From contig JBHLLF010000001.1 of the NCBI GenBank assembly GCA_048885865.1, positions 1-64,000 on the forward strand: a stretch of DNA of 64,000 bases. The letters are read 5' to 3'. Each line of letters starts with the position of its first letter. Positions within the stretch are counted from its first letter, which is position 1. The translations under genes and the position numbers were made by a program. Below the pieces are notes generated by a model that was given only the letters and a program-made list of their open reading frames with translations, was not told the origin of the DNA and ran no database searches. Source of the stretch: Candidatus Hermodarchaeota archaeon. Its GTDB lineage: Archaea; Asgardarchaeota; Thorarchaeia; Thorarchaeales; Thorarchaeaceae. Of this stretch, positions 1 to 64,000 are shown one piece after another.

Positions 1-3000
1 CATACATGTCTTGGTCTTCAAATGCTCCTATCATGATGGTGTTCTGTCAGTTCAACAGGTTATACTTCAAGATCTATGATCCAGTGTTGAAGGAGTGGGG
101 TGCCGCTGCAGTGGTCTATAGTGGTGATTATGGGATGGGCGCAGGCAATTTCATTGACTATGAGCCATCGCTATTCCTTCACTCATCTGGAACTCTCTAC
201 CTAGTTTGGAAAGCTGACATCCATACTTCAATCACAGACAACTACAACTTCTACATATCATACTGGAATCCAGGTGGTGGCAATTGGGTAACCCCTGCAT
301 TCGTTTGGGGTAGCTACATCAACTCTCATTACCCATCTCTATTCGAGTTCGGTGATGGGACACTTGGGGTTTCATTTGTCGAAACAACTGCTCATGTGTC
401 TGGATATTTGGTTTCCTCGGCATGGAATGTTTGGCCTCCAACTGGAAATTACATCATGTTCAAGAACTGGGTCTGGTACTATGTCTACTCTCAGGACGTT
501 ATTCGTTTCCACGATGGGTCGGAATACAGATACGCCCTGGCCATATCCGGAAGAAATCGAACCCTAGCTAAGACCGATCTTGACATATTTGTTGCCACAT
601 GTAACAGCTCCTTCATTTGGAACGACAGTCCCATGTACCAGGCTACGTCCTCCTACAACAACGAGATTAATCCTGATCTTGGGGTTCTTGCAGCTCCAGA
701 GAGGTCACTTGTAGTAGTGTATGAATCAGTTGAAGCTGATATCGAAGACAGAATCCAGATGAGCTATAGCAATACGTACATGATGTGGAGACAGTCAGAG
801 CCCCTGGCTACTCTACCTCAATACATTATTCGCTATGAACTTCCTGAGGGACAGGTTGTATATAGATTCGCCTGGAGTGAGAAAGTCTACGCCCCACTTG
901 CACTCTGCCCGAGTGTTCTGGGACTCTATGGAGGCGGCTTCATGCAGACCCATACCTTCGACTTCTTCACGCGATCTGACACTGCCCTCAATACAGAAGC
1001 CACTGAGGGAGCGATTCGAGATACAGGATGGTATGAGGACAAGATCATGGTAGAGAACAATGACATCTTATGGGGAATCAATCCATCATCACGATTCACT
1101 CATTTCAACATCCGTGGTGTCGTTGACCTTGATGTCGGAGACACTGATGGCGACGGGCGTCGTGAGGTCATTGCTGGTTTCGATAACAGAGCAGGCGTAT
1201 ATGAACTGACACACTCGAATGTCGGCAATGAAGTCATGGAACATGAGGAAAACTGGCTTTCTAACTCGTTCATCTATGATGTGACTGGTGTGAGTGTCTA
1301 CGATTCGAATGGCAATGAATTCGAAGAGATTGCTGTTTCATGCGAGCGTGGCGAGGTCTACGTGTTTGAGTATGAGGATGCCAGCACTGGAAAGTCTCCA
1401 TTTCTATACAGCGAATCTCTATGGACGAGTAATCTAGGGTCGTCTGTTTGGGAGTCGTTTACCGGATTTTCACACGGAATAGTTGTGTTCGACCTTGATG
1501 GTGACGGAAAGGATGAGCTCATCCGTGGTGAAGCTCTCGGAGCGATACGAGCCTTTGACGATGACGGAACTGAGTTATGGGCTAACGAATTGTACACAGG
1601 TCAACCTCTGTGGCTTACCGTTGCGAATCTGACTCCTAGTGGACAGCCATTCGTTGCTGCCCATAGATGGGATGGAAATCTGACCATAATTGATGGAACG
1701 AATGGAGTGGATACTGCTCATATCCAGATGTCGCCCATTCTTTTTGGTTCTGTGATGTTTGGTGATGTCTTAGGTGATAATACAAGAGAACTGTTGGCAA
1801 CATCAATCTACGGCTATGTCGTGGCAATGAGGGTCGATGGCACCGTGCTTTGGAATACAAGTCTCGCTTCTGTGGATGGATTGTCTGTAGCATACGGCAA
1901 CTTCACAGGACGTTCAAACTATGATGTGGTTGTGAGCCATACAAATGGTTCAATGTCATTCCTATATGGCAACAATGGCACATTGTTCTATCACAATAAC
2001 GCATCAATGGGTGGGGACTTGATCATACCCGTTGCAGTAGACCTGAATTATGATGGAATAGACGAGGTCGTCGTGGCAAAGGACCATGTCTGGGTTGTCG
2101 ATCCGCGAAATCAGTCAATCTTCTACAACTCTACATTCTATCCAGATGGAGATCCCGATCCTCCAAATGAGCTAATTGGGTGGTTATGGGCTGAAGACGT
2201 AGACGATGACTCCACGCCTGAGTTCATCTATGCAACAGGGGACGGTGTCTATATGGAGGAGTTCACATCGGGAAGGGCAGTATGGTCCTACAAACCTGAT
2301 GTTGGTCTTATCACCGATGCAATGTTGGGATCATTCATTGACGGTCGCCTAGGCCTTGGAATATGCACCGATGAAGGCGCATTGATAGTTGTTGATGCAC
2401 TTACTGGTAATCCGCTATTCTTTGACCTTAGCAGTATGGACTACAATGAGGTCGCTGTGGGTGACTTTGATGGCGACGAACTCGACGAACTTGCTGGCTC
2501 TCATTCGACCAATGGTGAGATATTGGCGATAAATGAGGTCGTGCCAATTGTGCCAACCAGACCTGTGCATACAAACTACTATTGGACAGAATACTGGAAC
2601 GTGACAAGCACAGTTCCGGGTATATACGAAATGGATGGGGTATGGACTCATGACATCGATAACGATGCAATTGATGAATTTGTCCTCTGTCGTAGTGATG
2701 GAGTCATTGAGCTCTATGATCCAGTAGTTCCAACACTGGAGTGGCAAGTGGATATCAATGCCTCTGTTTATGACCTGCAGTTTGAAGATTTCAATCTAGA
2801 TGGTGTTAAAGATCTACTACTTCTAGCGGTTGATAACATGAATGGATGGGACATTTACTATGGTCTTGATGGTACTTCAGGCGCGTTCTTGCCTGGAATG
2901 CAGATAACCGGAGGTGCTGCCATAAAGCTTCCATTGCTGGGCATTGGTCAGTTTGATATTGGAACTGCTGCACCAGAATTTGCTTTGTTTGTTACTGATT

Positions 3001-3923
3001 CCGATAATGTAACCGGAATTGTGTTCTACGACAACACTGGTAGTTGGTACGCAGTGACAACTGTTCTTGCAGATGATTTCTGGCCTATCAAGGCTGTAGT
3101 TGGACACTTCAACAACACTTTCGACAATGATGAAGACATAGCTGCAATAGGCCTTACAAGTGATGGTAGAGGATCCACGTGGATCTGGCATGGGGACGGA
3201 GTCTGGGATTGGAATTCCACAAACGTTGCAGGTATAACTGTGGTAGACATTGCCACTGGTAATCTCGATAATGCAAACGAGCAAGACCTAATCAGTGTCT
3301 ATAGATACGACATTCCAAACTTCGGAGTCTACGATTTCGTCCTGGCATGGGAGCCATGGAATACTACCGGGGCATTCTGGGGCAAGCTGTTCAATACCAA
3401 AGTGCATGAGGCAAAGGCAGTCAACTTCGACTTCACCAGCCCAGATGAGGTTGCGGTCAATGTTGAAGGTGAAGGCATCATAGTGTATGCAGGCTCGCAC
3501 GATGCAGAGCTTTGGAGGTATAATTGTCCGTCTGCTCTGCCAAACTTCTTCTCCTTTGATGACATTGATGGTGATGGCGACATGGACATGGCAGTGCTAA
3601 TGGACACGAGGATTGCACTCATCGATTGCAGCTCAAGTGAGCCATTTGCTGTATACTACGGAGAGTATTCGATGTCATCTTTAGCAGTAGGCAATTTTGA
3701 TGACCAAGATGGTTTCGACTTAATCACCTATTCGGGCAGGACTGTCTACTGCCTCACAGACGGAACGATACCCCCATTTGCTGCAGCGCTTGAAAATCTG
3801 TTTGCGGAGGCTATACTTGAGGCTACTATACTGGTATGCATCATAAGCATTCCATTGATTTTCGCGTTTAGTCCACCTGTTAGACTAGTGCTGGCAAAGC
3901 GCAAGAGAAAGGAGCTTGGATGA
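1..3923 (+). CDS. Large FG-GAP/VCBS-repeat beta-propeller surface protein with C-terminal TM anchor (5'-truncated by the window)
   Basis: Many DxDGDG/GDFDGDE/GNFDDQDG Ca-binding FG-GAP-like motifs; hydrophobic C-terminal helix followed by KRKRK; frame open to the window edge and no signal peptide seen. Confidence 0.8.
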   Translation, partial: YMSWSSNAPIMMVFCQFNRLYFKIYDPVLKEWGAAAVVYSGDYGMGAGNFIDYEPSLFLHSSGTLYLVWKADIHTSITDNYNFYISYWNPGGGNWVTPAFVWGSYINSHYPSLFEFGDGTLGVSFVETTAHVSGYLVSSAWNVWPPTGNYIMFKNWVWYYVYSQDVIRFHDGSEYRYALAISGRNRTLAKTDLDIFVATCNSSFIWNDSPMYQATSSYNNEINPDLGVLAAPERSLVVVYESVEADIEDRIQMSYSNTYMMWRQSEPLATLPQYIIRYELPEGQVVYRFAWSEKVYAPLALCPSVLGLYGGGFMQTHTFDFFTRSDTALNTEATEGAIRDTGWYEDKIMVENNDILWGINPSSRFTHFNIRGVVDLDVGDTDGDGRREVIAGFDNRAGVYELTHSNVGNEVMEHEENWLSNSFIYDVTGVSVYDSNGNEFEEIAVSCERGEVYVFEYEDASTGKSPFLYSESLWTSNLGSSVWESFTGFSHGIVVFDLDGDGKDELIRGEALGAIRAFDDDGTELWANELYTGQPLWLTVANLTPSGQPFVAAHRWDGNLTIIDGTNGVDTAHIQMSPILFGSVMFGDVLGDNTRELLATSIYGYVVAMRVDGTVLWNTSLASVDGLSVAYGNFTGRSNYDVVVSHTNGSMSFLYGNNGTLFYHNNASMGGDLIIPVAVDLNYDGIDEVVVAKDHVWVVDPRNQSIFYNSTFYPDGDPDPPNELIGWLWAEDVDDDSTPEFIYATGDGVYMEEFTSGRAVWSYKPDVGLITDAMLGSFIDGRLGLGICTDEGALIVVDALTGNPLFFDLSSMDYNEVAVGDFDGDELDELAGSHSTNGEILAINEVVPIVPTRPVHTNYYWTEYWNVTSTVPGIYEMDGVWTHDIDNDAIDEFVLCRSDGVIELYDPVVPTLEWQVDINASVYDLQFEDFNLDGVKDLLLLAVDNMNGWDIYYGLDGTSGAFLPGMQITGGAAIKLPLLGIGQFDIGTAAPEFALFVTDSDNVTGIVFYDNTGSWYAVTTVLADDFWPIKAVVGHFNNTFDNDEDIAAIGLTSDGRGSTWIWHGDGVWDWNSTNVAGITVVDIATGNLDNANEQDLISVYRYDIPNFGVYDFVLAWEPWNTTGAFWGKLFNTKVHEAKAVNFDFTSPDEVAVNVEGEGIIVYAGSHDAELWRYNCPSALPNFFSFDDIDGDGDMDMAVLMDTRIALIDCSSSEPFAVYYGEYSMSSLAVGNFDDQDGFDLITYSGRTVYCLTDGTIPPFAAALENLFAEAILEATILVCIISIPLIFAFSPPVRLVLAKRKRKELG

Positions 3924-3974
3924 ATCTGTGCCTGGGGAATTGGCCTCTATCATGAGGCCAACTCTCACTTTCTT

Positions 3975-4658
3975 TCACCCGACTGATTCACCAAATCGAA
4001 GGAGTTCTGACTTAGCTTTTTCGTTGCCAGGATCGACAACAAGAGCCGCTTTAAAGAATCGGATAGCATCCTCCTCTTTGCCTAGCTCCTCCAGGCAAAT
4101 ACCTGAATTGATTAATGGGAATGGGTCTCTGGGGCTATAATCAGATGCTTTTCTATAATAGACCAGTGCGTTGTCATAGTCTTCCTTCATATGATAGCAG
4201 ACACCAATGTTGTTCCATATCTGTGGGTAATCTGGCTCGAGTTTTGCTGCTTTCCTATAGTACTTGATGGCATCATCATACTTCTCCATCTTCCGTAGCA
4301 CATTGGCAAGATTGAACCAGGGCTCGGTATATTCAGGATCGGTTCGGCAAGCCTGCATGTAGCATTCTGCCGCCTCTTTGAGCTTTCCAGCTGCTTCCAG
4401 AGCCTGACCCTTGTTGTTGTTTGCATACTTGTGTTTCGGGTCCATCTCCAAAGCCATGTTACAGCTGTGGACTGCTTCAAGATATCTTCCAAGAGCGATA
4501 AGACATGCACCATGGTTGTTCCAACCCATAGGATCGCCCGGGCATATTGTGGTGTATCTATTGTAACAGGTTAGCGCCTCTTGGAATTCCTGTTTTTCAA
4601 ACAAGCTATTGCATTCTCGGAAGACTGCCTCACATGACTCAGTCCTCTCATATGGCAA
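3975..4658 (-). CDS. Tetratricopeptide repeat protein
   Basis: About 6 tandem 34-aa repeats (WNNHG, WFNLA, WNNIG; A..Y..A...P). Confidence 0.9.
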   Translation of the reverse strand: MPYERTESCEAVFRECNSLFEKQEFQEALTCYNRYTTICPGDPMGWNNHGACLIALGRYLEAVHSCNMALEMDPKHKYANNNKGQALEAAGKLKEAAECYMQACRTDPEYTEPWFNLANVLRKMEKYDDAIKYYRKAAKLEPDYPQIWNNIGVCYHMKEDYDNALVYYRKASDYSPRDPFPLINSGICLEELGKEEDAIRFFKAALVVDPGNEKAKSELLRFGESVG

Positions 4659-4879
4659 ACACTCTCACCTCAATCGAGTCTTATTTTGACAACGGCGTAT
4701 TTGTACATTCCCCTATTTGTCCCCATTAACCTGCATGTCAGGCTATGCTGCCGCACAAGTCCTCACCATAGGTGCTTCTGGTGTTGTCTTGTGCCTAGAC
4801 TTGCTAAAATCTCATATCGCAACCTTGAAATTCCAGTCCAGCAACTATTATATACTACTATACCGTATTATACATGCAA

Positions 4880-5180
4880 TGCTTAGAGTGCGCCACGACG
4901 AACACGTATTTTAAGTGGGGGTTGGGGCGCAGACCAAAACCTTAATGCGGTTACGTGACAAGTTAGGGTGGAGCCACCATACTGTTTATGTAACACATTA
5001 TGGCTGACTCTATAGCAAGGGCGCAGCACAACTGATGTGGGTCGGTCTCGGATTCTGGCGTGCGATCCGGACCTCGCATATTGCTCCAAAATGAGCTCTA
5101 TGGAACGTGACGCACAAATCATTAGGTGGTGGCGCGGCAAGCGTTACGTTGCCCATTTGGGCTGTGCCCACCTCATTCTT
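4880..5180 (+). ncRNA. Candidate structured non-coding RNA of unknown family
   Basis: Long-range helix 4925-4938:5156-5169, nested helices, crossing helix 4890-4896:5129-5135; G-U pairs favour the + strand; TATA-like ttatata at 4848-4854; no convincing ORF. Confidence 0.55.
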
Positions 5181-5256
5181 CTTATTGAGTAGAACAGAAT
5201 GCTAGCTCTTATTAGGGCGACCTATGATTAGGCAAGACAACTAGGGGGTTGGGTTT

Positions 5257-6603
5257 ATGGATGATGATATGAACGGTGTTCTTCCTTCCGAGTCAGAGAA
5301 GCTGATTGAAGAGGCAAAGACAGCGCTGTCGCGCGATCAGTATGCTGTCGCCTACAAGAAAGCTGAGGAGGCAATAGAGATTGAACCTAGTTCGGCAGTT
5401 GCTTGGAAAATCCTTGCACAGGTTGAGGTAGGTCGGAAGAATCTCAATGCAGCGATTAAGGCGTTCAAGAAATCTGTTGAACTGGACTCCGATGACTGGG
5501 AGAATTGGAATAACCTCGGTGCATTATTACTGCATGATGGAAAATCTCAAGAAGCGAAAGGTGCACTTGAAAAAGCTGCGCGACTCAATCCGGGAGATAC
5601 TGGCGTCACAAACAATCTTTCCTTTCTCTATGAAAAACTAGGTGAATTAGATAAAGCTGAGAAATTACATCAGGAACTGGTTGAGAGGCGTCCTATGGAA
5701 TGGACCGCATGGAGCAACATGGGTGCCTTTTTGATGAAAGTTGGAAGATATGACGAATCTGAGAGTGCCTTAAGAAAAGCTATTGAACTAGGCCCCAAGG
5801 AAGACAGTCCTAGAACGAATCTTGGGTCATTGCAGTATCTTCGAGGCGATACAAGAGGAGCGATTGAAACCCTTACTGCAGCAGCAAAGCTGAACCCGAA
5901 GAGTCAATCAGCAATCTTGCAGCTTGCCAAAGTCTTGGCCGAAATGCGGAGACTCACTGAAGCTGAGAAGCTTTTAACGAGGGCTGAAGAACTTGGCCCT
6001 GTGGATCCAGAATTCAAGTTTTATGTAAGGATGGCTCTTGGACAGCTAATTATGCAGGAAGAGCAGCTGCGAAAGAAAACGAAGCGCCATAGCGAATCAT
6101 CAACTCCATGGATTGAATTGGGATGGAATCTTGTTCAGCAAGGGAAGCTAAAGGATGCTGAAAAGATTCTGAAGAAAGCCACGAAGAAGGTTCCACCGAG
6201 TGCGGCTGCTTGGTATTATCTCGCAGGAACTCAGAGTGAGATGGACAAGTTGAAGGAGTCGGTAATTTCTTTTCGCAAGTCACTAGAGCTTGATCCTTCC
6301 TTGAATCAAGCACGATTCGAATGCGCCAAGGTTCTTACTCGTATGAAGGACGATGAACAAGCGGTGACTCTTCTTCAGGAGGCAGTGAAGGTTCAACCAG
6401 ACTGGGCTGATGCATGGGGATTGTTGGGGACCACACTAGGTGCTCTGGAAAAGTATCAGGATGCACTTGAAGCCTTTGAGAGGCTAAGCAAATTGACGCC
6501 TGATGATCCATTTGTCTGGAATATGATTTCACTCTCTTATGAGAAGCTTGGGAAGACCAATGAAGCCAAAGAGGCTTCTGCGAAAGCGAGGAAATTGAGA
6601 TAG
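5257..6603 (+). CDS. Tetratricopeptide repeat protein
   Basis: About 12 TPR units (WNNLG, WSNMG, WYYLA, WGLLG). Confidence 0.9.
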   Translation: MDDDMNGVLPSESEKLIEEAKTALSRDQYAVAYKKAEEAIEIEPSSAVAWKILAQVEVGRKNLNAAIKAFKKSVELDSDDWENWNNLGALLLHDGKSQEAKGALEKAARLNPGDTGVTNNLSFLYEKLGELDKAEKLHQELVERRPMEWTAWSNMGAFLMKVGRYDESESALRKAIELGPKEDSPRTNLGSLQYLRGDTRGAIETLTAAAKLNPKSQSAILQLAKVLAEMRRLTEAEKLLTRAEELGPVDPEFKFYVRMALGQLIMQEEQLRKKTKRHSESSTPWIELGWNLVQQGKLKDAEKILKKATKKVPPSAAAWYYLAGTQSEMDKLKESVISFRKSLELDPSLNQARFECAKVLTRMKDDEQAVTLLQEAVKVQPDWADAWGLLGTTLGALEKYQDALEAFERLSKLTPDDPFVWNMISLSYEKLGKTNEAKEASAKARKLR

Positions 6604-6828
6604 TTGATTGGATTTCTCAGCTATGCCCAGCAAAGCAAATCAGGAGAGTAGGCATTATTGGTGTAAGGGACGCTTATCCCAATCTGAAGAATGCAATTGA
6701 TGGATGGCAGCAGCGATTTGCTGAAGAATCAGAAGAATGCAAGTACGTTTCAATATCGCGGAACTAGCCTTCCAGATCTTGGATTCTCTGCATCCATACA
6801 TTGATGGAAGTGCTTTTGTATAGGCTAT

Positions 6829-7947
6829 GTGTCAGCGATTGTTAATGGAGGAGAGATTGCATTGGAAGATGATGTATACAGAGCCCTTCAAGAACACCTG
6901 GATAGAACACCTATGGGATTTCCTCCGGCTGAATCTGGTGCTGACATCCGACTTCTGAAGTGTCTATTTACCCCGGAGGAGGCACGAATTGCCACCTATC
7001 TGACCTACTCAACCTACGCCGTTGACGACTTGGACACAATCTATCGCAGAATGGAACCTGCTGAGACTTCAATCGAGGACCTTGAGATGGTCTTGGATGG
7101 GATGGCAAGTAAGGGACTTCTACACTTCAAGTCCGAAGGAGGAAAGAAGTTCTACAACAATGCAAATTGGGTTGTTGGCATTTACGAGTTTCAGGTCAAT
7201 AGACTGTCAAAGGAACTCCTCCAGGCAGTTGGAGAATACAACGCCGAAGCATATAGCAAGGCATTCTTCAGTGCGCAGCCAACACAGCTAAGAGTGATTC
7301 CTGTACAGAAGAGCTTTACGCCTGAGAGCCCCGTGGCTCAGTATGACGATGTACGAAAGCTCATTGAGGGCGCAGATGGGCCGTTCATGGTCACTAATTG
7401 TATCTGTAGACAATCGCATGCACTCAGAGATGATCCATGCAAGGTCACTCAGAGAGAGGAAACATGTATTGGTGCTGGTCCGTTTGCTAAAATGTATCTC
7501 AGCTTGGGATGGGGACGGGAGATATCCAAGGAAGAGTTGGTTCAGATTATCGATCAGAATGAACAAGAAGGTCTTGTGCTTCAACCCAGTAACTCAGAGA
7601 AGATGGATTTCATGTGTAGCTGCTGTGGATGCTGCTGTGGACTCCTACGCGGCAAAGGGGCTATGCCAAAACCCATAGAATTCTTCACAACCAACTTCTA
7701 TTCGGATGTAGACCATGACCTCTGTTCTCAATGTGGAACCTGTGTTGATCTTTGTCAGATGAAGGCACTGAGCTTCCAAGATGACTTGTTGATGGTCAAC
7801 CTCGACAGATGCATTGGGTGCGGTGTCTGTGTCGCAAACTGCCCAGAAGGAGCCATCACTCTAGTAAAGCGTGATATGGAATTAAAACCACCAGAAAGCA
7901 TGGAAGACACTTACATGAGAATCATGAATAATAGAGCCGGCATATAG
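6829..7947 (+). CDS. 4Fe-4S dicluster-binding protein with Cys-rich central domain
   Basis: CSQCGTC..C and CIGCGVC..CP ferredoxin motifs; CICR, CSCCGCCC. Confidence 0.85.
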   Translation: MSAIVNGGEIALEDDVYRALQEHLDRTPMGFPPAESGADIRLLKCLFTPEEARIATYLTYSTYAVDDLDTIYRRMEPAETSIEDLEMVLDGMASKGLLHFKSEGGKKFYNNANWVVGIYEFQVNRLSKELLQAVGEYNAEAYSKAFFSAQPTQLRVIPVQKSFTPESPVAQYDDVRKLIEGADGPFMVTNCICRQSHALRDDPCKVTQREETCIGAGPFAKMYLSLGWGREISKEELVQIIDQNEQEGLVLQPSNSEKMDFMCSCCGCCCGLLRGKGAMPKPIEFFTTNFYSDVDHDLCSQCGTCVDLCQMKALSFQDDLLMVNLDRCIGCGVCVANCPEGAITLVKRDMELKPPESMEDTYMRIMNNRAGI

Positions 7948-8190
7948 AGGCCCTCTTCAGATGCTTTGGAGCCGTTCAATAGATGCAGGATTATGATTGA
8001 ATCATCCTCCTTATATCCACAGATTGCTTTCCAAGACCTGAGAATCACAGAGAGTTCCTATGATTGGCTTCTTAAGAGCTGTTCTCGGAACTGATAACTT
8101 AAGCAGCAACTTTATATCGCATTCGATATCATATCCGATATTAGATGCCAGCTTGGCAGTAGTTAAGAAGCTACTCGGAGGTCTGAAGGC

Positions 8191-10980
8191 TTGTTTCGAT
8201 ATGCGTTCAAGAGAGTTATCAGAGGATATCGCCTCTTCATTGCGCTTACTATCGGGGTTCTGGTTGCGACTACTTTCTTCTCTGCGATGGTGGTGGCCGC
8301 TGATGTAAACTCCCGAATTGCCCTAATGAACAGTCTTGACAACGTTGACTACGATCTGCGAGTGGAAGCGAACAATGTAACTTGGACTAACGCCGAAATG
8401 CTGGAGTTGAGGACTGAGCTGGAAAATCTACCTGAAATGAAATCTGCAGATGTTTACTCAAAATTACGATATACCTACAACCTGACCACCAGGAATTCAT
8501 ACAATATTATTGGAATGGATATTTCAAGCACTGCGTGGTCTAGCATTGAATACATCAATGGATCCACAACTCTAGGCATAAATGAAACCTATGTCATTGC
8601 GAGCTCAGTAAACGCTTCCGCATTATCTCTTGGTGAGATTCTTCAAGTGCCTGTGACAGTGAGGACTACAGAGTTCCCCTATATTGAAACACTTACCATC
8701 AATCTCACTGTTGCTGGATTCGTTGATATCCCTGAACGTACTGCACGCCTCCTAAATCCTCCAACAACCATTAGCTTCGGCTTTATTCAGTTTCAGTTGG
8801 GTGACTGGCGCGACTATAATCTCCTTCTCGTCGATTGGGCATCTACAGTATCTCCACTTCTAGATTGGTATTCTGCTAACGAGAATGCTACAGGAATTAT
8901 GATGACTACTGGTTTTGCGTGTCAACTCGATCGTGATATCGTCATTAATCCCTACGATATCGGGAGTTCATCCTCAACAATTGACAACATTGTTTCCAGA
9001 ATAGAGGACAGAACTGCGCTCTTCAACACTGATGTTACCAACCTTGTTGGTTCAACCCTCGCAACAATTACATTACTGTCCACAATAATGATAGTCGCAT
9101 TTGTGAGCCTGGCTGCCCCTATCATCTTCATGAGTTGGTATTCCTCAACAATGCTGAGTGACGTAAGTTATAATCTGCGGCGTCGTGAATTTGGATTGCT
9201 TTCAACGAAGGGATTAGGGCCTCGAACTATAAAGAGGATGCTTGTTTTTGAGGCACTAATAATAGGCTTGATTGGCGGAATTGTGGGTCTTTTCCTCGGC
9301 ACAGTATTGGGTCATCTTGTTGTAGATGTTGCTATCGAAAATCTCCCTTTGGCAATGATAGGTAATCCTATGACATCCATTTTTGTGGTTGTTTTCGCTC
9401 TTATTCTCTCCTACTGGGCAATACGGGGACCTGCGAATCGCGCTTCCAAGCTTGATCCTCTTGACGCCCTTAAGCAGTATGTATACATTGAAGAGCAAAG
9501 AGAATACAAAAGGCTGCTGCCAACAATAGCACTTATCCTTGGAACATACAAAATTATCGCATGGATTCTAGGATTGAACATGCAGAGCTTAATCACAGGA
9601 GCGCTCTCAACGAATTTCATTCTCCTGATTCTCACCGCACTGCTAACTCCCATAGATGCTTTCCTGAACTATACGGGCCCCATACTCTTCCTCTACGGAG
9701 TCACAAAGATTCTCTTGAGAGGATCGCAGAAATTTCAGGAAGGCATTGTTCAAGCAGGAAGCCGTTTCTTTGGGGCTTTTGGAAGACTGGCAACCAGGAA
9801 TGTAAAACGTAATCCTGCCAGGAACGCGGCTCTGGTATTTGTGGTCGCTCTGATTGTTTCCTATGGCATCTTCAGTGTTGGCGGGCTTTTCTCTGAGGCA
9901 GATCGTGTGTGGCGCACTGCAAAATATGATGTTGGATCCGACGTCAGTGTGACATTTAATGCTGGAGCAAATCTATCAGATACCCTTGATGAAATATCTG
10001 GGCTCGAGGGTGTGGAAGCTATAACCTTGGAGTATCATCTTACGATGAGCAGCACGAGAGGTAGCTTGGAAGTGAGAGGCATATCTCCAGAAAACTGGAC
10101 TGACGCGGCATTCTACGAGACTATCTGGTTTAGTGGTCCTAGTCTTGATGAGGTTTTCTCGAACTTCACTGGAAACAAGATTTTGCTCTCAGTATCCGTC
10201 GCTAGACAACTGGAACTGAGGATTGGAAACTATGTTACACTTAGAGGTACAAGTGCCAGCGACATTCATAGATTGGAAATCATTGGCTTGGTTGGTTTTG
10301 TGAGCCCAATTGAGCAGTTCATAGGCGACATAGGTGGGCCAATTGGACAATTCGCATTTGGAGGCACTTATCCTTCCTTCGTTCCCCGCGACTTCCTTAA
10401 CTCAACTGGTCTTGTCGAGTATGCAGAAGGTCATGTTCTAATCAAAACGGAAGAAAACGTAAATGGAACAACCCTTGAGGAGGAAATCTTCGCAAGCTTT
10501 GAGGATGTCAAAAATACTGATTCAGTGACATCGAACTTGAAAGCCCTTGAAGCGAATACTTTCCAGGCTGGAGGTACTAGGGCTCGATGGGTTGGTATCG
10601 CTTTTGCTGTAGTGCTCGCGATTGTAGGCACAGCATTAGTTGTGGGATTGACTCTTAGGGAGAAGGAATACGAAACAACACTGCTCAGGGTTCGGGGGTT
10701 CACTCGTGGACAAGTGTTGAAGGTCCTAATTGCTGAGATCATGGTGATGATTGTTTTCTCGCTCATTCTGGGTGTGGGAACAGGCTTAATCCAGCTGTTC
10801 GGAGACCTATCGAATCAAAGTCAGAATCTGCAGGCGCTAGTCCGACCGGTTGTGATTCTATCAGGTCCTGCCCTCCTAGGAATGATAGGAATGGTTGCTG
10901 CTGTTCTGGCTGCAGCTCTGATTCCAATTGGATTGACATCTAGGTTTACAGAAGGAAAGGTTGACATACTCAGAGAATAG
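8191..10980 (+). CDS. FtsX/MacB-like ABC transporter permease (duplicated)
   Basis: Two RRREFGLL..G / REKEY..LRVRG FtsX motifs, multiple TMs, large extracellular loops; TTG start after ggaggt. Confidence 0.9.
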   Translation: MFRYAFKRVIRGYRLFIALTIGVLVATTFFSAMVVAADVNSRIALMNSLDNVDYDLRVEANNVTWTNAEMLELRTELENLPEMKSADVYSKLRYTYNLTTRNSYNIIGMDISSTAWSSIEYINGSTTLGINETYVIASSVNASALSLGEILQVPVTVRTTEFPYIETLTINLTVAGFVDIPERTARLLNPPTTISFGFIQFQLGDWRDYNLLLVDWASTVSPLLDWYSANENATGIMMTTGFACQLDRDIVINPYDIGSSSSTIDNIVSRIEDRTALFNTDVTNLVGSTLATITLLSTIMIVAFVSLAAPIIFMSWYSSTMLSDVSYNLRRREFGLLSTKGLGPRTIKRMLVFEALIIGLIGGIVGLFLGTVLGHLVVDVAIENLPLAMIGNPMTSIFVVVFALILSYWAIRGPANRASKLDPLDALKQYVYIEEQREYKRLLPTIALILGTYKIIAWILGLNMQSLITGALSTNFILLILTALLTPIDAFLNYTGPILFLYGVTKILLRGSQKFQEGIVQAGSRFFGAFGRLATRNVKRNPARNAALVFVVALIVSYGIFSVGGLFSEADRVWRTAKYDVGSDVSVTFNAGANLSDTLDEISGLEGVEAITLEYHLTMSSTRGSLEVRGISPENWTDAAFYETIWFSGPSLDEVFSNFTGNKILLSVSVARQLELRIGNYVTLRGTSASDIHRLEIIGLVGFVSPIEQFIGDIGGPIGQFAFGGTYPSFVPRDFLNSTGLVEYAEGHVLIKTEENVNGTTLEEEIFASFEDVKNTDSVTSNLKALEANTFQAGGTRARWVGIAFAVVLAIVGTALVVGLTLREKEYETTLLRVRGFTRGQVLKVLIAEIMVMIVFSLILGVGTGLIQLFGDLSNQSQNLQALVRPVVILSGPALLGMIGMVAAVLAAALIPIGLTSRFTEGKVDILRE

Positions 10981-10982
10981 AG

Positions 10983-11885
10983 GTGGTACCTTTGGAAAGC
11001 ACAAAAAGCTACATAGAAACGAATGACCTGGTCAAGGTCTATAGACTTGGAGATGTTGAAGTACAGGCGCTCCGTGGCCTTTCTATGAAGGTTGATCAGG
11101 GAGAAGTAATATCCATCATTGGCCCAAGTGGATCAGGCAAAACCACATTGCTCAACATCATTGGCGGGCTGACATATGCAACTGCTGGGAAGAGCTATGT
11201 CGCTGGACATGATATCTCATCCTCAAGTCCTGCTCAACTCGGTCATCTGCGACAGAGAACTGTTGGCCATATATTCCAGACGCTCAACCTTATTCCCACC
11301 TTGACGGCGTATGAGAACGTCGAGCTCCCTATGCTGGCAATTGGTGCTCCCAAGGATGCACGAAAGAGAAGAGTGACAGAGCTGTTGAATCAGGTCGGTC
11401 TGGGCCTTAGGATGAACCATAAACCTGACGAGTTGAGTGGAGGCGAGAAACAGCGGGTTGCCATCGCAGCAGCTCTAGCCAACGATCCTCCAATCCTAAT
11501 TGCAGACGAACCAACAGGCGACCTCGATACTGAAACTGGAGCTAAGATTGTGGAATTCCTGCTATCTGTCAATAAGGACATGGGTAAGACAGTCCTTATT
11601 GTCACACACGACCCCCAGATAGCTCGACAGACTGACAGGATCTATAGAATCATGGATGGTCGAATCATATCTGTACAAACTCCTGGTGAGGCAGAAGAAG
11701 CAACTATTGAGATCAAGATTCAGATGTATCGTGATAGGCTCCGCGAAACCAATGATGAGATCCTGCAACTCCAAAAGGTGTATGAAGAACGGAGAGTCAC
11801 TCCCGGGACATTTGCTGAAAGATGGACCAATCTCCATCTTACAAAAGAGTTCCTTGAACGCGAATTGAATCGGATGGGTCTCTAG
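10983..11885 (+). CDS. LolD/MacB-family ABC ATPase with C-terminal helical extension
   Basis: GPSGSGKT, LSGGE, ADEPTG, VTHD. Confidence 0.93.
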   Translation: MVPLESTKSYIETNDLVKVYRLGDVEVQALRGLSMKVDQGEVISIIGPSGSGKTTLLNIIGGLTYATAGKSYVAGHDISSSSPAQLGHLRQRTVGHIFQTLNLIPTLTAYENVELPMLAIGAPKDARKRRVTELLNQVGLGLRMNHKPDELSGGEKQRVAIAAALANDPPILIADEPTGDLDTETGAKIVEFLLSVNKDMGKTVLIVTHDPQIARQTDRIYRIMDGRIISVQTPGEAEEATIEIKIQMYRDRLRETNDEILQLQKVYEERRVTPGTFAERWTNLHLTKEFLERELNRMGL

Positions 11886-11903
11886 CATTCTCGATACTTT
11901 TTT

Positions 11904-12824
11904 GTGACTGTCTCGTGTTCGAGAAGTTGGGATTCAAATTTGCCATTGCCTGTAATTGTTGTCCATGGAGGTGCGACCAAGTTCAAAGAGGAGCACATTC
12001 CAGCAATCATCCACGCTGTACAATACGCTGCTGAGAGTGGCATGAGGCTATTGGAAAAGGGCGCCTCTGCGGTTGCCGCTGCTGAAACAGCGATTTGGAC
12101 ATTGGAAGACACCGACCTTTTCACAGCGGGTAGAGGAGCGAGGCCAAATCGCGACGGCTATGTAGAGCTACATGCCATGATAATGGATGGCAACAAGCTG
12201 GAGAGCGGCGCTGTGATTGCTGTGCAAGATATTGTTCATCCAATCAGTCTTGCGAGGTATGTTCTTGAAAGAACTCCAAATTACCAAGTCACAGGTGATG
12301 GAGCAAGGAAGCTTTACTCTGAGATGATTGAAACTGGCTATCGGCAAGAGGATGCTCCGGGAGAAACGAAAAACATGCCTATGGGGGCGGGAGAAGGTCA
12401 TGATACTGTTGGCTGCGTTGTGGTCGATTCTCATGGACGCATCGCTTCAGCTTCTTCAACTAGTGGTTGGCCTGGTCAATTTCCCGGAAGAGTCGGGGAC
12501 TCTCCTATAATTGGAGCCGGAGTATATGCCAATGAACTAGCAGCAGCAAGCTGTACTGGCAAGGGCGAACAGATTTTGAGAATCGTGATGGCTCGAATGG
12601 CTGTTTTCTACTCTGAGGAAGGACTCAACGCAGTGGAAGCCTCAGCTAAGGCAATGCGCCTGCTAAAGGAAAAGACAAGCGGTGAAGCTGGATTGATAAT
12701 GGTTGATAAGGACGGAAACGTTGGCCTCGGGTTTGACACACCCCACATGCCTGTCGCTGTTACCCGTCCTGGAAAACACACCTATTCCTCCATGACTCCC
12801 AAATGGCCTCCTGACCTTAGCTAG
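11904..12824 (+). CDS. Isoaspartyl peptidase/L-asparaginase (type 2, Ntn hydrolase)
   Basis: VHGGA, D|TVG nucleophile site, GRVGDSP, TGKGE; true start probably TTG near 11940. Confidence 0.92.
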   Translation: MTVSCSRSWDSNLPLPVIVVHGGATKFKEEHIPAIIHAVQYAAESGMRLLEKGASAVAAAETAIWTLEDTDLFTAGRGARPNRDGYVELHAMIMDGNKLESGAVIAVQDIVHPISLARYVLERTPNYQVTGDGARKLYSEMIETGYRQEDAPGETKNMPMGAGEGHDTVGCVVVDSHGRIASASSTSGWPGQFPGRVGDSPIIGAGVYANELAAASCTGKGEQILRIVMARMAVFYSEEGLNAVEASAKAMRLLKEKTSGEAGLIMVDKDGNVGLGFDTPHMPVAVTRPGKHTYSSMTPKWPPDLS

Positions 12825-12840
12825 CATATCGGTATCAAAT

Positions 12841-13251
12841 TCATTTTCCACTACTCAGCAGACCAACTCTATAAAGTAAGACCAGTGTCACCACTGCTAG
12901 GAAGAAATCAAACGCTGTCGAGATAACCAATGCGCCACCCATTGTAGGGGAATCAAGCATCTGCAAGTACGTGAGAATCGGCAGGACTAACCTGACACAG
13001 CTCGCTGCAATCGGAATGGCGAGGTATCTCGCAATATCTCTTGATGCATGTATCTGTAGACTGCCAAGAGTAATAGCTAGCAATCCCATCGTTCGCCAAT
13101 AGAGTGGAAAAACTGGGATGGGGTATCCGCCTGAAATCGAGATCACTATGTCACCAGCGAGGAAAATCACAGCACCCATTACTAGTTCGAATATGCCCCC
13201 GACAAGGATTGCTGCATAGAGCGCTCTTAGAGTGCGATTATGTATTTCCAA
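12841..13251 (-). CDS. Hypothetical 4-TM membrane protein
   Basis: Four hydrophobic segments; fills the gap between genes. Confidence 0.7.
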   Translation of the reverse strand: MEIHNRTLRALYAAILVGGIFELVMGAVIFLAGDIVISISGGYPIPVFPLYWRTMGLLAITLGSLQIHASRDIARYLAIPIAASCVRLVLPILTYLQMLDSPTMGGALVISTAFDFFLAVVTLVLLYRVGLLSSGK

Positions 13252-13377
13252 CCTTCAAACCACAGAATGAAATATGGTGCCAGCCTCGACATAAGCGTTG
13301 CTCTGGATTGAGTTCCACCTATCTCTTGAAGCGGCACCATTGGGCGAACCAAGGTTGGAAGTTGGGTCAGCATAATC

Positions 13378-14133
13378 CTACATGACGGCTTTTATCTCGC
13401 CTTTTACTCCAATCACATAGGTTCTAAGTGGAATCTCTTTACCAGAGTTGTAGATGGCCTCCTGTGTGAGCCTAGCCAGTCCAAAGCAGCATGGCACTTC
13501 CATGTGTACAAGAGCGACATCCTTGATGTTGTGGTTCTGAAAGATAGCGCTGAGTTTCTGGAGGTTCGCCTCGTAGTCCTCAAATTTGGGACAGACCATA
13601 ATTGCAGCGCGATCCTTGATGAAGTCTTGATGCAAGCCAGCATAAGCAGGACCAGCACAATCTGCTAATATCGCAATTCTTGAATCTTGAAACACTGGGT
13701 GCTGAGGGCTCAACAGTTTCAGCTTCACAGGCCATTGGTTAAGCTGGGAAGGTGTGACTTGCTCTGGCACAGTGTTGTTATGAATAGATTCTGAGTGGTC
13801 TGCAGCGTAGGTGAATGCTTCTGAGCCCGCACACCCAACATCGCCCCCGCCACCATGAGTTGCGGCAGCAGCCACAGCTGGCTGCCCTTTGATCTTGGCA
13901 ACATATGCCATAGCCGCCTCTTCATCAAACTCCACTGTATCGACTTCCCTTAGTGTTAGTGCTCCCTCGGGACAATGTCCTAGGCATGCACCTAATCCGT
14001 CACAATAACTCTCGGAGACAACCTTAGCCTTCCCATCAATTATTTCGAGCGCCCCCTCAGCGCAATTCGGGACGCATAGGCCGCATCCAGTGCACTTCTC
14101 CTCGTCAATCATGATCATTAATCGTCTAACCAT
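13378..14133 (-). CDS. 4Fe-4S ferredoxin-domain protein
   Basis: CTGCGLCVPNC, CDGLGACLGHCP, QWPVKL, CPK, MEVPCC. Confidence 0.88.
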   Translation of the reverse strand: MVRRLMIMIDEEKCTGCGLCVPNCAEGALEIIDGKAKVVSESYCDGLGACLGHCPEGALTLREVDTVEFDEEAAMAYVAKIKGQPAVAAAATHGGGGDVGCAGSEAFTYAADHSESIHNNTVPEQVTPSQLNQWPVKLKLLSPQHPVFQDSRIAILADCAGPAYAGLHQDFIKDRAAIMVCPKFEDYEANLQKLSAIFQNHNIKDVALVHMEVPCCFGLARLTQEAIYNSGKEIPLRTYVIGVKGEIKAVM

Positions 14134-14180
14134 TGTCAGCCACAGCGAGTTTCCTGCCCCAAACTTATATAAAGGTAGTA

Positions 14181-14200
14181 GTTACCGTATAGTAAGTAAC
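14181..14200. promoter_or_regulatory. Inverted repeat, probable operator of the HxlR-family regulator
   Basis: GTTAC-N10-GTAAC between divergent genes, next to ttatataaa. Confidence 0.45.
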
Positions 14201-14226
14201 AAAAAGTAATTGACTATCAGCTCGAG

Positions 14227-14652
14227 GTGATTGAGATCGAAGCAAGAAGTAAGGAGGCTGTGATGTCCTGTCCAGTATTTATCGCGTCAAACATCTTGGG
14301 GAAGCGATGGACAATTCTAATTCTTCAAGCATTAATGACAACATCAGCCATGAACGGACTTAGATTCAATGAGATTCACAAGACCTTGGATTGGATAAGT
14401 GCCAAAGTCCTCTCAGGCAGGCTAAAGGAGCTTGTGGAAGAGGGGCTCGTTACAAGAGAGGTCAATCCAGAGGTCACTCCGCCAAGTGTCACCTATACAC
14501 TCACCAGCAAGGGAGAGGATCTCAGGGGTGTACTGACCCAGATGCAAGAGTGGGGGAAGAAGCATGGTGGCTCCAAAGCTGCGGATTGTCTTGGGCCTGG
14601 ATTTGAAAACTGTGACGGATGCAAAAAGAAGGAAGTCAATATCTCCGCATAA
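14227..14652 (+). CDS. HxlR-family winged-helix regulator
   Basis: CP....ILGKRW, LRFNE, S.KVLS.RLKEL, V.YTLT.KG; extra C-terminal C..CDGC. Confidence 0.9.
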   Translation: MIEIEARSKEAVMSCPVFIASNILGKRWTILILQALMTTSAMNGLRFNEIHKTLDWISAKVLSGRLKELVEEGLVTREVNPEVTPPSVTYTLTSKGEDLRGVLTQMQEWGKKHGGSKAADCLGPGFENCDGCKKKEVNISA

Positions 14653-14671
14653 TGCCACGCAATTGCGTAGC

Positions 14672-15142
14672 TCAGTTGCTTGATTCTATTATCCAAATTA
14701 GCTCCTCTTCGACAGTAGATGTGTTCTTTGGACGAGTCTTCATCCTACCAACTTCTTCTCCTGACTTTTTGAAGACCACGATTGTAGGGCTGCTTCTGAT
14801 ATCGAATGTTTCTACTTCCACAGGGCTTGGTGGGACAGCCCAGAACGACTTTGAGCCATATGGAGGCTTAGTCATACCACCTAGTGCGGTGATCCTGATG
14901 TCTAGTTCCTGCTCCAAGAGTGATAGGACTGGCACAGCCTTTCTCGAGTCACCGCACCAATCTGCAAAGAAGACAATGAACTGGTAGTTATCCTTGAATG
15001 TCTTTAGGATCTCTACTGCTTCCTTGTTAAGCACGTATGCATCACGCCTTCGAACGAACCCTCCCTTTTGAGAGGCACTCATCTGATCAATGTAATCTGT
15101 GACGCTCATATAGTTCTGAGATACATCATTGTGTGTGGGCAT
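14672..15142 (-). CDS. Thioredoxin-family protein (CxxS)
   Basis: WCGDS active site, SSPT cis-Pro loop. Confidence 0.85.
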   Translation of the reverse strand: MPTHNDVSQNYMSVTDYIDQMSASQKGGFVRRRDAYVLNKEAVEILKTFKDNYQFIVFFADWCGDSRKAVPVLSLLEQELDIRITALGGMTKPPYGSKSFWAVPPSPVEVETFDIRSSPTIVVFKKSGEEVGRMKTRPKNTSTVEEELIWIIESSN

Positions 15143-15245
15143 TCATTATCACCTACAGACTCCCAGCTGAGGCTTGACTATTGGCAAGTTGCTTCATCAG
15201 TATGTCCGTTTTATATTATCGGTATGTACTTTGGAAAGAGAGGTC

Positions 15246-15728
15246 CTAGGTGCTCTCACAAACAACATCCGTTCCCTTCTCACCCTTTCTCGCCTGGAGA
15301 GGAGCTCGCTTGATCAACTTCACAAGCTCTACAATCTCGCTATATCGACGTTCCTCTTCTTCCTTAAGCTTCTCAAGCAGAAATGCGGCCAGGGGATCAT
15401 TCACAAGGTCAAGTGCATCACTTGCTAGTTTGATCATGTCATTCTCATCGTTAAGGAGTTCCACGACGTTCCTCTCAAGCATCACCCTCCCTGCATATCT
15501 GCCAACTTTGGCAGACCATTCGTCGCATGGAGTTGCGGTTAGCATCTCGATCATTCCTTCAAGGAACTTCTGATGTTTCCATGTATCGAGGCGCATGTTC
15601 ATCAGGGCTAGACGCACTGCGGTTTCTCTAGCCTCGTTCTCCGCCTCTGCCAGCGTAATCAGGTTTCGCCTCTCAACCTCGATCTGTCGTTTCAATAGGT
15701 CGATTAGCTTCTCATCTGTATCAGTCAT
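15246..15728 (-). CDS. Ferritin-like/rubrerythrin-like diiron protein
   Basis: E..E, D..KH, duplicated helical halves; start reassigned to MTDTD. Confidence 0.7.
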   Translation of the reverse strand: MTDTDEKLIDLLKRQIEVERRNLITLAEAENEARETAVRLALMNMRLDTWKHQKFLEGMIEMLTATPCDEWSAKVGRYAGRVMLERNVVELLNDENDMIKLASDALDLVNDPLAAFLLEKLKEEEERRYSEIVELVKLIKRAPLQARKGEKGTDVVCEST

Positions 15729-15814
15729 TGCAACTCCCTTACACGACGTAATTAACAATTGTTAATATTGAATATATTTAATCCTTTGCACGCTGGCCTA
15801 TGCTCATTGCCAAG

Positions 15815-15832
15815 TGTTCAACGGGTTGAACA
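15815..15832. promoter_or_regulatory. Perfect inverted repeat upstream of the surface-protein and HTH gene pair
   Basis: TGTTCAAC-gg-GTTGAACA. Confidence 0.5.
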
Positions 15833-15893
15833 GAGCGTTCAATGCGTAGCATATTATCAAAACTCGTTCTAGCATTTGGTAGGTGAAAAGAAT

Positions 15894-16640
15894 ATGAGAA
15901 AATACGATTCCAGTCTTGGACAATCCATACTTGCACCAATCCTAGTGGCGGTAATCATTGTAGCAGGATTTGCCGCTGCGATGTTCTGGTTTCCAGGGGG
16001 AATTGGACCAACTACAACTACTACGACTGATACGACCACTACCACAACAACCACAGGCGGGGGAGGGGGTTACGGCCCCCTCGCAGCAGAATATCTCAAC
16101 AGTCGCAGAGAGGATGTCAATTTCTTCTGGATCTATAATTGCACTTTAGTCAATGTGGATCTCTCATCATACTATGATGCCCAACAACCTGACGCATTTG
16201 TAGATGGAGTCTTCATGTGGAGGAATGATACTGATTTCTGCAGGATTGAGGTTTTCTTTCATCCATATTCAGCCGGCATAAATGGAAGTGGAGAAATCAT
16301 TCCCGATCAGTGGTTTGCACTGAGCGGGTCACTCATTGATAATGGTCTTGGTAGGATGTCAGATGCAACTAGCTATCCAGCTGAATTTCCGGATACTTGG
16401 CCAATTGAGCTGTATATGATGATCTTCTTTGATGACAACTCTGTCTTCAACATTGGTTACACTAGCAGCGACGGTCTGGTCTATATCCAAAATGGTACTT
16501 GGAGTGGAGAGTGGGATGACATGGGAGTGCCTTTAACATCGAATTGGCAGCCAGGGTACTGGCTCAATGAAGGTGGATACCTCACTACTCCAATCAATGA
16601 CTTCTACACAACAATAACAGGAGCGGTAGATTACCCATAG
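15894..16640 (+). CDS. N-terminally anchored surface protein with Thr/Gly-rich linker
   Basis: TM helix, then TTTTTTDTTTTTTTTGGGGG, then an aromatic-rich domain. Confidence 0.8.
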   Translation: MRKYDSSLGQSILAPILVAVIIVAGFAAAMFWFPGGIGPTTTTTTDTTTTTTTTGGGGGYGPLAAEYLNSRREDVNFFWIYNCTLVNVDLSSYYDAQQPDAFVDGVFMWRNDTDFCRIEVFFHPYSAGINGSGEIIPDQWFALSGSLIDNGLGRMSDATSYPAEFPDTWPIELYMMIFFDDNSVFNIGYTSSDGLVYIQNGTWSGEWDDMGVPLTSNWQPGYWLNEGGYLTTPINDFYTTITGAVDYP

Positions 16641-16673
16641 CTATAGTGACCACGCAGAACGATAATTAGAATA

Positions 16674-16698
16674 GTGGGGGGGTTCTTTTTCCCCCCAC
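16674..16698 (+). terminator. GC hairpin between genes
   Basis: gtgggggg...ccccccac with a T-rich loop. Confidence 0.4.
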
Positions 16699-16718
16699 CA
16701 TCTTCTCGAGGAAATGCA

Positions 16719-17165
16719 ATGAGTCACGAGGTGGAAGATAAGGATATCGAGGAGCTTCTGAAAGGAAGAACCATGTCTGTCTATTCTCTCTTGCTCACCC
16801 GTGACCAGATGGGAGTCCGTGAGATTCAGAGGGAGCTTGGTTTTTCAAGTCCGAGCCTGTCAAAACACCATCTTCAGAAACTGGAGGCTGCTGGCCTTGT
16901 TTCCAAGAATGCTCATGGAGAGTATTCTGTTGCCAAGACCGTTCGCGTTGGTTCCCTAACGTTATTTGTGAGGATTGGAAAACGATTTCTTCCAAGATTT
17001 GCCTTCCTAGCAACTCTATTCTCAGGAATGATTGTAGTCTATCTTGCATTCTTTTGCGAATGGCCACCTCGCGGAGAGGACCTCATGTTCATCACAATGG
17101 GGCTCATTGCAGTATTGATGTCTCTCCATGAAGGCTACCGATTGCTGATGTTGAAACCAGCCTAG
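16719..17165 (+). CDS. Winged-HTH protein with two C-terminal TM helices
   Basis: GVREIQRELGFSSPSL..HHL.KL...GLV followed by 2 TMs. Confidence 0.85.
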   Translation: MSHEVEDKDIEELLKGRTMSVYSLLLTRDQMGVREIQRELGFSSPSLSKHHLQKLEAAGLVSKNAHGEYSVAKTVRVGSLTLFVRIGKRFLPRFAFLATLFSGMIVVYLAFFCEWPPRGEDLMFITMGLIAVLMSLHEGYRLLMLKPA

Positions 17166-18175
17166 CCCATGTGCATAGGAGCCCGATGGTCTGGATGGTC
17201 AAACTCCTCTTCTATCTCATAATCGTTGCCAAGGAATTGATTCATCATGAGACCAGCATAATTCCCTGTGCCAATGGCCATAGCTATCTGCTGAGTTATG
17301 GGCCTACAGTCTCCCGCCGCCCAGACTCCTTCAACATTCGTCTTTCCTCTATGATCAGTGATGATGTTTCCTCTGCTGTCAACCTGCACACCGATTTGCT
17401 GTGCTAGCTCTGATCTTGCCTCAGCCACAAAAGCGACGAAGAACACTTCGGCCTTTATCTTCGAGCCGTTTGTAAGTGTGATAGACTGCATCTTCCCAGG
17501 AACTGGATAATCCACAGCTTTTATTGTGCCACGAATCCACTCAAATGGCGACTCATCCAATTTTGCCAAGTCCTGTTCTTCGATAGGCATGTACGCATCT
17601 TCGGTCATGAGGATTCTGATTCTATCTGTAAAACGTGTCAGTGAGTTTGCTGTGTGAAGAGCACTTCCGACGGTCCCAGCATTTACAACAAGAACATCCT
17701 TGTCTTTGCAGAGAGGAGCTTCACAATCGGGACAATAGAAAGCCGCATTGCCCGCATTGGCGACTGGTAACCAACCCCTCCACATCCCATTTACTTTCGG
17801 ATGTTTCCTGGCGGTGCCCGTCGCAAAAAGGAGTATTCTTGCCTGATATTCGGATATGTCATTGGTTCGATAGCTCCTGTCTGTGCGTACAACGAAACGA
17901 GGATACCTGCCAGATACTTCAACGACATTGGCTTCTTTCATCTCAGCTCCAGCTGCCCTTGCAATCCCCTGCAGATTTCTTAGAAGAGGACGACCCTCAT
18001 GATACGCCTCACCAGATGCAAAGTTGACAATGGTGTTGTGATGGAAACTCATTGGACTAGTTCCCCGATCCAAGACCAAAACTTTGCGTTTATGGTATGC
18101 TAGGTGCAGTGCGGCAGAACATCCAGCTGGACCTCCGCCAATTATTATCGCATCGTACAGTTCTGGCTCATCCAA
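17162..18175 (-). CDS. Thioredoxin reductase-like FAD-dependent oxidoreductase
   Basis: GGGPAG, ATG, CPDC, T.V.GVWAAGD; NAD(P)H-binding GGG motif is degenerate (NAGTVG). Confidence 0.85.
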   Translation of the reverse strand: MDEPELYDAIIIGGGPAGCSAALHLAYHKRKVLVLDRGTSPMSFHHNTIVNFASGEAYHEGRPLLRNLQGIARAAGAEMKEANVVEVSGRYPRFVVRTDRSYRTNDISEYQARILLFATGTARKHPKVNGMWRGWLPVANAGNAAFYCPDCEAPLCKDKDVLVVNAGTVGSALHTANSLTRFTDRIRILMTEDAYMPIEEQDLAKLDESPFEWIRGTIKAVDYPVPGKMQSITLTNGSKIKAEVFFVAFVAEARSELAQQIGVQVDSRGNIITDHRGKTNVEGVWAAGDCRPITQQIAMAIGTGNYAGLMMNQFLGNDYEIEEEFDHPDHRAPMHMG

Positions 18176-18325
18176 AGCTTCCTCGCCTCCAACTTGTAGA
18201 CTTCACTATGGTTAATAACTTTACTGATTTGGTTGTGCGAATATCCAACTAATGAGTTTACGATTTGTTTTTAACGCTAGATGTGAATGCGCTTAATGAG
18301 CAAATGTCCTATAGGGGATAGTAGA

Positions 18326-19327
18326 ATGATTCGCGGAAGATTACTGATCTTAGCTATGTTATTATCGGCCATGCTTTTGGCTCCACCAGCACTAGCTCAG
18401 ACTAATCAGGGGCTTGAATGGGGCTTCGACCCTGAGGATGAGTTTCACTTCATGATGCATCTCGATGCCGAAGATATGCAGTTTGATGAGGAGATTTATG
18501 TCAACAGTAGTGATCCCCTTCCTATAATTCCGGATTCTCTGACTAACTGGTCCGATATTCCATATGTTACTCTTGATGCCTATTTCGCTAACGGGACAGA
18601 TTTAGGGCTGTACGTCCTGACCCTCGTGATGGCTCTTAATTTCCATCTGCCCATAGGCAACTGGACATTGATGAGTTTCCTCTACTCAACCACACTGAAC
18701 GTCGACCACTTCGCCCTCGATGCTGACGACCCCTATTTTTGGGGATACAGTTGGGATGATGACAACTTCACATATGGTGTAATCAGCGTCGAAGAAGGAA
18801 TCACAATCTTCGTACATGTAGATTATTTCAAACAGGATGGATACCTATCTCACTACTTCCTTGAGAGCTATAATACCACAACCATGGAGAAGACTGGTGA
18901 GGTAGAACTGAATCGAATAGGCATGGAGCCATATCGAGACAAGACAGCTCCTGTCCTGAATCACCCTGATGATATTGGTTACTTCGAGGGTGGCAGTTCT
19001 GGTGAAACTATAACATGGACTCCAAGCGACGAGTTTCCTCTGAGCTATGAGGTATTTGTTGATGGAACCACCCTGATGTCAGGAGCTTGGAATTCATCAT
19101 CTGAATCCATAGCGGTGCCAGTATGGGGGCTTGATGCTGGAGAATACAACTACACAATTGAGGTAAGCGATTTCGCTGGAAATACTGCATCTGATACGGT
19201 CATAGTGTCCGTTCAGCCGCCGGATGTTATCCCAAACCCATGGCTTCTATTCTCTATTCTGATAGCGGGCGCAGGGATTATCATTATTGTATTAGTAGTT
19301 GTCTTTCGAAAGCTGTCATCGCGCTAG
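18326..19327 (+). CDS. Secreted/surface protein with Ig-like domain and C-terminal TM anchor
   Basis: Signal peptide (ALA|Q), D.TAP....D.AGN Ig-like module, TM followed by RK. Confidence 0.8.
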   Translation: MIRGRLLILAMLLSAMLLAPPALAQTNQGLEWGFDPEDEFHFMMHLDAEDMQFDEEIYVNSSDPLPIIPDSLTNWSDIPYVTLDAYFANGTDLGLYVLTLVMALNFHLPIGNWTLMSFLYSTTLNVDHFALDADDPYFWGYSWDDDNFTYGVISVEEGITIFVHVDYFKQDGYLSHYFLESYNTTTMEKTGEVELNRIGMEPYRDKTAPVLNHPDDIGYFEGGSSGETITWTPSDEFPLSYEVFVDGTTLMSGAWNSSSESIAVPVWGLDAGEYNYTIEVSDFAGNTASDTVIVSVQPPDVIPNPWLLFSILIAGAGIIIIVLVVVFRKLSSR

Positions 19328-19590
19328 GTTCCCAAGTATGAACCACCAGTGGAATGCATTATGCAAAGAGGCACAAATTATCGCGAAATAGATATATGAA
19401 GGTGGTACAACAGAGGGCCTTGGAGGGCCCTCTATGAAAATCGCTGGAGCTAGGTTGGGAATTCTATCCGTGAGAATTGTCCTATTTCCATATGTATCCT
19501 ATCCGGATTCTAGCCATCAGACTGGGGTTCGAGAATCAGCGAAGATTCCGAGGGACTACGAACGAATTTTGCAATCCAAGGGGTGGCACA

Positions 19591-22500
19591 ATGAGAGCTA
19601 GCGGCGTATCAATTGGTCTTATTCTAGTTATTGGATTCTTATCTATAGCAAACAGTGCTCAGATTGTTGAAGCAAATAGTTTCAATGCACTAGAACCAAT
19701 TTCATCAAATAGCATCGATCAATTCATCAAAAGCTTGGATACTCAATTAATATGGCAAAACCTGGGTCAAATTGGAAATCTTGAAACTGAATTCTATTGT
19801 GAATTCGAATCCGGTTTTGTCTGCTTTAATATGGGCCAAGTTAAAATCTGGACTGTGAATGACAGGTCTCCAATCCTTTTAGATTTTACAAGATTACAGG
19901 AAACGCATCCAATTGGTGTCCGCGAAGCTAATCCTCTTTCTCACTTCTTTCTTGGTGATAGAGGAACCTTCACGGGAGTGAAGTCCTACCATGCTGTTGA
20001 ATACCGTAATTCAGACATAGGCTGCTATATCGGATTTATCCCAATTGCTTCTGGTCTTCGATTGGAAGTTACTTCAGATGCAAGTTTGGAGGAACTCGTA
20101 ACAGTATCTAATCCAACTGAACTAGATATTCAATTCAGGTCGAGTAAATTGAATAGAATAAACCCATTGATTTCAGATGAAGATTCTGAGAATTTTATGA
20201 TGCAGGAATACCAGCTTATAGTCGATTCCGGCGATTCTTCTCTTGCACCTATTACTCAACCACAAACAGACTTTACACCTACTCAACCGGGGGTTAACTA
20301 CACATACTCCACATATTTCGGCGGAAGTAGCACTGAGTATTCATTCGATATAGATGTGGATTCTGATGACAATGTGTATTTCTGTGGTCGAACTCATTCA
20401 TCCGATTTTCCGATTCTAAATGGATTCGATTCTTCAATGGGAGGCGATAGAGATTGCTTTGTTGCGAAATTCAGTCCGAATGGAGATTTACTGTATAGCA
20501 CATATATCGGAGGTTCTTCTTATGAAGCAGGTGGGGGATCTTCGATAGCTGTTGATACCCATGGTAATGTCTATTTGGCAACTGATACTCACTCCTCAGA
20601 TTTTCCAACAGTCAACGCAATCGACCCAAGTTACAATGGAGACTATGATGTCGTTGTCTGTAAATTGAATAGTACTGGCGATTCTCTTATCTATTCGACC
20701 TATCTCGGATCATCAAACAGAGATCTGCCAGAATCAATAGCAGTTCATTCCGATGGAAGTGCCGTGATAGTAGGCTACACTTGGGGTAGCTATCCTACTG
20801 CGAATAATGGTGTGTTGGATGCTTTTGGAAGTGATCCCGGTTTCGTCACTCGTCTAAGTCCCAATGGCACTGAATTCATTTTCTCTGGATTGATTGATGC
20901 AAATGATGATGTACAATGTCAAGGAGTTGCATTTGATGATGAAGGATACATCTATGTTGCCAGCAGAACCTTTGCAACAGATTTCCCTGTTGTCAATGCC
21001 TATGATAACACATCCAACGGTAGAGCAGATGTCACTGTAATGAAACTACACCCCAATGCGTCTTCAATTGAATATTCAACATACATTGGTGGTTCGGAAG
21101 ACGAGGATTTAGCTTACATTGATATTGATGGCGACGGTAATGCCTATGTATGTGGACGTACATATTCTGATGATTTTCCGATGGTTAAGGCATTTGACAC
21201 CACTTATGGATGGGGTGACATCTTTGTGGTACGATTGAATGCAAGCGGTGAATCTCTTGATTTTTCATCCTATCTTGGTGGAGATATAATCAATGACAAC
21301 GAATTTCCATATGGTATCGTTGTAAATGATTATGGCTATGCATATGTAGCTGCAATGAGCTCTGCTATCGATTTTCAGCTCGTCCATCCAATTGATGATA
21401 CAATCAGTGGTGACGAAGTCATAATATCAAAGATTGACACTAACCAAGGTAGAATTGTGTACAGCACTTATCTTGGTGGATCTGGTAATGAGGTGGAGGC
21501 CGGTGGTATTGCATTAGATTCTATGGAAAATGCAGTTGTATGTTCTTCCACCTTTTCTACAGACTTTCCAACTGTCAATGCCTATGACTCATCTCTAGGT
21601 GGAGTAGTAGATGCTACACTCACTAAGATTCCGCCTCTTGGTGATAGTGATAATGATACTATCTTTGATTTAGATGAAGAGATCTATGGAACTAATCCCT
21701 ACGACTATGATAGTGATAATGATTCAATGGATGATGGATTTGAAATCCAGTATGGACTTGATCCCCTCTTGAACGACACGATGGATGATCTGGACAATGA
21801 CACACTCACAAATCTGGAGGAGTTTAATCTTGGAACCAATCCTAGTTCTGCTGATAGCGACAATGATACCCTTGACGATGCCTACGAAGTCCTGAATGGA
21901 CTTAATCCTCTTTCGCCTGACAGTGACAATGATACCTTGGGTGATGCCTACGAAGTCTTGAATGGCCTCAATCCTCTTTCGCCTGACAGTGACAATGATA
22001 CCTTGGGTGATGCCTATGAAGTGCTGTATGGACTCAATCCTCTCGTGAATGACACGATGGATGATCTGGACAATGACACACTCACAAATCTAGAGGAGTT
22101 CAATCTGGGAACCAATCCTAGTTCTCCCGATAGTGATAATGACACCCTCGGTGATGCCTACGAAGTGCGGTATGGACTAAATCCTCTCGTGAATGACACG
22201 ATGGATGATCTGGACAATGACACACTCACAAATCTGGAGGAGTTTAATCTTGGAACCAATCCCAGTTCTGCTGATAGTGACGATGATACCCTTGACGATG
22301 CCTACGAAATCCTGCATGGATTAAATCCACTTTCCCCGGATAGTGACAATGACACCTTGGACGATGCTTATGAAATCAATGTGCTTGGGACGAACCCGTT
22401 AAGTTCCGATTCTGATGCTGATGGTTATTCCGATGCATATGAAGTTGAACATGGGTTTGATCCCTTAGATCCAAATGATCCTCCGGCTACGACAGAGACA

Positions 22501-22632
22501 CCACACACGACAACAACAGACACAGGAGGCACAACAGACACAATAGACCTTGTTACTGTTTTAATCATCAGTGGCGGCATTATTGTTGCAGTATTTGCTA
22601 TCTGGATTGTTCTTCTCAGAGGAAAGCGTTGA
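19591..22632 (+). CDS. SBBP beta-propeller surface protein with Ca-binding DSDND repeats and C-terminal TM anchor
   Basis: Signal peptide; repeated YSTY(L/I/F)GGS..D motifs; [10 protein letters not shown]...G.NP repeats; Thr-rich linker, TM, RGKR. Confidence 0.85.
21640..22480 (+). repeat. Intragenic hierarchical tandem repeats (66-bp and 144-bp units)
   Basis: gacacgatggatgatctgg at 21775, 22051 and 22195; spacings are 276 (=144+2x66) and 144. Confidence 0.9.
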
Positions 22633-22701
22633 AGCGAATATTCTAGAGAGGGACATTGGAAAGAGCCCCTGACAACATACTATGTTTAATGGCCAAGAAC
22701 T

Positions 22702-23334
22702 CTAGGATTGAAGACACTCACTTCCAGCCTCTCGTCCCAAATCAAATGCTTTGGAATTTGCATCAACTGTCTTGGGTGGGACAAGTGCAAGCACAGCCTT
22801 CCTAACCTCTTCTGCTGGAATTGGGAAGTCTTCACAAGCTGCCGTGGCTCCGATGAGAACAGAGTTTTCTGTTCTAGCATTCCCTGCCTTTATTGCCAGA
22901 TCAAGAGAGTCCAGCAGAATTACATTATCTGTAACCTGTCGTATCTGCTTCTCAATGTCTTCAACAGTGAGGTATTTTGTCTTCTTCTCCTTGTCAAGAG
23001 CCACCTGATCGGTTTCAGTAACGGAGGCCATTCTTCGATTGCTCATGATGACAACCCCGCCTTCCTTAAGATACTCGATGTAGCGAAGTACTTCGCTGGC
23101 CTCCATTGCAATGACCATGTCTGCCTTACCGTAGGGTATCAGCGGTGAAATTGGCTTTCCTATTCTGAAATGAACATAGATTGATCCCTGTCTCTGAGAG
23201 AGACCGTGTTGTTCGCCTGTCTTCACTTCAAGGCCGGAGTCAACAGCAGCTTTGCCGAGAATAGCTGACAGAAGCATGAGACCTTGCCCGCCAACTCCTG
23301 CAAACATGATGTTGAAGGTATCAGAATCGCTCAC
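22702..23334 (-). CDS. iorB: Indolepyruvate:ferredoxin oxidoreductase beta subunit
   Basis: GVGGQG, E.HGLSQR.GS; overlaps iorA by 4 bp. Confidence 0.92.
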   Translation of the reverse strand: MSDSDTFNIMFAGVGGQGLMLLSAILGKAAVDSGLEVKTGEQHGLSQRQGSIYVHFRIGKPISPLIPYGKADMVIAMEASEVLRYIEYLKEGGVVIMSNRRMASVTETDQVALDKEKKTKYLTVEDIEKQIRQVTDNVILLDSLDLAIKAGNARTENSVLIGATAACEDFPIPAEEVRKAVLALVPPKTVDANSKAFDLGREAGSECLQS

Positions 23335-25235
23335 CTCTTCACCTCCATTTGACGGGGTGCATCAACGGGACAGACCTGCCTACATTCCAGACATCCGTCG
23401 CATAAATCCTCTTGAATCATCATTTTGTGGTCGCTCTCATCAACTGCTATAGCGGGGCAGTAGAATTCGCGCACACACGCGTAGATTCCTTTGCAGGTTT
23501 CTTTGTCATTCTCACCTGGGATGATCTTCTGACCAGCGCTCTTCTTGAGACGGTCTCCGTAGAGAGCACATTCTCGTCTGGAGATAATCACATTGAATCC
23601 ATCCGCCTCTATCGCCTTCTTGATAGATCCAATGCAATCTCGAGTTTCATAAGGATCAATGATAGTGACGCTTTCAGCTCCCAGCGCTTCAAACATTTTT
23701 TCCATGTCGATTTTCTTCGCTGGCTGGCCTCCCGCATTGTATGGCGAGTTTGGATTGTACTGCTGGCCAGTCATCGCAGTCACTGCATTATCCAGTACAA
23801 AGAGCGTCACATTCGAGTTGTGATGTATGAGATTAACTATGCCAGGCAACGCGGCATGGTACAGTGTAGAGTCTCCCACCATCGCTATCACCTTGTCTTC
23901 GAGAGCCAGCTCCATACCAGCTGAAACTCCCAGAGACGCTCCCATGGCAAGCATAGAATCAGAGAACTCGTTTGGAGGTAGGAAGGCCATGCTATAGCAG
24001 CCTATGTCGTTATTGAAGACAATCTTATCGCGGATTCTAAGTTGCTGCAATGCTTGTCGAAAAGCCCAGAGTGTTCCACGGTGCGGACATCCAGGACAGA
24101 AGATTGGAGGTCTCTCGGGAAGGATTTCCTTCAGTCGATTTGCTCTCTCCAGGACAGCATCATAGTCCATGCTTGGCTTCGTGTTCAACACCTCAGCGAG
24201 AACCTTCTCAACAATTGGCACATTGTATTCCAGCATTTCCGAGAAGTGCCCTGATTTCTTCCCAACAATGTATAGTGAAGGGTTCACATCTTTCGCTATG
24301 GCTGCAATCTTAGTTTCTAGATATGGAGTCAGCTCCTCAACAACAATGAGTGTTTGAAGTGGTTTGATGAACTCTGCTAGCTTCTTCTCTGGTAATGGAT
24401 AGATGGTGCCAAGTTTAAACACGGGGAGCTCGAGGCCGAGATTCCTCATTGCCTCCTTTGAGTGAAGGTAGCAAACACCAGCTGTAAGTATGCCGACTTC
24501 TCCAGCACCTTTGTCAATGAAATTGAAAGGAGTCTTCTCAAAGTCTTCCTTGATTGCCTTAGCCTTATCAAGCAGTTTTGCCTTCAATCGACGAGCGACT
24601 GCTCCGACTGTGAAATACTGACCCTTGACATCTGCCCATCGGTTCTTCTTGAAGGGGGTTCTGTTTAACTCTCCGAGATTGACCATGCCCCTCTGGTGAT
24701 TGACTCTTGTTGTAGTCCTGATGATTACCAGCGACTTGTGCTTCTCTGATACCTCAAAGGCCCACTTGACCATATCATGAGCCTCCTGTGGTGTGGAGGG
24801 TTCTATCATCGGCACATATGCAGATTCGCCGTAATACCTTCCATCTTGCTCGCTCTGAGATGAATGAGCGTAAGGATCGTCAGCAATAAGGCAGACGCAT
24901 CCTGCGTTTACTCCAACATATCCGAGGCTGTACATAGAATCACTAGCAACATTCATTCCTACGCTTTTCATGGAGGTGAATGCGCGTTGTCCAGCCATTG
25001 AGGCCCCTGCAACAGTTTCCAGAGCCACTTTCTCATTGGCTGCGATATGCATCTTATAATCGCCGAAATGGTCAAGCACCTCGCCAAATGTATCTAGAAT
25101 CTCGCTGACGGGCGAACCGGGGTAGAATGCAACTATCTTTACGTCGGCTTCTAGCGCTCCTCTCACTACAGCTTCATTCGAAAGCATGAGTGCAGGTCCT
25201 TTATCTGTCCGCTTCACATCCTCAACAGTCATCAA
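23331..25235 (-). CDS. iorA: Indolepyruvate:ferredoxin oxidoreductase alpha subunit
   Basis: YPGSP, NEKVALE, DDP..HSSQ.EQD, CPGCPHR, DIGCY, GDST, C-terminal ferredoxin. Confidence 0.95.
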   Translation of the reverse strand: MMTVEDVKRTDKGPALMLSNEAVVRGALEADVKIVAFYPGSPVSEILDTFGEVLDHFGDYKMHIAANEKVALETVAGASMAGQRAFTSMKSVGMNVASDSMYSLGYVGVNAGCVCLIADDPYAHSSQSEQDGRYYGESAYVPMIEPSTPQEAHDMVKWAFEVSEKHKSLVIIRTTTRVNHQRGMVNLGELNRTPFKKNRWADVKGQYFTVGAVARRLKAKLLDKAKAIKEDFEKTPFNFIDKGAGEVGILTAGVCYLHSKEAMRNLGLELPVFKLGTIYPLPEKKLAEFIKPLQTLIVVEELTPYLETKIAAIAKDVNPSLYIVGKKSGHFSEMLEYNVPIVEKVLAEVLNTKPSMDYDAVLERANRLKEILPERPPIFCPGCPHRGTLWAFRQALQQLRIRDKIVFNNDIGCYSMAFLPPNEFSDSMLAMGASLGVSAGMELALEDKVIAMVGDSTLYHAALPGIVNLIHHNSNVTLFVLDNAVTAMTGQQYNPNSPYNAGGQPAKKIDMEKMFEALGAESVTIIDPYETRDCIGSIKKAIEADGFNVIISRRECALYGDRLKKSAGQKIIPGENDKETCKGIYACVREFYCPAIAVDESDHKMMIQEDLCDGCLECRQVCPVDAPRQMEVKR

Positions 25236-25350
25236 TTCTCTCTCCGAAGCAAACTCGATTGTCGGGTTACAGCTCAGATGCGAATAATCAACATAAGCGT
25301 TCGGCTATGGCAATCAAATTCACGCTGAGTTTGGGAGTCGCTTTTTGTGG

Positions 25351-25395
25351 CATAATTATGTAGTCATTACTATGTGTACATAATAATGTATAAAT
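25351..25395 (+). promoter_or_regulatory. Three CAT-N4-ATG palindromes at 14-bp period abutting a TATA box
   Basis: cataattatg at 25351, cattactatg at 25365, cataataatg at 25379, then tataaat. Confidence 0.55.
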
Positions 25396-25428
25396 AGCAA
25401 GAATGCGCTGAATGCATCTTGATTTGCA

Positions 25429-25728
25429 ATGTCATCATCACTGCCTGCGACTCGTGTTGATTTTCCCCAAGCCATTGTTGAGGTGCTTGCCGCGTTGAAG
25501 GAGGTTCCCTCCGCCTCGATATCAGGTTTGGCAAGATCAACAGGAATCGACCGTCGTACTGTATCAAAGGCTATAGACCTTATAATGAGCGTTCAAGATT
25601 CACTAGCTACTAGAAAGATAGACCGAAGGAAGGAGGGTAAAATGTGGGTAGTTACAATGAGAAACAGGACAGTAGAGTTCTTCCAGAGTGCAATACGCAG
25701 GCTGCGGTCAAGAGGAGAGAAAGGCTGA
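25429..25728 (+). CDS. Small HTH DNA-binding protein
   Basis: SISGLARSTGIDRRTVSKAI. Confidence 0.8.
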   Translation: MSSSLPATRVDFPQAIVEVLAALKEVPSASISGLARSTGIDRRTVSKAIDLIMSVQDSLATRKIDRRKEGKMWVVTMRNRTVEFFQSAIRRLRSRGEKG

Positions 25729-26300
25729 ATCTATCCTTTCCGAATTTCGACCATGTGGTGAATCGGGCTGCAATCAGAGCCCGCTATTTGCGTATCTTGG
25801 CAACATTCACTATTCTGGCCGCCATCTCGACATATTGGATGTTTCAATATGTTGGCTGGAGTGCATTAGCACAGCTTGCAGGAATAATACTTGTCGCAGC
25901 GATAGGTGAAAGCTACGTATCTTCACAGGGATACTATGAATACCCCAAGAACCACAGCAATGGCCCCTTCATTAGAAATGTACCAATATGGATTCCATTC
26001 CTATGGATTTTCTCGATTCAGGCTGCCTTTCTCACTGGATTGATCTTTGGGTTATCAGGTCTTGAAGCATGTGTGCTATCTGGACTACTAGCTTTAGTGT
26101 TTGATCTTCTCTTCCTTGAACCCTACTTCAGTCGCCAGAAGGAGCTCTGGATTTGGTATTCTGTTCAAGATGGCTATTTCAGGTTCATACCATCACGATT
26201 GGATCGGTTTACGGCTCCACCCGGCAATTATCTCGTTTGGCTGATATTTCCCATCCTGATGAATTATGGGACAATCCTTCTATCTATGATTGCGTCGTGA
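25644..26300 (+). CDS. Membrane protein, possibly DUF422/CruF-like
   Basis: E......GYYEY, VP.WIPFLW, D.LFLEP, W.W, P.GNY..W pattern; start uncertain (~25725). Confidence 0.55.
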   Translation: MGSYNEKQDSRVLPECNTQAAVKRRERLNLSFPNFDHVVNRAAIRARYLRILATFTILAAISTYWMFQYVGWSALAQLAGIILVAAIGESYVSSQGYYEYPKNHSNGPFIRNVPIWIPFLWIFSIQAAFLTGLIFGLSGLEACVLSGLLALVFDLLFLEPYFSRQKELWIWYSVQDGYFRFIPSRLDRFTAPPGNYLVWLIFPILMNYGTILLSMIAS

Positions 26301-26361
26301 TTCTTCCTCATCTCAGACAAGAGGTCAAGCTTCAAATCCATCCAAGAGCTTTCATTTCTAG

Positions 26362-27267
26362 GTGCACTCTTTGGCCAAGATTCGCGACCTCGAGCAGTCA
26401 GATATGGAAGGAGTCATTGCCATCTGTTCGACAACTTGGGGCGGCAACGACTACATACCCGAAGTCTTGCCAAATTGGATTGATGATCCGGAATACATCG
26501 TTAGGGGCCTCTTTGAAGAGAATGAACTCCTATCTATCTGCACTCTCCAATTAGTCCCATCATTGGATACTGGGTATATTTCTGGTCTGAGAACGAAAGA
26601 GGACCATCGTCAAGTGGGCCATGGCAAAAGGCTCACCAAGAATTTGATTGATACCGCACGAGAGATTGGTGTAAGGCATCTTCTATACCTGACAATGAAC
26701 TTCAACGAACCATCTATGAAACTAGCTGAGCATGTGGGATTCTCTCTAAGAGACCAGTATGGTTCTTTTCATCTCTACACGCCTTTTCCATCTCACCCAA
26801 CGCCAAGTCCTGAGTTAATTCCAATAAAGGCAAGTCCTGAACGTATCGCCGAGGTTTTCAGAACTACTCCCTCTCTTGTCCCCAATCACTACATCCCATT
26901 CGATTTTCATTTCTATCAGAAGGCTCTCAGCAATCTTAAGCATATATCAGCTAACACGGTTTTTCGTCTTGTGACAGACGAGAATGGTAATCCAGGTGGC
27001 CTGTATTATAGCGCTCCATTACGCGATGATCGAGGAGAACGTGCCACTTCCTATATAGTCTACACGACGAATCAAAGCATCTTTGTTGATATGATGGCAA
27101 GGATTGTAGACGAGATATCAGATAGGGGAGCTACGCGAGTCACCTTTATCATGGGGTCTAATGCAACCAGGTGGGTAACAGGATTGGGATATACCGACTC
27201 TGAGATGGTTTCCTGGCCTGGAGATTTCTCAGAACGTCGTTTATTCCTCTATGAGCTAGTACTGTAG
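26362..27267 (+). CDS. GNAT-family N-acetyltransferase
   Basis: GLRT...RQVGHG motif A; N.PS.KLA..GF. Confidence 0.85.
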   Translation: MHSLAKIRDLEQSDMEGVIAICSTTWGGNDYIPEVLPNWIDDPEYIVRGLFEENELLSICTLQLVPSLDTGYISGLRTKEDHRQVGHGKRLTKNLIDTAREIGVRHLLYLTMNFNEPSMKLAEHVGFSLRDQYGSFHLYTPFPSHPTPSPELIPIKASPERIAEVFRTTPSLVPNHYIPFDFHFYQKALSNLKHISANTVFRLVTDENGNPGGLYYSAPLRDDRGERATSYIVYTTNQSIFVDMMARIVDEISDRGATRVTFIMGSNATRWVTGLGYTDSEMVSWPGDFSERRLFLYELVL

Positions 27268-27307
27268 AAAGAGAGGAATTAATACGCGTGCGAACTAATC
27301 ATCAATC

Positions 27308-27472
27308 ATGACAAGGAGACTGTCTGTGAAGATCCCAAAGGATTACAAGCTTCAGTTCGAGAGAAAGAACAAAGAATATGAATTGGGCTACGCTTCCTTT
27401 CCTGAGTTCATAAGGGATTGTATGCGAAGACGCTTCAATGAATTAGATGCGGCTCATAAAAGAAATGGCTAG
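27308..27472 (+). CDS. Ribbon-helix-helix (CopG-like) small protein, 54 aa, not in the ORF track
   Basis: Manual translation MTRRLSVKIPKDYKLQFERKNKEYELGYASFPEFIRDCMRRRFNELDAAHKRNG; alternating strand, then GY.S..EFIR helix. Confidence 0.75.
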   Translation: MTRRLSVKIPKDYKLQFERKNKEYELGYASFPEFIRDCMRRRFNELDAAHKRNG

Positions 27473-27620
27473 TCTGTTTCCTATTAATTTTACAGCCCAA
27501 AGCCTATGATAAACCAAACAAGCTTCATATTCGGTTCTGCCTTTCTGCCGACTAGATGTGAACCAAAAGGAGTTCCAGAAATCTTTAGGGACCTTCAGTG
27601 CCTTTCTTGGAAGTGGTGCC

Positions 27621-27884
27621 ATGGAAATTGTCTTCAAATGCCCTGAATGCAGTGGGAAAACCAACATAGAGTTATCTGCGAAAGAGGCTGCAAAAATCAG
27701 ACGAAATATACTGAGCGAAGGACGGTCTCCTCTGTTCATTGTTCATTGTGAAAATGAGCATGAGCTTATCGTCACCTTTTACAATCTTAGGACCGGTGAA
27801 GGCATAGGAGTGCGGGATGTTGTCGTGGCTCATCGTATAGCAGAAAAGAGTCCTTCCAAAAAGAAAGCACGAAAGAGGAAATGA
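27621..27884 (+). CDS. Small Zn-ribbon-like protein
   Basis: CPEC ... HCENEH, basic tail; lies upstream of a GTPase. Confidence 0.7.
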   Translation: MEIVFKCPECSGKTNIELSAKEAAKIRRNILSEGRSPLFIVHCENEHELIVTFYNLRTGEGIGVRDVVVAHRIAEKSPSKKKARKRK

Positions 27885-28017
27885 GTTCTGATGATATATC
27901 CCCAATATGCCTGGAGATTATGGATTCATCCACCTAATCCTTTAATTGACTTACATCACGAATTACCCGCGGACGAATAACAGACCAGTGACATGTACAC
28001 CTAGGGATGGGATTGGC

Positions 28018-28560
28018 ATGCCAATAGTGAAAGCAGTGATTCTGGGGGACTCTGAATGCGGCAAAACTTCCTTTACGTCACGCTGGACTAATGGTACCTT
28101 TCCTAATCCTGAAACCCTTCAAACAACGATTGGTGCCAGCTTCGCCACTAAAAGGGTTGAAGATTCTAATGGGAACAGCACCGTGCTTTCTCTATGGGAT
28201 TTCGGCGGACAAATGAGATTCATAGAGCAATTGAAGACCATGATAAAGGGATGTATAATCGGGCTCCTCTTCTTTGACGTAACCCTTCTGCAGAGCCTGG
28301 ACAATCTAATCACTTACTGGGTGCCAATGATAGAGGAGAACGCTGGATTCGACTTCAACAAGAATGATGGCTCCAGATTTATTCTAGTGGGCAACAAGAT
28401 TGACCTCTTGGATGGTACATTTGACAATATCCACAGAGAGATGATCCAGTTTGCAGAGGATACCGGTACTGGATTGCAGCTGATTTCGGCAAAGACTGGA
28501 ATTGGTATTGAGCAGCTAGACTTCAAGATTAGAGAGTTGGTCCAGAAGTTTAGCCACTAG
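28018..28560 (+). CDS. Rab-like small GTPase (Ras superfamily)
   Basis: GDSECGKT, TTIGASF, WDFGGQ, NKID, SAK. Confidence 0.93.
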   Translation: MPIVKAVILGDSECGKTSFTSRWTNGTFPNPETLQTTIGASFATKRVEDSNGNSTVLSLWDFGGQMRFIEQLKTMIKGCIIGLLFFDVTLLQSLDNLITYWVPMIEENAGFDFNKNDGSRFILVGNKIDLLDGTFDNIHREMIQFAEDTGTGLQLISAKTGIGIEQLDFKIRELVQKFSH

Positions 28561-28573
28561 CTAGTTCTGGTAC

Positions 28574-29056
28574 TCAACCGCCGGGACTTCCATGCCAAGG
28601 TGAGTCTTTCCAAAGAATGTCCCAGATGTCATCCTCTGTCAATGTTTCAGGCTCAACGACAGCTTTATGGAGTTCCTTCAAGAGGGCGTGATGTCGCACC
28701 TCATCTTCGCGAATCATCAATGCGATTGTCTTGACCTGCTCACTGTCATTCTTGTCAGCTAGTTCCTGATAGGTTTCGATTGCCTTTGCTTCAATCTCGA
28801 TGTGTTTTGCTATGCCCTTAGCAATCTTGTCTCGTTCTTTCTCACTGATAAAGGGAGTTGGACCCTCCACAGCTTTCCTCAGTGCTTTCAGCAACGTGGC
28901 GTGTTTATTGGAGTCCATAGAAACTCCTAGAAGCAGCTCCTTGATGAAGACATTGCCTAGCTGAGAAACATTCTCTTCCACTATCTTGATAATATTATAT
29001 TCCATCTCAATCTGCTTGTCGATAAAGTCTAGCGTTTCTTCCTTATTCACTCTCAT
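28574..29056 (-). CDS. Ferritin-like/rubrerythrin-family protein
   Basis: E..E, DS.KH, HIEIE, DEVRHH; C-terminal DSPWHGSPGG. Confidence 0.8.
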   Translation of the reverse strand: MRVNKEETLDFIDKQIEMEYNIIKIVEENVSQLGNVFIKELLLGVSMDSNKHATLLKALRKAVEGPTPFISEKERDKIAKGIAKHIEIEAKAIETYQELADKNDSEQVKTIALMIREDEVRHHALLKELHKAVVEPETLTEDDIWDILWKDSPWHGSPGG

Positions 29057-29220
29057 ACCACTCCTTGTTGAAGACTGACCTGTTTGGAGCATTTGTCACT
29101 TAAGACTCTTCACACATGACTGTCGCTAACAACCTCTTCACAACTTATATCAGCATTGCCGCACCAACCGAGAATTGACCTAGGAATTCCTAAGACTTGA
29201 TGCGAGGAGGTACGTCAAGG

Positions 29221-29463
29221 ATGGCGAAGGTGACGATTTACACAGCACCAGATTGTCCTCATTCAAAGAAGCTAAAGCAGTTCCTCTCGGAGGCAGGAAC
29301 AGAAATTGAGGAGAAATGTATTCTTACAAATCCAGAAACCCTAGCTGAACTAATTGAAGTCAGTGCCCAGAGAGCCATTCCAACAACGGTACTTGGAGAA
29401 GACGTGTATGTGGGCTTCGACAGACGAACCGAGCGTAGATTAAGGCGCAAATTGGAGGGATAA
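29221..29463 (+). CDS. Glutaredoxin/NrdH-like protein (CPHS)
   Basis: IYT..CPHS, AIP, VGFD. Confidence 0.85.
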   Translation: MAKVTIYTAPDCPHSKKLKQFLSEAGTEIEEKCILTNPETLAELIEVSAQRAIPTTVLGEDVYVGFDRRTERRLRRKLEG

Positions 29464-29467
29464 CGAG

Positions 29468-30397
29468 ATGTACGACCTAGTTGTAATTGGATCGGGAGTA
29501 ACAGGATATGGTACAGCTATGTATGCAGCTCGCCTTGATCTTTCTGTGGCAGTAATAGGCGATGTGGATGGTGGAACAATCACTCTGACTGATGACGTCG
29601 CCAACTATCCGGGCTTCATTCAACTCACCGGCAAGGAACTTGCTGACAATCTCAAGGCCCATGCTTTGGACTACCCGGTCACAATCGAAAATGGCAAGGT
29701 CGAAGACATCTTTAGGGATGACCAGGACTTCTTCTATGTGATCACATCAAACAAGACATTCCTCGCCAAGTCCGTTGTTTTTGCCACAGGCATGAAAGAG
29801 CGTGAATTGGAGGTTCCAGGACACGATGAATTGCGAAATAAGGGAGTTTCCTACTGCGCCTTATGCGATGCCCCTCTATTCAAGGACAAGACTGTAGCTG
29901 TTGTGGGTGGAAGTGACAGCTCTGCAAAGGAAGCACTGCTACTTGCCAAGTACTGTCCAAAGGTCTACATCATCTATCGCAGAGAGAAGATACGACCTGA
30001 GCCTATCAACGCCAGAAGAATTGAGAATGAACCAAAGATCGAGATCATCTCAAAGACGAATGTGACTGAGATTCTTGGAGAGTCTAGAGTCACAGGCGTC
30101 AAGCTTGACAATCCGCACAACGGATCGGATACTCTCCCTCTTGATGCAGTATTCATTGCAATCGGTGGGATTCCGTTCTCAGATCTCGCAAAGAAACTTG
30201 GTGTTGAAACGAATGAGAAGGGAGAGATAATCATCGACCGCTCAAGCCGTACAAACATTGAAGGTGTTTTCGCAGCAGGAGATGTTGTTGATACTGAGTT
30301 CAAGCAAGCAATCACTGGAGTTGCAGAGGGCGTTCATGCTGCATATCAGGCATATAGGTATGTCAACGAGAAGGAATTCGCATTCCATTGTGACTAG
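29468..30397 (+). CDS. trxB: Thioredoxin reductase
   Basis: GVSYCALCD, VGGSDS, T.IEGVFAAGD, QAITGVAEG. Confidence 0.92.
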   Translation: MYDLVVIGSGVTGYGTAMYAARLDLSVAVIGDVDGGTITLTDDVANYPGFIQLTGKELADNLKAHALDYPVTIENGKVEDIFRDDQDFFYVITSNKTFLAKSVVFATGMKERELEVPGHDELRNKGVSYCALCDAPLFKDKTVAVVGGSDSSAKEALLLAKYCPKVYIIYRREKIRPEPINARRIENEPKIEIISKTNVTEILGESRVTGVKLDNPHNGSDTLPLDAVFIAIGGIPFSDLAKKLGVETNEKGEIIIDRSSRTNIEGVFAAGDVVDTEFKQAITGVAEGVHAAYQAYRYVNEKEFAFHCD

Positions 30398-30414
30398 AAT
30401 ATCCAGAATGAGGC

Positions 30415-30696
30415 TCAATTTCCAAGTGCAATTCGCCATGGATATAGTTCAGCATGGAATATTCCTGCTTTGACTGCAGGATCTCCCTTCATAATCTCAA
30501 TTGCTCGTTCGTTTGTTTCAGCCTGAATTATTGAGAGGCCAATTAATACTTCGCTGAATCTCCCTGCCATTATCAGATCCCCCTTCTTTTGCAGCTCTTG
30601 GAGGTACCTGAAATGCTCACCTACAATTTCTTCAGTGCCTTTTTCTCCGTATGCTGGTGCAGGCCGCAGCATAATAACATAGGATTGCTTTTCCAC
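30415..30696 (-). CDS. YciI-family protein
   Basis: H..YL..L...G.LIMAG, DPAV..G; GTG start after aggagg. Confidence 0.85.
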   Translation of the reverse strand: MEKQSYVIMLRPAPAYGEKGTEEIVGEHFRYLQELQKKGDLIMAGRFSEVLIGLSIIQAETNERAIEIMKGDPAVKAGIFHAELYPWRIALGN

Positions 30697-30730
30697 AATT
30701 CTCTCCTCCTTGTATGAAACAATGATTTCT

Positions 30731-31378
30731 CTATTCACCAATGGCCTCATACAGCTTCTCAATGAACATAACTGGTGGAGTTAGTCCCTCGACAGATACA
30801 TCTTCATTGAAAATCGTCTTCGGGACGCCGAAGACCTCGTACTTCTGTGCTAGCTCCTGGAATTCAAGTGATTCAATCATGTCTGACTCTATTAATGGAT
30901 TGATAATTGCCGCCTGATTTGCGAGACGTACCATTCCTGGACAATAGGGACACTGTGGTGTGGTGAAGACCTGAATGTGGATTGGCTTGTCGATTGCATT
31001 GATGTCTTCAACAATGTCGGGAGGTAGCTGGCTGGCTCCCATAGAAACATCAACAATGGAACCTATTAAAGCACCAAATTCGTGGCCCGCAGCTATGCCA
31101 TAGAACTTTATTTTGTAAGGATCTTTGCCATGAAGAACAGTGGCTGGAACATGTTCAACACCGAACTCGGCTGCCTTTCCTTCTCCTAGCGAGCCTTCGT
31201 GAATCTCAAGAGTGATCTTGTCAGATAATTCTGCTATCTGCTCCGCCATGCTCTTTACATCATTGCAGTACAGGCACTTCTCCTGCTCAATGAAGACATG
31301 CATAGTTACATCATTAACCATAGGCTCGAAAAGCTCTCGTACTTGCGCCTGAGTATCTTCATCAATCTCAACAACCAT
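30731..31378 (-). CDS. Protein disulfide oxidoreductase (double thioredoxin fold, AhpF N-terminal-like)
   Basis: CLYC and CPYC, G.EF, VPK. Confidence 0.9.
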   Translation of the reverse strand: MVVEIDEDTQAQVRELFEPMVNDVTMHVFIEQEKCLYCNDVKSMAEQIAELSDKITLEIHEGSLGEGKAAEFGVEHVPATVLHGKDPYKIKFYGIAAGHEFGALIGSIVDVSMGASQLPPDIVEDINAIDKPIHIQVFTTPQCPYCPGMVRLANQAAIINPLIESDMIESLEFQELAQKYEVFGVPKTIFNEDVSVEGLTPPVMFIEKLYEAIGE

Positions 31379-31457
31379 TATGAACAGGCCTCTGTGGAAT
31401 TCTGGTTGCATTTCTTGAATATAATCGCTTTGTTCCAGAAGAAACAGGAATGCTCAA

Positions 31458-31664
31458 TCAAGGCGTCAGTTTTTTGACAATGTCAACAATGGCCTTCCCT
31501 TTGACCTTTGTAACTCGAAGTAAATACTTAGAGGTCTGTAGCTCAAAACTATCACCCTCTTCCACATTATCCATGACATTTCTACCCATCGGGCCATTAA
31601 GATAATTGGAGTACTGCTGGACAACAGTGTCCTTGTTGTTGTCCTTTTGATCATTATATGGCAC
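31458..31664 (-). CDS. Small hypothetical protein
   Basis: 68-aa ORF; resembles 48710-48937. Confidence 0.6.
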   Translation of the reverse strand: MPYNDQKDNNKDTVVQQYSNYLNGPMGRNVMDNVEEGDSFELQTSKYLLRVTKVKGKAIVDIVKKLTP

Positions 31665-31793
31665 CGGTATACCATCCTTGTCATGTTTTGGAGTTCTTGG
31701 CGGATCTGTGGACCTGAGCTCTGTACACAGATTTCGAGTGCATAAATATTGTCTGTGTATTGGTTATATTCTGCTAGCAGCCCTCTGATAGCT

Positions 31794-32864
31794 TCACTCA
31801 CTCCAAGATATCCTGCCATCTTCAATTAGCTCATCCAGTGCGAACGGCTTCGCCTTTTTCTTTTTCAGCGAAGCGTCTGCAATGAGTTCACTGGAATCGG
31901 GAACACCAAGATCCTCTAGTTCAGGACATGAAAAAAGGGGAGTCAGATTCAATTCAGAAAAGTCATTCTCCTGCGGATGGTTACTGTGTAGGTATAGCTC
32001 TTCAAGTGCCACACATTCCGAGAGCGGACTAAGGTCTATAGACTCAAGCTGGTTGCCGGCGATATCAAGGGCTCTGAGGTCCACACAACTTGACAGAGGT
32101 CTCAAGTCCAATTCATTAATTGCATTCATTGCAAGCTCCAGTCTTCTCAGATTCGTGCAGCGAGAGAGTGGCTCAAGATCTATTGCAGTGATCTCGTTTC
32201 CTCCAAGGCGAAGTATTCTGAAATCAGTAGCTTTTGAGAGAGGAAGCAAATCCACGGAACCGATTGCATTCTGGTGCAAGTATAGGAATCTCAGTTTAGT
32301 GCAGGCTGAGAGTGGACTTAGATCTATTTCAGTTAGTGAATTATACATGAGATTCAACTGAGTTAGGCTTACACATTTTTCAAGAGGCGTCAAATCCACA
32401 GATTTCAGTCCATTTGTTTCAAGCTCTAAGCTGGTAAGATTCACACAACTTGAGAGGGGGGCAAGATCAATATCTGTGATCTTGTTGTTGAAAAGCCTCA
32501 ATCTCTCCAATCTGATGCATTTTGATAGAGGATTCAGGTCCAGCGTGGATAATTCGTTTGTTCCTAGATTGAGCTCCGTAAGGTTAATGGCGCCTACCAG
32601 AGGCGATAAGTCAACAATCGGAATCTGATTTTTGAAGAGATTGATGACTCTCAATTCCTTCAATTCGCCAAGAGGAGAGAGATCGATTTCCGTCAGTTTA
32701 TTGGCACCTAGTAGCAGCTCTTCAATATTCGGGGAGTTCTTTAGCACTTCAAGATCGATGCTGAGAATTCCTTTCTTGCTCAAGTCCAAAACACTGTTCT
32801 CAAGATCGAACTCGATTCGTTTCGTGCCATCCTTGTCGGTATATTCAATGTCAATCTCGTACAA
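31794..32864 (-). CDS. Leucine-rich repeat protein (22-aa repeats)
   Basis: About 12 copies of IDLSPLS.C..L..L.L..N.L. Confidence 0.92.
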   Translation of the reverse strand: MYEIDIEYTDKDGTKRIEFDLENSVLDLSKKGILSIDLEVLKNSPNIEELLLGANKLTEIDLSPLGELKELRVINLFKNQIPIVDLSPLVGAINLTELNLGTNELSTLDLNPLSKCIRLERLRLFNNKITDIDLAPLSSCVNLTSLELETNGLKSVDLTPLEKCVSLTQLNLMYNSLTEIDLSPLSACTKLRFLYLHQNAIGSVDLLPLSKATDFRILRLGGNEITAIDLEPLSRCTNLRRLELAMNAINELDLRPLSSCVDLRALDIAGNQLESIDLSPLSECVALEELYLHSNHPQENDFSELNLTPLFSCPELEDLGVPDSSELIADASLKKKKAKPFALDELIEDGRISWSE

Positions 32865-32889
32865 CGAATCACTCCCTTAGTCCAGCTAT

Positions 32890-33063
32890 GATTGAGTCGA
32901 GGTTACAATTGGTCTTTTCAATGTTGGCCTTATTTCCACTGATTATTCGCTATGATTGAAATCAAAACACTGCTTCAGAGTTGATGTATTAGATGGAACA
33001 TGCTCCGGCCAGAGAACGCTTCGGGAGCTGAGAAGCTTTGAGAAGAATACTCTTGGGTATCTA
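32890..33063 (+). repeat. Decayed copy of the dsrE upstream region and first codons
   Basis: ctccggccagaga.....ggagctg at 33003 matches 35136; FEKNTLGYL vs LEKKTLGIL; gaaatcaaaa..ctg...agag at 32958 vs 35071. Confidence 0.75.
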
Positions 33064-33185
33064 GGAACTGCAAAAGAATTCTCTTCTATTTGATAGCGAC
33101 AGGTGTCTTCTATCTGATATAGATGGGTGAATGACAGGTATGTTTCACTCATTGAAGTCCAATCGGGGCTGTTTGTAAAAATCAA

Positions 33186-33227
33186 AAATCAGGAGGGGTA
33201 GGCCTTCCATCAACCCCTCCGTGATTT
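33186..33227 (-). terminator. Hairpin after cassette gene 1
   Basis: aaatcaggaggggt...acccctccgtgattt, followed by a T-tract on the minus strand. Confidence 0.55.
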
Positions 33228-33258
33228 ACTCTAGACACTAGTGTTTACTGTTATCGAA

Positions 33259-33765
33259 TTAGTTTATCTGGGTGTATCCAGTGATGGTACCTGTGGACCA
33301 ATCAATGCTACTAAATGTCTTTATCTTTCGTCCTAGAAGGAATGACCAATCATAGGCTCCATCTGGTGTATCAACTATTGTGATACGCCCGTTTATTATG
33401 GGTGTGTCTGTAGCAACAGAGTACGATCCTTTGTGGGTCCCTTCCATATACCCTCCGTCATCCCAAATGATCCACCACTTCCCTGAGAACTGTTGGACTT
33501 TGTAGTCAGGGTAGGGCAAGGGACTCTGTCCTTCGGGTCCCAAAAAGCGGTACGCATCGTCATCATTATCCCAATACACCATCCCATGCTGACCATCTTC
33601 GGCATATACGTTTCCTGTCCATTCAGGGCTACCAGTATACCAAAGATCAGAATACCATCTGTAGACTGAGAATCCTTTATTTGCCGCCACAGGGGTTGCA
33701 GATACCAGAGCCACTAGGAAGATAATACTTAGTAGGCCTACACCCACTCTTTTTGACACGCTCAT
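33259..33765 (-). CDS. Secreted beta-rich protein, cassette paralog 1
   Basis: Signal peptide MSVSKRVGVGLLSIIFLVALVSA; SD gaggtga; ends QIN. Confidence 0.85.
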   Translation of the reverse strand: MSVSKRVGVGLLSIIFLVALVSATPVAANKGFSVYRWYSDLWYTGSPEWTGNVYAEDGQHGMVYWDNDDDAYRFLGPEGQSPLPYPDYKVQQFSGKWWIIWDDGGYMEGTHKGSYSVATDTPIINGRITIVDTPDGAYDWSFLLGRKIKTFSSIDWSTGTITGYTQIN

Positions 33766-34130
33766 TACGTATTCACCTCTTTCCCTTTGTGCAAATCGCA
33801 CAACATCTCTCCTCTCCTAACTCAGACTCCCCCGAGTTTCTCAGAAATAGGGCATATGCAAGTCTTGCGTTCTCCATTGAGTCAAGGCACAGATGACTTG
33901 ATTGTAATTCAATTGGGTAAGTTTTGGAACTCATTAATGAGGCATAACCAAGCCTGATTAAAAGAGTTAACAAGAAAGAATTAATACCTTTATAATAAGT
34001 TGTTCGGTCGTTCATTACCTATTCTCAAGGGAAACATTGAATGAATCAGCCCCATCAGTTCTCTTAGAACAAGGTTTCCGAGACTCGAAATAGACCGAGT
34101 CATGACCAACTGCGTTTACGTTTTAAATGG
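33696..34130. repeat. Direct repeat copy 1 (signal peptide, upstream non-coding region, dsrE-promoter remnant)
   Basis: Aligns by eye with 34582-35130; tgaccaactgcgtttacgttttaaat at 34102 vs tgaccaattgcgttaacgttttaaat at 35102. Confidence 0.9.
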
Positions 34131-34139
34131 CAAAAAATA

Positions 34140-34172
34140 GGAAAAAGGGTCAGTCAGTGGCCGACCCCTCCA
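34140..34172 (-). terminator. Hairpin after cassette gene 2
   Basis: gggtc...gaccc stem followed by T-runs on the minus strand. Confidence 0.5.
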
Positions 34173-34198
34173 TATTCACAATGCTAGTTGGATCTCCT

Positions 34199-34651
34199 TC
34201 AGTTTATCTGAATCGTTGCCTCAGTGAAAAATGGGAACGGGGTTATAATCCCCATTACATGCACATTTCTTCCATTCAAATGTGACCAATCTGGAGAGGT
34301 GAATGTCACCTTTCCATTTAGGACGTATTTTCCACCATCCAAGATATTGCTGTTTGTTTCATAGACGAAAAACCCGTGAGCTGTTCCCTTAATATATCCT
34401 CCATCAATGAAATCGATCCACCATTCTGAAACCATTTTCTGTCCGTTGGATAAGAATACGATCTCCGAACTGAAGATACCAGCGGTTGCATCTTCTCCGA
34501 TGATTTCTCCAAGCCATGTAGCATTACCAACGAACATTGCCGAAATATCCCATCTAATTGGTGTTTTGGCTTCTACAGGCATTGCAGAAACCAGAGCCAC
34601 TAGGAAGATAATACTTAGTAAACCTACACCCACTCTCTTTGACACGCTCAT
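34199..34651 (-). CDS. Secreted beta-rich protein, cassette paralog 2
   Basis: Same 23-aa signal peptide; WW...DGGY..GT..G, NG.(I/V)T, DWS.L.GR shared with paralog 1; ends QIN. Confidence 0.85.
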   Translation of the reverse strand: MSVSKRVGVGLLSIIFLVALVSAMPVEAKTPIRWDISAMFVGNATWLGEIIGEDATAGIFSSEIVFLSNGQKMVSEWWIDFIDGGYIKGTAHGFFVYETNSNILDGGKYVLNGKVTFTSPDWSHLNGRNVHVMGIITPFPFFTEATIQIN

Positions 34652-35130
34652 TACGTTTTCACCTCCCTCACTTTGTAAGAATTTCTCATTCTCTCCTCTC
34701 CTAACTCAAACTCCCCCGAGTTTCTCAGAAATAGGGCATATGCAGGTCTTGCGTTCTCCCCTGAATCAAGGCATCGATGACTTGATTGTAATTCAAATGG
34801 GTAAGTTATGGAACCTATTAATGAGGCCTAACTACGCCTAATTAATGAAGTTAACCTCCACAATGTTAACAGCAGTGTAATAAGTTGCTTGGTCATTTGG
34901 TCATAATAATAGAGATGGAGAGATTGAATGAATCAGACCTATCAGATCTCTTAGAATGAGGGATACACAAATCTTGTGCTCTATATCGAGTCAAGGAATC
35001 AATGACTTGAATACATTTCAGAGCAGTAATTCCTGAGTTGTTTGCTTGAGGTTTGTATTATGTGTTTTAAGGAATCAAAAAGCCTGAATTAGAGTGATTA
35101 GTGACCAATTGCGTTAACGTTTTAAATAGC
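34582..35130. repeat. Direct repeat copy 2
   Basis: Matches copy 1, with about 107 extra bp between cgagtca (34988) and tgaccaa (35102). Confidence 0.9.
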
Positions 35131-35170
35131 ACATTCTCCGGCCAGAGAAAGCTTTGGGAGCTGTACAGGC

Positions 35171-35536
35171 TTGGAGAAAAAAACTCTCGGAATTCTACTC
35201 CTGACCTCACCATACACGTATCAGAACAGTCACACATTCTATGACCTTGCTAAAGCCGCCCTTGAGAAGGGCTATGCCGTCAAGGTATTCTTGTTTGTGG
35301 ATGGTGTGAACAATGCGAAACTGGGTCAAGATCCTGACCCTGACATTCCAATGAATGACAAATTTCAAGAACTGGCTGACGCGGGAGCTGAGTTCCAGGC
35401 CTGTGGTCTCTGTACCTCTGCTCGTGGATTTGACCAGAGAGGAACTGATTTCATTGAAGGTGTAGAGGTTTCAGGGCTCACCGAGTTTGCTGAATACATT
35501 GGCGAGGCCGACCGTTTCATCACATTTGGTATGTAG
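35171..35536 (+). CDS. dsrE: DsrE/TusD-family sulfurtransferase
   Basis: SPY, FLFVDGV, CGLC..ARG, SGL.E; first gene of a three-gene operon. Confidence 0.85.
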   Translation: MEKKTLGILLLTSPYTYQNSHTFYDLAKAALEKGYAVKVFLFVDGVNNAKLGQDPDPDIPMNDKFQELADAGAEFQACGLCTSARGFDQRGTDFIEGVEVSGLTEFAEYIGEADRFITFGM

Positions 35537-35547
35537 GAGGAATAGCG

Positions 35548-35898
35548 ATGGAGTTTACAGAACGCAAAGTACTCATACTCGTGAAGAGCCGCCCCTACGG
35601 TGAGATTATCAACTTTGAGGGTTGGAGAGCAGCAGTGGGGATGTTCGGGATGGACCATGAGCCGTTGCTCTTGTTTATGGGTGATGGAGTCTTCTCCCTT
35701 TTGAAGTCCGCTGATGTGATGCCTTTCCGGATGTTCAAAGCAACCTACCTTGATTTCGACGGGAGAATCCTTGCCAGTAGAAAGTCGCTTGAAGAGCGAA
35801 ACATCAGTGCAGAGGAGATCTTTGAAGAGGTCGAGCTGGCCGATGAGTCAATGATTGCAGAAGCATTGACAGAAAACGAGGTCATCATTACATTCTGA
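35548..35898 (+). CDS. dsrF: DsrF/TusC-family protein
   Basis: PYG....EG.R, FMGDGV, SLEER. Confidence 0.8.
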   Translation: MEFTERKVLILVKSRPYGEIINFEGWRAAVGMFGMDHEPLLLFMGDGVFSLLKSADVMPFRMFKATYLDFDGRILASRKSLEERNISAEEIFEEVELADESMIAEALTENEVIITF

Positions 35899-35909
35899 GG
35901 TGGCTATGG

Positions 35910-36209
35910 TTGAAGTTTCTAATCTGGATTACAAGTGATTGTCCTGACATTAGTGAGGTAGTAGATGCTCTGAAAGCTGGTGGACATGAGATTGGAATTC
36001 TAGTAGCTCAGGATGGGGTTTATAGCATAGATAAAGGCTGTGCCACTTCTGGCGATATCAAGGGACTAGGAGTCCAAGTGTTTGCAATCAGGCATCATGT
36101 TGAAGAGCGAGGTCTGAATGAGCGTCTAGCAATTGATGCTAAGATGGTCGAATATGATGGTGCAGTCGACCTCATTATGGAGCAGTATGATAAAGTAATC
36201 TCACTGTGA
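35910..36209 (+). CDS. dsrH: DsrH/TusB-family protein
   Basis: QDGVY, V.ERG, Y...VDL...YDK. Confidence 0.8.
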   Translation: MKFLIWITSDCPDISEVVDALKAGGHEIGILVAQDGVYSIDKGCATSGDIKGLGVQVFAIRHHVEERGLNERLAIDAKMVEYDGAVDLIMEQYDKVISL

Positions 36210-36329
36210 GCTAGTCATGCTAGCTCCCCTCTTTCTTTCTAGTTAATATTATCATAATTGGTCATTTTCAAGCCCTTCGCAAACGTTGAATAAGGAATGA
36301 GACAATAGCAAAAACCTAGGTGCTCACTT

Positions 36330-36629
36330 ATGGCGTGGGAAAAACATTCAAAGAAGATTACAGAACTCAAAGAATCCAATACTCAGATTGATATGAAGGT
36401 CAGAGAACGCCTTGAAGAGATGATTGGCAAAGTCGCTGACCAAGACGTAGCTGTGAGTTTAGGATTCTTGAAAGACTATCTACATCTTCGAAAAGAAGAT
36501 GATGATGCGATTGATGAGCTCAAGTTTCACGTGAATCTAATGGACGAAATCCGTTACAGTGTAATTGCGGATGATAATGATCAGTCCATATACATCTACT
36601 TCACAAAAGAAAAGGAAGACAAGGACTGA
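36330..36629 (+). CDS. Hypothetical acidic protein
   Basis: 99-aa ORF with SD-like aggtg. Confidence 0.65.
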   Translation: MAWEKHSKKITELKESNTQIDMKVRERLEEMIGKVADQDVAVSLGFLKDYLHLRKEDDDAIDELKFHVNLMDEIRYSVIADDNDQSIYIYFTKEKEDKD

Positions 36630-36659
36630 TATACCCTCAATCCAAGAAGAAAGTGCATT

Positions 36660-36692
36660 GGAGAGAACTTGAGCTAATCCTGAGTTCTCTCC
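36660..36692. terminator. Hairpin between convergent genes
   Basis: ggagagaactt...gagttctctcc. Confidence 0.55.
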
Positions 36693-36703
36693 GCATGTTG
36701 GTT

Positions 36704-37075
36704 TTAAAAGGTCATTACTCTAGAGTGCTTCAGTGTATCATCAATCATGGTCGCTGCACCAGCGATCTCAATTCTCGGATCCCTGAGCTGGTCTTGAGTG
36801 ATACCTCTGAACTCGACAGAGTTTGAGCACACCTGTATTTTGCCACCTGATTCAAGAAACGCATCAATCAAGTCTGGAAGTGGTGGGAAACCAGGTGCCT
36901 TTACTTTCTCCGCTGCGCCTTTCTTCATCAGATATACTGCATCCATCATCAGAAAGATATTGGTTTCAATATCCTGAGCTTGAGCAGTGGTGCCTGTCAC
37001 AAATGGGCCATAGCATCTCTCTGCTGCCTCTGGGCCCCATTGACCGATAATGTATAGTTTTTCTGCTTCTGCCAA
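36704..37075 (-). CDS. DsrE-like (peroxiredoxin/DrsE) protein
   Basis: ERC..PF, FLMMDAV, I.VC, IAGAA. Confidence 0.82.
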   Translation of the reverse strand: MAEAEKLYIIGQWGPEAAERCYGPFVTGTTAQAQDIETNIFLMMDAVYLMKKGAAEKVKAPGFPPLPDLIDAFLESGGKIQVCSNSVEFRGITQDQLRDPRIEIAGAATMIDDTLKHSRVMTF

Positions 37076-37090
37076 TTTCCTTCATCTCCA

Positions 37091-37486
37091 TTATAGAACT
37101 ATTAGTTCAGCGTAGTACAAGACCATTGCAAGCGCTAGGAAAGTACTCACTATCAGGTTGGTGATGTGTGAGCTGTGAATTGGTCCGCCTTGCATCGTCT
37201 TCATCAGCACAGGCACTGCCTGAATGAACTCCAGCAGGAATGCTAGAGCAAAGAAGACGAGGTCAATCCCTAGTAGTAGTTGCACCAGATCCATGAATCC
37301 CAATGAGAACGTTGGCGCCACAATCCCCACAATCAAAGTGATGAGGCTGACCAGCATTCCCAACATGAGCATCATGACCTGGGGCATCAAGACAAATCCC
37401 ATTCTCCTAGCCGCCATGAATCCACTGAACATCGTGGCGAAACCCATTGCGAACAGGACGAATAGTAGTAGTTGGAAAACTGCCAT
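37091..37486 (-). CDS. Hypothetical 4-TM membrane protein
   Basis: Four hydrophobic helices; co-oriented with the DsrE-like gene. Confidence 0.7.
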   Translation of the reverse strand: MAVFQLLLFVLFAMGFATMFSGFMAARRMGFVLMPQVMMLMLGMLVSLITLIVGIVAPTFSLGFMDLVQLLLGIDLVFFALAFLLEFIQAVPVLMKTMQGGPIHSSHITNLIVSTFLALAMVLYYAELIVL

Positions 37487-37561
37487 TTTGGTTCACCCAA
37501 GTGATTGAGGCGCAAAAATAATCCATTGATAAGGGTGTCGGAAATGGAACAAAAAATTGGC

Positions 37562-37672
37562 ATCGGGTGTGCGAAAACACACAATCGATAGTTAATAATC
37601 GTTAATCGAGTGTGCGAAAATACACAATCATCAATTAAGAATCGTTAATCGGGTGTGTAAAATCGCACATCT
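37562..37672. repeat. Three 43-bp-period units, each containing a (G)TGTG...CACA(C)-type palindrome
   Basis: atcgggtgtgcgaaaacacac at 37562, atcgagtgtgcgaaaatacac at 37605, atcgggtgtgtaaaatcgcac at 37648. Confidence 0.85.
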
Positions 37673-37728
37673 GTGTATCGCAATCCTTTAAACTGCAACG
37701 CAACAGAGCCGGGCAGTAGGTTTTGACT

Positions 37729-37965
37729 ATGACCCACGACGTAGCCCGAACATTCGATGCCTCAGGTATGAGGTGCCCAATGCCAATCCTCAAGACGAAG
37801 AAAGAGATCGGCCAAGTTGAAATCGGTCAGATTCTCCAAGTAATCGCGACTGACATCGGAACTAAGAAGGACTTCCCTGCATTTGCCGAGAGAACCGGTC
37901 ATGAGATAGTTGAACTTGTTGAAGAAAGCGACAGACTCGTTTGGTACATTAGGCGTAACAAGTGA
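37729..37965 (+). CDS. tusA: TusA-family sulfur carrier
   Basis: D.SGMRCPMP, ATD.G...D, GHE. Confidence 0.92.
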   Translation: MTHDVARTFDASGMRCPMPILKTKKEIGQVEIGQILQVIATDIGTKKDFPAFAERTGHEIVELVEESDRLVWYIRRNK

Positions 37966-37982
37966 TGTTTTTTCTAGGAAGG

Positions 37983-38390
37983 CTATGCCTTCTTTCCTGG
38001 GACGACTAGGACTTGTCCCAGCATATCTCCTTTCATGACAGAGGCCTTCAGTTTGGATTGAAACATTGCCATGTTTGCGACTCTTTCTTCATCATACGGT
38101 TTGTATTCGAGAGCCCCAATACAAGATATGTGGCCCATTCCATTCGCACCATAAAATGATTGAAGGACCATTCCATATGCTGGAATGTCAATTGGTCTTA
38201 TTGGGACTATCCGTGTTTCACCTTCTGCAAATGGGACTTTCTCATTTGCCACGACTGGTGTCAGCCTCGCTTTATCCCATTGGAGCGCGATTTCAATTTC
38301 ATTAAGTCCATCCACTGCAGACCTGACCCTATCCATCCCCATCTCTGCTAAGTCTTGTCTACAACTTATGACATAGATCTTCTCTGACAA
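37983..38390 (-). CDS. DUF22-like archaeal protein
   Basis: P.VANE.....GE..I.PI.IP, KGD.LG pattern recalled for DUF22. Confidence 0.6.
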   Translation of the reverse strand: MSEKIYVISCRQDLAEMGMDRVRSAVDGLNEIEIALQWDKARLTPVVANEKVPFAEGETRIVPIRPIDIPAYGMVLQSFYGANGMGHISCIGALEYKPYDEERVANMAMFQSKLKASVMKGDMLGQVLVVPGKKA

Positions 38391-38441
38391 TGCCGAGTTC
38401 TCCTTGATGAAGCTGTGGATTAGTTGTCTTAAGTAATTATC

Positions 38442-38468
38442 GAATCATGATTCATTATATTATGAATC
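38442..38468. promoter_or_regulatory. Overlapping palindromes between divergent genes
   Basis: gaatcatgattc and gattcat-N6-atgaatc. Confidence 0.4.
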
Positions 38469-38520
38469 CGTCTAGAATCCTATTTATGTTAGTCCTCAGT
38501 TGATAAAATGAGTGAAATCA

Positions 38521-39351
38521 ATGGATACAGCCGAAATAATGGAGATTGCCCTTGAGATGGCTGAGCTGGACGAGATTCCAGGTGACTCGGCTATCCATGT
38601 GCCTGGGACAGACATTGAGCGAATTCTGATAGGAATTGACATGTGGACGTCGGAGCTTCTACTTGCTAGAGAGCTGAACTACGACTTGGTCATAGCACAT
38701 CATCCTCCCGGTGGTGTTGCTAGAATCAATTTTGACCAAGTTGTGCTAAGGCAGATTCAGCAGATGATTGATGCAGGCATTCCTCCACACCTTGCCGAGA
38801 AGGCTCTAAAACCACGTCTAGATGTCACAAGAGCCAATATTCACACGAGCAACTACGATAGGTTTGTTTCTGCAGCACGTCTGATGGAGATGCCCTTTAT
38901 GAACATCCATCTCCCTCTTGACATAATCTGTCGAAGGAGATTCATTGAGGCAGTGGAAGAAGGGACTAAGCATATCACCGAGCCACTAGTACAAGATGCA
39001 ATACAAGCGATGAATGAGATTCCCGAGATGAAAATGGGAATGACTGAGCCTATGGTTCATGTTGGCTCAGTCCAGAATCGACTAGGCAAGTGGATTGTAG
39101 CAATGGCAGGAGGGACAAATGGAGGAGCAGGAGTCGCCAAAGCTTACTTTGATGCTGGTTATTCAACTGTGATCTACATGCACCTTGGCGACGCAGATAA
39201 GAAGGAACTCCTTAATTATGAAAATGCTGGAAACCTGGTGGCGACAGGACATATTGCATCGGACTCGGTTGGCATTGCTCCCTTTGTCAAGGAGCTGCAG
39301 TCTAGAGGACTGGAAGTCACACCCATGAGTGGAGTCTTCGTTCCTGAATAG
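38521..39351 (+). CDS. NIF3-like dinuclear metal protein
   Basis: GID, AHHP, NIHLPLD, GGT.G, GHIASD. Confidence 0.8.
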   Translation: MDTAEIMEIALEMAELDEIPGDSAIHVPGTDIERILIGIDMWTSELLLARELNYDLVIAHHPPGGVARINFDQVVLRQIQQMIDAGIPPHLAEKALKPRLDVTRANIHTSNYDRFVSAARLMEMPFMNIHLPLDIICRRRFIEAVEEGTKHITEPLVQDAIQAMNEIPEMKMGMTEPMVHVGSVQNRLGKWIVAMAGGTNGGAGVAKAYFDAGYSTVIYMHLGDADKKELLNYENAGNLVATGHIASDSVGIAPFVKELQSRGLEVTPMSGVFVPE

Positions 39352-39366
39352 TCGAAAGACATGCGG

Positions 39367-40269
39367 TCAGAGACCCCGCAGATGGCTAGGGCGCAGAGAT
39401 TTCTTGTCACCTGTGTCCAGTACTGACTCGATAATCTGTAGAATCTGATTTCTATCTTTATTCAGAGTACCTCCGATTGGCAAGTAGTTTGATGCGTGAT
39501 TGGTGCGAAATACACATTCACTAAGCTCGAGATGTTTGACTAGTGTCCTCATCTCATCAAGAATCTCAAATGGAGACATTGGCTCGAATTCCTTTCGTTC
39601 TGTCATCTCATAGAGTGGTGTCCCTGGCGGAATCATCAAAGTCAAAGCGCCTACATATTCGGGATCTATCTTGTTCAATGCTTCCGCTGTAAGTCTTGCA
39701 TGTTTCTCAGAATGCTCTAGGCCTCCCAATCCCAAAATGATTGTTAGTGACAGTGGAATTTTAGCGTTTCTTATTTTCAGGCAAGCCTCGACATTCTCTT
39801 TTGTCGTCACACCCTTTCGACTCCACCGGAGCAATTCATCGTCTCCGGTTTCCAAACCTAGATACACAATTCCTAGACCAGATGTCCTCAGCGTACGTAG
39901 ATCATCTTCTGACTTATCTCGGACATCCTTAGCATAGGCATAAGTTCCGACTCTCTCTAGTTGCGGTAACTCTGAATACAGGACTTCTAGGACCTCTTTC
40001 AAGTCATCAGTGTCCATAGCTAGGGCGTTCCCGTCCGCAAGAAAGACTCTCCTCACCCGGTTCTTGATAGTCGGATCCAATGAATTCAAGTCACTTGATA
40101 TTCCCTGGACACCTCTCACCTTGTACTTCTTCATCTTGTAAGACACGCAGAATATACATGCATTGTGGGAGCAACCTACCGTTGCCTGTAGAATCAGACT
40201 TCGCGCCTCACTAGGCGGTCTCCAGATCGAGCCTTCATAATCTAACACTGGTAGCCACAACGCAATCAA
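39367..40269 (-). CDS. Radical SAM Fe-S oxidoreductase
   Basis: RPPSEA.S..LQAT.GCSHNACIFC, FLADGNAL, YLGLETG, NHASNY. Confidence 0.9.
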   Translation of the reverse strand: MIALWLPVLDYEGSIWRPPSEARSLILQATVGCSHNACIFCVSYKMKKYKVRGVQGISSDLNSLDPTIKNRVRRVFLADGNALAMDTDDLKEVLEVLYSELPQLERVGTYAYAKDVRDKSEDDLRTLRTSGLGIVYLGLETGDDELLRWSRKGVTTKENVEACLKIRNAKIPLSLTIILGLGGLEHSEKHARLTAEALNKIDPEYVGALTLMIPPGTPLYEMTERKEFEPMSPFEILDEMRTLVKHLELSECVFRTNHASNYLPIGGTLNKDRNQILQIIESVLDTGDKKSLRPSHLRGL

Positions 40270-40562
40270 ACAGTGATAGCGCGCTTATCTAGCATTTTCG
40301 AATAAATCTTGTTCATTAGCCAGAGGCAGGTCAAAGAGCCAGATGCCCAGAGATAAGGTGCCATCTGAGATCCAACATCAATATGGAATGAAGGAGCAGC
40401 GCCACTGACACAGCAATAGAAGAAAATTGTCACCATCCAAGAGAGAGATAGAACCGATGTGAGAACATTGGTCCAGAAACCAACTTCTTCAATGGTTTTT
40501 TCTTCTCTTTCTTCAAAGGATTTCCAACGATGATGCTCCATCTCTTGCACTATTCTCCACAC
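40266..40562 (-). CDS. Small membrane protein
   Basis: Two TM segments. Confidence 0.5.
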   Translation of the reverse strand: MWRIVQEMEHHRWKSFEEREEKTIEEVGFWTNVLTSVLSLSWMVTIFFYCCVSGAAPSFHIDVGSQMAPYLWASGSLTCLWLMNKIYSKMLDKRAITV

Positions 40563-40682
40563 CTATGATGTACCATCTCTTTTCTAGCGTTTTTTCTTAA
40601 TAGGCTGTTATTTCAGCGCAAATAGATTGGAGGAATCAAGGAAGCCAAATCACAGCAGCTCAATCAATCCCCTTATCCTTAC

Positions 40683-40916
40683 TCATTTGACTTTCTTCCA
40701 AATCCAAAAGATGGTGACTAAAACAGAAAACAGGAGACTTGGAAATACCATGGCTAGAACATCAAGATCGAATGCCATTGCTGCACCAGAGATTTGGATT
40801 GCAGATATGATCGTGATGAACCAGGCAACCACCAATATACATGCCCAGACATCCATGGTCCCTTCTTCTTTGGGAGACCTTCCAGTTTCCCTGGGATGAT
40901 AGGATGGTTCAGTCAC
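40683..40916 (-). CDS. Small membrane protein
   Basis: Two TM segments; aggagg SD. Confidence 0.55.
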   Translation of the reverse strand: MTEPSYHPRETGRSPKEEGTMDVWACILVVAWFITIISAIQISGAAMAFDLDVLAMVFPSLLFSVLVTIFWIWKKVK

Positions 40917-41069
40917 AATCCATTCCTCCTTCTGCTTGTAACTTTCTTGATAAAGGGCTCTAAAAGGATGTTCCTTCTGAGCAACACTTCCACAACATGA
41001 TATTCGAAATACTCATCTTCATAGCGTGCTGTAGGATATTTCGAGCAGCATCAAGAAGAGGAAATCAAG

Positions 41070-41612
41070 TTGTCTGTGCCAGCTTATAAAGTGCTTCTAG
41101 TAGGAGATGCAAATGTGGGCAAATCCTCTTTGATTAGAAGGATGCTGCTTGGTGAGTTTGACCCTGACTATACTACAACCATAGGCGTGGACCTTAGCGC
41201 TATTGCCATCAACGTCGATCCCATCACGCCTGTGATTTTAACGGCAATTGACTTGGGTGGCCAAGAGGACTTCAGCAAGTTAAGAACCCAATACTACAAG
41301 GGAGCTCACTATGCGATAATGGTATATGATATAGGAAATCGAAACTCGTTTGATCATATCCCTGCTTGGATACACGGTCTGATGACAAATGTGGAGCTGA
41401 GGGATAAGCAGACCTTTCCATGCATGCTTGTTGGCAACAAATCTGATATGGACTCTGAGCGTGAAATCACAGTGGTGGAAGGACGACTAGTTGCCAACTC
41501 AAGGGGTTGGCCATTCTATGAGGCAAGCGCAAAGTCTGGAGATAATGTTAATGAGATATTCCTAAGAATTGCAAAATACCTTTTCGCGAAGTATCCCCCA
41601 GTCAGAAAGTAG
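41070..41612 (+). CDS. Rab-like small GTPase
   Basis: GDANVGKS, Y.TTIGVD, DLGGQE.F, YYKGA, NKSD, EASAK. Confidence 0.95.
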   Translation: MSVPAYKVLLVGDANVGKSSLIRRMLLGEFDPDYTTTIGVDLSAIAINVDPITPVILTAIDLGGQEDFSKLRTQYYKGAHYAIMVYDIGNRNSFDHIPAWIHGLMTNVELRDKQTFPCMLVGNKSDMDSEREITVVEGRLVANSRGWPFYEASAKSGDNVNEIFLRIAKYLFAKYPPVRK

Positions 41613-41699
41613 GATTTTTTAGGGAGTTTCAATGGCGGCCTACTTCGCTCGTCATAATTGGCGACTAAAACTGGAGCGATTCCAGAGAAGGAATGTCGA

Positions 41700-43157
41700 A
41701 TGGCTGATTTGCCCATACTTAAGAATTACATCAATGGAGAATGGGTTGAGTCCATCTCCTCCGACATCAGAGATGTCCGGAACCCTGCAACTGGCGAAGT
41801 CATTGCTAAGGTCCCTATGAGTACAATCGAGGAAACCGAGGCAGCGATTGAAGCAGCACACAAGGCCTTTCCCAGATGGAGGCGGACTATTCCAATCACC
41901 AGAGCTAGATACTTCTTTGAGATGAAGAATCTCATGGAAGAACGATTCGAGGAACTAGCTGAACAGGTTGTGATTGAGAATGGAAAGATAATGGATGAGG
42001 CTCGAGGTGAGATTCGGCGTGGGATTGAGAATGTGGAAGTCGCGACAGGTATTCCTTCATTGATGATGGGTTATAATGCAGAGGATGTCGCACCTGATAT
42101 TGATGAGATTGTCTTACGTCAGCCAATGGGTGTCTTCTTTTGCTTATCGCCTTTCAATTTTCCAAGCATGGTCCCGCTATGGTTTTTACCAACAGCGGTG
42201 GCAACAGGAAACACCTACATCCTGAAACCCTCTCCCATTGCTCCGATTAGTGCCATGAAGCTCTTTGAGATAATAGACGAAATCGGTTTCCCTCCAGGCG
42301 TTATCAACCTGGTTAATGGCGACATCGATTCCGCCAACACTCTTTTGGATAGTCCCCTAACGAAGGGTGTTTCTTTTGTTGGTTCAACTCCAGTTGGAAA
42401 AATAGTCTATGAGAGAGCTGCAGCCAATGGCAAACGAGCACAGGTTCAAGCAGGTGCCAAGAACTTCCTGCTTGTTATGCCGGACGCGGATCTCGAACGT
42501 ACAGCATCGGCTCTTATGACTTCATGTTATGGATGCGCCGGAGAACGCTGCCTCGCAGGGGCGGTCATTCTGGCAATGGAGGAGATTCATGAAGAATTGG
42601 TCGAAATTCTTGTCGAGAAAGCCAAGATGATTCGAGTCGGTAATGGTCTTGAAGCAGGCGTCCAAATGGGGCCTGTGATCACCGCAAAAGCGAGAGATAG
42701 AACATTCGACTTCATTGAGAGCGGTGTAAAGGAAGGTGCCAATTTGCTCCTAGATGGTAGAAATGTCAAGGTCGAAGGACACGAATCTGGTTTCTTTGTG
42801 GGTCCAACGATATTCGACGAGGTCACGCCTGACATGCGGATTGCCAAGGAGGAGATATTCGGTCCGGTGATGTCAGTAGTGAAAGTGAAGAGCTATGAGG
42901 AAGCTCTGGACATTATTCATGCTAGTCCATTTGGCAATGCATCTTCTATCTTTACCTCCAGTGGAGGATGGGCAAGGAGATTCTCATATGAGGTACCAAC
43001 CGGGAATGTTGGCGTAAACATAGGTATCGCAGCTCCAGTGGCTCATTTTCCATTCTCTGGGATGAAGGACTCATTCTTTGGAGATCTGCACGGTCAGGGA
43101 AGAGATGCAATTCGATTCTTCACCGAGGACAAAGTAGTTATCACACGTTGGTTCTAG
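41700..43157 (+). CDS. mmsA: CoA-acylating methylmalonate-semialdehyde dehydrogenase
   Basis: PFNFP, SFVGSTP, GAKN, GERCLA, EEIFGP, HGQGRDAIRFFTE.KV...RW. Confidence 0.93.
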   Translation: MADLPILKNYINGEWVESISSDIRDVRNPATGEVIAKVPMSTIEETEAAIEAAHKAFPRWRRTIPITRARYFFEMKNLMEERFEELAEQVVIENGKIMDEARGEIRRGIENVEVATGIPSLMMGYNAEDVAPDIDEIVLRQPMGVFFCLSPFNFPSMVPLWFLPTAVATGNTYILKPSPIAPISAMKLFEIIDEIGFPPGVINLVNGDIDSANTLLDSPLTKGVSFVGSTPVGKIVYERAAANGKRAQVQAGAKNFLLVMPDADLERTASALMTSCYGCAGERCLAGAVILAMEEIHEELVEILVEKAKMIRVGNGLEAGVQMGPVITAKARDRTFDFIESGVKEGANLLLDGRNVKVEGHESGFFVGPTIFDEVTPDMRIAKEEIFGPVMSVVKVKSYEEALDIIHASPFGNASSIFTSSGGWARRFSYEVPTGNVGVNIGIAAPVAHFPFSGMKDSFFGDLHGQGRDAIRFFTEDKVVITRWF

Positions 43158-43182
43158 ATGGAATAAGGAGCTAGACTGAGCC

Positions 43183-43617
43183 ATGGACCTTGGTACAACA
43201 GGGGCAATCCTTACTTTTGCCCTTGAGCTTGAGAAGGACATTGGGGCTTTCTATAGAAGGACTCTTCCTGGGGTGAGCAATGCCCATCTTAAGCAGGTTT
43301 TTGGAGAAATCCATCGGACCCAGAAAAAGCGAGAACGCCTCCTAAGTAGGCTGAGAAGAGAGAACGTCACAGAGATGATTCTTGAACCTATTCATGGGTT
43401 CGAAAGCGATGCTTTTGAAATGGCTATATCATCTGAAGTGCCTCATGATGACTCTTTCCTCAAATCAACTGCTATCAAGGTTGAAGAAACCTTACAATCA
43501 TTCTTTGCAGCAGCATCTGAGAAAACCACATTCCTTCCCGAAGTTAGTGATGAGTTCAAGAGGATATCAGAGGAGGCCGGCAAATATGCTGCTCTTCTGT
43601 TGTCAATTGAACCATAG
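43183..43617 (+). CDS. Ferritin-like/rubrerythrin-fold protein
   Basis: A.ELE....FY, RRENVTEMILEPI. Confidence 0.65.
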   Translation: MDLGTTGAILTFALELEKDIGAFYRRTLPGVSNAHLKQVFGEIHRTQKKRERLLSRLRRENVTEMILEPIHGFESDAFEMAISSEVPHDDSFLKSTAIKVEETLQSFFAAASEKTTFLPEVSDEFKRISEEAGKYAALLLSIEP

Positions 43618-43659
43618 CCTATGAACACACACTTCTTCAAGCATCAGTCCTTGCATCGA

Positions 43660-44523
43660 TTAGAAATCAAAGATACTGCTGGAAAACTCGTCTTGAATTA
43701 TGTCCCTTCGCAGCTTCAATGGTATCTCTATGCTCTTGTCTAGACGCCAGGGAATGTCGAGTGTTACTTTTAGAATGTATAGGTGCTCGATGAGTTCCGA
43801 CTTGAAAGCTTCTGGCCATTCCTCCCCAGTCTTCACTGTCACATCCACCCAACTCTCTCTCAAGATTTTGTCTTCTTCCCAATACTGTTGATCCATCTCA
43901 TTATCGTTGTTTGTATCTCTCCCCTGAGGTGAAACTTTCTCTCTTAGAATGAGTTCCGCTCTAACTCCTCGGATATTTGTGTCACTGCCTACAAGATACC
44001 TGAAACGGATGTAATCTCCGCGTCGAATAGTGTTACTGTCCAATTCAACTCGCAAGAGATGTCTGCCTTCATTTGAGATTTCTTTCTGAATCATAGTCTG
44101 CTCCAATTCCACTGATTCTTTGGGTGGCGCAGTAACTACAATTCTCCGCTCAGTCTTGGGATCAAGAGCCCATTTGACCTCTATTTTGCCTTTGATTTCA
44201 TATCTAATCCAGCTATATGTGCCCTCAAAGCTAGATACTGATTCTTTCGGTAGTTCAAATGCAAACTCAAATCGAGTTTCTCCCTCCATTACGGTGGATT
44301 GATTAAAAATCTCAAGATAATAGGCGAAATATTCGAATTTCTCAAGAAACACTCGACGATGTTTGCCGCTACCTACAACCACTCTTGACTGTTCAGTACA
44401 GCTAAAGACTAGATTCACTGACTCACAGTCGAAGTCGTCATCGCAAACAACAATCGCATGTCCTTCAACGCGCTCTCCAGGTGAATATTCCTCTTTTGGC
44501 AGATGAATGGATATCTCTCTCAA
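43660..44523 (-). CDS. Arrestin-fold (arrestin/SpoOM/Vps26-like) protein
   Basis: Y.PGE.V.G, F.F.LP..S..SFEG....I.Y.I...I...W repeated in two beta-sandwich halves. Confidence 0.8.
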   Translation of the reverse strand: MREISIHLPKEEYSPGERVEGHAIVVCDDDFDCESVNLVFSCTEQSRVVVGSGKHRRVFLEKFEYFAYYLEIFNQSTVMEGETRFEFAFELPKESVSSFEGTYSWIRYEIKGKIEVKWALDPKTERRIVVTAPPKESVELEQTMIQKEISNEGRHLLRVELDSNTIRRGDYIRFRYLVGSDTNIRGVRAELILREKVSPQGRDTNNDNEMDQQYWEEDKILRESWVDVTVKTGEEWPEAFKSELIEHLYILKVTLDIPWRLDKSIEIPLKLRRDIIQDEFSSSIFDF

Positions 44524-44646
44524 ACCTACTACCCCTTTCCCATCAGGAAGTCTTTCATTGCTTTGAGCCTATTTGGAAATAAATGCAGAAAAACACTTGC
44601 CAGAATATTGAAATTGGACACTTTGGGAGCCATCTCGAGTCGGGTA

Positions 44647-46167
44647 CTAGAACCCAAACATATGAGCATACCTGTGTTCAAGGAAATCGAGGAACGGGTT
44701 TGCATCAAGTTCGCTTCCAGTAACATGCTTGACCAAATCTGCAGGATCATATATTGCAGCTTTGCTCATGATGTTCTCTGCAAGCCAGCTAAGAATTGGA
44801 TTAAGCTCTCCTCTAGAGATATAGCTACTCCACTCTGGCAAGTCTTTATTCATCTGCTGAATCCATTGACCATCATACACATTTCCAAGTGCATAGCTTG
44901 GGAAGTAGCCGTAGGAGCCACCACCCCAGTGCGTGTCCTGGAGAACTCCTTCAGCATCATCTTTCACGTCCACACCGAGGTACTCTGAATATTTCTCGTT
45001 CCAAACCTGTGGTAGCTCGGGAACGGATATTTTGTCAGCAAACAATGCCTTCTCTATCTCGAACCGAATGATGATGTGAAGTGAGTATGTCACCTCATCG
45101 GCATCGATGCGTATCAAGGATGGCTTAACTAGGTTCATGCCTCTAACGAAGTCGATCAGGTCGATGTCTGAAAATGCATTATCTGTGAAATTGTTGAGTC
45201 TTGGAAGATAGTACTCCCAGAACTGGGGAGTTCTGCCAATGATATTCTCAATGAACCTCGACATCGACTCATGAATACCGTAACTCGCAGCAACACCTAC
45301 GGGCTGATACATATAGTCCCTGTTTAAGCCTTGTTCATAAAGCGCATGGCCTCCCTCATGAAGCATTGCGAAGACAAGTGATGGAAGATTGTCTTCGTAA
45401 TAATGAACTGTTACCCTGACATCATCATAGTAGCCAATTGTGAAGGGATGTTCAGTTTCATCTATGCGGCCTCCAGCTCTATCCGAAGTGGTATCGTACC
45501 CAATGAGATTTGCGAGGTCAGTAGCAATCTTGCGTTGGATGTCGATTGGTATCTTTCTTGATAGAAAACTCGCATCCACATCTTCCGAAGCATTTGCACA
45601 TTTCTGAACCAAAGGAACAAGGCGATCTTTGAGCTGCGAAAAAACCTTGTCAATCATACCGGCGGTCATATTCCTTTCATATTGATCCAGCATCGAATCA
45701 TAGATTGTTGAGCTACCCTTGACTTTCATTGCAATCTCTTCTTTCTCACGAGAGATATCGACAAGTTTCTGAAGCTCTGGCTCAAACATCTTCCAGTCCT
45801 TTGCAGCCTTCGCCTTCTTCCACACGTCAGTGGCTATTGCCTGCTGCTTGGTGAGTCGACCTATCAACTCAGAAGGAATCTTTGTGTTTATGTCATATTC
45901 TCTTCTTGAAAGGAACAAATTGCGCTTCTGTACCTCGTTCAAGTCTTGCTCATTCTCAGCTGCTTCCAGAAGCTTTCCTATTTCATGAGAGGTTGATTTC
46001 TCGTGTGCAATTTTACTTAGCACGGATATCTGTTCACTCCTCAATTGAATACCCGCAGGAGGCATGTAGGTCTCAAGATCCCAATAGATTGCTCCCAGGG
46101 AGGTCTCAACAAGGGCAACCTCTTTTCTCTTCTCCATCAATTCATCATATGCATTCATATCGTACAC
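44647..46167 (-). CDS. Carboxypeptidase Taq (M32)
   Basis: HPF, HEGGHALYEQ, HESMSR, IRIDADE, QD.HW, GYFPSY. Confidence 0.95.
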   Translation of the reverse strand: MYDMNAYDELMEKRKEVALVETSLGAIYWDLETYMPPAGIQLRSEQISVLSKIAHEKSTSHEIGKLLEAAENEQDLNEVQKRNLFLSRREYDINTKIPSELIGRLTKQQAIATDVWKKAKAAKDWKMFEPELQKLVDISREKEEIAMKVKGSSTIYDSMLDQYERNMTAGMIDKVFSQLKDRLVPLVQKCANASEDVDASFLSRKIPIDIQRKIATDLANLIGYDTTSDRAGGRIDETEHPFTIGYYDDVRVTVHYYEDNLPSLVFAMLHEGGHALYEQGLNRDYMYQPVGVAASYGIHESMSRFIENIIGRTPQFWEYYLPRLNNFTDNAFSDIDLIDFVRGMNLVKPSLIRIDADEVTYSLHIIIRFEIEKALFADKISVPELPQVWNEKYSEYLGVDVKDDAEGVLQDTHWGGGSYGYFPSYALGNVYDGQWIQQMNKDLPEWSSYISRGELNPILSWLAENIMSKAAIYDPADLVKHVTGSELDANPFLDFLEHRYAHMFGF

Positions 46168-46216
46168 CAGAATCTATCGGTAGTCCAAGTACTGATTCAG
46201 CTGGTCCTAGGCCTAG

Positions 46217-47143
46217 TTATTTTTCTTCCGAAATAGTGGTTGCATTATCATCCCCGACCGGGTAATTGATTATGAGAATGCCGCCAATTACAAGAGCTAA
46301 TCCAAGGGCAAAAGTCCAGTAGATGATTTCGCCAAGAATCAAAAAGGAAAGTGATGTGCCAAAGACAGGCACCAAGTTGATGAATCCACCAGTTTTAGTT
46401 GCGCCAATTTGTCTTATTGATTCGAAATAGAAGAGGAATCCAACGAAGGTGACAAAACCTCCCAAATAGACTACATTGATCCAAAACAATGGGTCTGCCA
46501 TGGCAGGGAGAATCCAGAACTGTTCTGTAGTTGCGCTGAATCCAAACAACATACAGCCCACAAAAACTCCAGCAGCAGTCACTTCCACTGGAGACATTGT
46601 CTTCATTGCTTCCTTGCCAATAGAAGAGTAAAGACCCCAGGTCATCATTGCGCAAAGAATAATGAGATTACCGATTAGATAGTCCAATCTGAACTCGATG
46701 AGAGCTTGAACCCCTACGACAAAGATGATGCCTGTGAACGCCAATGCGAAACCTGCATATTGCCATCTCTTACTTAGACGCTCGTTGTGGATCAAGTGGG
46801 CGAATAAGCTTACAGTTGCTGGGTTGAAGCCTGCAATTATTGCCCCCTGTGCCGCGGTAGTGAATTGCATACCAGTAAGAAAGAAGACGCCGTATCCATA
46901 GATGCCTGTCAACCCCACTAGAAACAGGATCTTAGCGCGTTGTCTAGTGAAAAGCCTGAATGGTGATTGCCCTTGGATGGCCAAGAGGATGATGAATAGA
47001 ACACTGGCGATAAGGAACCGAAAGAAACCAATGGTGAGTGGTGGGGCAATTGCTACCAATATCTTAGCTGAAACCCATGAACCTCCCCAGAAGAACATAG
47101 CAAGGACGAGGGCTATGTAATATTTGAGAGGCCGGTTTGCCAT
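46217..47143 (-). CDS. EamA/DMT-family transporter
   Basis: 10 TMs; FWGGS, FRF, P..V.L, NLVPV. Confidence 0.92.
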   Translation of the reverse strand: MANRPLKYYIALVLAMFFWGGSWVSAKILVAIAPPLTIGFFRFLIASVLFIILLAIQGQSPFRLFTRQRAKILFLVGLTGIYGYGVFFLTGMQFTTAAQGAIIAGFNPATVSLFAHLIHNERLSKRWQYAGFALAFTGIIFVVGVQALIEFRLDYLIGNLIILCAMMTWGLYSSIGKEAMKTMSPVEVTAAGVFVGCMLFGFSATTEQFWILPAMADPLFWINVVYLGGFVTFVGFLFYFESIRQIGATKTGGFINLVPVFGTSLSFLILGEIIYWTFALGLALVIGGILIINYPVGDDNATTISEEK

Positions 47144-47294
47144 GTTTGGAGGTCTCCTAAGAGCTAAAAGTCGACGAGGTGCCTTAGATTTAAAGCAACC
47201 TGAATGCGCTGAATTCATTGTCAAACCGAAGAATTCATATTCTAATGTATGGAACTCGACTGTGCAGAACTTTGCACAGTCGCAGGGACTCGAG

Positions 47295-47717
47295 ATGCTA
47301 AACGACGACGAGCTTGAGGCAATTCGAAGGCGAAAGATGGAGCTCTTGATGGAAAGGGCGGCACAGCCTAAAGTAGAAGAGCCTCTTTCACAAGGCCAAG
47401 TTCAACTTCTTACTGATGCAACATTCTGGAATACTGTTTCCCAGACTAAAACAGCTTTAATCGATTTTTTTGGCGAATGGTGTGCTCCGTGTAGACAACT
47501 TGTGCCGATATTCAATCTTCTTGCCCAGGACTACAAAGGAAAGGTCTACTTTGGCAAGATTGACATCGACAAAAACCCAAGAACAACTGTTCAATTTGGT
47601 GTGCAATCAGTACCTATGGTCATAGGCTTCAAGCATGGCAAACCAGTGGGCAAGCTGCCTGGATTAAGACCATACGATGACTACGATACGGTTGTCGAGA
47701 AGCTCCTTGCTGCCTAA
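47295..47717 (+). CDS. trxA: Thioredoxin
   Basis: DF..EWCAPC, SVP; N-terminal DELEAIRRRK extension. Confidence 0.9.
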   Translation: MLNDDELEAIRRRKMELLMERAAQPKVEEPLSQGQVQLLTDATFWNTVSQTKTALIDFFGEWCAPCRQLVPIFNLLAQDYKGKVYFGKIDIDKNPRTTVQFGVQSVPMVIGFKHGKPVGKLPGLRPYDDYDTVVEKLLAA

Positions 47718-47728
47718 GGAAGATCTAG

Positions 47729-48586
47729 TTATTTTGCGAATGATTTGGTATTATCCAGATTTTCAGCAACAACCGTCGTGGGCATTGCCTTGGCATTCGT
47801 CGCCTTCGACCAGTTTCCATTCCTATCTGCCATTACGAGTCCAGCTTCACTTCCAGTCTTCGTTTCAAAGAGATTCATCGCTTTATTCGCCGCTGATTGG
47901 ATATCCAAATCTTGCTCAACATAGAGCACAGCCATCCTTGTGAGAGTGACCCTCATGATGTGTTCGCCCCATCCAGTGGCAGTGGCACCGCATATCTCAT
48001 TTGCATAAGCTCCAGCACCCATCACTGGAGAATCACCAACTCTTCCGGGAATCTTCTTTGATATGCCGCCTGTGGATGAAGTCGCTGCAATGTTGCCATG
48101 GGAATCGACAGCAACACATCCAACCGTATCTGCTCCATCTGCTTCAAAGAGCGGCAAAACGACACCAGGTTCCTTCTCATCACGATAGCCTTCTGATATC
48201 ATCTGGTTGTAAACGCGATTGGCGTTCCCCCCAGCGAAGAAGGCATAGTCAGTCTTCTCCATGATGTATCTCGCCAGTGAAACTGGATTCTGGATGTCGC
48301 ATATTGCTGCAACTGATCCAAATGTAAGAGTGCTTCCATCGATTATCATGGCGTCCAGCTCTCTCACTCCGTCGAGGTTCGCTCGTGCCCCTAGTCCTGC
48401 ATTGAGCTGCCCACAGCTCTCCATGAATACCGTGCACGCCTCAGCGGCATCAAGAGCTGTTCCTCCCTTTTCAAATGCCACAAAGCCCAATTTGGCAGCT
48501 TTCTCGACATGTTCTATGCCTATAGGAATCCTCTCATCTTTCCAATCGCCAGCCCCACCGTGGACTATTATCATTGGCAGCTTCAT
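47729..48586 (-). CDS. Isoaspartyl peptidase/L-asparaginase (type 2), second paralog
   Basis: VHGGAG, D|TVG, STGG, GRVGDSP, TGWGE. Confidence 0.92.
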   Translation of the reverse strand: MKLPMIIVHGGAGDWKDERIPIGIEHVEKAAKLGFVAFEKGGTALDAAEACTVFMESCGQLNAGLGARANLDGVRELDAMIIDGSTLTFGSVAAICDIQNPVSLARYIMEKTDYAFFAGGNANRVYNQMISEGYRDEKEPGVVLPLFEADGADTVGCVAVDSHGNIAATSSTGGISKKIPGRVGDSPVMGAGAYANEICGATATGWGEHIMRVTLTRMAVLYVEQDLDIQSAANKAMNLFETKTGSEAGLVMADRNGNWSKATNAKAMPTTVVAENLDNTKSFAK

Positions 48587-48709
48587 CGTACTCAAGTAGA
48601 TGTTCCCGCTTAACCTATTACTAAGGATTTTCATGCCAAATGCACTGATGCATGATGAGTCCTATGACACCTGACCTGGCAACGAGAATTATCTTCCCAC
48701 TTTCTTTGA

Positions 48710-48937
48710 TTGCCTTTGGAGGTATTCACATTGACCAAGGATTATAAAGATTCTAAAGCCGAGTCGGAAGATCGTCTGAAGTTCTGGTCTAATTTTCTTA
48801 ATACTGAGGAGGGCCGCCTGATTGTGGGGGATCTGGGTGAAGATGAGGTGAAGCATTTTCACGCTGATGGCTTTCTGTTTGAACTAAGAAGAGGAAAAGA
48901 AGGTCGGATACTAGTAAAGCTTGCAGACACGGATTAG
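48710..48937 (+). CDS. Small hypothetical protein
   Basis: About 70 aa; ggaggt upstream of TTG at 48731; resembles 31458-31664. Confidence 0.6.
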   Translation: MPLEVFTLTKDYKDSKAESEDRLKFWSNFLNTEEGRLIVGDLGEDEVKHFHADGFLFELRRGKEGRILVKLADTD

Positions 48938-48946
48938 ACTTAACGT

Positions 48947-49366
48947 TCACTCGATGATAGCAGGGAGAGTTACTGTGAAAACAGTTCCTTGAGTGTAATC
49001 TCCCTCAACCCGATCGCTGACAACTATGGTTCCGCCAAAAGCATCTGTCAATGCATAGACCATTGAGAGTCCCAGGCCAGTCCCTTCTGCCCCTTCCATG
49101 AATCGCTGGAAAAGTGTCGCTTTCTTCTCAGGTTCAATTACTTTTCCAAAGTCGATAACTCTGGTTGCCCAAAATGAATCGGGTCCCATTCTAATTTGCT
49201 CAATCTCTACAATGATTCTCCTATGCTCTCGGGAGTAGGCGATTGCATTCCTAAACAGGTTATAGAAGAGATCACTTAGAAGTCCATTGGCAGTGACGAA
49301 GCACTTCGAAGAGCTGCCTATTGGCGAATTAAAGGCTATTCTGATTACAATCTCTTTATATCTCAC
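48947..49366 (-). pseudogene. Truncated histidine kinase (HATPase_c only)
   Basis: N-box NLFRNA, degenerate G1 DFGKVI, F-box LFQRF, G2 GTGLGL; no HisKA or sensor domain. Confidence 0.7.
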
Positions 49367-49398
49367 AGTGAGCCTTTACAGTTCTGGAGGCCATACTG

Positions 49399-51738
49399 AT
49401 GAATAGCAGGTTGCAGGCCCTGCGGGACAAAATGGTGGGTACAGTCCCCAGTATTTCAACAGTCAGGACCAAGCTATTTACCGAATCTATGAAGCAGACT
49501 GAGGGTGAACCCGCAGTAGTGCGACAGGCAAAAGCACTTGCCAATGTATTGCAAAACATGCCGATTGAGATTCTTTCCCACGAGCTGGTAGTTGGCAAAA
49601 TAGTCGAGAATGTTCCAGGAGCAACGATCTATCCTGAGGCCCATGGAACGAGAGTGTTTCCAGAGCTAGAGGATTTGCGGACACGCGAACCAAAAGCCTA
49701 CTCGATTTCTGATGATTCCATCAACATGCTAATGAAAGAGGTTCAACCCTATTGGGCTGAGAGGTCTCTTCTCGCACATGTAGAGAAGTCTACTCCTTCA
49801 CATGTCATTGACACTCTTTACTCAGGCGCAGCTTTTGTACTAACTGAGTTGGCTGGTTATGGTCATGTAAGCATTAACTACCCTCTGCTCTTTTCGAAGG
49901 GTTTCGACGAGATAGCGAATGAGTCTCGGGAGCGGCTGAAAGACGAGTCAAGCGACAAGGGCCATTTCTACAAAGCTACCTCCATCGTGGCTGATGCTAT
50001 CGTGGAATACGCGAATAGATATGCGTCACTTGCCCAGCAGCTTTCTACAGAAGAAGCCAACCCTGAGAGAAGATTGGAGCTTGAGAGCATAGCTGAAGCA
50101 TGCAAGCGGGTTCCTGCAAAACCTCCGCGCACCTTGCACGAAGCCATTCAATTCATTAGGTTCACCCACTTAGCACTCAGCTTGGAAACCTATGACGGAC
50201 AGGCACTATCTCTCGGAAGAATAGATCAGTATCTCTATCCTTTCTATAGGACGGATTTAGACTCTGGAGAGTTGGATACTGAAGGTGCACGAGAGCTAAT
50301 TGAGAGCCTGTGGATTAAGCTCAATGAGCAGGTGCCACTGTTCGATGAATTAGTCGCCTTGTATTTTGAAGGTCTTCTCACTACAAAAGCCGCCACTATT
50401 GGAGGGAGGCAACCGAATGGCTCCGATGCCACAAATGAGCTAACCTACCTCGTCTTGGAAGCTACAAAGGGAGTCGCCCTGCCTGTTCCGAATGTACATG
50501 TTCGAATTCATAGTGAGACTCCCGATGCCTTACTTTCAGCTATTGTTTCAACAATTGAGTCGGGAGTCAACAACATTGCTCTGTTCAATGATGATGTCAT
50601 AATCAAGTCAATGGAGAGGAAAGGTGTTTCAAAGGAAGATGCCAGGAATTACGCGACAATTGGCTGTGTAGAGCTTGCACCATTTGGCAATAGCTTCACT
50701 TCATCAGATGCAGCTCTCTTCAACATCGCTTTATGTCTTGAACTTGCGTTGAACAATGGTGAAGCTGTTCATCTAGGTCAGCATCTTGGGACAGAGACCG
50801 GTGATGCAACCCAGTATATTTCAATGGATGAGGTAATTCAAGCATTTAGGAAACAGGTTTCATTTCTTGTTGCACAAATGGCTGAGGGATCGAACTCGTT
50901 CGAAAAAGGGAATATCGACTATAAGCCGACTCCACTGCTTTCGTTGTGTGTAGAGGGATGCTTTGAGAAAGGAGCAGACATCACAACTGGATCTGCGAAG
51001 TACAATTTCACTGGTGTTCAGGGTGTAGGCATGGCCACAGTCGCTGATTCACTTGCAGCTATTGACCAATTGGTATTCATAGAAAAGCGGATGTCAATGG
51101 GCGAACTTGTAAATGGTCTTCGGAAGGGGCTGGAGAAGAATGAGCCTCTCAAGCAGCTACTCCAAAACCGAGGTCCCAAATACGGTAACGATGACGAGTT
51201 GGCAGACGAATATGCAAAGCTTGTTTCTAGAATCTACAGTGAAGAAGTTGAAAGCCACTCCAATGTGAGGGGCGGCTCTTTCATACCAGGAATGTATTCA
51301 GTTTCAACACATGTGCCCTTCGGTTATATGACGGGCGCGCTCCCCAGTGGCAGAGTGGAGGGGGCTCCTCTCAGCAATGGTGCCTCTCCAGCTGTTGGTT
51401 CTACAAGAAAAGGTCCGACTGCTGCCATGACTTCAACTTCGAAAGTTGACTATACGCTGTATCCTAATGGTATCGCATTTACATTGTCTATAGACCCAGC
51501 CATGGTATCGGGAGAGGGCGCTGAGATTCTCACATCGCTGATACGGTCGTACGTGGAATTGGGAGGCATGCAGATCCAATTCAATATGACCGATGTGAAC
51601 ACTCTTCTGAGCGCTCAGAAGAATCCGGATGCTCACCGTGACCTGTTGGTGAGAGTTGCGGGGTATAGCGCGTATTTCACTGACTTGGGCCCAGACTTGC
51701 AGGAAGAAGTGATAGGAAGATTTCAGAGGTCAAGCTAA
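49399..51738 (+). CDS. Glycyl radical enzyme (PFL2/PflD-like), substrate unknown
   Basis: Single-Cys loop GCVE, C-terminal LLVRVAGYS, SLGRIDQYL. Confidence 0.93.
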   Translation: MNSRLQALRDKMVGTVPSISTVRTKLFTESMKQTEGEPAVVRQAKALANVLQNMPIEILSHELVVGKIVENVPGATIYPEAHGTRVFPELEDLRTREPKAYSISDDSINMLMKEVQPYWAERSLLAHVEKSTPSHVIDTLYSGAAFVLTELAGYGHVSINYPLLFSKGFDEIANESRERLKDESSDKGHFYKATSIVADAIVEYANRYASLAQQLSTEEANPERRLELESIAEACKRVPAKPPRTLHEAIQFIRFTHLALSLETYDGQALSLGRIDQYLYPFYRTDLDSGELDTEGARELIESLWIKLNEQVPLFDELVALYFEGLLTTKAATIGGRQPNGSDATNELTYLVLEATKGVALPVPNVHVRIHSETPDALLSAIVSTIESGVNNIALFNDDVIIKSMERKGVSKEDARNYATIGCVELAPFGNSFTSSDAALFNIALCLELALNNGEAVHLGQHLGTETGDATQYISMDEVIQAFRKQVSFLVAQMAEGSNSFEKGNIDYKPTPLLSLCVEGCFEKGADITTGSAKYNFTGVQGVGMATVADSLAAIDQLVFIEKRMSMGELVNGLRKGLEKNEPLKQLLQNRGPKYGNDDELADEYAKLVSRIYSEEVESHSNVRGGSFIPGMYSVSTHVPFGYMTGALPSGRVEGAPLSNGASPAVGSTRKGPTAAMTSTSKVDYTLYPNGIAFTLSIDPAMVSGEGAEILTSLIRSYVELGGMQIQFNMTDVNTLLSAQKNPDAHRDLLVRVAGYSAYFTDLGPDLQEEVIGRFQRSS

Positions 51739-52772
51739 AACCGCTTCCTCCGCATGGGATATGCGCTAAACGGTGCTCTGAGTGACTGACTCACCCAATC
51801 CTTTGCGTCATCAATCCGAGATAGGGAGCGAAGAATGTCAAATGTGATCCATCGAGTTGCCTCAGGGCGAGGCTGATACTCCCAGAGGCCATAGAGTCCC
51901 TGTTGCTGCTCAATCCATTTTATGAGATCCTTCACTCGTTCATCATTCTTATCTGCTCCAATCCTCCAGGATAAATCCAGAATTAGTGCAGGATCGAATC
52001 TTGCGTGGTATGTGAAATGTCCACGATGTTGTTCGAATCCGACTAGACGAGCTACATTTAGGCCTACCGTCTTTCTATCTCTAGTTTCTCTACCTAGGAG
52101 AAGGTCCAATGCGCGCTTTGCTTCGGGACTTGACCTTCTGGAGGGGTGATGAGCAAGAGCGGTAAGGGCGAGGGTTGTATTTGTGCGGCAAGCCCAGTCA
52201 GAGTGAGGCATCCTCCGATAGCCTGCCCTATAGCCCAGGACTTCTCCTACCTTTCCTGTTGGCCACGCCCCATCCTCAAGTCGTTGGTCAATGAGCCACT
52301 CGTAGGCTGGCTCTGCTCTATTATCCGTGGCATAGCCTGCAACTGCGATGCCTATCAATGGAATGGAAGTCTGCAGGGGCACCATGGTATAGACCCCTCC
52401 ATCTAGGCTGCTTCCGTCATATGTCTGAGGAATTGCCCAAGATCCATCTGTCCTCTGCATTGAGAAGATGTATTCAACACCTCGTGTCATAGCGGGATGG
52501 TCACGAGCAAGCCCAATGTAGCCAAGTCTTTGGAGCGCAAATGATGTCGACCGGACTTTTTCCTTGGTTTCAGTGCCTCCAAGGTCAGTGTTTTTCCAAG
52601 AGCCATCACTACCTTGCTTCTTCAGGAGATTCGCTACTGGCGGATCCTGTGCAATTAGCTCATCTAGCTCCATGACTTCAGGGTCGTCATTAGGACGATT
52701 GAGGAGTTCTTTGAGCACAAGTCTTCGTAGACTTGGCGACCTGTCAGCTAGAAGCAGCGGAATCCAAGTCAT
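51735..52772 (-). CDS. Prenyltransferase/squalene-cyclase-repeat (alpha/alpha barrel) protein
   Basis: Repeats Q..DGSW, QRTDGSW, QRLEDGAW, QQGLYGLW; 4-bp overlap with the UvrA-like gene. Confidence 0.75.
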   Translation of the reverse strand: MTWIPLLLADRSPSLRRLVLKELLNRPNDDPEVMELDELIAQDPPVANLLKKQGSDGSWKNTDLGGTETKEKVRSTSFALQRLGYIGLARDHPAMTRGVEYIFSMQRTDGSWAIPQTYDGSSLDGGVYTMVPLQTSIPLIGIAVAGYATDNRAEPAYEWLIDQRLEDGAWPTGKVGEVLGYRAGYRRMPHSDWACRTNTTLALTALAHHPSRRSSPEAKRALDLLLGRETRDRKTVGLNVARLVGFEQHRGHFTYHARFDPALILDLSWRIGADKNDERVKDLIKWIEQQQGLYGLWEYQPRPEATRWITFDILRSLSRIDDAKDWVSQSLRAPFSAYPMRRKRF

Positions 52773-55700
52773 GATGCTCCCTCCAAAACCGCTCTCAAGT
52801 AGGGTGCAGTAGGTGTATCCATAGCTGCAACCTCCCTAGGAGTCCCATTGGCTATCACCCTGCCACCTTTCGGTCCTCCAACAGGACCTAGTTCCAATAG
52901 CCAATCACAAGCCGCTAGGACGTTTGGATGATGTTCTATAACAATAACCGTGTTGCCTTCCGAAACAAGCCGCTGCAATACGCCAACGAGACGGTCAACA
53001 TCTTCCAAGTGCTGGCCAACGGTAGGCTCATCTATGATAAAGAGGGTTGAAGACGAGTTCTTTTTGGAGAGTTCCTGTGCTATCTTGAGCCTCTGTATTT
53101 CCCCGCCTGAAAGTGTCACACTTGGTTGTCTGAGAACCAAGTAATCCAGCCCAACCTCTAGTGCGGTTTCCAATTTCCTTGATACCCTGTCATCATCTTT
53201 GAACAACTTGTAGAGCTGACCTAGAGTCATGTCGTTGAGTTCAGGCAATGAGATTCCCTTGACTCTAACATCCCATGCCTCTGGAGACCTCCCGGTCCCT
53301 TTACAAGTTTCACAGGGTGCAAATACATCTGGAAGGAATCCCATCTCAGTCCTAATTCGCCCTTGACCTTCGCATACTGTACACGGCGTGCTGAGGCTCT
53401 TGTAATCTAACCCCAATGCTTCTGCATCCTCGCTCTCGGCATATATCTGAACAAGGGGCTTGAATAGGTCAAGAGCATATCCAGGACTCCGAATGCCCTT
53501 CCGCCCTTGGTCTAGCATCACAACTCTCTCTGGACTCCCTGTAATCGATTCGTGTTCTCCTGGCTCAAGTGGTACATATGATACGCTGGTTGTGAATTTC
53601 GTCGGTGCAAGAGCCCTTCCTATGGTGTCTATCATCAATGTGCTCTTTCCAGAGCCAGAAGTTCCGCATATTCCAATAAGCAAGCCTATGGGGAACTCTA
53701 TTGTGAGGTTCTTGAGATTGTTTGCTTTAGCTCCCTTGATTTTCATCCAAGCAATTGGTTTTCGAGTCTCATCGGTAATAGAAGGCGTCCTGTCACCTCG
53801 GAGCCATCTCGCTGTAATTGTATCCGCCTTCATCAATTCAGGGAGTGTTCCACTAGCGACTATTTTTCCGCCTGATTCACCTGATTTAGGTCCCATGTCA
53901 ACCAAGATGTCTGCAGCTTTTATGACACCTAGGTCATGTTCTACGACGATTACCGAGTGCCCCTCATCCCGGAGTTCTTGCAGAGCATCAACAAGTGCAT
54001 CTACCTCAGATGGATGCATTCCTCGCGTTGGTTCGTCGAGTAGGACAGTCAGGGATGTGAGGCCGCTGCCCAGCAATGATGAGAGAATCACTCTTTGAGA
54101 CTCACCAGCGGAGAGTGTGTTTGCCTCTCGATTAAGGTGAAGATATCCAAGACCTACCTTCTCCAGAAAGCCAAGCCTCTTGATTATCTTCTCAAGGCTA
54201 CTTCTGGCAATCTCACCCTTCTTCGTTAACTTGATGGCTCCAAGAATCCGTTTCAGTTCGGAAATGGGAAGTCCATTCAGTTCGTTAATGCTATGGCCTC
54301 TCAACTTGATCTTGCGGTACTTCTGACGTAGGCCGCTCCCATCACACGCTTCACAGTGTTCTCTTCTTGTATATGTACCACCAACATCCCAGTCGCTAAC
54401 CCAACGATAGAAACCACTCCAATGCCCCTTCGAATTAACCTCCAGACGTTTTCCTCTGCGGGTTCCCATGTACGTGATGTCAAGGGGCTCTGGATTGGGA
54501 TCCCCATACAGGAAGACATTTTGCACATGTTCCGGGATCTTATTCCAAGGTGTCTTTTTGGGGTCAAATCCGTATCGTTCCCCAAGAGCATCGAGCGCGC
54601 CTCCAGCCCAGCTTGTTGGTGTGCAGAAGTAGCCTCTTGGGAAGTAGCCTGGAGAGTACATTGCTCCAGCACAGATGGGCTTGTCAGGATGGATTATTAG
54701 CTTCTCAGGAATTGGCACTTGGCGATGCCCAACGCCGCTGCAAGTCACGCAAGCGGATGTGTATGTTCTCGAGGAGAAATCTCTTGGCCTCAACAAAGGG
54801 ACTTGCGTTCCACAGGCAGGACATTCCAATGTTTCTCCTCGTTTCATTATCCTGCCGCAATTCTCACAAGGAACTTTCCCAATTGTGGCAAACAATGCTG
54901 CAAGATGATTGGATACCTCAGTCACAATTCCGATGGTTGTTCTAACTGCGTACACTGACCACCATCCCGCACCTCTTCGTCGACGAGATGTGATAGAGAT
55001 AGTGACGCCAAGTCCGCTGACTGATTCAACGGGCGCCTCAGGGCCCTCCTTTAGTCCTTGCCTCTCATATAGCGACAAGGATTCGTAATACCTCCGCTCT
55101 GCCTCCGCCTGCAGAACATCTCTGACCAATGAGCTCTTTCCGGAACCTGAAGGACCAGTCACAACAGCGAATTTTCCCTTGGGAATGTCCAAACTGACAT
55201 CCTTCAGGTTGTTTGCAGAGGCCTTCTTCACTCTGATGTAGTCCGACACGCGACTGCTCTTTTCAGGAGTTGATCTTGGTGTTAGCCTACGCTCATCTCC
55301 TAGTGCTTTTGCGGTCAATGATGTCTTGACCTTGCCGAGTTCCTCTGGTGCACCTTCAAACAGCAACTCTCCACCATCTGGACCTGCACCAATTCCAAGA
55401 TCAATGACCCAGTCGGCGAAACGGACAATATCCAGATTGTGTTCAACGACAACAATCGTGGCACCAGCATCAACGAGAGTACCGAGAACACTTAGAAGAC
55501 CATGAAGGTCTGCAGCTGAGAGACCGGTCGAAGGCTCATCAAGGATTAACAGGTTCTCTGAGAGTCCTCTCTTTCCCAGGAACTTCGCTAACTTCACTCT
55601 TTGTGATTCGCCGCCTGAGAGTTGGGGAGATGGTTGTCCAAGCTTTAGGTATCCAAGTCCAATTGTGACAAGCGCTCCAAGAATCCTCTTTGCTGAACGT

Positions 55701-57661
55701 TTCTTGTTTTGTGGGAGTCGTTCGTCTTGAGCCAGGAGCTGTTGTACTTCCCGGATCGAGAGCTGATAGAAGTCAGCTATTGTCAGAACCTTGCTACCAA
55801 AATTCACTTTGGTTTCAAGGACTTCAGGATTGAAACGTTTGCCTTCGCACGCCGAGCAAGTGATCCAAATGGAAGGAAGATAACGCATCTTGACTTCTAC
55901 AGCGCCCATCCCCTTGCATGCTGGACACATACCTTCAGGTCTGTTGAATGAGAAGTGTGATGCCGATAGCTCGGATTCAGATGCATAGAGGTCTCTCACG
56001 ATGTCTGACAATTTTGTGTACGTCGCTGGGTTTGACCTAGGATTTCGTCCTACGGGCTTCTGATCCACAAGAACGGGTTTTAGCTTCTCACCAACAATCT
56101 CAGCGCATCCAACAGGCTCTTTCTGTTCTAGAGATGGAACAAGTACATGTTCCACAAGGGTGCTCTTCCCTGAGCCAGACACACCCGAAATGACGGTCAA
56201 GCGTTCTAGTGGGATGCGGACATCAATACCCTTGAGATTATGCTTGGTTGCGTTCCTAATAGTGAGGAACCTACTCGGGGGAGTCCGCTCGCGCCTAATT
56301 GGAACACTCTCATGCAGACTGAAGTACCTCCCCGTTGTAGTGTTCGCCTCCCACAATTCTGCAGGCGTGCCTTTGAATATTATCTCGCCGCCGTTCTCGC
56401 CCGCTGCTGGACCTATGTCTATTGCTCGATCCGCCTCAGCGGCCGCTAATCGGTCATGTTCAACATAAATGACAGGACCAGGAAGTTCTCTGAATGCTGG
56501 AAGAAGTCTCTTGATATCAGCAGCGCTCTGCCCTATAGTTGGCTCATCTAAAAGGTGCACTACATCTTCCAATCTGTTGGTCAGCGATATAGCCAAACGA
56601 ACTCTTTGACTCTCACCTCGAGAAAGACTAGGAGCCGGTCGATTTAGCTGTATGTAGCCGAGTCCCACTCTAAGGAGAGCATCGAGTCTTTTCACAATCT
56701 CAAGCTTTAGTCTATTGGCAGTCGATGGCAAAACAGCATTCCTGAAAACCTTCCTAGCCTCATCGACCGTGAGCGCCATCAGTTCGCCGAAACCGTGACC
56801 CTCCCATTTGACCATGGCAGCCTCAGAGTGCATTCCAGTGTAATGGCACACTTCACATCCTTCACCGCCACATTCAGTACACTTCATTCGGAAGTGCTTT
56901 GGCTCTAGTTCTTCAATCCACTTGCCACATTCACTGCACTCACCAGTTCTAGAGAGTCCAATTTCCCCAGCTTTTGACCGAATAGCAACTGAATTTGCGC
57001 CAAGAGCTGAGGCAATCTCTACGCTCTCACGAATCTGTTTTCTCGTTGCTTTTCCAGTGTATCTCCCTATAATGACCGATACATCATGCTCCAGTGAAGG
57101 ATCCAACGCTTGCCTTTTCCATGGTTTGCCGTCAACTAGCAATGATTCTGCGCCAAACTCCTTTTCAAGGAGACTCAACAGAGTGGAGTGTCCGCCTACA
57201 ACTCGTCTCATCAAGGGCGCGGTGAGAATAATCCCTTCTTTCTTTGCTAGTTTCTGAATTCTCTCAACCATCTCGTCTTCTGTCATCCTCGATAGTGATG
57301 CTCCACACTGAGCACAGAATCTGGTTCCGAATCTCGTGTACAGCAGCCTTAGGAATGGATGAATTCCTGAAGCAGATGCCAACGTGGAAAGCGGATTTCG
57401 ATTCAACAGATTCTGCCCAACTGCCACAGTCGGACCAATGCCAGTGATTGAATCAACATTTGCTGGTGCAAGTCGCACTGTGGAGCGACCGGCATTAAAC
57501 ACCTCAAGAAATCTCCGACGAGCCTCGTGATACATTGTGTCGAAAACAAGAGATGTTTTCCCTGATCCACTGATCCCGGTAACTACCGTCAAGCCGTCGC
57601 CTATATCAACACTCACATCTTTGAGGTTGTTCTCTCGGGCTCGCCGGATTCTAATGTCCAT
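52769..57661 (-). CDS. Tandem-fused double UvrA-like ABC ATPase (4 NBDs)
   Basis: Four Walker A motifs (GISGSGKT, GVSGSGKS, GPSGSGKS, GTSGSGKS), four LS.GE.QR, four DEP, several CxxC Zn pairs. Confidence 0.9.
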   Translation of the reverse strand: MDIRIRRARENNLKDVSVDIGDGLTVVTGISGSGKTSLVFDTMYHEARRRFLEVFNAGRSTVRLAPANVDSITGIGPTVAVGQNLLNRNPLSTLASASGIHPFLRLLYTRFGTRFCAQCGASLSRMTEDEMVERIQKLAKKEGIILTAPLMRRVVGGHSTLLSLLEKEFGAESLLVDGKPWKRQALDPSLEHDVSVIIGRYTGKATRKQIRESVEIASALGANSVAIRSKAGEIGLSRTGECSECGKWIEELEPKHFRMKCTECGGEGCEVCHYTGMHSEAAMVKWEGHGFGELMALTVDEARKVFRNAVLPSTANRLKLEIVKRLDALLRVGLGYIQLNRPAPSLSRGESQRVRLAISLTNRLEDVVHLLDEPTIGQSAADIKRLLPAFRELPGPVIYVEHDRLAAAEADRAIDIGPAAGENGGEIIFKGTPAELWEANTTTGRYFSLHESVPIRRERTPPSRFLTIRNATKHNLKGIDVRIPLERLTVISGVSGSGKSTLVEHVLVPSLEQKEPVGCAEIVGEKLKPVLVDQKPVGRNPRSNPATYTKLSDIVRDLYASESELSASHFSFNRPEGMCPACKGMGAVEVKMRYLPSIWITCSACEGKRFNPEVLETKVNFGSKVLTIADFYQLSIREVQQLLAQDERLPQNKKRSAKRILGALVTIGLGYLKLGQPSPQLSGGESQRVKLAKFLGKRGLSENLLILDEPSTGLSAADLHGLLSVLGTLVDAGATIVVVEHNLDIVRFADWVIDLGIGAGPDGGELLFEGAPEELGKVKTSLTAKALGDERRLTPRSTPEKSSRVSDYIRVKKASANNLKDVSLDIPKGKFAVVTGPSGSGKSSLVRDVLQAEAERRYYESLSLYERQGLKEGPEAPVESVSGLGVTISITSRRRRGAGWWSVYAVRTTIGIVTEVSNHLAALFATIGKVPCENCGRIMKRGETLECPACGTQVPLLRPRDFSSRTYTSACVTCSGVGHRQVPIPEKLIIHPDKPICAGAMYSPGYFPRGYFCTPTSWAGGALDALGERYGFDPKKTPWNKIPEHVQNVFLYGDPNPEPLDITYMGTRRGKRLEVNSKGHWSGFYRWVSDWDVGGTYTRREHCEACDGSGLRQKYRKIKLRGHSINELNGLPISELKRILGAIKLTKKGEIARSSLEKIIKRLGFLEKVGLGYLHLNREANTLSAGESQRVILSSLLGSGLTSLTVLLDEPTRGMHPSEVDALVDALQELRDEGHSVIVVEHDLGVIKAADILVDMGPKSGESGGKIVASGTLPELMKADTITARWLRGDRTPSITDETRKPIAWMKIKGAKANNLKNLTIEFPIGLLIGICGTSGSGKSTLMIDTIGRALAPTKFTTSVSYVPLEPGEHESITGSPERVVMLDQGRKGIRSPGYALDLFKPLVQIYAESEDAEALGLDYKSLSTPCTVCEGQGRIRTEMGFLPDVFAPCETCKGTGRSPEAWDVRVKGISLPELNDMTLGQLYKLFKDDDRVSRKLETALEVGLDYLVLRQPSVTLSGGEIQRLKIAQELSKKNSSSTLFIIDEPTVGQHLEDVDRLVGVLQRLVSEGNTVIVIEHHPNVLAACDWLLELGPVGGPKGGRVIANGTPREVAAMDTPTAPYLRAVLEGAS

Positions 57662-57781
57662 AACTTGACACCATTGTCTAGTTCATTGCGGGATGACTGG
57701 CTTATATCCTATGATTTGTTTTACTCTCTCAGTTTCTCCGAGTTCAGCAATGCCATGTGAGGGAATTTGGTTCAGCAATCT

Positions 57782-58996
57782 CTACACCCTCTCTGCGAGT
57801 GCATTCATCGTTCTGGTTTCTTTTTCGCTGATTTGCTTTAGAAGATCGCAGACTGGCTTGATGAACTCGGAATACTCTGATATCTCATTCTTTGCAGCTT
57901 CGTCCATCAGACTTGGCACCTTATCGGCCTTCTCTCGGACTTTGTCCAACATCTTCAATCCTTTTTTCTCAAGTATCTCATTGTTCGACCACTGAATCTC
58001 CCTCAATTCAGCTAGAGCAGGATATTCATCAGGCAGAAGCCCATTCGCTACCTCTCTCCACATCTTCACTATTTCCCTGAACTCCTGTGCTGCTCTTAAC
58101 ATTGGATCACTATTCATGAGTTCACCAGCCTCCTGCAGGAAGTCAGAGTATATCTGGCGGAAAATCGCCCCACCGGACCCTCCAGTTTCAATGTAGACAA
58201 AGTGCATTACAAGTGCATGGACAAGGTCTCTTGGATTTGGAAACATCTTTGGATATTTGACTAGTTCCTTACTCCATCTCACAATTCCCTTCACTCCGAC
58301 GTTGGAGATTGGAGGATTGAGCAGTGCATCTGCATTCTCTCGGATTGCATCGGGGATTATGTTCTCAAGAGGAGTAAGAGTTTCTGGAAAGGAAAAGCGC
58401 ACCATTTGGTTCATTGCTGGAAAGGGAGGAAATTCCGATGCTCGTGCTTTCTGCAATTGAGTTAGAGCCATCTTGGCTGCTCCATGAAACCTGTCTGAAA
58501 TGTAAGCTTCATCTTTCGATTCATCAATCCCATAAACAAGGAAATTGTGCTCACCAAAATGGTCGTCTTCGCCAGTCAATAGATGGTCAAGATAAGCCAT
58601 ATCAACACAGACCAAGCCCGGTTGATTCTCCTTGAGGGTTTCTTTGAGAAAGATATGCGCCTTCTTCACGCTCTTGGTCAAGATTGACTCAAAGTCCCCT
58701 CCCAATCGCCTTGCAGCCTTTCCAAGAATGCCTGGAAACTTCCTGCAGTCCGACCTGTTCATTCCTCCGACAATGGGATATGGCATCATCTTCATGAACC
58801 AATAGATGAATCCCATTCCCGCTGAAATTCCAACAAGCATTGGTTCACTGATTCCGTGTCCAAGATGACTCATCAATCGGACCATGGAACTCGTCTGGCA
58901 GTTCTTGCCATCCCCAAAGTGCTTGAAATCAAGGACTATTCGTTCATCTCCAATGCCAGCCGGTTTGAACTCCTTCTTCTTGCTCATACCACTCAC
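57782..58996 (-). CDS. BtrH N-terminal/DUF4872 protein (papain-like Cys-His)
   Basis: G.NCQTS, SEPML.G..G.GF.Y, VDM.YL, HFGEH, GSGG..FR..Y..FL. Confidence 0.8.
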   Translation of the reverse strand: MSGMSKKKEFKPAGIGDERIVLDFKHFGDGKNCQTSSMVRLMSHLGHGISEPMLVGISAGMGFIYWFMKMMPYPIVGGMNRSDCRKFPGILGKAARRLGGDFESILTKSVKKAHIFLKETLKENQPGLVCVDMAYLDHLLTGEDDHFGEHNFLVYGIDESKDEAYISDRFHGAAKMALTQLQKARASEFPPFPAMNQMVRFSFPETLTPLENIIPDAIRENADALLNPPISNVGVKGIVRWSKELVKYPKMFPNPRDLVHALVMHFVYIETGGSGGAIFRQIYSDFLQEAGELMNSDPMLRAAQEFREIVKMWREVANGLLPDEYPALAELREIQWSNNEILEKKGLKMLDKVREKADKVPSLMDEAAKNEISEYSEFIKPVCDLLKQISEKETRTMNALAERV

Positions 58997-59667
58997 CTAC
59001 CATCTTTTTGAAATAGAAATCCTGCTTCACCTTTCTCTATTTTAGGCAACAGATCTTCAAGCCACTTCTTCTCACATTTCAGTCTAACATAGGGTCTCTC
59101 GAACAAAGCCAGAACTACTCCCAAATGAGCATCGGTCGGTATCTCAGAAGCTTTCACGCCTCCCACGATGCGCTCAGGATCAACTTCACGTATCTTGTCA
59201 ATGTTCTTGAGGGAGTCAGTATGGCTTCCGAGGAACCGAATCTGCTCATCAAGATTATTCAATCTCTTCTTGAGCGAATCCACGGCCTCATCTCTTGTCA
59301 ATTGAGAGATGGCTGACATTCCCAAGTCAAAGAGACTGTTTGCTTTTGGTGGATTAACAATGCATTGCACAATCTGTTTTCGAAGCATCCTTGAGCCTCT
59401 TCTTGTAAGTAAGTAGGTCTTCTTGGATGGCTGCTTTTTTTCATCAGATTTCTGCCCTCGTATCAATTCCATCCCTTCCAACTCCTTCAAAGCTTTGTAG
59501 ATTGATGAGAACTTGATGTCCACCCAATTTCTATATCCACGTTCTTCGAGGATTTGGTTTATCTCATACCCGTATTTTGCTCCAGCTCCAATGAGGGACA
59601 GGACTGCAAGATATGTAGAGGGTAAAAGCTCAATTTGCTTCTTATTCTGGAGTTTCAATTTGGCCAT
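58993..59667 (-). CDS. PadR-family regulator
   Basis: YGYEI, SIY.AL..LE, K.Y.LT..G. Confidence 0.9.
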   Translation of the reverse strand: MAKLKLQNKKQIELLPSTYLAVLSLIGAGAKYGYEINQILEERGYRNWVDIKFSSIYKALKELEGMELIRGQKSDEKKQPSKKTYLLTRRGSRMLRKQIVQCIVNPPKANSLFDLGMSAISQLTRDEAVDSLKKRLNNLDEQIRFLGSHTDSLKNIDKIREVDPERIVGGVKASEIPTDAHLGVVLALFERPYVRLKCEKKWLEDLLPKIEKGEAGFLFQKDGR

Positions 59668-59685
59668 TCTATCAGCTCTTGATAG

Positions 59686-59727
59686 TATTCTACCAGTATA
59701 ATAACATATATTCTACTGGCATAATAA
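59686..59727. promoter_or_regulatory. Two tandem imperfect palindromes, candidate PadR operators
   Basis: tattctaccagtataataa at 59686 and tattctactggcataataa at 59709, next to tatttaa. Confidence 0.6.
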
Positions 59728-59792
59728 TATTTAAGCTTTCTTCCCGGCGCTGATATGAAGCTTGATATGCATCCTTATTCGAAGGGAGTTTT

Positions 59793-61628
59793 ATGATAGC
59801 CTTCGATCTGATAGAATCAGAGAAGTATGGGGGGACTATCAAGCGTCTAAGACGTAGACTGCAACGAATGGTTGAAGGTGGTCCGACGCCCGGTGCCACC
59901 ATGGCTATTGCAAAGTCTGATGGCTCAATCTGGTCTGAGGGATTTGGATACAGGGATTTGGCAAAGTCAGGTCTAGTGGATAACAAGACGATATTTCAGA
60001 TTGGTTCGACAACCAAAGTCTTCACCGGATTGGCATTCATGCTTGCAGTCCAAAATGGATTGGTCACACTTGATGACCGTCTGATTGATCACTGGCCTGA
60101 GTTCAGTATTAACAGCGTTCGAGGTGAAGACGAATATCAGAAGATCACATTCAGGCATCTCCTATCTCATAGAGCTGGAATGCCGAGAGACCCTCGAAGA
60201 GGAGGGATTTTTGGTTGTGATGTTCTGTATACCTTCGAAGAAATGGTAGAGAGCATCAAGGAGTGTTGGATGGTAGCACCCGTCAATAACAGATACTACT
60301 ACTCCAACATAGGGATGGACATTGTTGCATACGCGCTTCAGCGGATTACAGGTATGAAATATCCTCTTTGGGTGAAGGAGAAACTTGGTAAGCCTCTAGG
60401 AATCGATACGCTGAGATATGGAAGTGGCGAGGCTCTGAAGGAGTCCAACGTTGCGATTGGCACAGAGAATGGAATATGGAACTGTGAGTTTGCAGCGTCA
60501 GAAGACTATGGATGTGGTGATGTTTGGATTGGCGGTCTGGACCTTGCGAAGCTCCTAATACTGCTAATGAATAGAGGGAATTATGATGGATATGCAGTAC
60601 TCGAGGGAGATTTATACGATGAAATTACTCGACCCCATTTTGCGAAGGACAATGGTCACAACTATGGTCTAGGGGTGGACATTTATGGTGGCTTCACTCC
60701 GCGAATTCTTGGTCATGGTGGGGGGTCTCTAGGATATGGAAGCACCTTCTACTGGGTTCCAGACCATGGCTTTGGTGTAAGTGTGCAGACTAATATGGAG
60801 TTCTATAGCAGCTCAAAGAAGAGTCCTCATAACCTCGGTCTTGAGGCACGAGAGTATCTGCTCAAGCTCGATGGAGCAATTCTTCTACGTCCAATTCCTG
60901 AGGAATACCTACGAGAGAAGATCGTTGCTCCGAAGATTGATGACATATCACAACTAGCTGGCTTCTACGTTGGTCTTTGGAACAATAGTGTGATTATAAG
61001 CTACAAAGATGAGAAGCTCCTATGGCATGATAGATTCGAAATGACCCCCAAGGGTAATGGATTCCTACTCCCTTCTGGCAATGCAGTGAGGTTCAACTTC
61101 AGACGGAAGAACTCAAAGCAGCCATATGGGGTAACCTATGTCAATCCCAGATATCCCGTAGCAGAGCTAAATCTATTTCGTGTGAAGGTTCAGGGAATTG
61201 ATTCATCTCCAGCTCACGTCGAACCTTCATTATCAAAAGCAATCGAGGGTATATACAAGGCAACATACTACGGTCATGAAGTAACCTTCATTTTAGCGAA
61301 AGCTGACGATAGTCAGCTCCTGGTCAACACGATTTATGGCATGAGACCAGTATTCCCTCATGAGTCCATTGAAGGATTATTCTTTGGACAGAATGGAGAG
61401 GCAGTTACTTACTCACCCGATGAGCTATGGGTTGAGAATGTTCGTGGAGTGAAGTGGGATGATCCTGTCACTGAACTGAAGGAGCTTGTACAAAATAAAC
61501 CGAATCATCGACTGCTTAGCAAGATTGCACTTAGCCAATTGGCAACTCACCTCAAGACTCTTGGAAGAAGCAAAGAGGCGAAGGAGATCCGTTCCATAAG
61601 TAAGAAACTCCACTCAAAAAGGAGCTGA
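59793..61628 (+). CDS. Beta-lactamase-family serine hydrolase with C-terminal extension
   Basis: F.IGSTTK (SxxK), LLSH.AG, YSN, GHGG. Confidence 0.9.
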   Translation: MIAFDLIESEKYGGTIKRLRRRLQRMVEGGPTPGATMAIAKSDGSIWSEGFGYRDLAKSGLVDNKTIFQIGSTTKVFTGLAFMLAVQNGLVTLDDRLIDHWPEFSINSVRGEDEYQKITFRHLLSHRAGMPRDPRRGGIFGCDVLYTFEEMVESIKECWMVAPVNNRYYYSNIGMDIVAYALQRITGMKYPLWVKEKLGKPLGIDTLRYGSGEALKESNVAIGTENGIWNCEFAASEDYGCGDVWIGGLDLAKLLILLMNRGNYDGYAVLEGDLYDEITRPHFAKDNGHNYGLGVDIYGGFTPRILGHGGGSLGYGSTFYWVPDHGFGVSVQTNMEFYSSSKKSPHNLGLEAREYLLKLDGAILLRPIPEEYLREKIVAPKIDDISQLAGFYVGLWNNSVIISYKDEKLLWHDRFEMTPKGNGFLLPSGNAVRFNFRRKNSKQPYGVTYVNPRYPVAELNLFRVKVQGIDSSPAHVEPSLSKAIEGIYKATYYGHEVTFILAKADDSQLLVNTIYGMRPVFPHESIEGLFFGQNGEAVTYSPDELWVENVRGVKWDDPVTELKELVQNKPNHRLLSKIALSQLATHLKTLGRSKEAKEIRSISKKLHSKRS

Positions 61629-61712
61629 GAGGGACGCACTCTTTCGTTATTCAAAGCCGAACTGTTTTCTATTCCGCAATTGCTACCTTGAACATGGAAT
61701 TTTGTAATTGAA

Positions 61713-62528
61713 GTGGTGTTTCAAGTAGAATGCGCAGCACATAAAGCCTCGATTGGGAGAAACGAGTTTGCCTTGACTTCAGATCCAAGATTGCTTTATC
61801 CTGTATCATGGATTTGCGAAAGCCAGTCTGTGAAGGAATATCTCAGTAGGCAGATTACAGGAGGGAATGTTGAAGAGTTTCTTGTTGCTGATTTCGCTTC
61901 AGGGGAGAATGACAAGATACCATATTTCATTCAAAGAGTGCTACCTGATTTCTATCCAGACTTAGACTTCTCATCTCGTAGGATCATAACCTATAGCACT
62001 GATCTGCATGGACTACGTATAGATAGTCTCTATAGTTTGCTCCAAGAGCAGCATTTAGAGGACAGTGCTAGAGCTGTTCATGCTCGCTTGGAGAGCATGG
62101 TGACAGAGGCATCTTATCGGCAAGAGCAAGTTGAATACCTAAATGCTCATGAAACTGAGCAGACCATTTTGGATAGAAGAATCATTAAGGATAGGCGAAT
62201 CGGAGAGTGTGCTTTCGATCTTGGATTCTTGAACAATGATGTCGTTGGCTATTTATTTGAATACTACAAGGCATATACTGATGCATTAGCAAGTCTAGAG
62301 GCAGTTCATACCACAATGAAACCCGGAAGTCTTCTAATAGTGACTCAACCCTGTTCACTCTATCCAGTGGACAACCTTGATGTTCTTTGTCGTGTAGGGT
62401 TTACATTCGTAGAGGGGATTGATGTCGAACTGGATTCTCGAGAAATCAGATCGATTAGTGAAGATGTTGAATTGGACTCATTGAGTCGAATGGGACACTA
62501 CACATCTTTGGTACTGAAAAAGGCATGA
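61713..62528 (+). CDS. Hypothetical protein, possible SAM-methyltransferase fold
   Basis: VADFASG motif-I-like, FD, MKPGSLL. Confidence 0.55.
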   Translation: MVFQVECAAHKASIGRNEFALTSDPRLLYPVSWICESQSVKEYLSRQITGGNVEEFLVADFASGENDKIPYFIQRVLPDFYPDLDFSSRRIITYSTDLHGLRIDSLYSLLQEQHLEDSARAVHARLESMVTEASYRQEQVEYLNAHETEQTILDRRIIKDRRIGECAFDLGFLNNDVVGYLFEYYKAYTDALASLEAVHTTMKPGSLLIVTQPCSLYPVDNLDVLCRVGFTFVEGIDVELDSREIRSISEDVELDSLSRMGHYTSLVLKKA

Positions 62529-62659
62529 ATGTTGTCAGACCTATATGGGCACTAACTATTACCCCAGAACTTGAAGGGATGAAAAGAGGGATTGGATGCG
62601 AATGTTTGGTAGGCTGGCGAACCCTCTACTCTGACAGTAGAGACTACCAACTTCAGACA

Positions 62660-63142
62660 CTATTCTCGAGTTCTTTTCCATGTTCCGAGGAGGTATTTCA
62701 ATTGACCATAGTGTTCCGTTTCATGTGAGAAATTGAGGAGATACTTATCGACAGCCACTGCACGGTCCACCTCTTGAACTGAATCACGTCCTGCAATCAT
62801 ATCATCGAGAAATCCCATCGACACTTCTTGAGTTTGCCTCAGGAGTTCAATCGCTTCTGATATTCCCACCAACTCATCTCTTGTGAATTCATATGCCTCG
62901 ACTCCAGGCTTGTATATTGCAACTTTCTCTGGAGTAATGAACTGAGGGAATTTGAATCCGGGTATCCTATCTGTGACCATTAATTTCTCAAAAGCAGAGA
63001 TGTGCGGCACAATCCATGCAGCTGCGTTCGATTTGGATGTTGGCTGATAGAAGTAACTCCCATCATCGAATTTGTCCAGATATGCGATCAAGCTCTCTCG
63101 AAGTTTCGTATACATTGATTTGACTAATTCCAAATCGTCCAT
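62660..63142 (-). CDS. DinB-family protein
   Basis: N..AW...H...E, HETEHYGQ. Confidence 0.82.
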   Translation of the reverse strand: MDDLELVKSMYTKLRESLIAYLDKFDDGSYFYQPTSKSNAAAWIVPHISAFEKLMVTDRIPGFKFPQFITPEKVAIYKPGVEAYEFTRDELVGISEAIELLRQTQEVSMGFLDDMIAGRDSVQEVDRAVAVDKYLLNFSHETEHYGQLKYLLGTWKRTRE

Positions 63143-63223
63143 AGTTGCTGCACAATCAATATCCCAGATATATCTGTAGGATTTCTGGAAACACACTTAG
63201 GGGGCTCTGCAAACCTAGAATCC

Positions 63224-64000
63224 ATGACCTCACTGCAATCCCATTTCCGGAAGTTTTTGGCTGTTGAGGCAGCTGGAGGTGCAAGTTGGCATCCAGATGG
63301 CTCTAGTATTGCGTTTATTTATGATGCCCCTGGCGTGTTCCAGATTTACACTGTACCTATTGAGAAGAACAGAACCATTTGGCCAACAAGAATTTCCTTT
63401 GAGAACGACCGGTGCACAAATCCAAAGTACTTGAGTGATGGCACATTGCTCTTCACAATGGACAAAGGCGGTGATGAGAATTTCCAGATTGCCAAGATTG
63501 GCTCAGATATGACTCTTGAATGGATTACGTCTGATTCAGCTGCTAAACACATCATTAACCGTGTGTCAAATAGTAGCTACTTCTTCATCGCCAATATCGA
63601 GGATAAAGCTCGATTCGACATCTATCGTCATAGGCTTCCTACGGATAGAACTCAACCTGAAATCGTATTCAAGCCAGAAGAGGGATTATGCCAAGTAGGC
63701 ACTGTTTCTACTAATGAGAAGCACGCAATTATAGAGCAATACTTCGGCAACAACAATGTGAATCTTCTCTATCTTGACATTGCCAGTCGCGAAGCCCAAA
63801 ACCTGACGAAATCCTTGGGAGAGTCCCGAACGAATCGGTGGGAGGCTATTCGATGGATAGACAAGGACCATATTCTTGTTGCTACTGACTATGAGCATGA
63901 TATGATGCGCCTGAGTATTCTATCCCTCTCAGGTGATTTTCTTCCCTTGAATGAAATTGAAGCCTCAGTGAAACATGAGTTCGACTATGCAGCCTATTCT
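63224..64000 (+). CDS. S9 (acylaminoacyl/prolyl oligo)peptidase, N-terminal propeller, partial; not in the ORF track
   Basis: Manual translation MTSLQSHFRKFLAVEAAGGASWHPDGSSIAFIYDAPGVFQIY...DKGGDENFQI; runs off the window. Confidence 0.75.
   Translation, partial: MTSLQSHFRKFLAVEAAGGASWHPDGSSIAFIYDAPGVFQIYTVPIEKNRTIWPTRISFENDRCTNPKYLSDGTLLFTMDKGGDENFQIAKIGSDMTLEWITSDSAAKHIINRVSNSSYFFIANIEDKARFDIYRHRLPTDRTQPEIVFKPEEGLCQVGTVSTNEKHAIIEQYFGNNNVNLLYLDIASREAQNLTKSLGESRTNRWEAIRWIDKDHILVATDYEHDMMRLSILSLSGDFLPLNEIEASVKHEFDYAAYS

Follow-up and report, generated by a model that had tools for sequence, protein, structure and literature searches.

The question raised by this locus is what is encoded in the intergenic block at positions 4880-5180 of the window, the 64,000-nucleotide stretch of DNA analysed here from the host genome (G000). 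The initial annotation had placed there, on the + strand, an undescribed Asgard RNA of about 300 nt, folded into a probable pseudoknot. The motifs quoted in its support are all found in place, the block is indeed richer in GC than the whole window (0.52 versus 0.46), and its + strand folds better than shuffled versions do (z -3.46, 0/100), with z -1.87 for the - strand. The alignment of homologues restricts conservation to a shorter stretch, the 154 nt at 5019-5172 of the + strand. Comparative analysis argues that the block holds a genuine folded ncRNA gene, smaller and differently folded than first proposed.

The conserved core (5019-5172, with ends GGGC...GCCC-ACC) forms a four-way junction, in which helices P1 (5019-5027:5161-5169) and P2 (5037-5042:5151-5156) lead to P3, P4 and P5, all on the + strand. 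P3 is a hairpin (5044-5073) with 8 of its 10 pairs varying on both sides, and is capped by the invariant loop L3 (about 5055-5064, UGGCGUGCG). P4 (5078-5101) carries an A-rich loop (5087-5092) and shows covariation, as do helices P1 and P2, and helix P5 (5104-5113:5141-5150) closes loop L5 (5114-5140). The near-invariant motif of L5 (5125-5136, GGUGGUGGCGCG) has one 3-nt deletion among 64 sequences. In these 64 distinct sequences, with a mean identity of 64%, the stems drift, while GGCGUGC of L3 (invariant in all), the L5 motif and the CCCACC end stay fixed; UGGCG is common to both invariant loops. Both-side changes occur in 28 of the 40 pairs, 96% of the cells are paired, and the covariation score is 0.557, compared with 0.27 for shuffled and at most 0.13 for slid alignments.

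Covariation thus backs the 154-nt junction, whereas the long-range helices of the 300-nt pseudoknotted fold fail in homologues and that fold is not supported. For the closing helix proposed at 4925-4938:5156-5169, the mean is -19.8 kcal among five very closely related genomes, -7.6 among more remote ones of the genus and -5.3 outside it, whereas the true helix P1 keeps about -19.7 kcal in all genomes compared; the only basis for the closing helix is that 4925-4932 repeats, almost exactly and in direct orientation, 5019-5026 of the true P1 strand. The helices nested within it (4939-4947:5120-5127 and 4947-4956:5105-5113) are lost in homologues, and their 5' strands overlap the BRE-TATA promoter. 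Among the small hairpins, that at 5044-5073 and gctc:gagc survive in the new fold, while atgtgg:tcgcat and ggcaa:ttgcc are displaced by the covarying P2 and P5. The helix proposed to cross the closing one (4890-4896:5129-5135) is not conserved in its register, although complements to the loops do recur upstream, within the longer of two putative transcripts.

These transcripts follow from two predicted promoters. The proximal one, promoter P2 (4932-4947, + strand; BRE-TATA consensus GACCGAAAGGTTTAAC), lies 22-39 nt 5' of the core in most homologues, with a peak at 30-31 nt, as in the tRNA promoters of the host. In the host genus this distance is 71-72 nt because of an extra leader hairpin (4968-5012, + strand), which begins near the predicted P2 start and is followed by an A-rich linker; this hairpin had been proposed before, at 4964-5012, and is upheld for the host genus only, with equivalent hairpins of different sequence in L014, L015 and L019. 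Reading the promoter P2 motif as an RNA hairpin was rejected, since it pairs only in some genera and its spacing is promoter-like. The TATA box at 4848-4854 (+ strand), noted from the start, is real and turns out to be the upstream one of the two promoters. This putative promoter P1 is present genus-wide, even behind a different upstream gene (L009), and would yield a longer transcript of about 295 nt starting at about 4877; other genera also have a TATA-like box further upstream of promoter P2. The longer transcript would include a genus-level hairpin (4889-4931, + strand, z -2.25) holding GCGCCAC (4890-4896), which is complementary to the UGGCG of L3 and L5. Similar complements stand at variable upstream positions in other genera, with about a quarter of 44 homologues having an upstream complement to L3 or L5 at p<=0.05, and it is possible that the leader masks the loops in the longer transcript, which is what survives of the pseudoknot first proposed. 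At the 3' end, ACC is followed by a pyrimidine tract (5170-5186, + strand), the putative terminator, like that found after the tRNA genes of the host. ACC then a pyrimidine is seen in 64/64 sequences and ACCA in none, whereas tRNA genes of the host encode CCA.

No match over the RNA was obtained in Rfam at E<=10 for the host or E<=5 for six divergent homologues. The gene is single-copy in the host genome. BLAST finds it in 42 of 60 genomes of the host family and in 0/40 other Asgard genomes, and the covariance model in 24 of 26 genomes of the Thorarchaeota family and in 0/124 other Asgard genomes, a count based on a limited number of candidates scored per genome, which heavily intron-split copies could escape. 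The two family genomes in which the RNA was missed are also without the neighbouring permease gene, and a third has an assembly gap at the site, so that the missing copies are probably assembly gaps. Matches of a GTDB-wide pattern search that also score in the covariance model are archaeal records, among them ones labelled Thorarchaeota and Promethearchaeota. The pattern search of five other Asgard genomes gave no homologue outside Thorarchaeota, the bacterial matches in GTDB included none, and there was none among the IMG/VR and metagenome matches listed. In the literature searched, no description was found of this RNA or of any regulatory sRNA in Asgard archaea. The RNA family is uncatalogued and was found only in Thorarchaeota, and the initial annotation of an undescribed Asgard ncRNA on the + strand is supported.

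Known classes of RNA do not account for it. The original view that it is neither SRP nor RNase P RNA is borne out: archaeal SRP RNA (RF01857) gives no covariance-model match and is carried at other loci by 55 of 60 relatives, and the true RNase P RNA (RF00373) of the host lies at C4:63429 (162.6 bits), GAGGAA being absent from the block. The SRP RNA of the host itself was not found in its 87%-complete assembly, and neither were 16S and 23S rRNA, which its relatives have. A tRNA is rejected given that ARAGORN calls nothing at the locus and that there is no T-loop and no encoded CCA; a tmRNA, given that the third pair is G3-C instead of G3-U70 and that indels break any reading frame. A box H/ACA or C/D guide does not agree with the ACC tail, the variable internal loop between P1 and P2, or the lack of conserved C/D boxes or an rRNA complement, and no known model of a self-cleaving ribozyme in Rfam matches. 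The T-box (RF00230) is likewise discarded: there is no Rfam match, no Stem I or specifier, a helix of the A2 type would clash with P5 and is excluded by its covariation, the neighbours are unrelated and the RNA is not a leader. The resemblance to the antiterminator lies in L5, which looks like the T-box sequence including UGGU.

L5 is also the place where the gene is interrupted in some relatives. Four inserts of 29-30 nt were found in three genomes at two sites of the + strand, one between 5126/5127 in host numbering (homologues L019 and L172) and the other between 5129/5130 (L069 and L172); the host gene itself has no intron. All four form a bulge-helix-bulge (BHB): the internal helix is long, and a central helix of 4 nt separates two bulges of 3 nt, each cut after its second base. 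The central helix consists of three pairs and one A-G, and the outer helix is weak. Such introns are familiar in tRNA and rRNA and in a small number of other transcripts. Relaxed bulge-helix-bulge sites that match these inserts have been described (PMC4090602), and Asgard tRNAs are rich in introns, often with many in each (PMC11291895). Removal of the inserts restores the L5 consensus, and in L172 the motif at site 2 forms only once the intron at site 1 has been removed. The gene for the splicing endonuclease EndA is present in the host. Splicing of the L5 introns by the tRNA endonuclease is inferred from these features, and the introns are the best support at hand that the gene may be transcribed and that L5 may work as RNA. 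In the host, introns of ~31-34 nt interrupt many tRNAs outside the canonical position, in the T arm, the variable arm or the D arm. Almost every tRNA gene there encodes a complete CCA, and one for tRNA-Sec is located at C4:15723-15813.

The RNA shares with archaeal BHB-intron tRNA genes (PMC4090602, PMC11291895) the promoter spacing, the terminal stem, the pyrimidine tract, and relaxed introns of 29-30 nt with ordered removal of adjacent ones. Unlike them, it is twice as long and is without D/T-loop consensus, anticodon arm and encoded CCA.

What two fixed loops on drifting stems could pair with was sought in mRNA leaders. The best match to L3 among 3026 leaders of the host is that of a 309-aa membrane-protein gene (target 1, C6:107461), which precedes a gene for a MinD/ParA-like ATPase (352 aa) in an operon at C6:107393-109445 (L300). 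The protein is helical and restricted to Thorarchaeota, with no match in Pfam, the atlas or PDB folds. In the host, the leader forms a hairpin that sequesters the Shine-Dalgarno (SD) sequence and exposes a 7-nt loop, CACGCCA, matching L3; an SD-sequestering hairpin is found in most genera. Opening the site costs 2.4-3.5 kcal, compared with about -19 for the duplex.

Among orthologous leaders of target 1, 16 of 22 rank within the top 1% for complementarity to L3 or L5 and also exceed shuffled loops (p<=0.05); with target 1 picked for its match in the host and the orthologues being related, this amounts to perhaps 3-4 independent events. The leaders of four control families gave 0/35, 0/21, 0/24 and 0/13 (0/93 in total), the background of the host is 52 of 3026 (1.7%), and of the genes with the SD paired to an upstream arm 14 of 589 are in the top 1%, by that criterion alone. 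The position of the site varies, being 5' of the SD, between the SD and AUG, or in codons 2-4. The loop that is matched can be L3 or L5 depending on the orthologue, and certain substitutions preserve the pairing through G-U (L417, L420); three orthologues have no site. Target 1 was detected in 22 of 80 family genomes, whereas the RNA is nearly universal.

The same 7-nt loop is exposed on an SD-side hairpin of an unrelated Cys-rich gene of the host (target 2, C72:4827), where conservation of the site is moderate; GCACGCCA before an SD occurs twice in the host, compared with 0.14 for permutations. Target 2 (C72:4827-6662, L354) encodes 612 aa with repeated Cys/His zinc-ribbon-like modules, and occurs widely in the family, often next to a paralogue of ~760 aa. 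GCACGCCA also stands directly before the SD in leaders of L408-L410 (genus g6), L413, L398 and L388; the genes behind these leaders, possible lineage-specific targets, are an LRR gene, genes of 501 aa and 296 aa, and a HicA-like gene. Genome-wide, complements of the loops are not enriched near start codons, and family-wide pattern searches, those with L5 patterns included, revealed no further recurring target. The 5' part of L5 is SD-like, and anti-SD arms acting in cis could mimic a target. Two paralogous genes of the host for Rab-like GTPases with a long coiled tail (C18:61474 and C21 about 2253) have a common L5-complementary site 15 nt 5' of the start codon.

From these observations it appears somewhat probable that the RNA is a stable trans-acting base-pairing sRNA of Thorarchaeota, built on a tRNA-like scaffold and using its two loops as seeds. 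Transcription would start at promoter P2 (and P1); the ends may then be trimmed to GGGC...ACC in the manner of a tRNA, and the tRNA endonuclease would remove the intron from those precursors that have one. The four-way junction would then display L3 and L5 as G-rich seeds, and their partners would be C-rich sites adjacent to the SD in a small number of mRNAs. For target 1 of the host, the simplest reading is that loop-loop pairing would open the SD hairpin and activate translation, while pairing at a site that separates the SD from AUG or lies within the first codons would repress it; the direction of regulation is the least certain step. The combination of a conserved accessible seed and conserved sites near the starts of unlinked genes was found for one gene family. 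Against an sRNA counts the extreme invariance of the loops, which is more typical of housekeeping RNAs. The full scheme, in which a regulatory RNA matures like a tRNA, has its pairing loop assembled by the tRNA splicing endonuclease in some lineages and activates by loop-loop pairing with SD-sequestering hairpins, is possible and is put forward tentatively. If true, it would be an Asgard sRNA controlled by tRNA splicing. What is new here is the combination of tRNA-like ends and a spliced seed loop, in a family that is near-universal in Thorarchaeota and has a structure backed by covariation and a concrete candidate mRNA target. Introns at two sites in the invariant loop of a small RNA that is not a tRNA indicate that the loop works as RNA, and would broaden the set of RNAs cut by the splicing endonuclease in the lineage that is closest to eukaryotes.

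Base pairing in trans has precedents in archaea, where sRNA154 of Methanosarcina mazei (also sRNA41 and sRNA162) stabilises some mRNAs and masks the ribosome-binding site of others (review PMC5867862). Like sRNA154, the Thorarchaeota RNA is intergenic and conserved in its lineage, with two loops predicted here to pair with mRNAs in trans. It differs in having no sequence or Rfam relation to sRNA154, in having G-rich seeds for C-rich sites beside the SD and not for the SD itself, and in its four-way junction, its ends of tRNA type and the BHB introns that interrupt the seed loop. In bacteria, DsrA and RprA activate rpoS by an anti-antisense mechanism and GcvB uses a G/U-rich seed on C/A-rich elements upstream of the SD; these RNAs depend on Hfq and their seeds are unstructured. 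The opening of an SD hairpin and the binding of a seed upstream of the SD are likenesses by analogy only, given that the Thorarchaeota RNA is archaeal and presents its seeds as loops of a compact scaffold.

The main rival reading, which we consider unlikely, is that the RNA is a housekeeping tRNA-like or RNP RNA. Pairing between L3 and L5 (CGUGC:GCGCG) would make an elbow, and GGU/UGGU would bind 3' RCC(A) ends, either its own ACC, that of another copy or that of an uncharged tRNA, as done by L15 of RNase P or the T-box bulge. The order of the junction is cloverleaf-like, the promoter spacing, ends and terminator resemble those of tRNA genes, the introns are of the tRNA type, the invariance ends at two complementary 5-nt segments and P3 and P5 are similar in length; the likeness of L5 to the T-box consensus counts in the same direction. 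Nonetheless, there is no T-loop and no G3-U70, CCA is never encoded, and the invariant bases of L3 and L5 yield no covariation by which their pairing could be tested. Moving complementary sites in the leaders of target 1 are also left unexplained, and these are what the trans-acting sRNA accounts for.

That L5 is a Shine-Dalgarno mimic, which binds the anti-SD of 16S rRNA and parks 30S subunits, is very improbable. L5 begins with AGGUGGU and the SD consensus of the host is GAGGTG/GGTGA, but the leading A varies, the better GGUGAU is used in no lineage, L3 would have no role, and neither 16S nor 23S has a conserved long complement.

The genes around the RNA bear on the remaining alternatives. 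The upstream TPR gene (3975-4658, - strand) is a non-conserved neighbour outside the system, and the downstream one (5257-6603, + strand) is a neighbour in 2 of 64 loci; TPR genes adjoin the RNA at 7 of 64 loci, none of them outside the host genus, which argues against the TPR partner once suggested. More often, the gene next to the RNA encodes a small protein whose N-terminus is hydrophobic, an FtsX-type permease, a PIN-domain protein or a beta-propeller protein. The neighbours vary and 8 of 64 next genes are on the opposite strand, and there is no conserved ORF in the RNA gene, which has its own predicted promoter and terminator; it therefore appears to behave as a stand-alone gene. The initial model, a pseudoknotted and ribozyme-like RNA of 300 nt to which a neighbouring TPR protein binds, gains from the good folding of the entire block and from the second promoter, which could give an RNA of that size with a loop-pairing leader, but is highly improbable in view of long-range helices that are unconserved and overlap a promoter, TPR neighbours that are genus-specific and no match to a ribozyme family. 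Just as improbable is that the RNA is a cis-regulatory leader or riboswitch controlling an ABC-permease operon downstream, or a tRNA hidden by multiple introns: an FtsX-type permease gene does lie downstream in about half of the loci and Asgard tRNAs often have many introns (PMC11291895), but a terminator stands directly 3', the intervening genes vary and some downstream genes face the opposite way, while a multi-intron tRNA should show the opposite of invariant loop tips on varying stems, and a T-loop cannot be put together. A multi-intron or permuted tRNA-Leu(UAG) is rejected, tRNA-Leu(UAG) being located elsewhere in the genome.

At L117:3806-5710 and 20 other loci, in several genera, the PIN-domain gene (about 600 aa) and the RNA gene are divergently transcribed; the leader of the former has no complementarity to L3 or L5. 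At L051 (~1713; G020 C53), the L5 loop recurs in a degenerate second copy ~100 nt 3' of the RNA gene, a pattern like that left by a site-specific integration or a local duplication.
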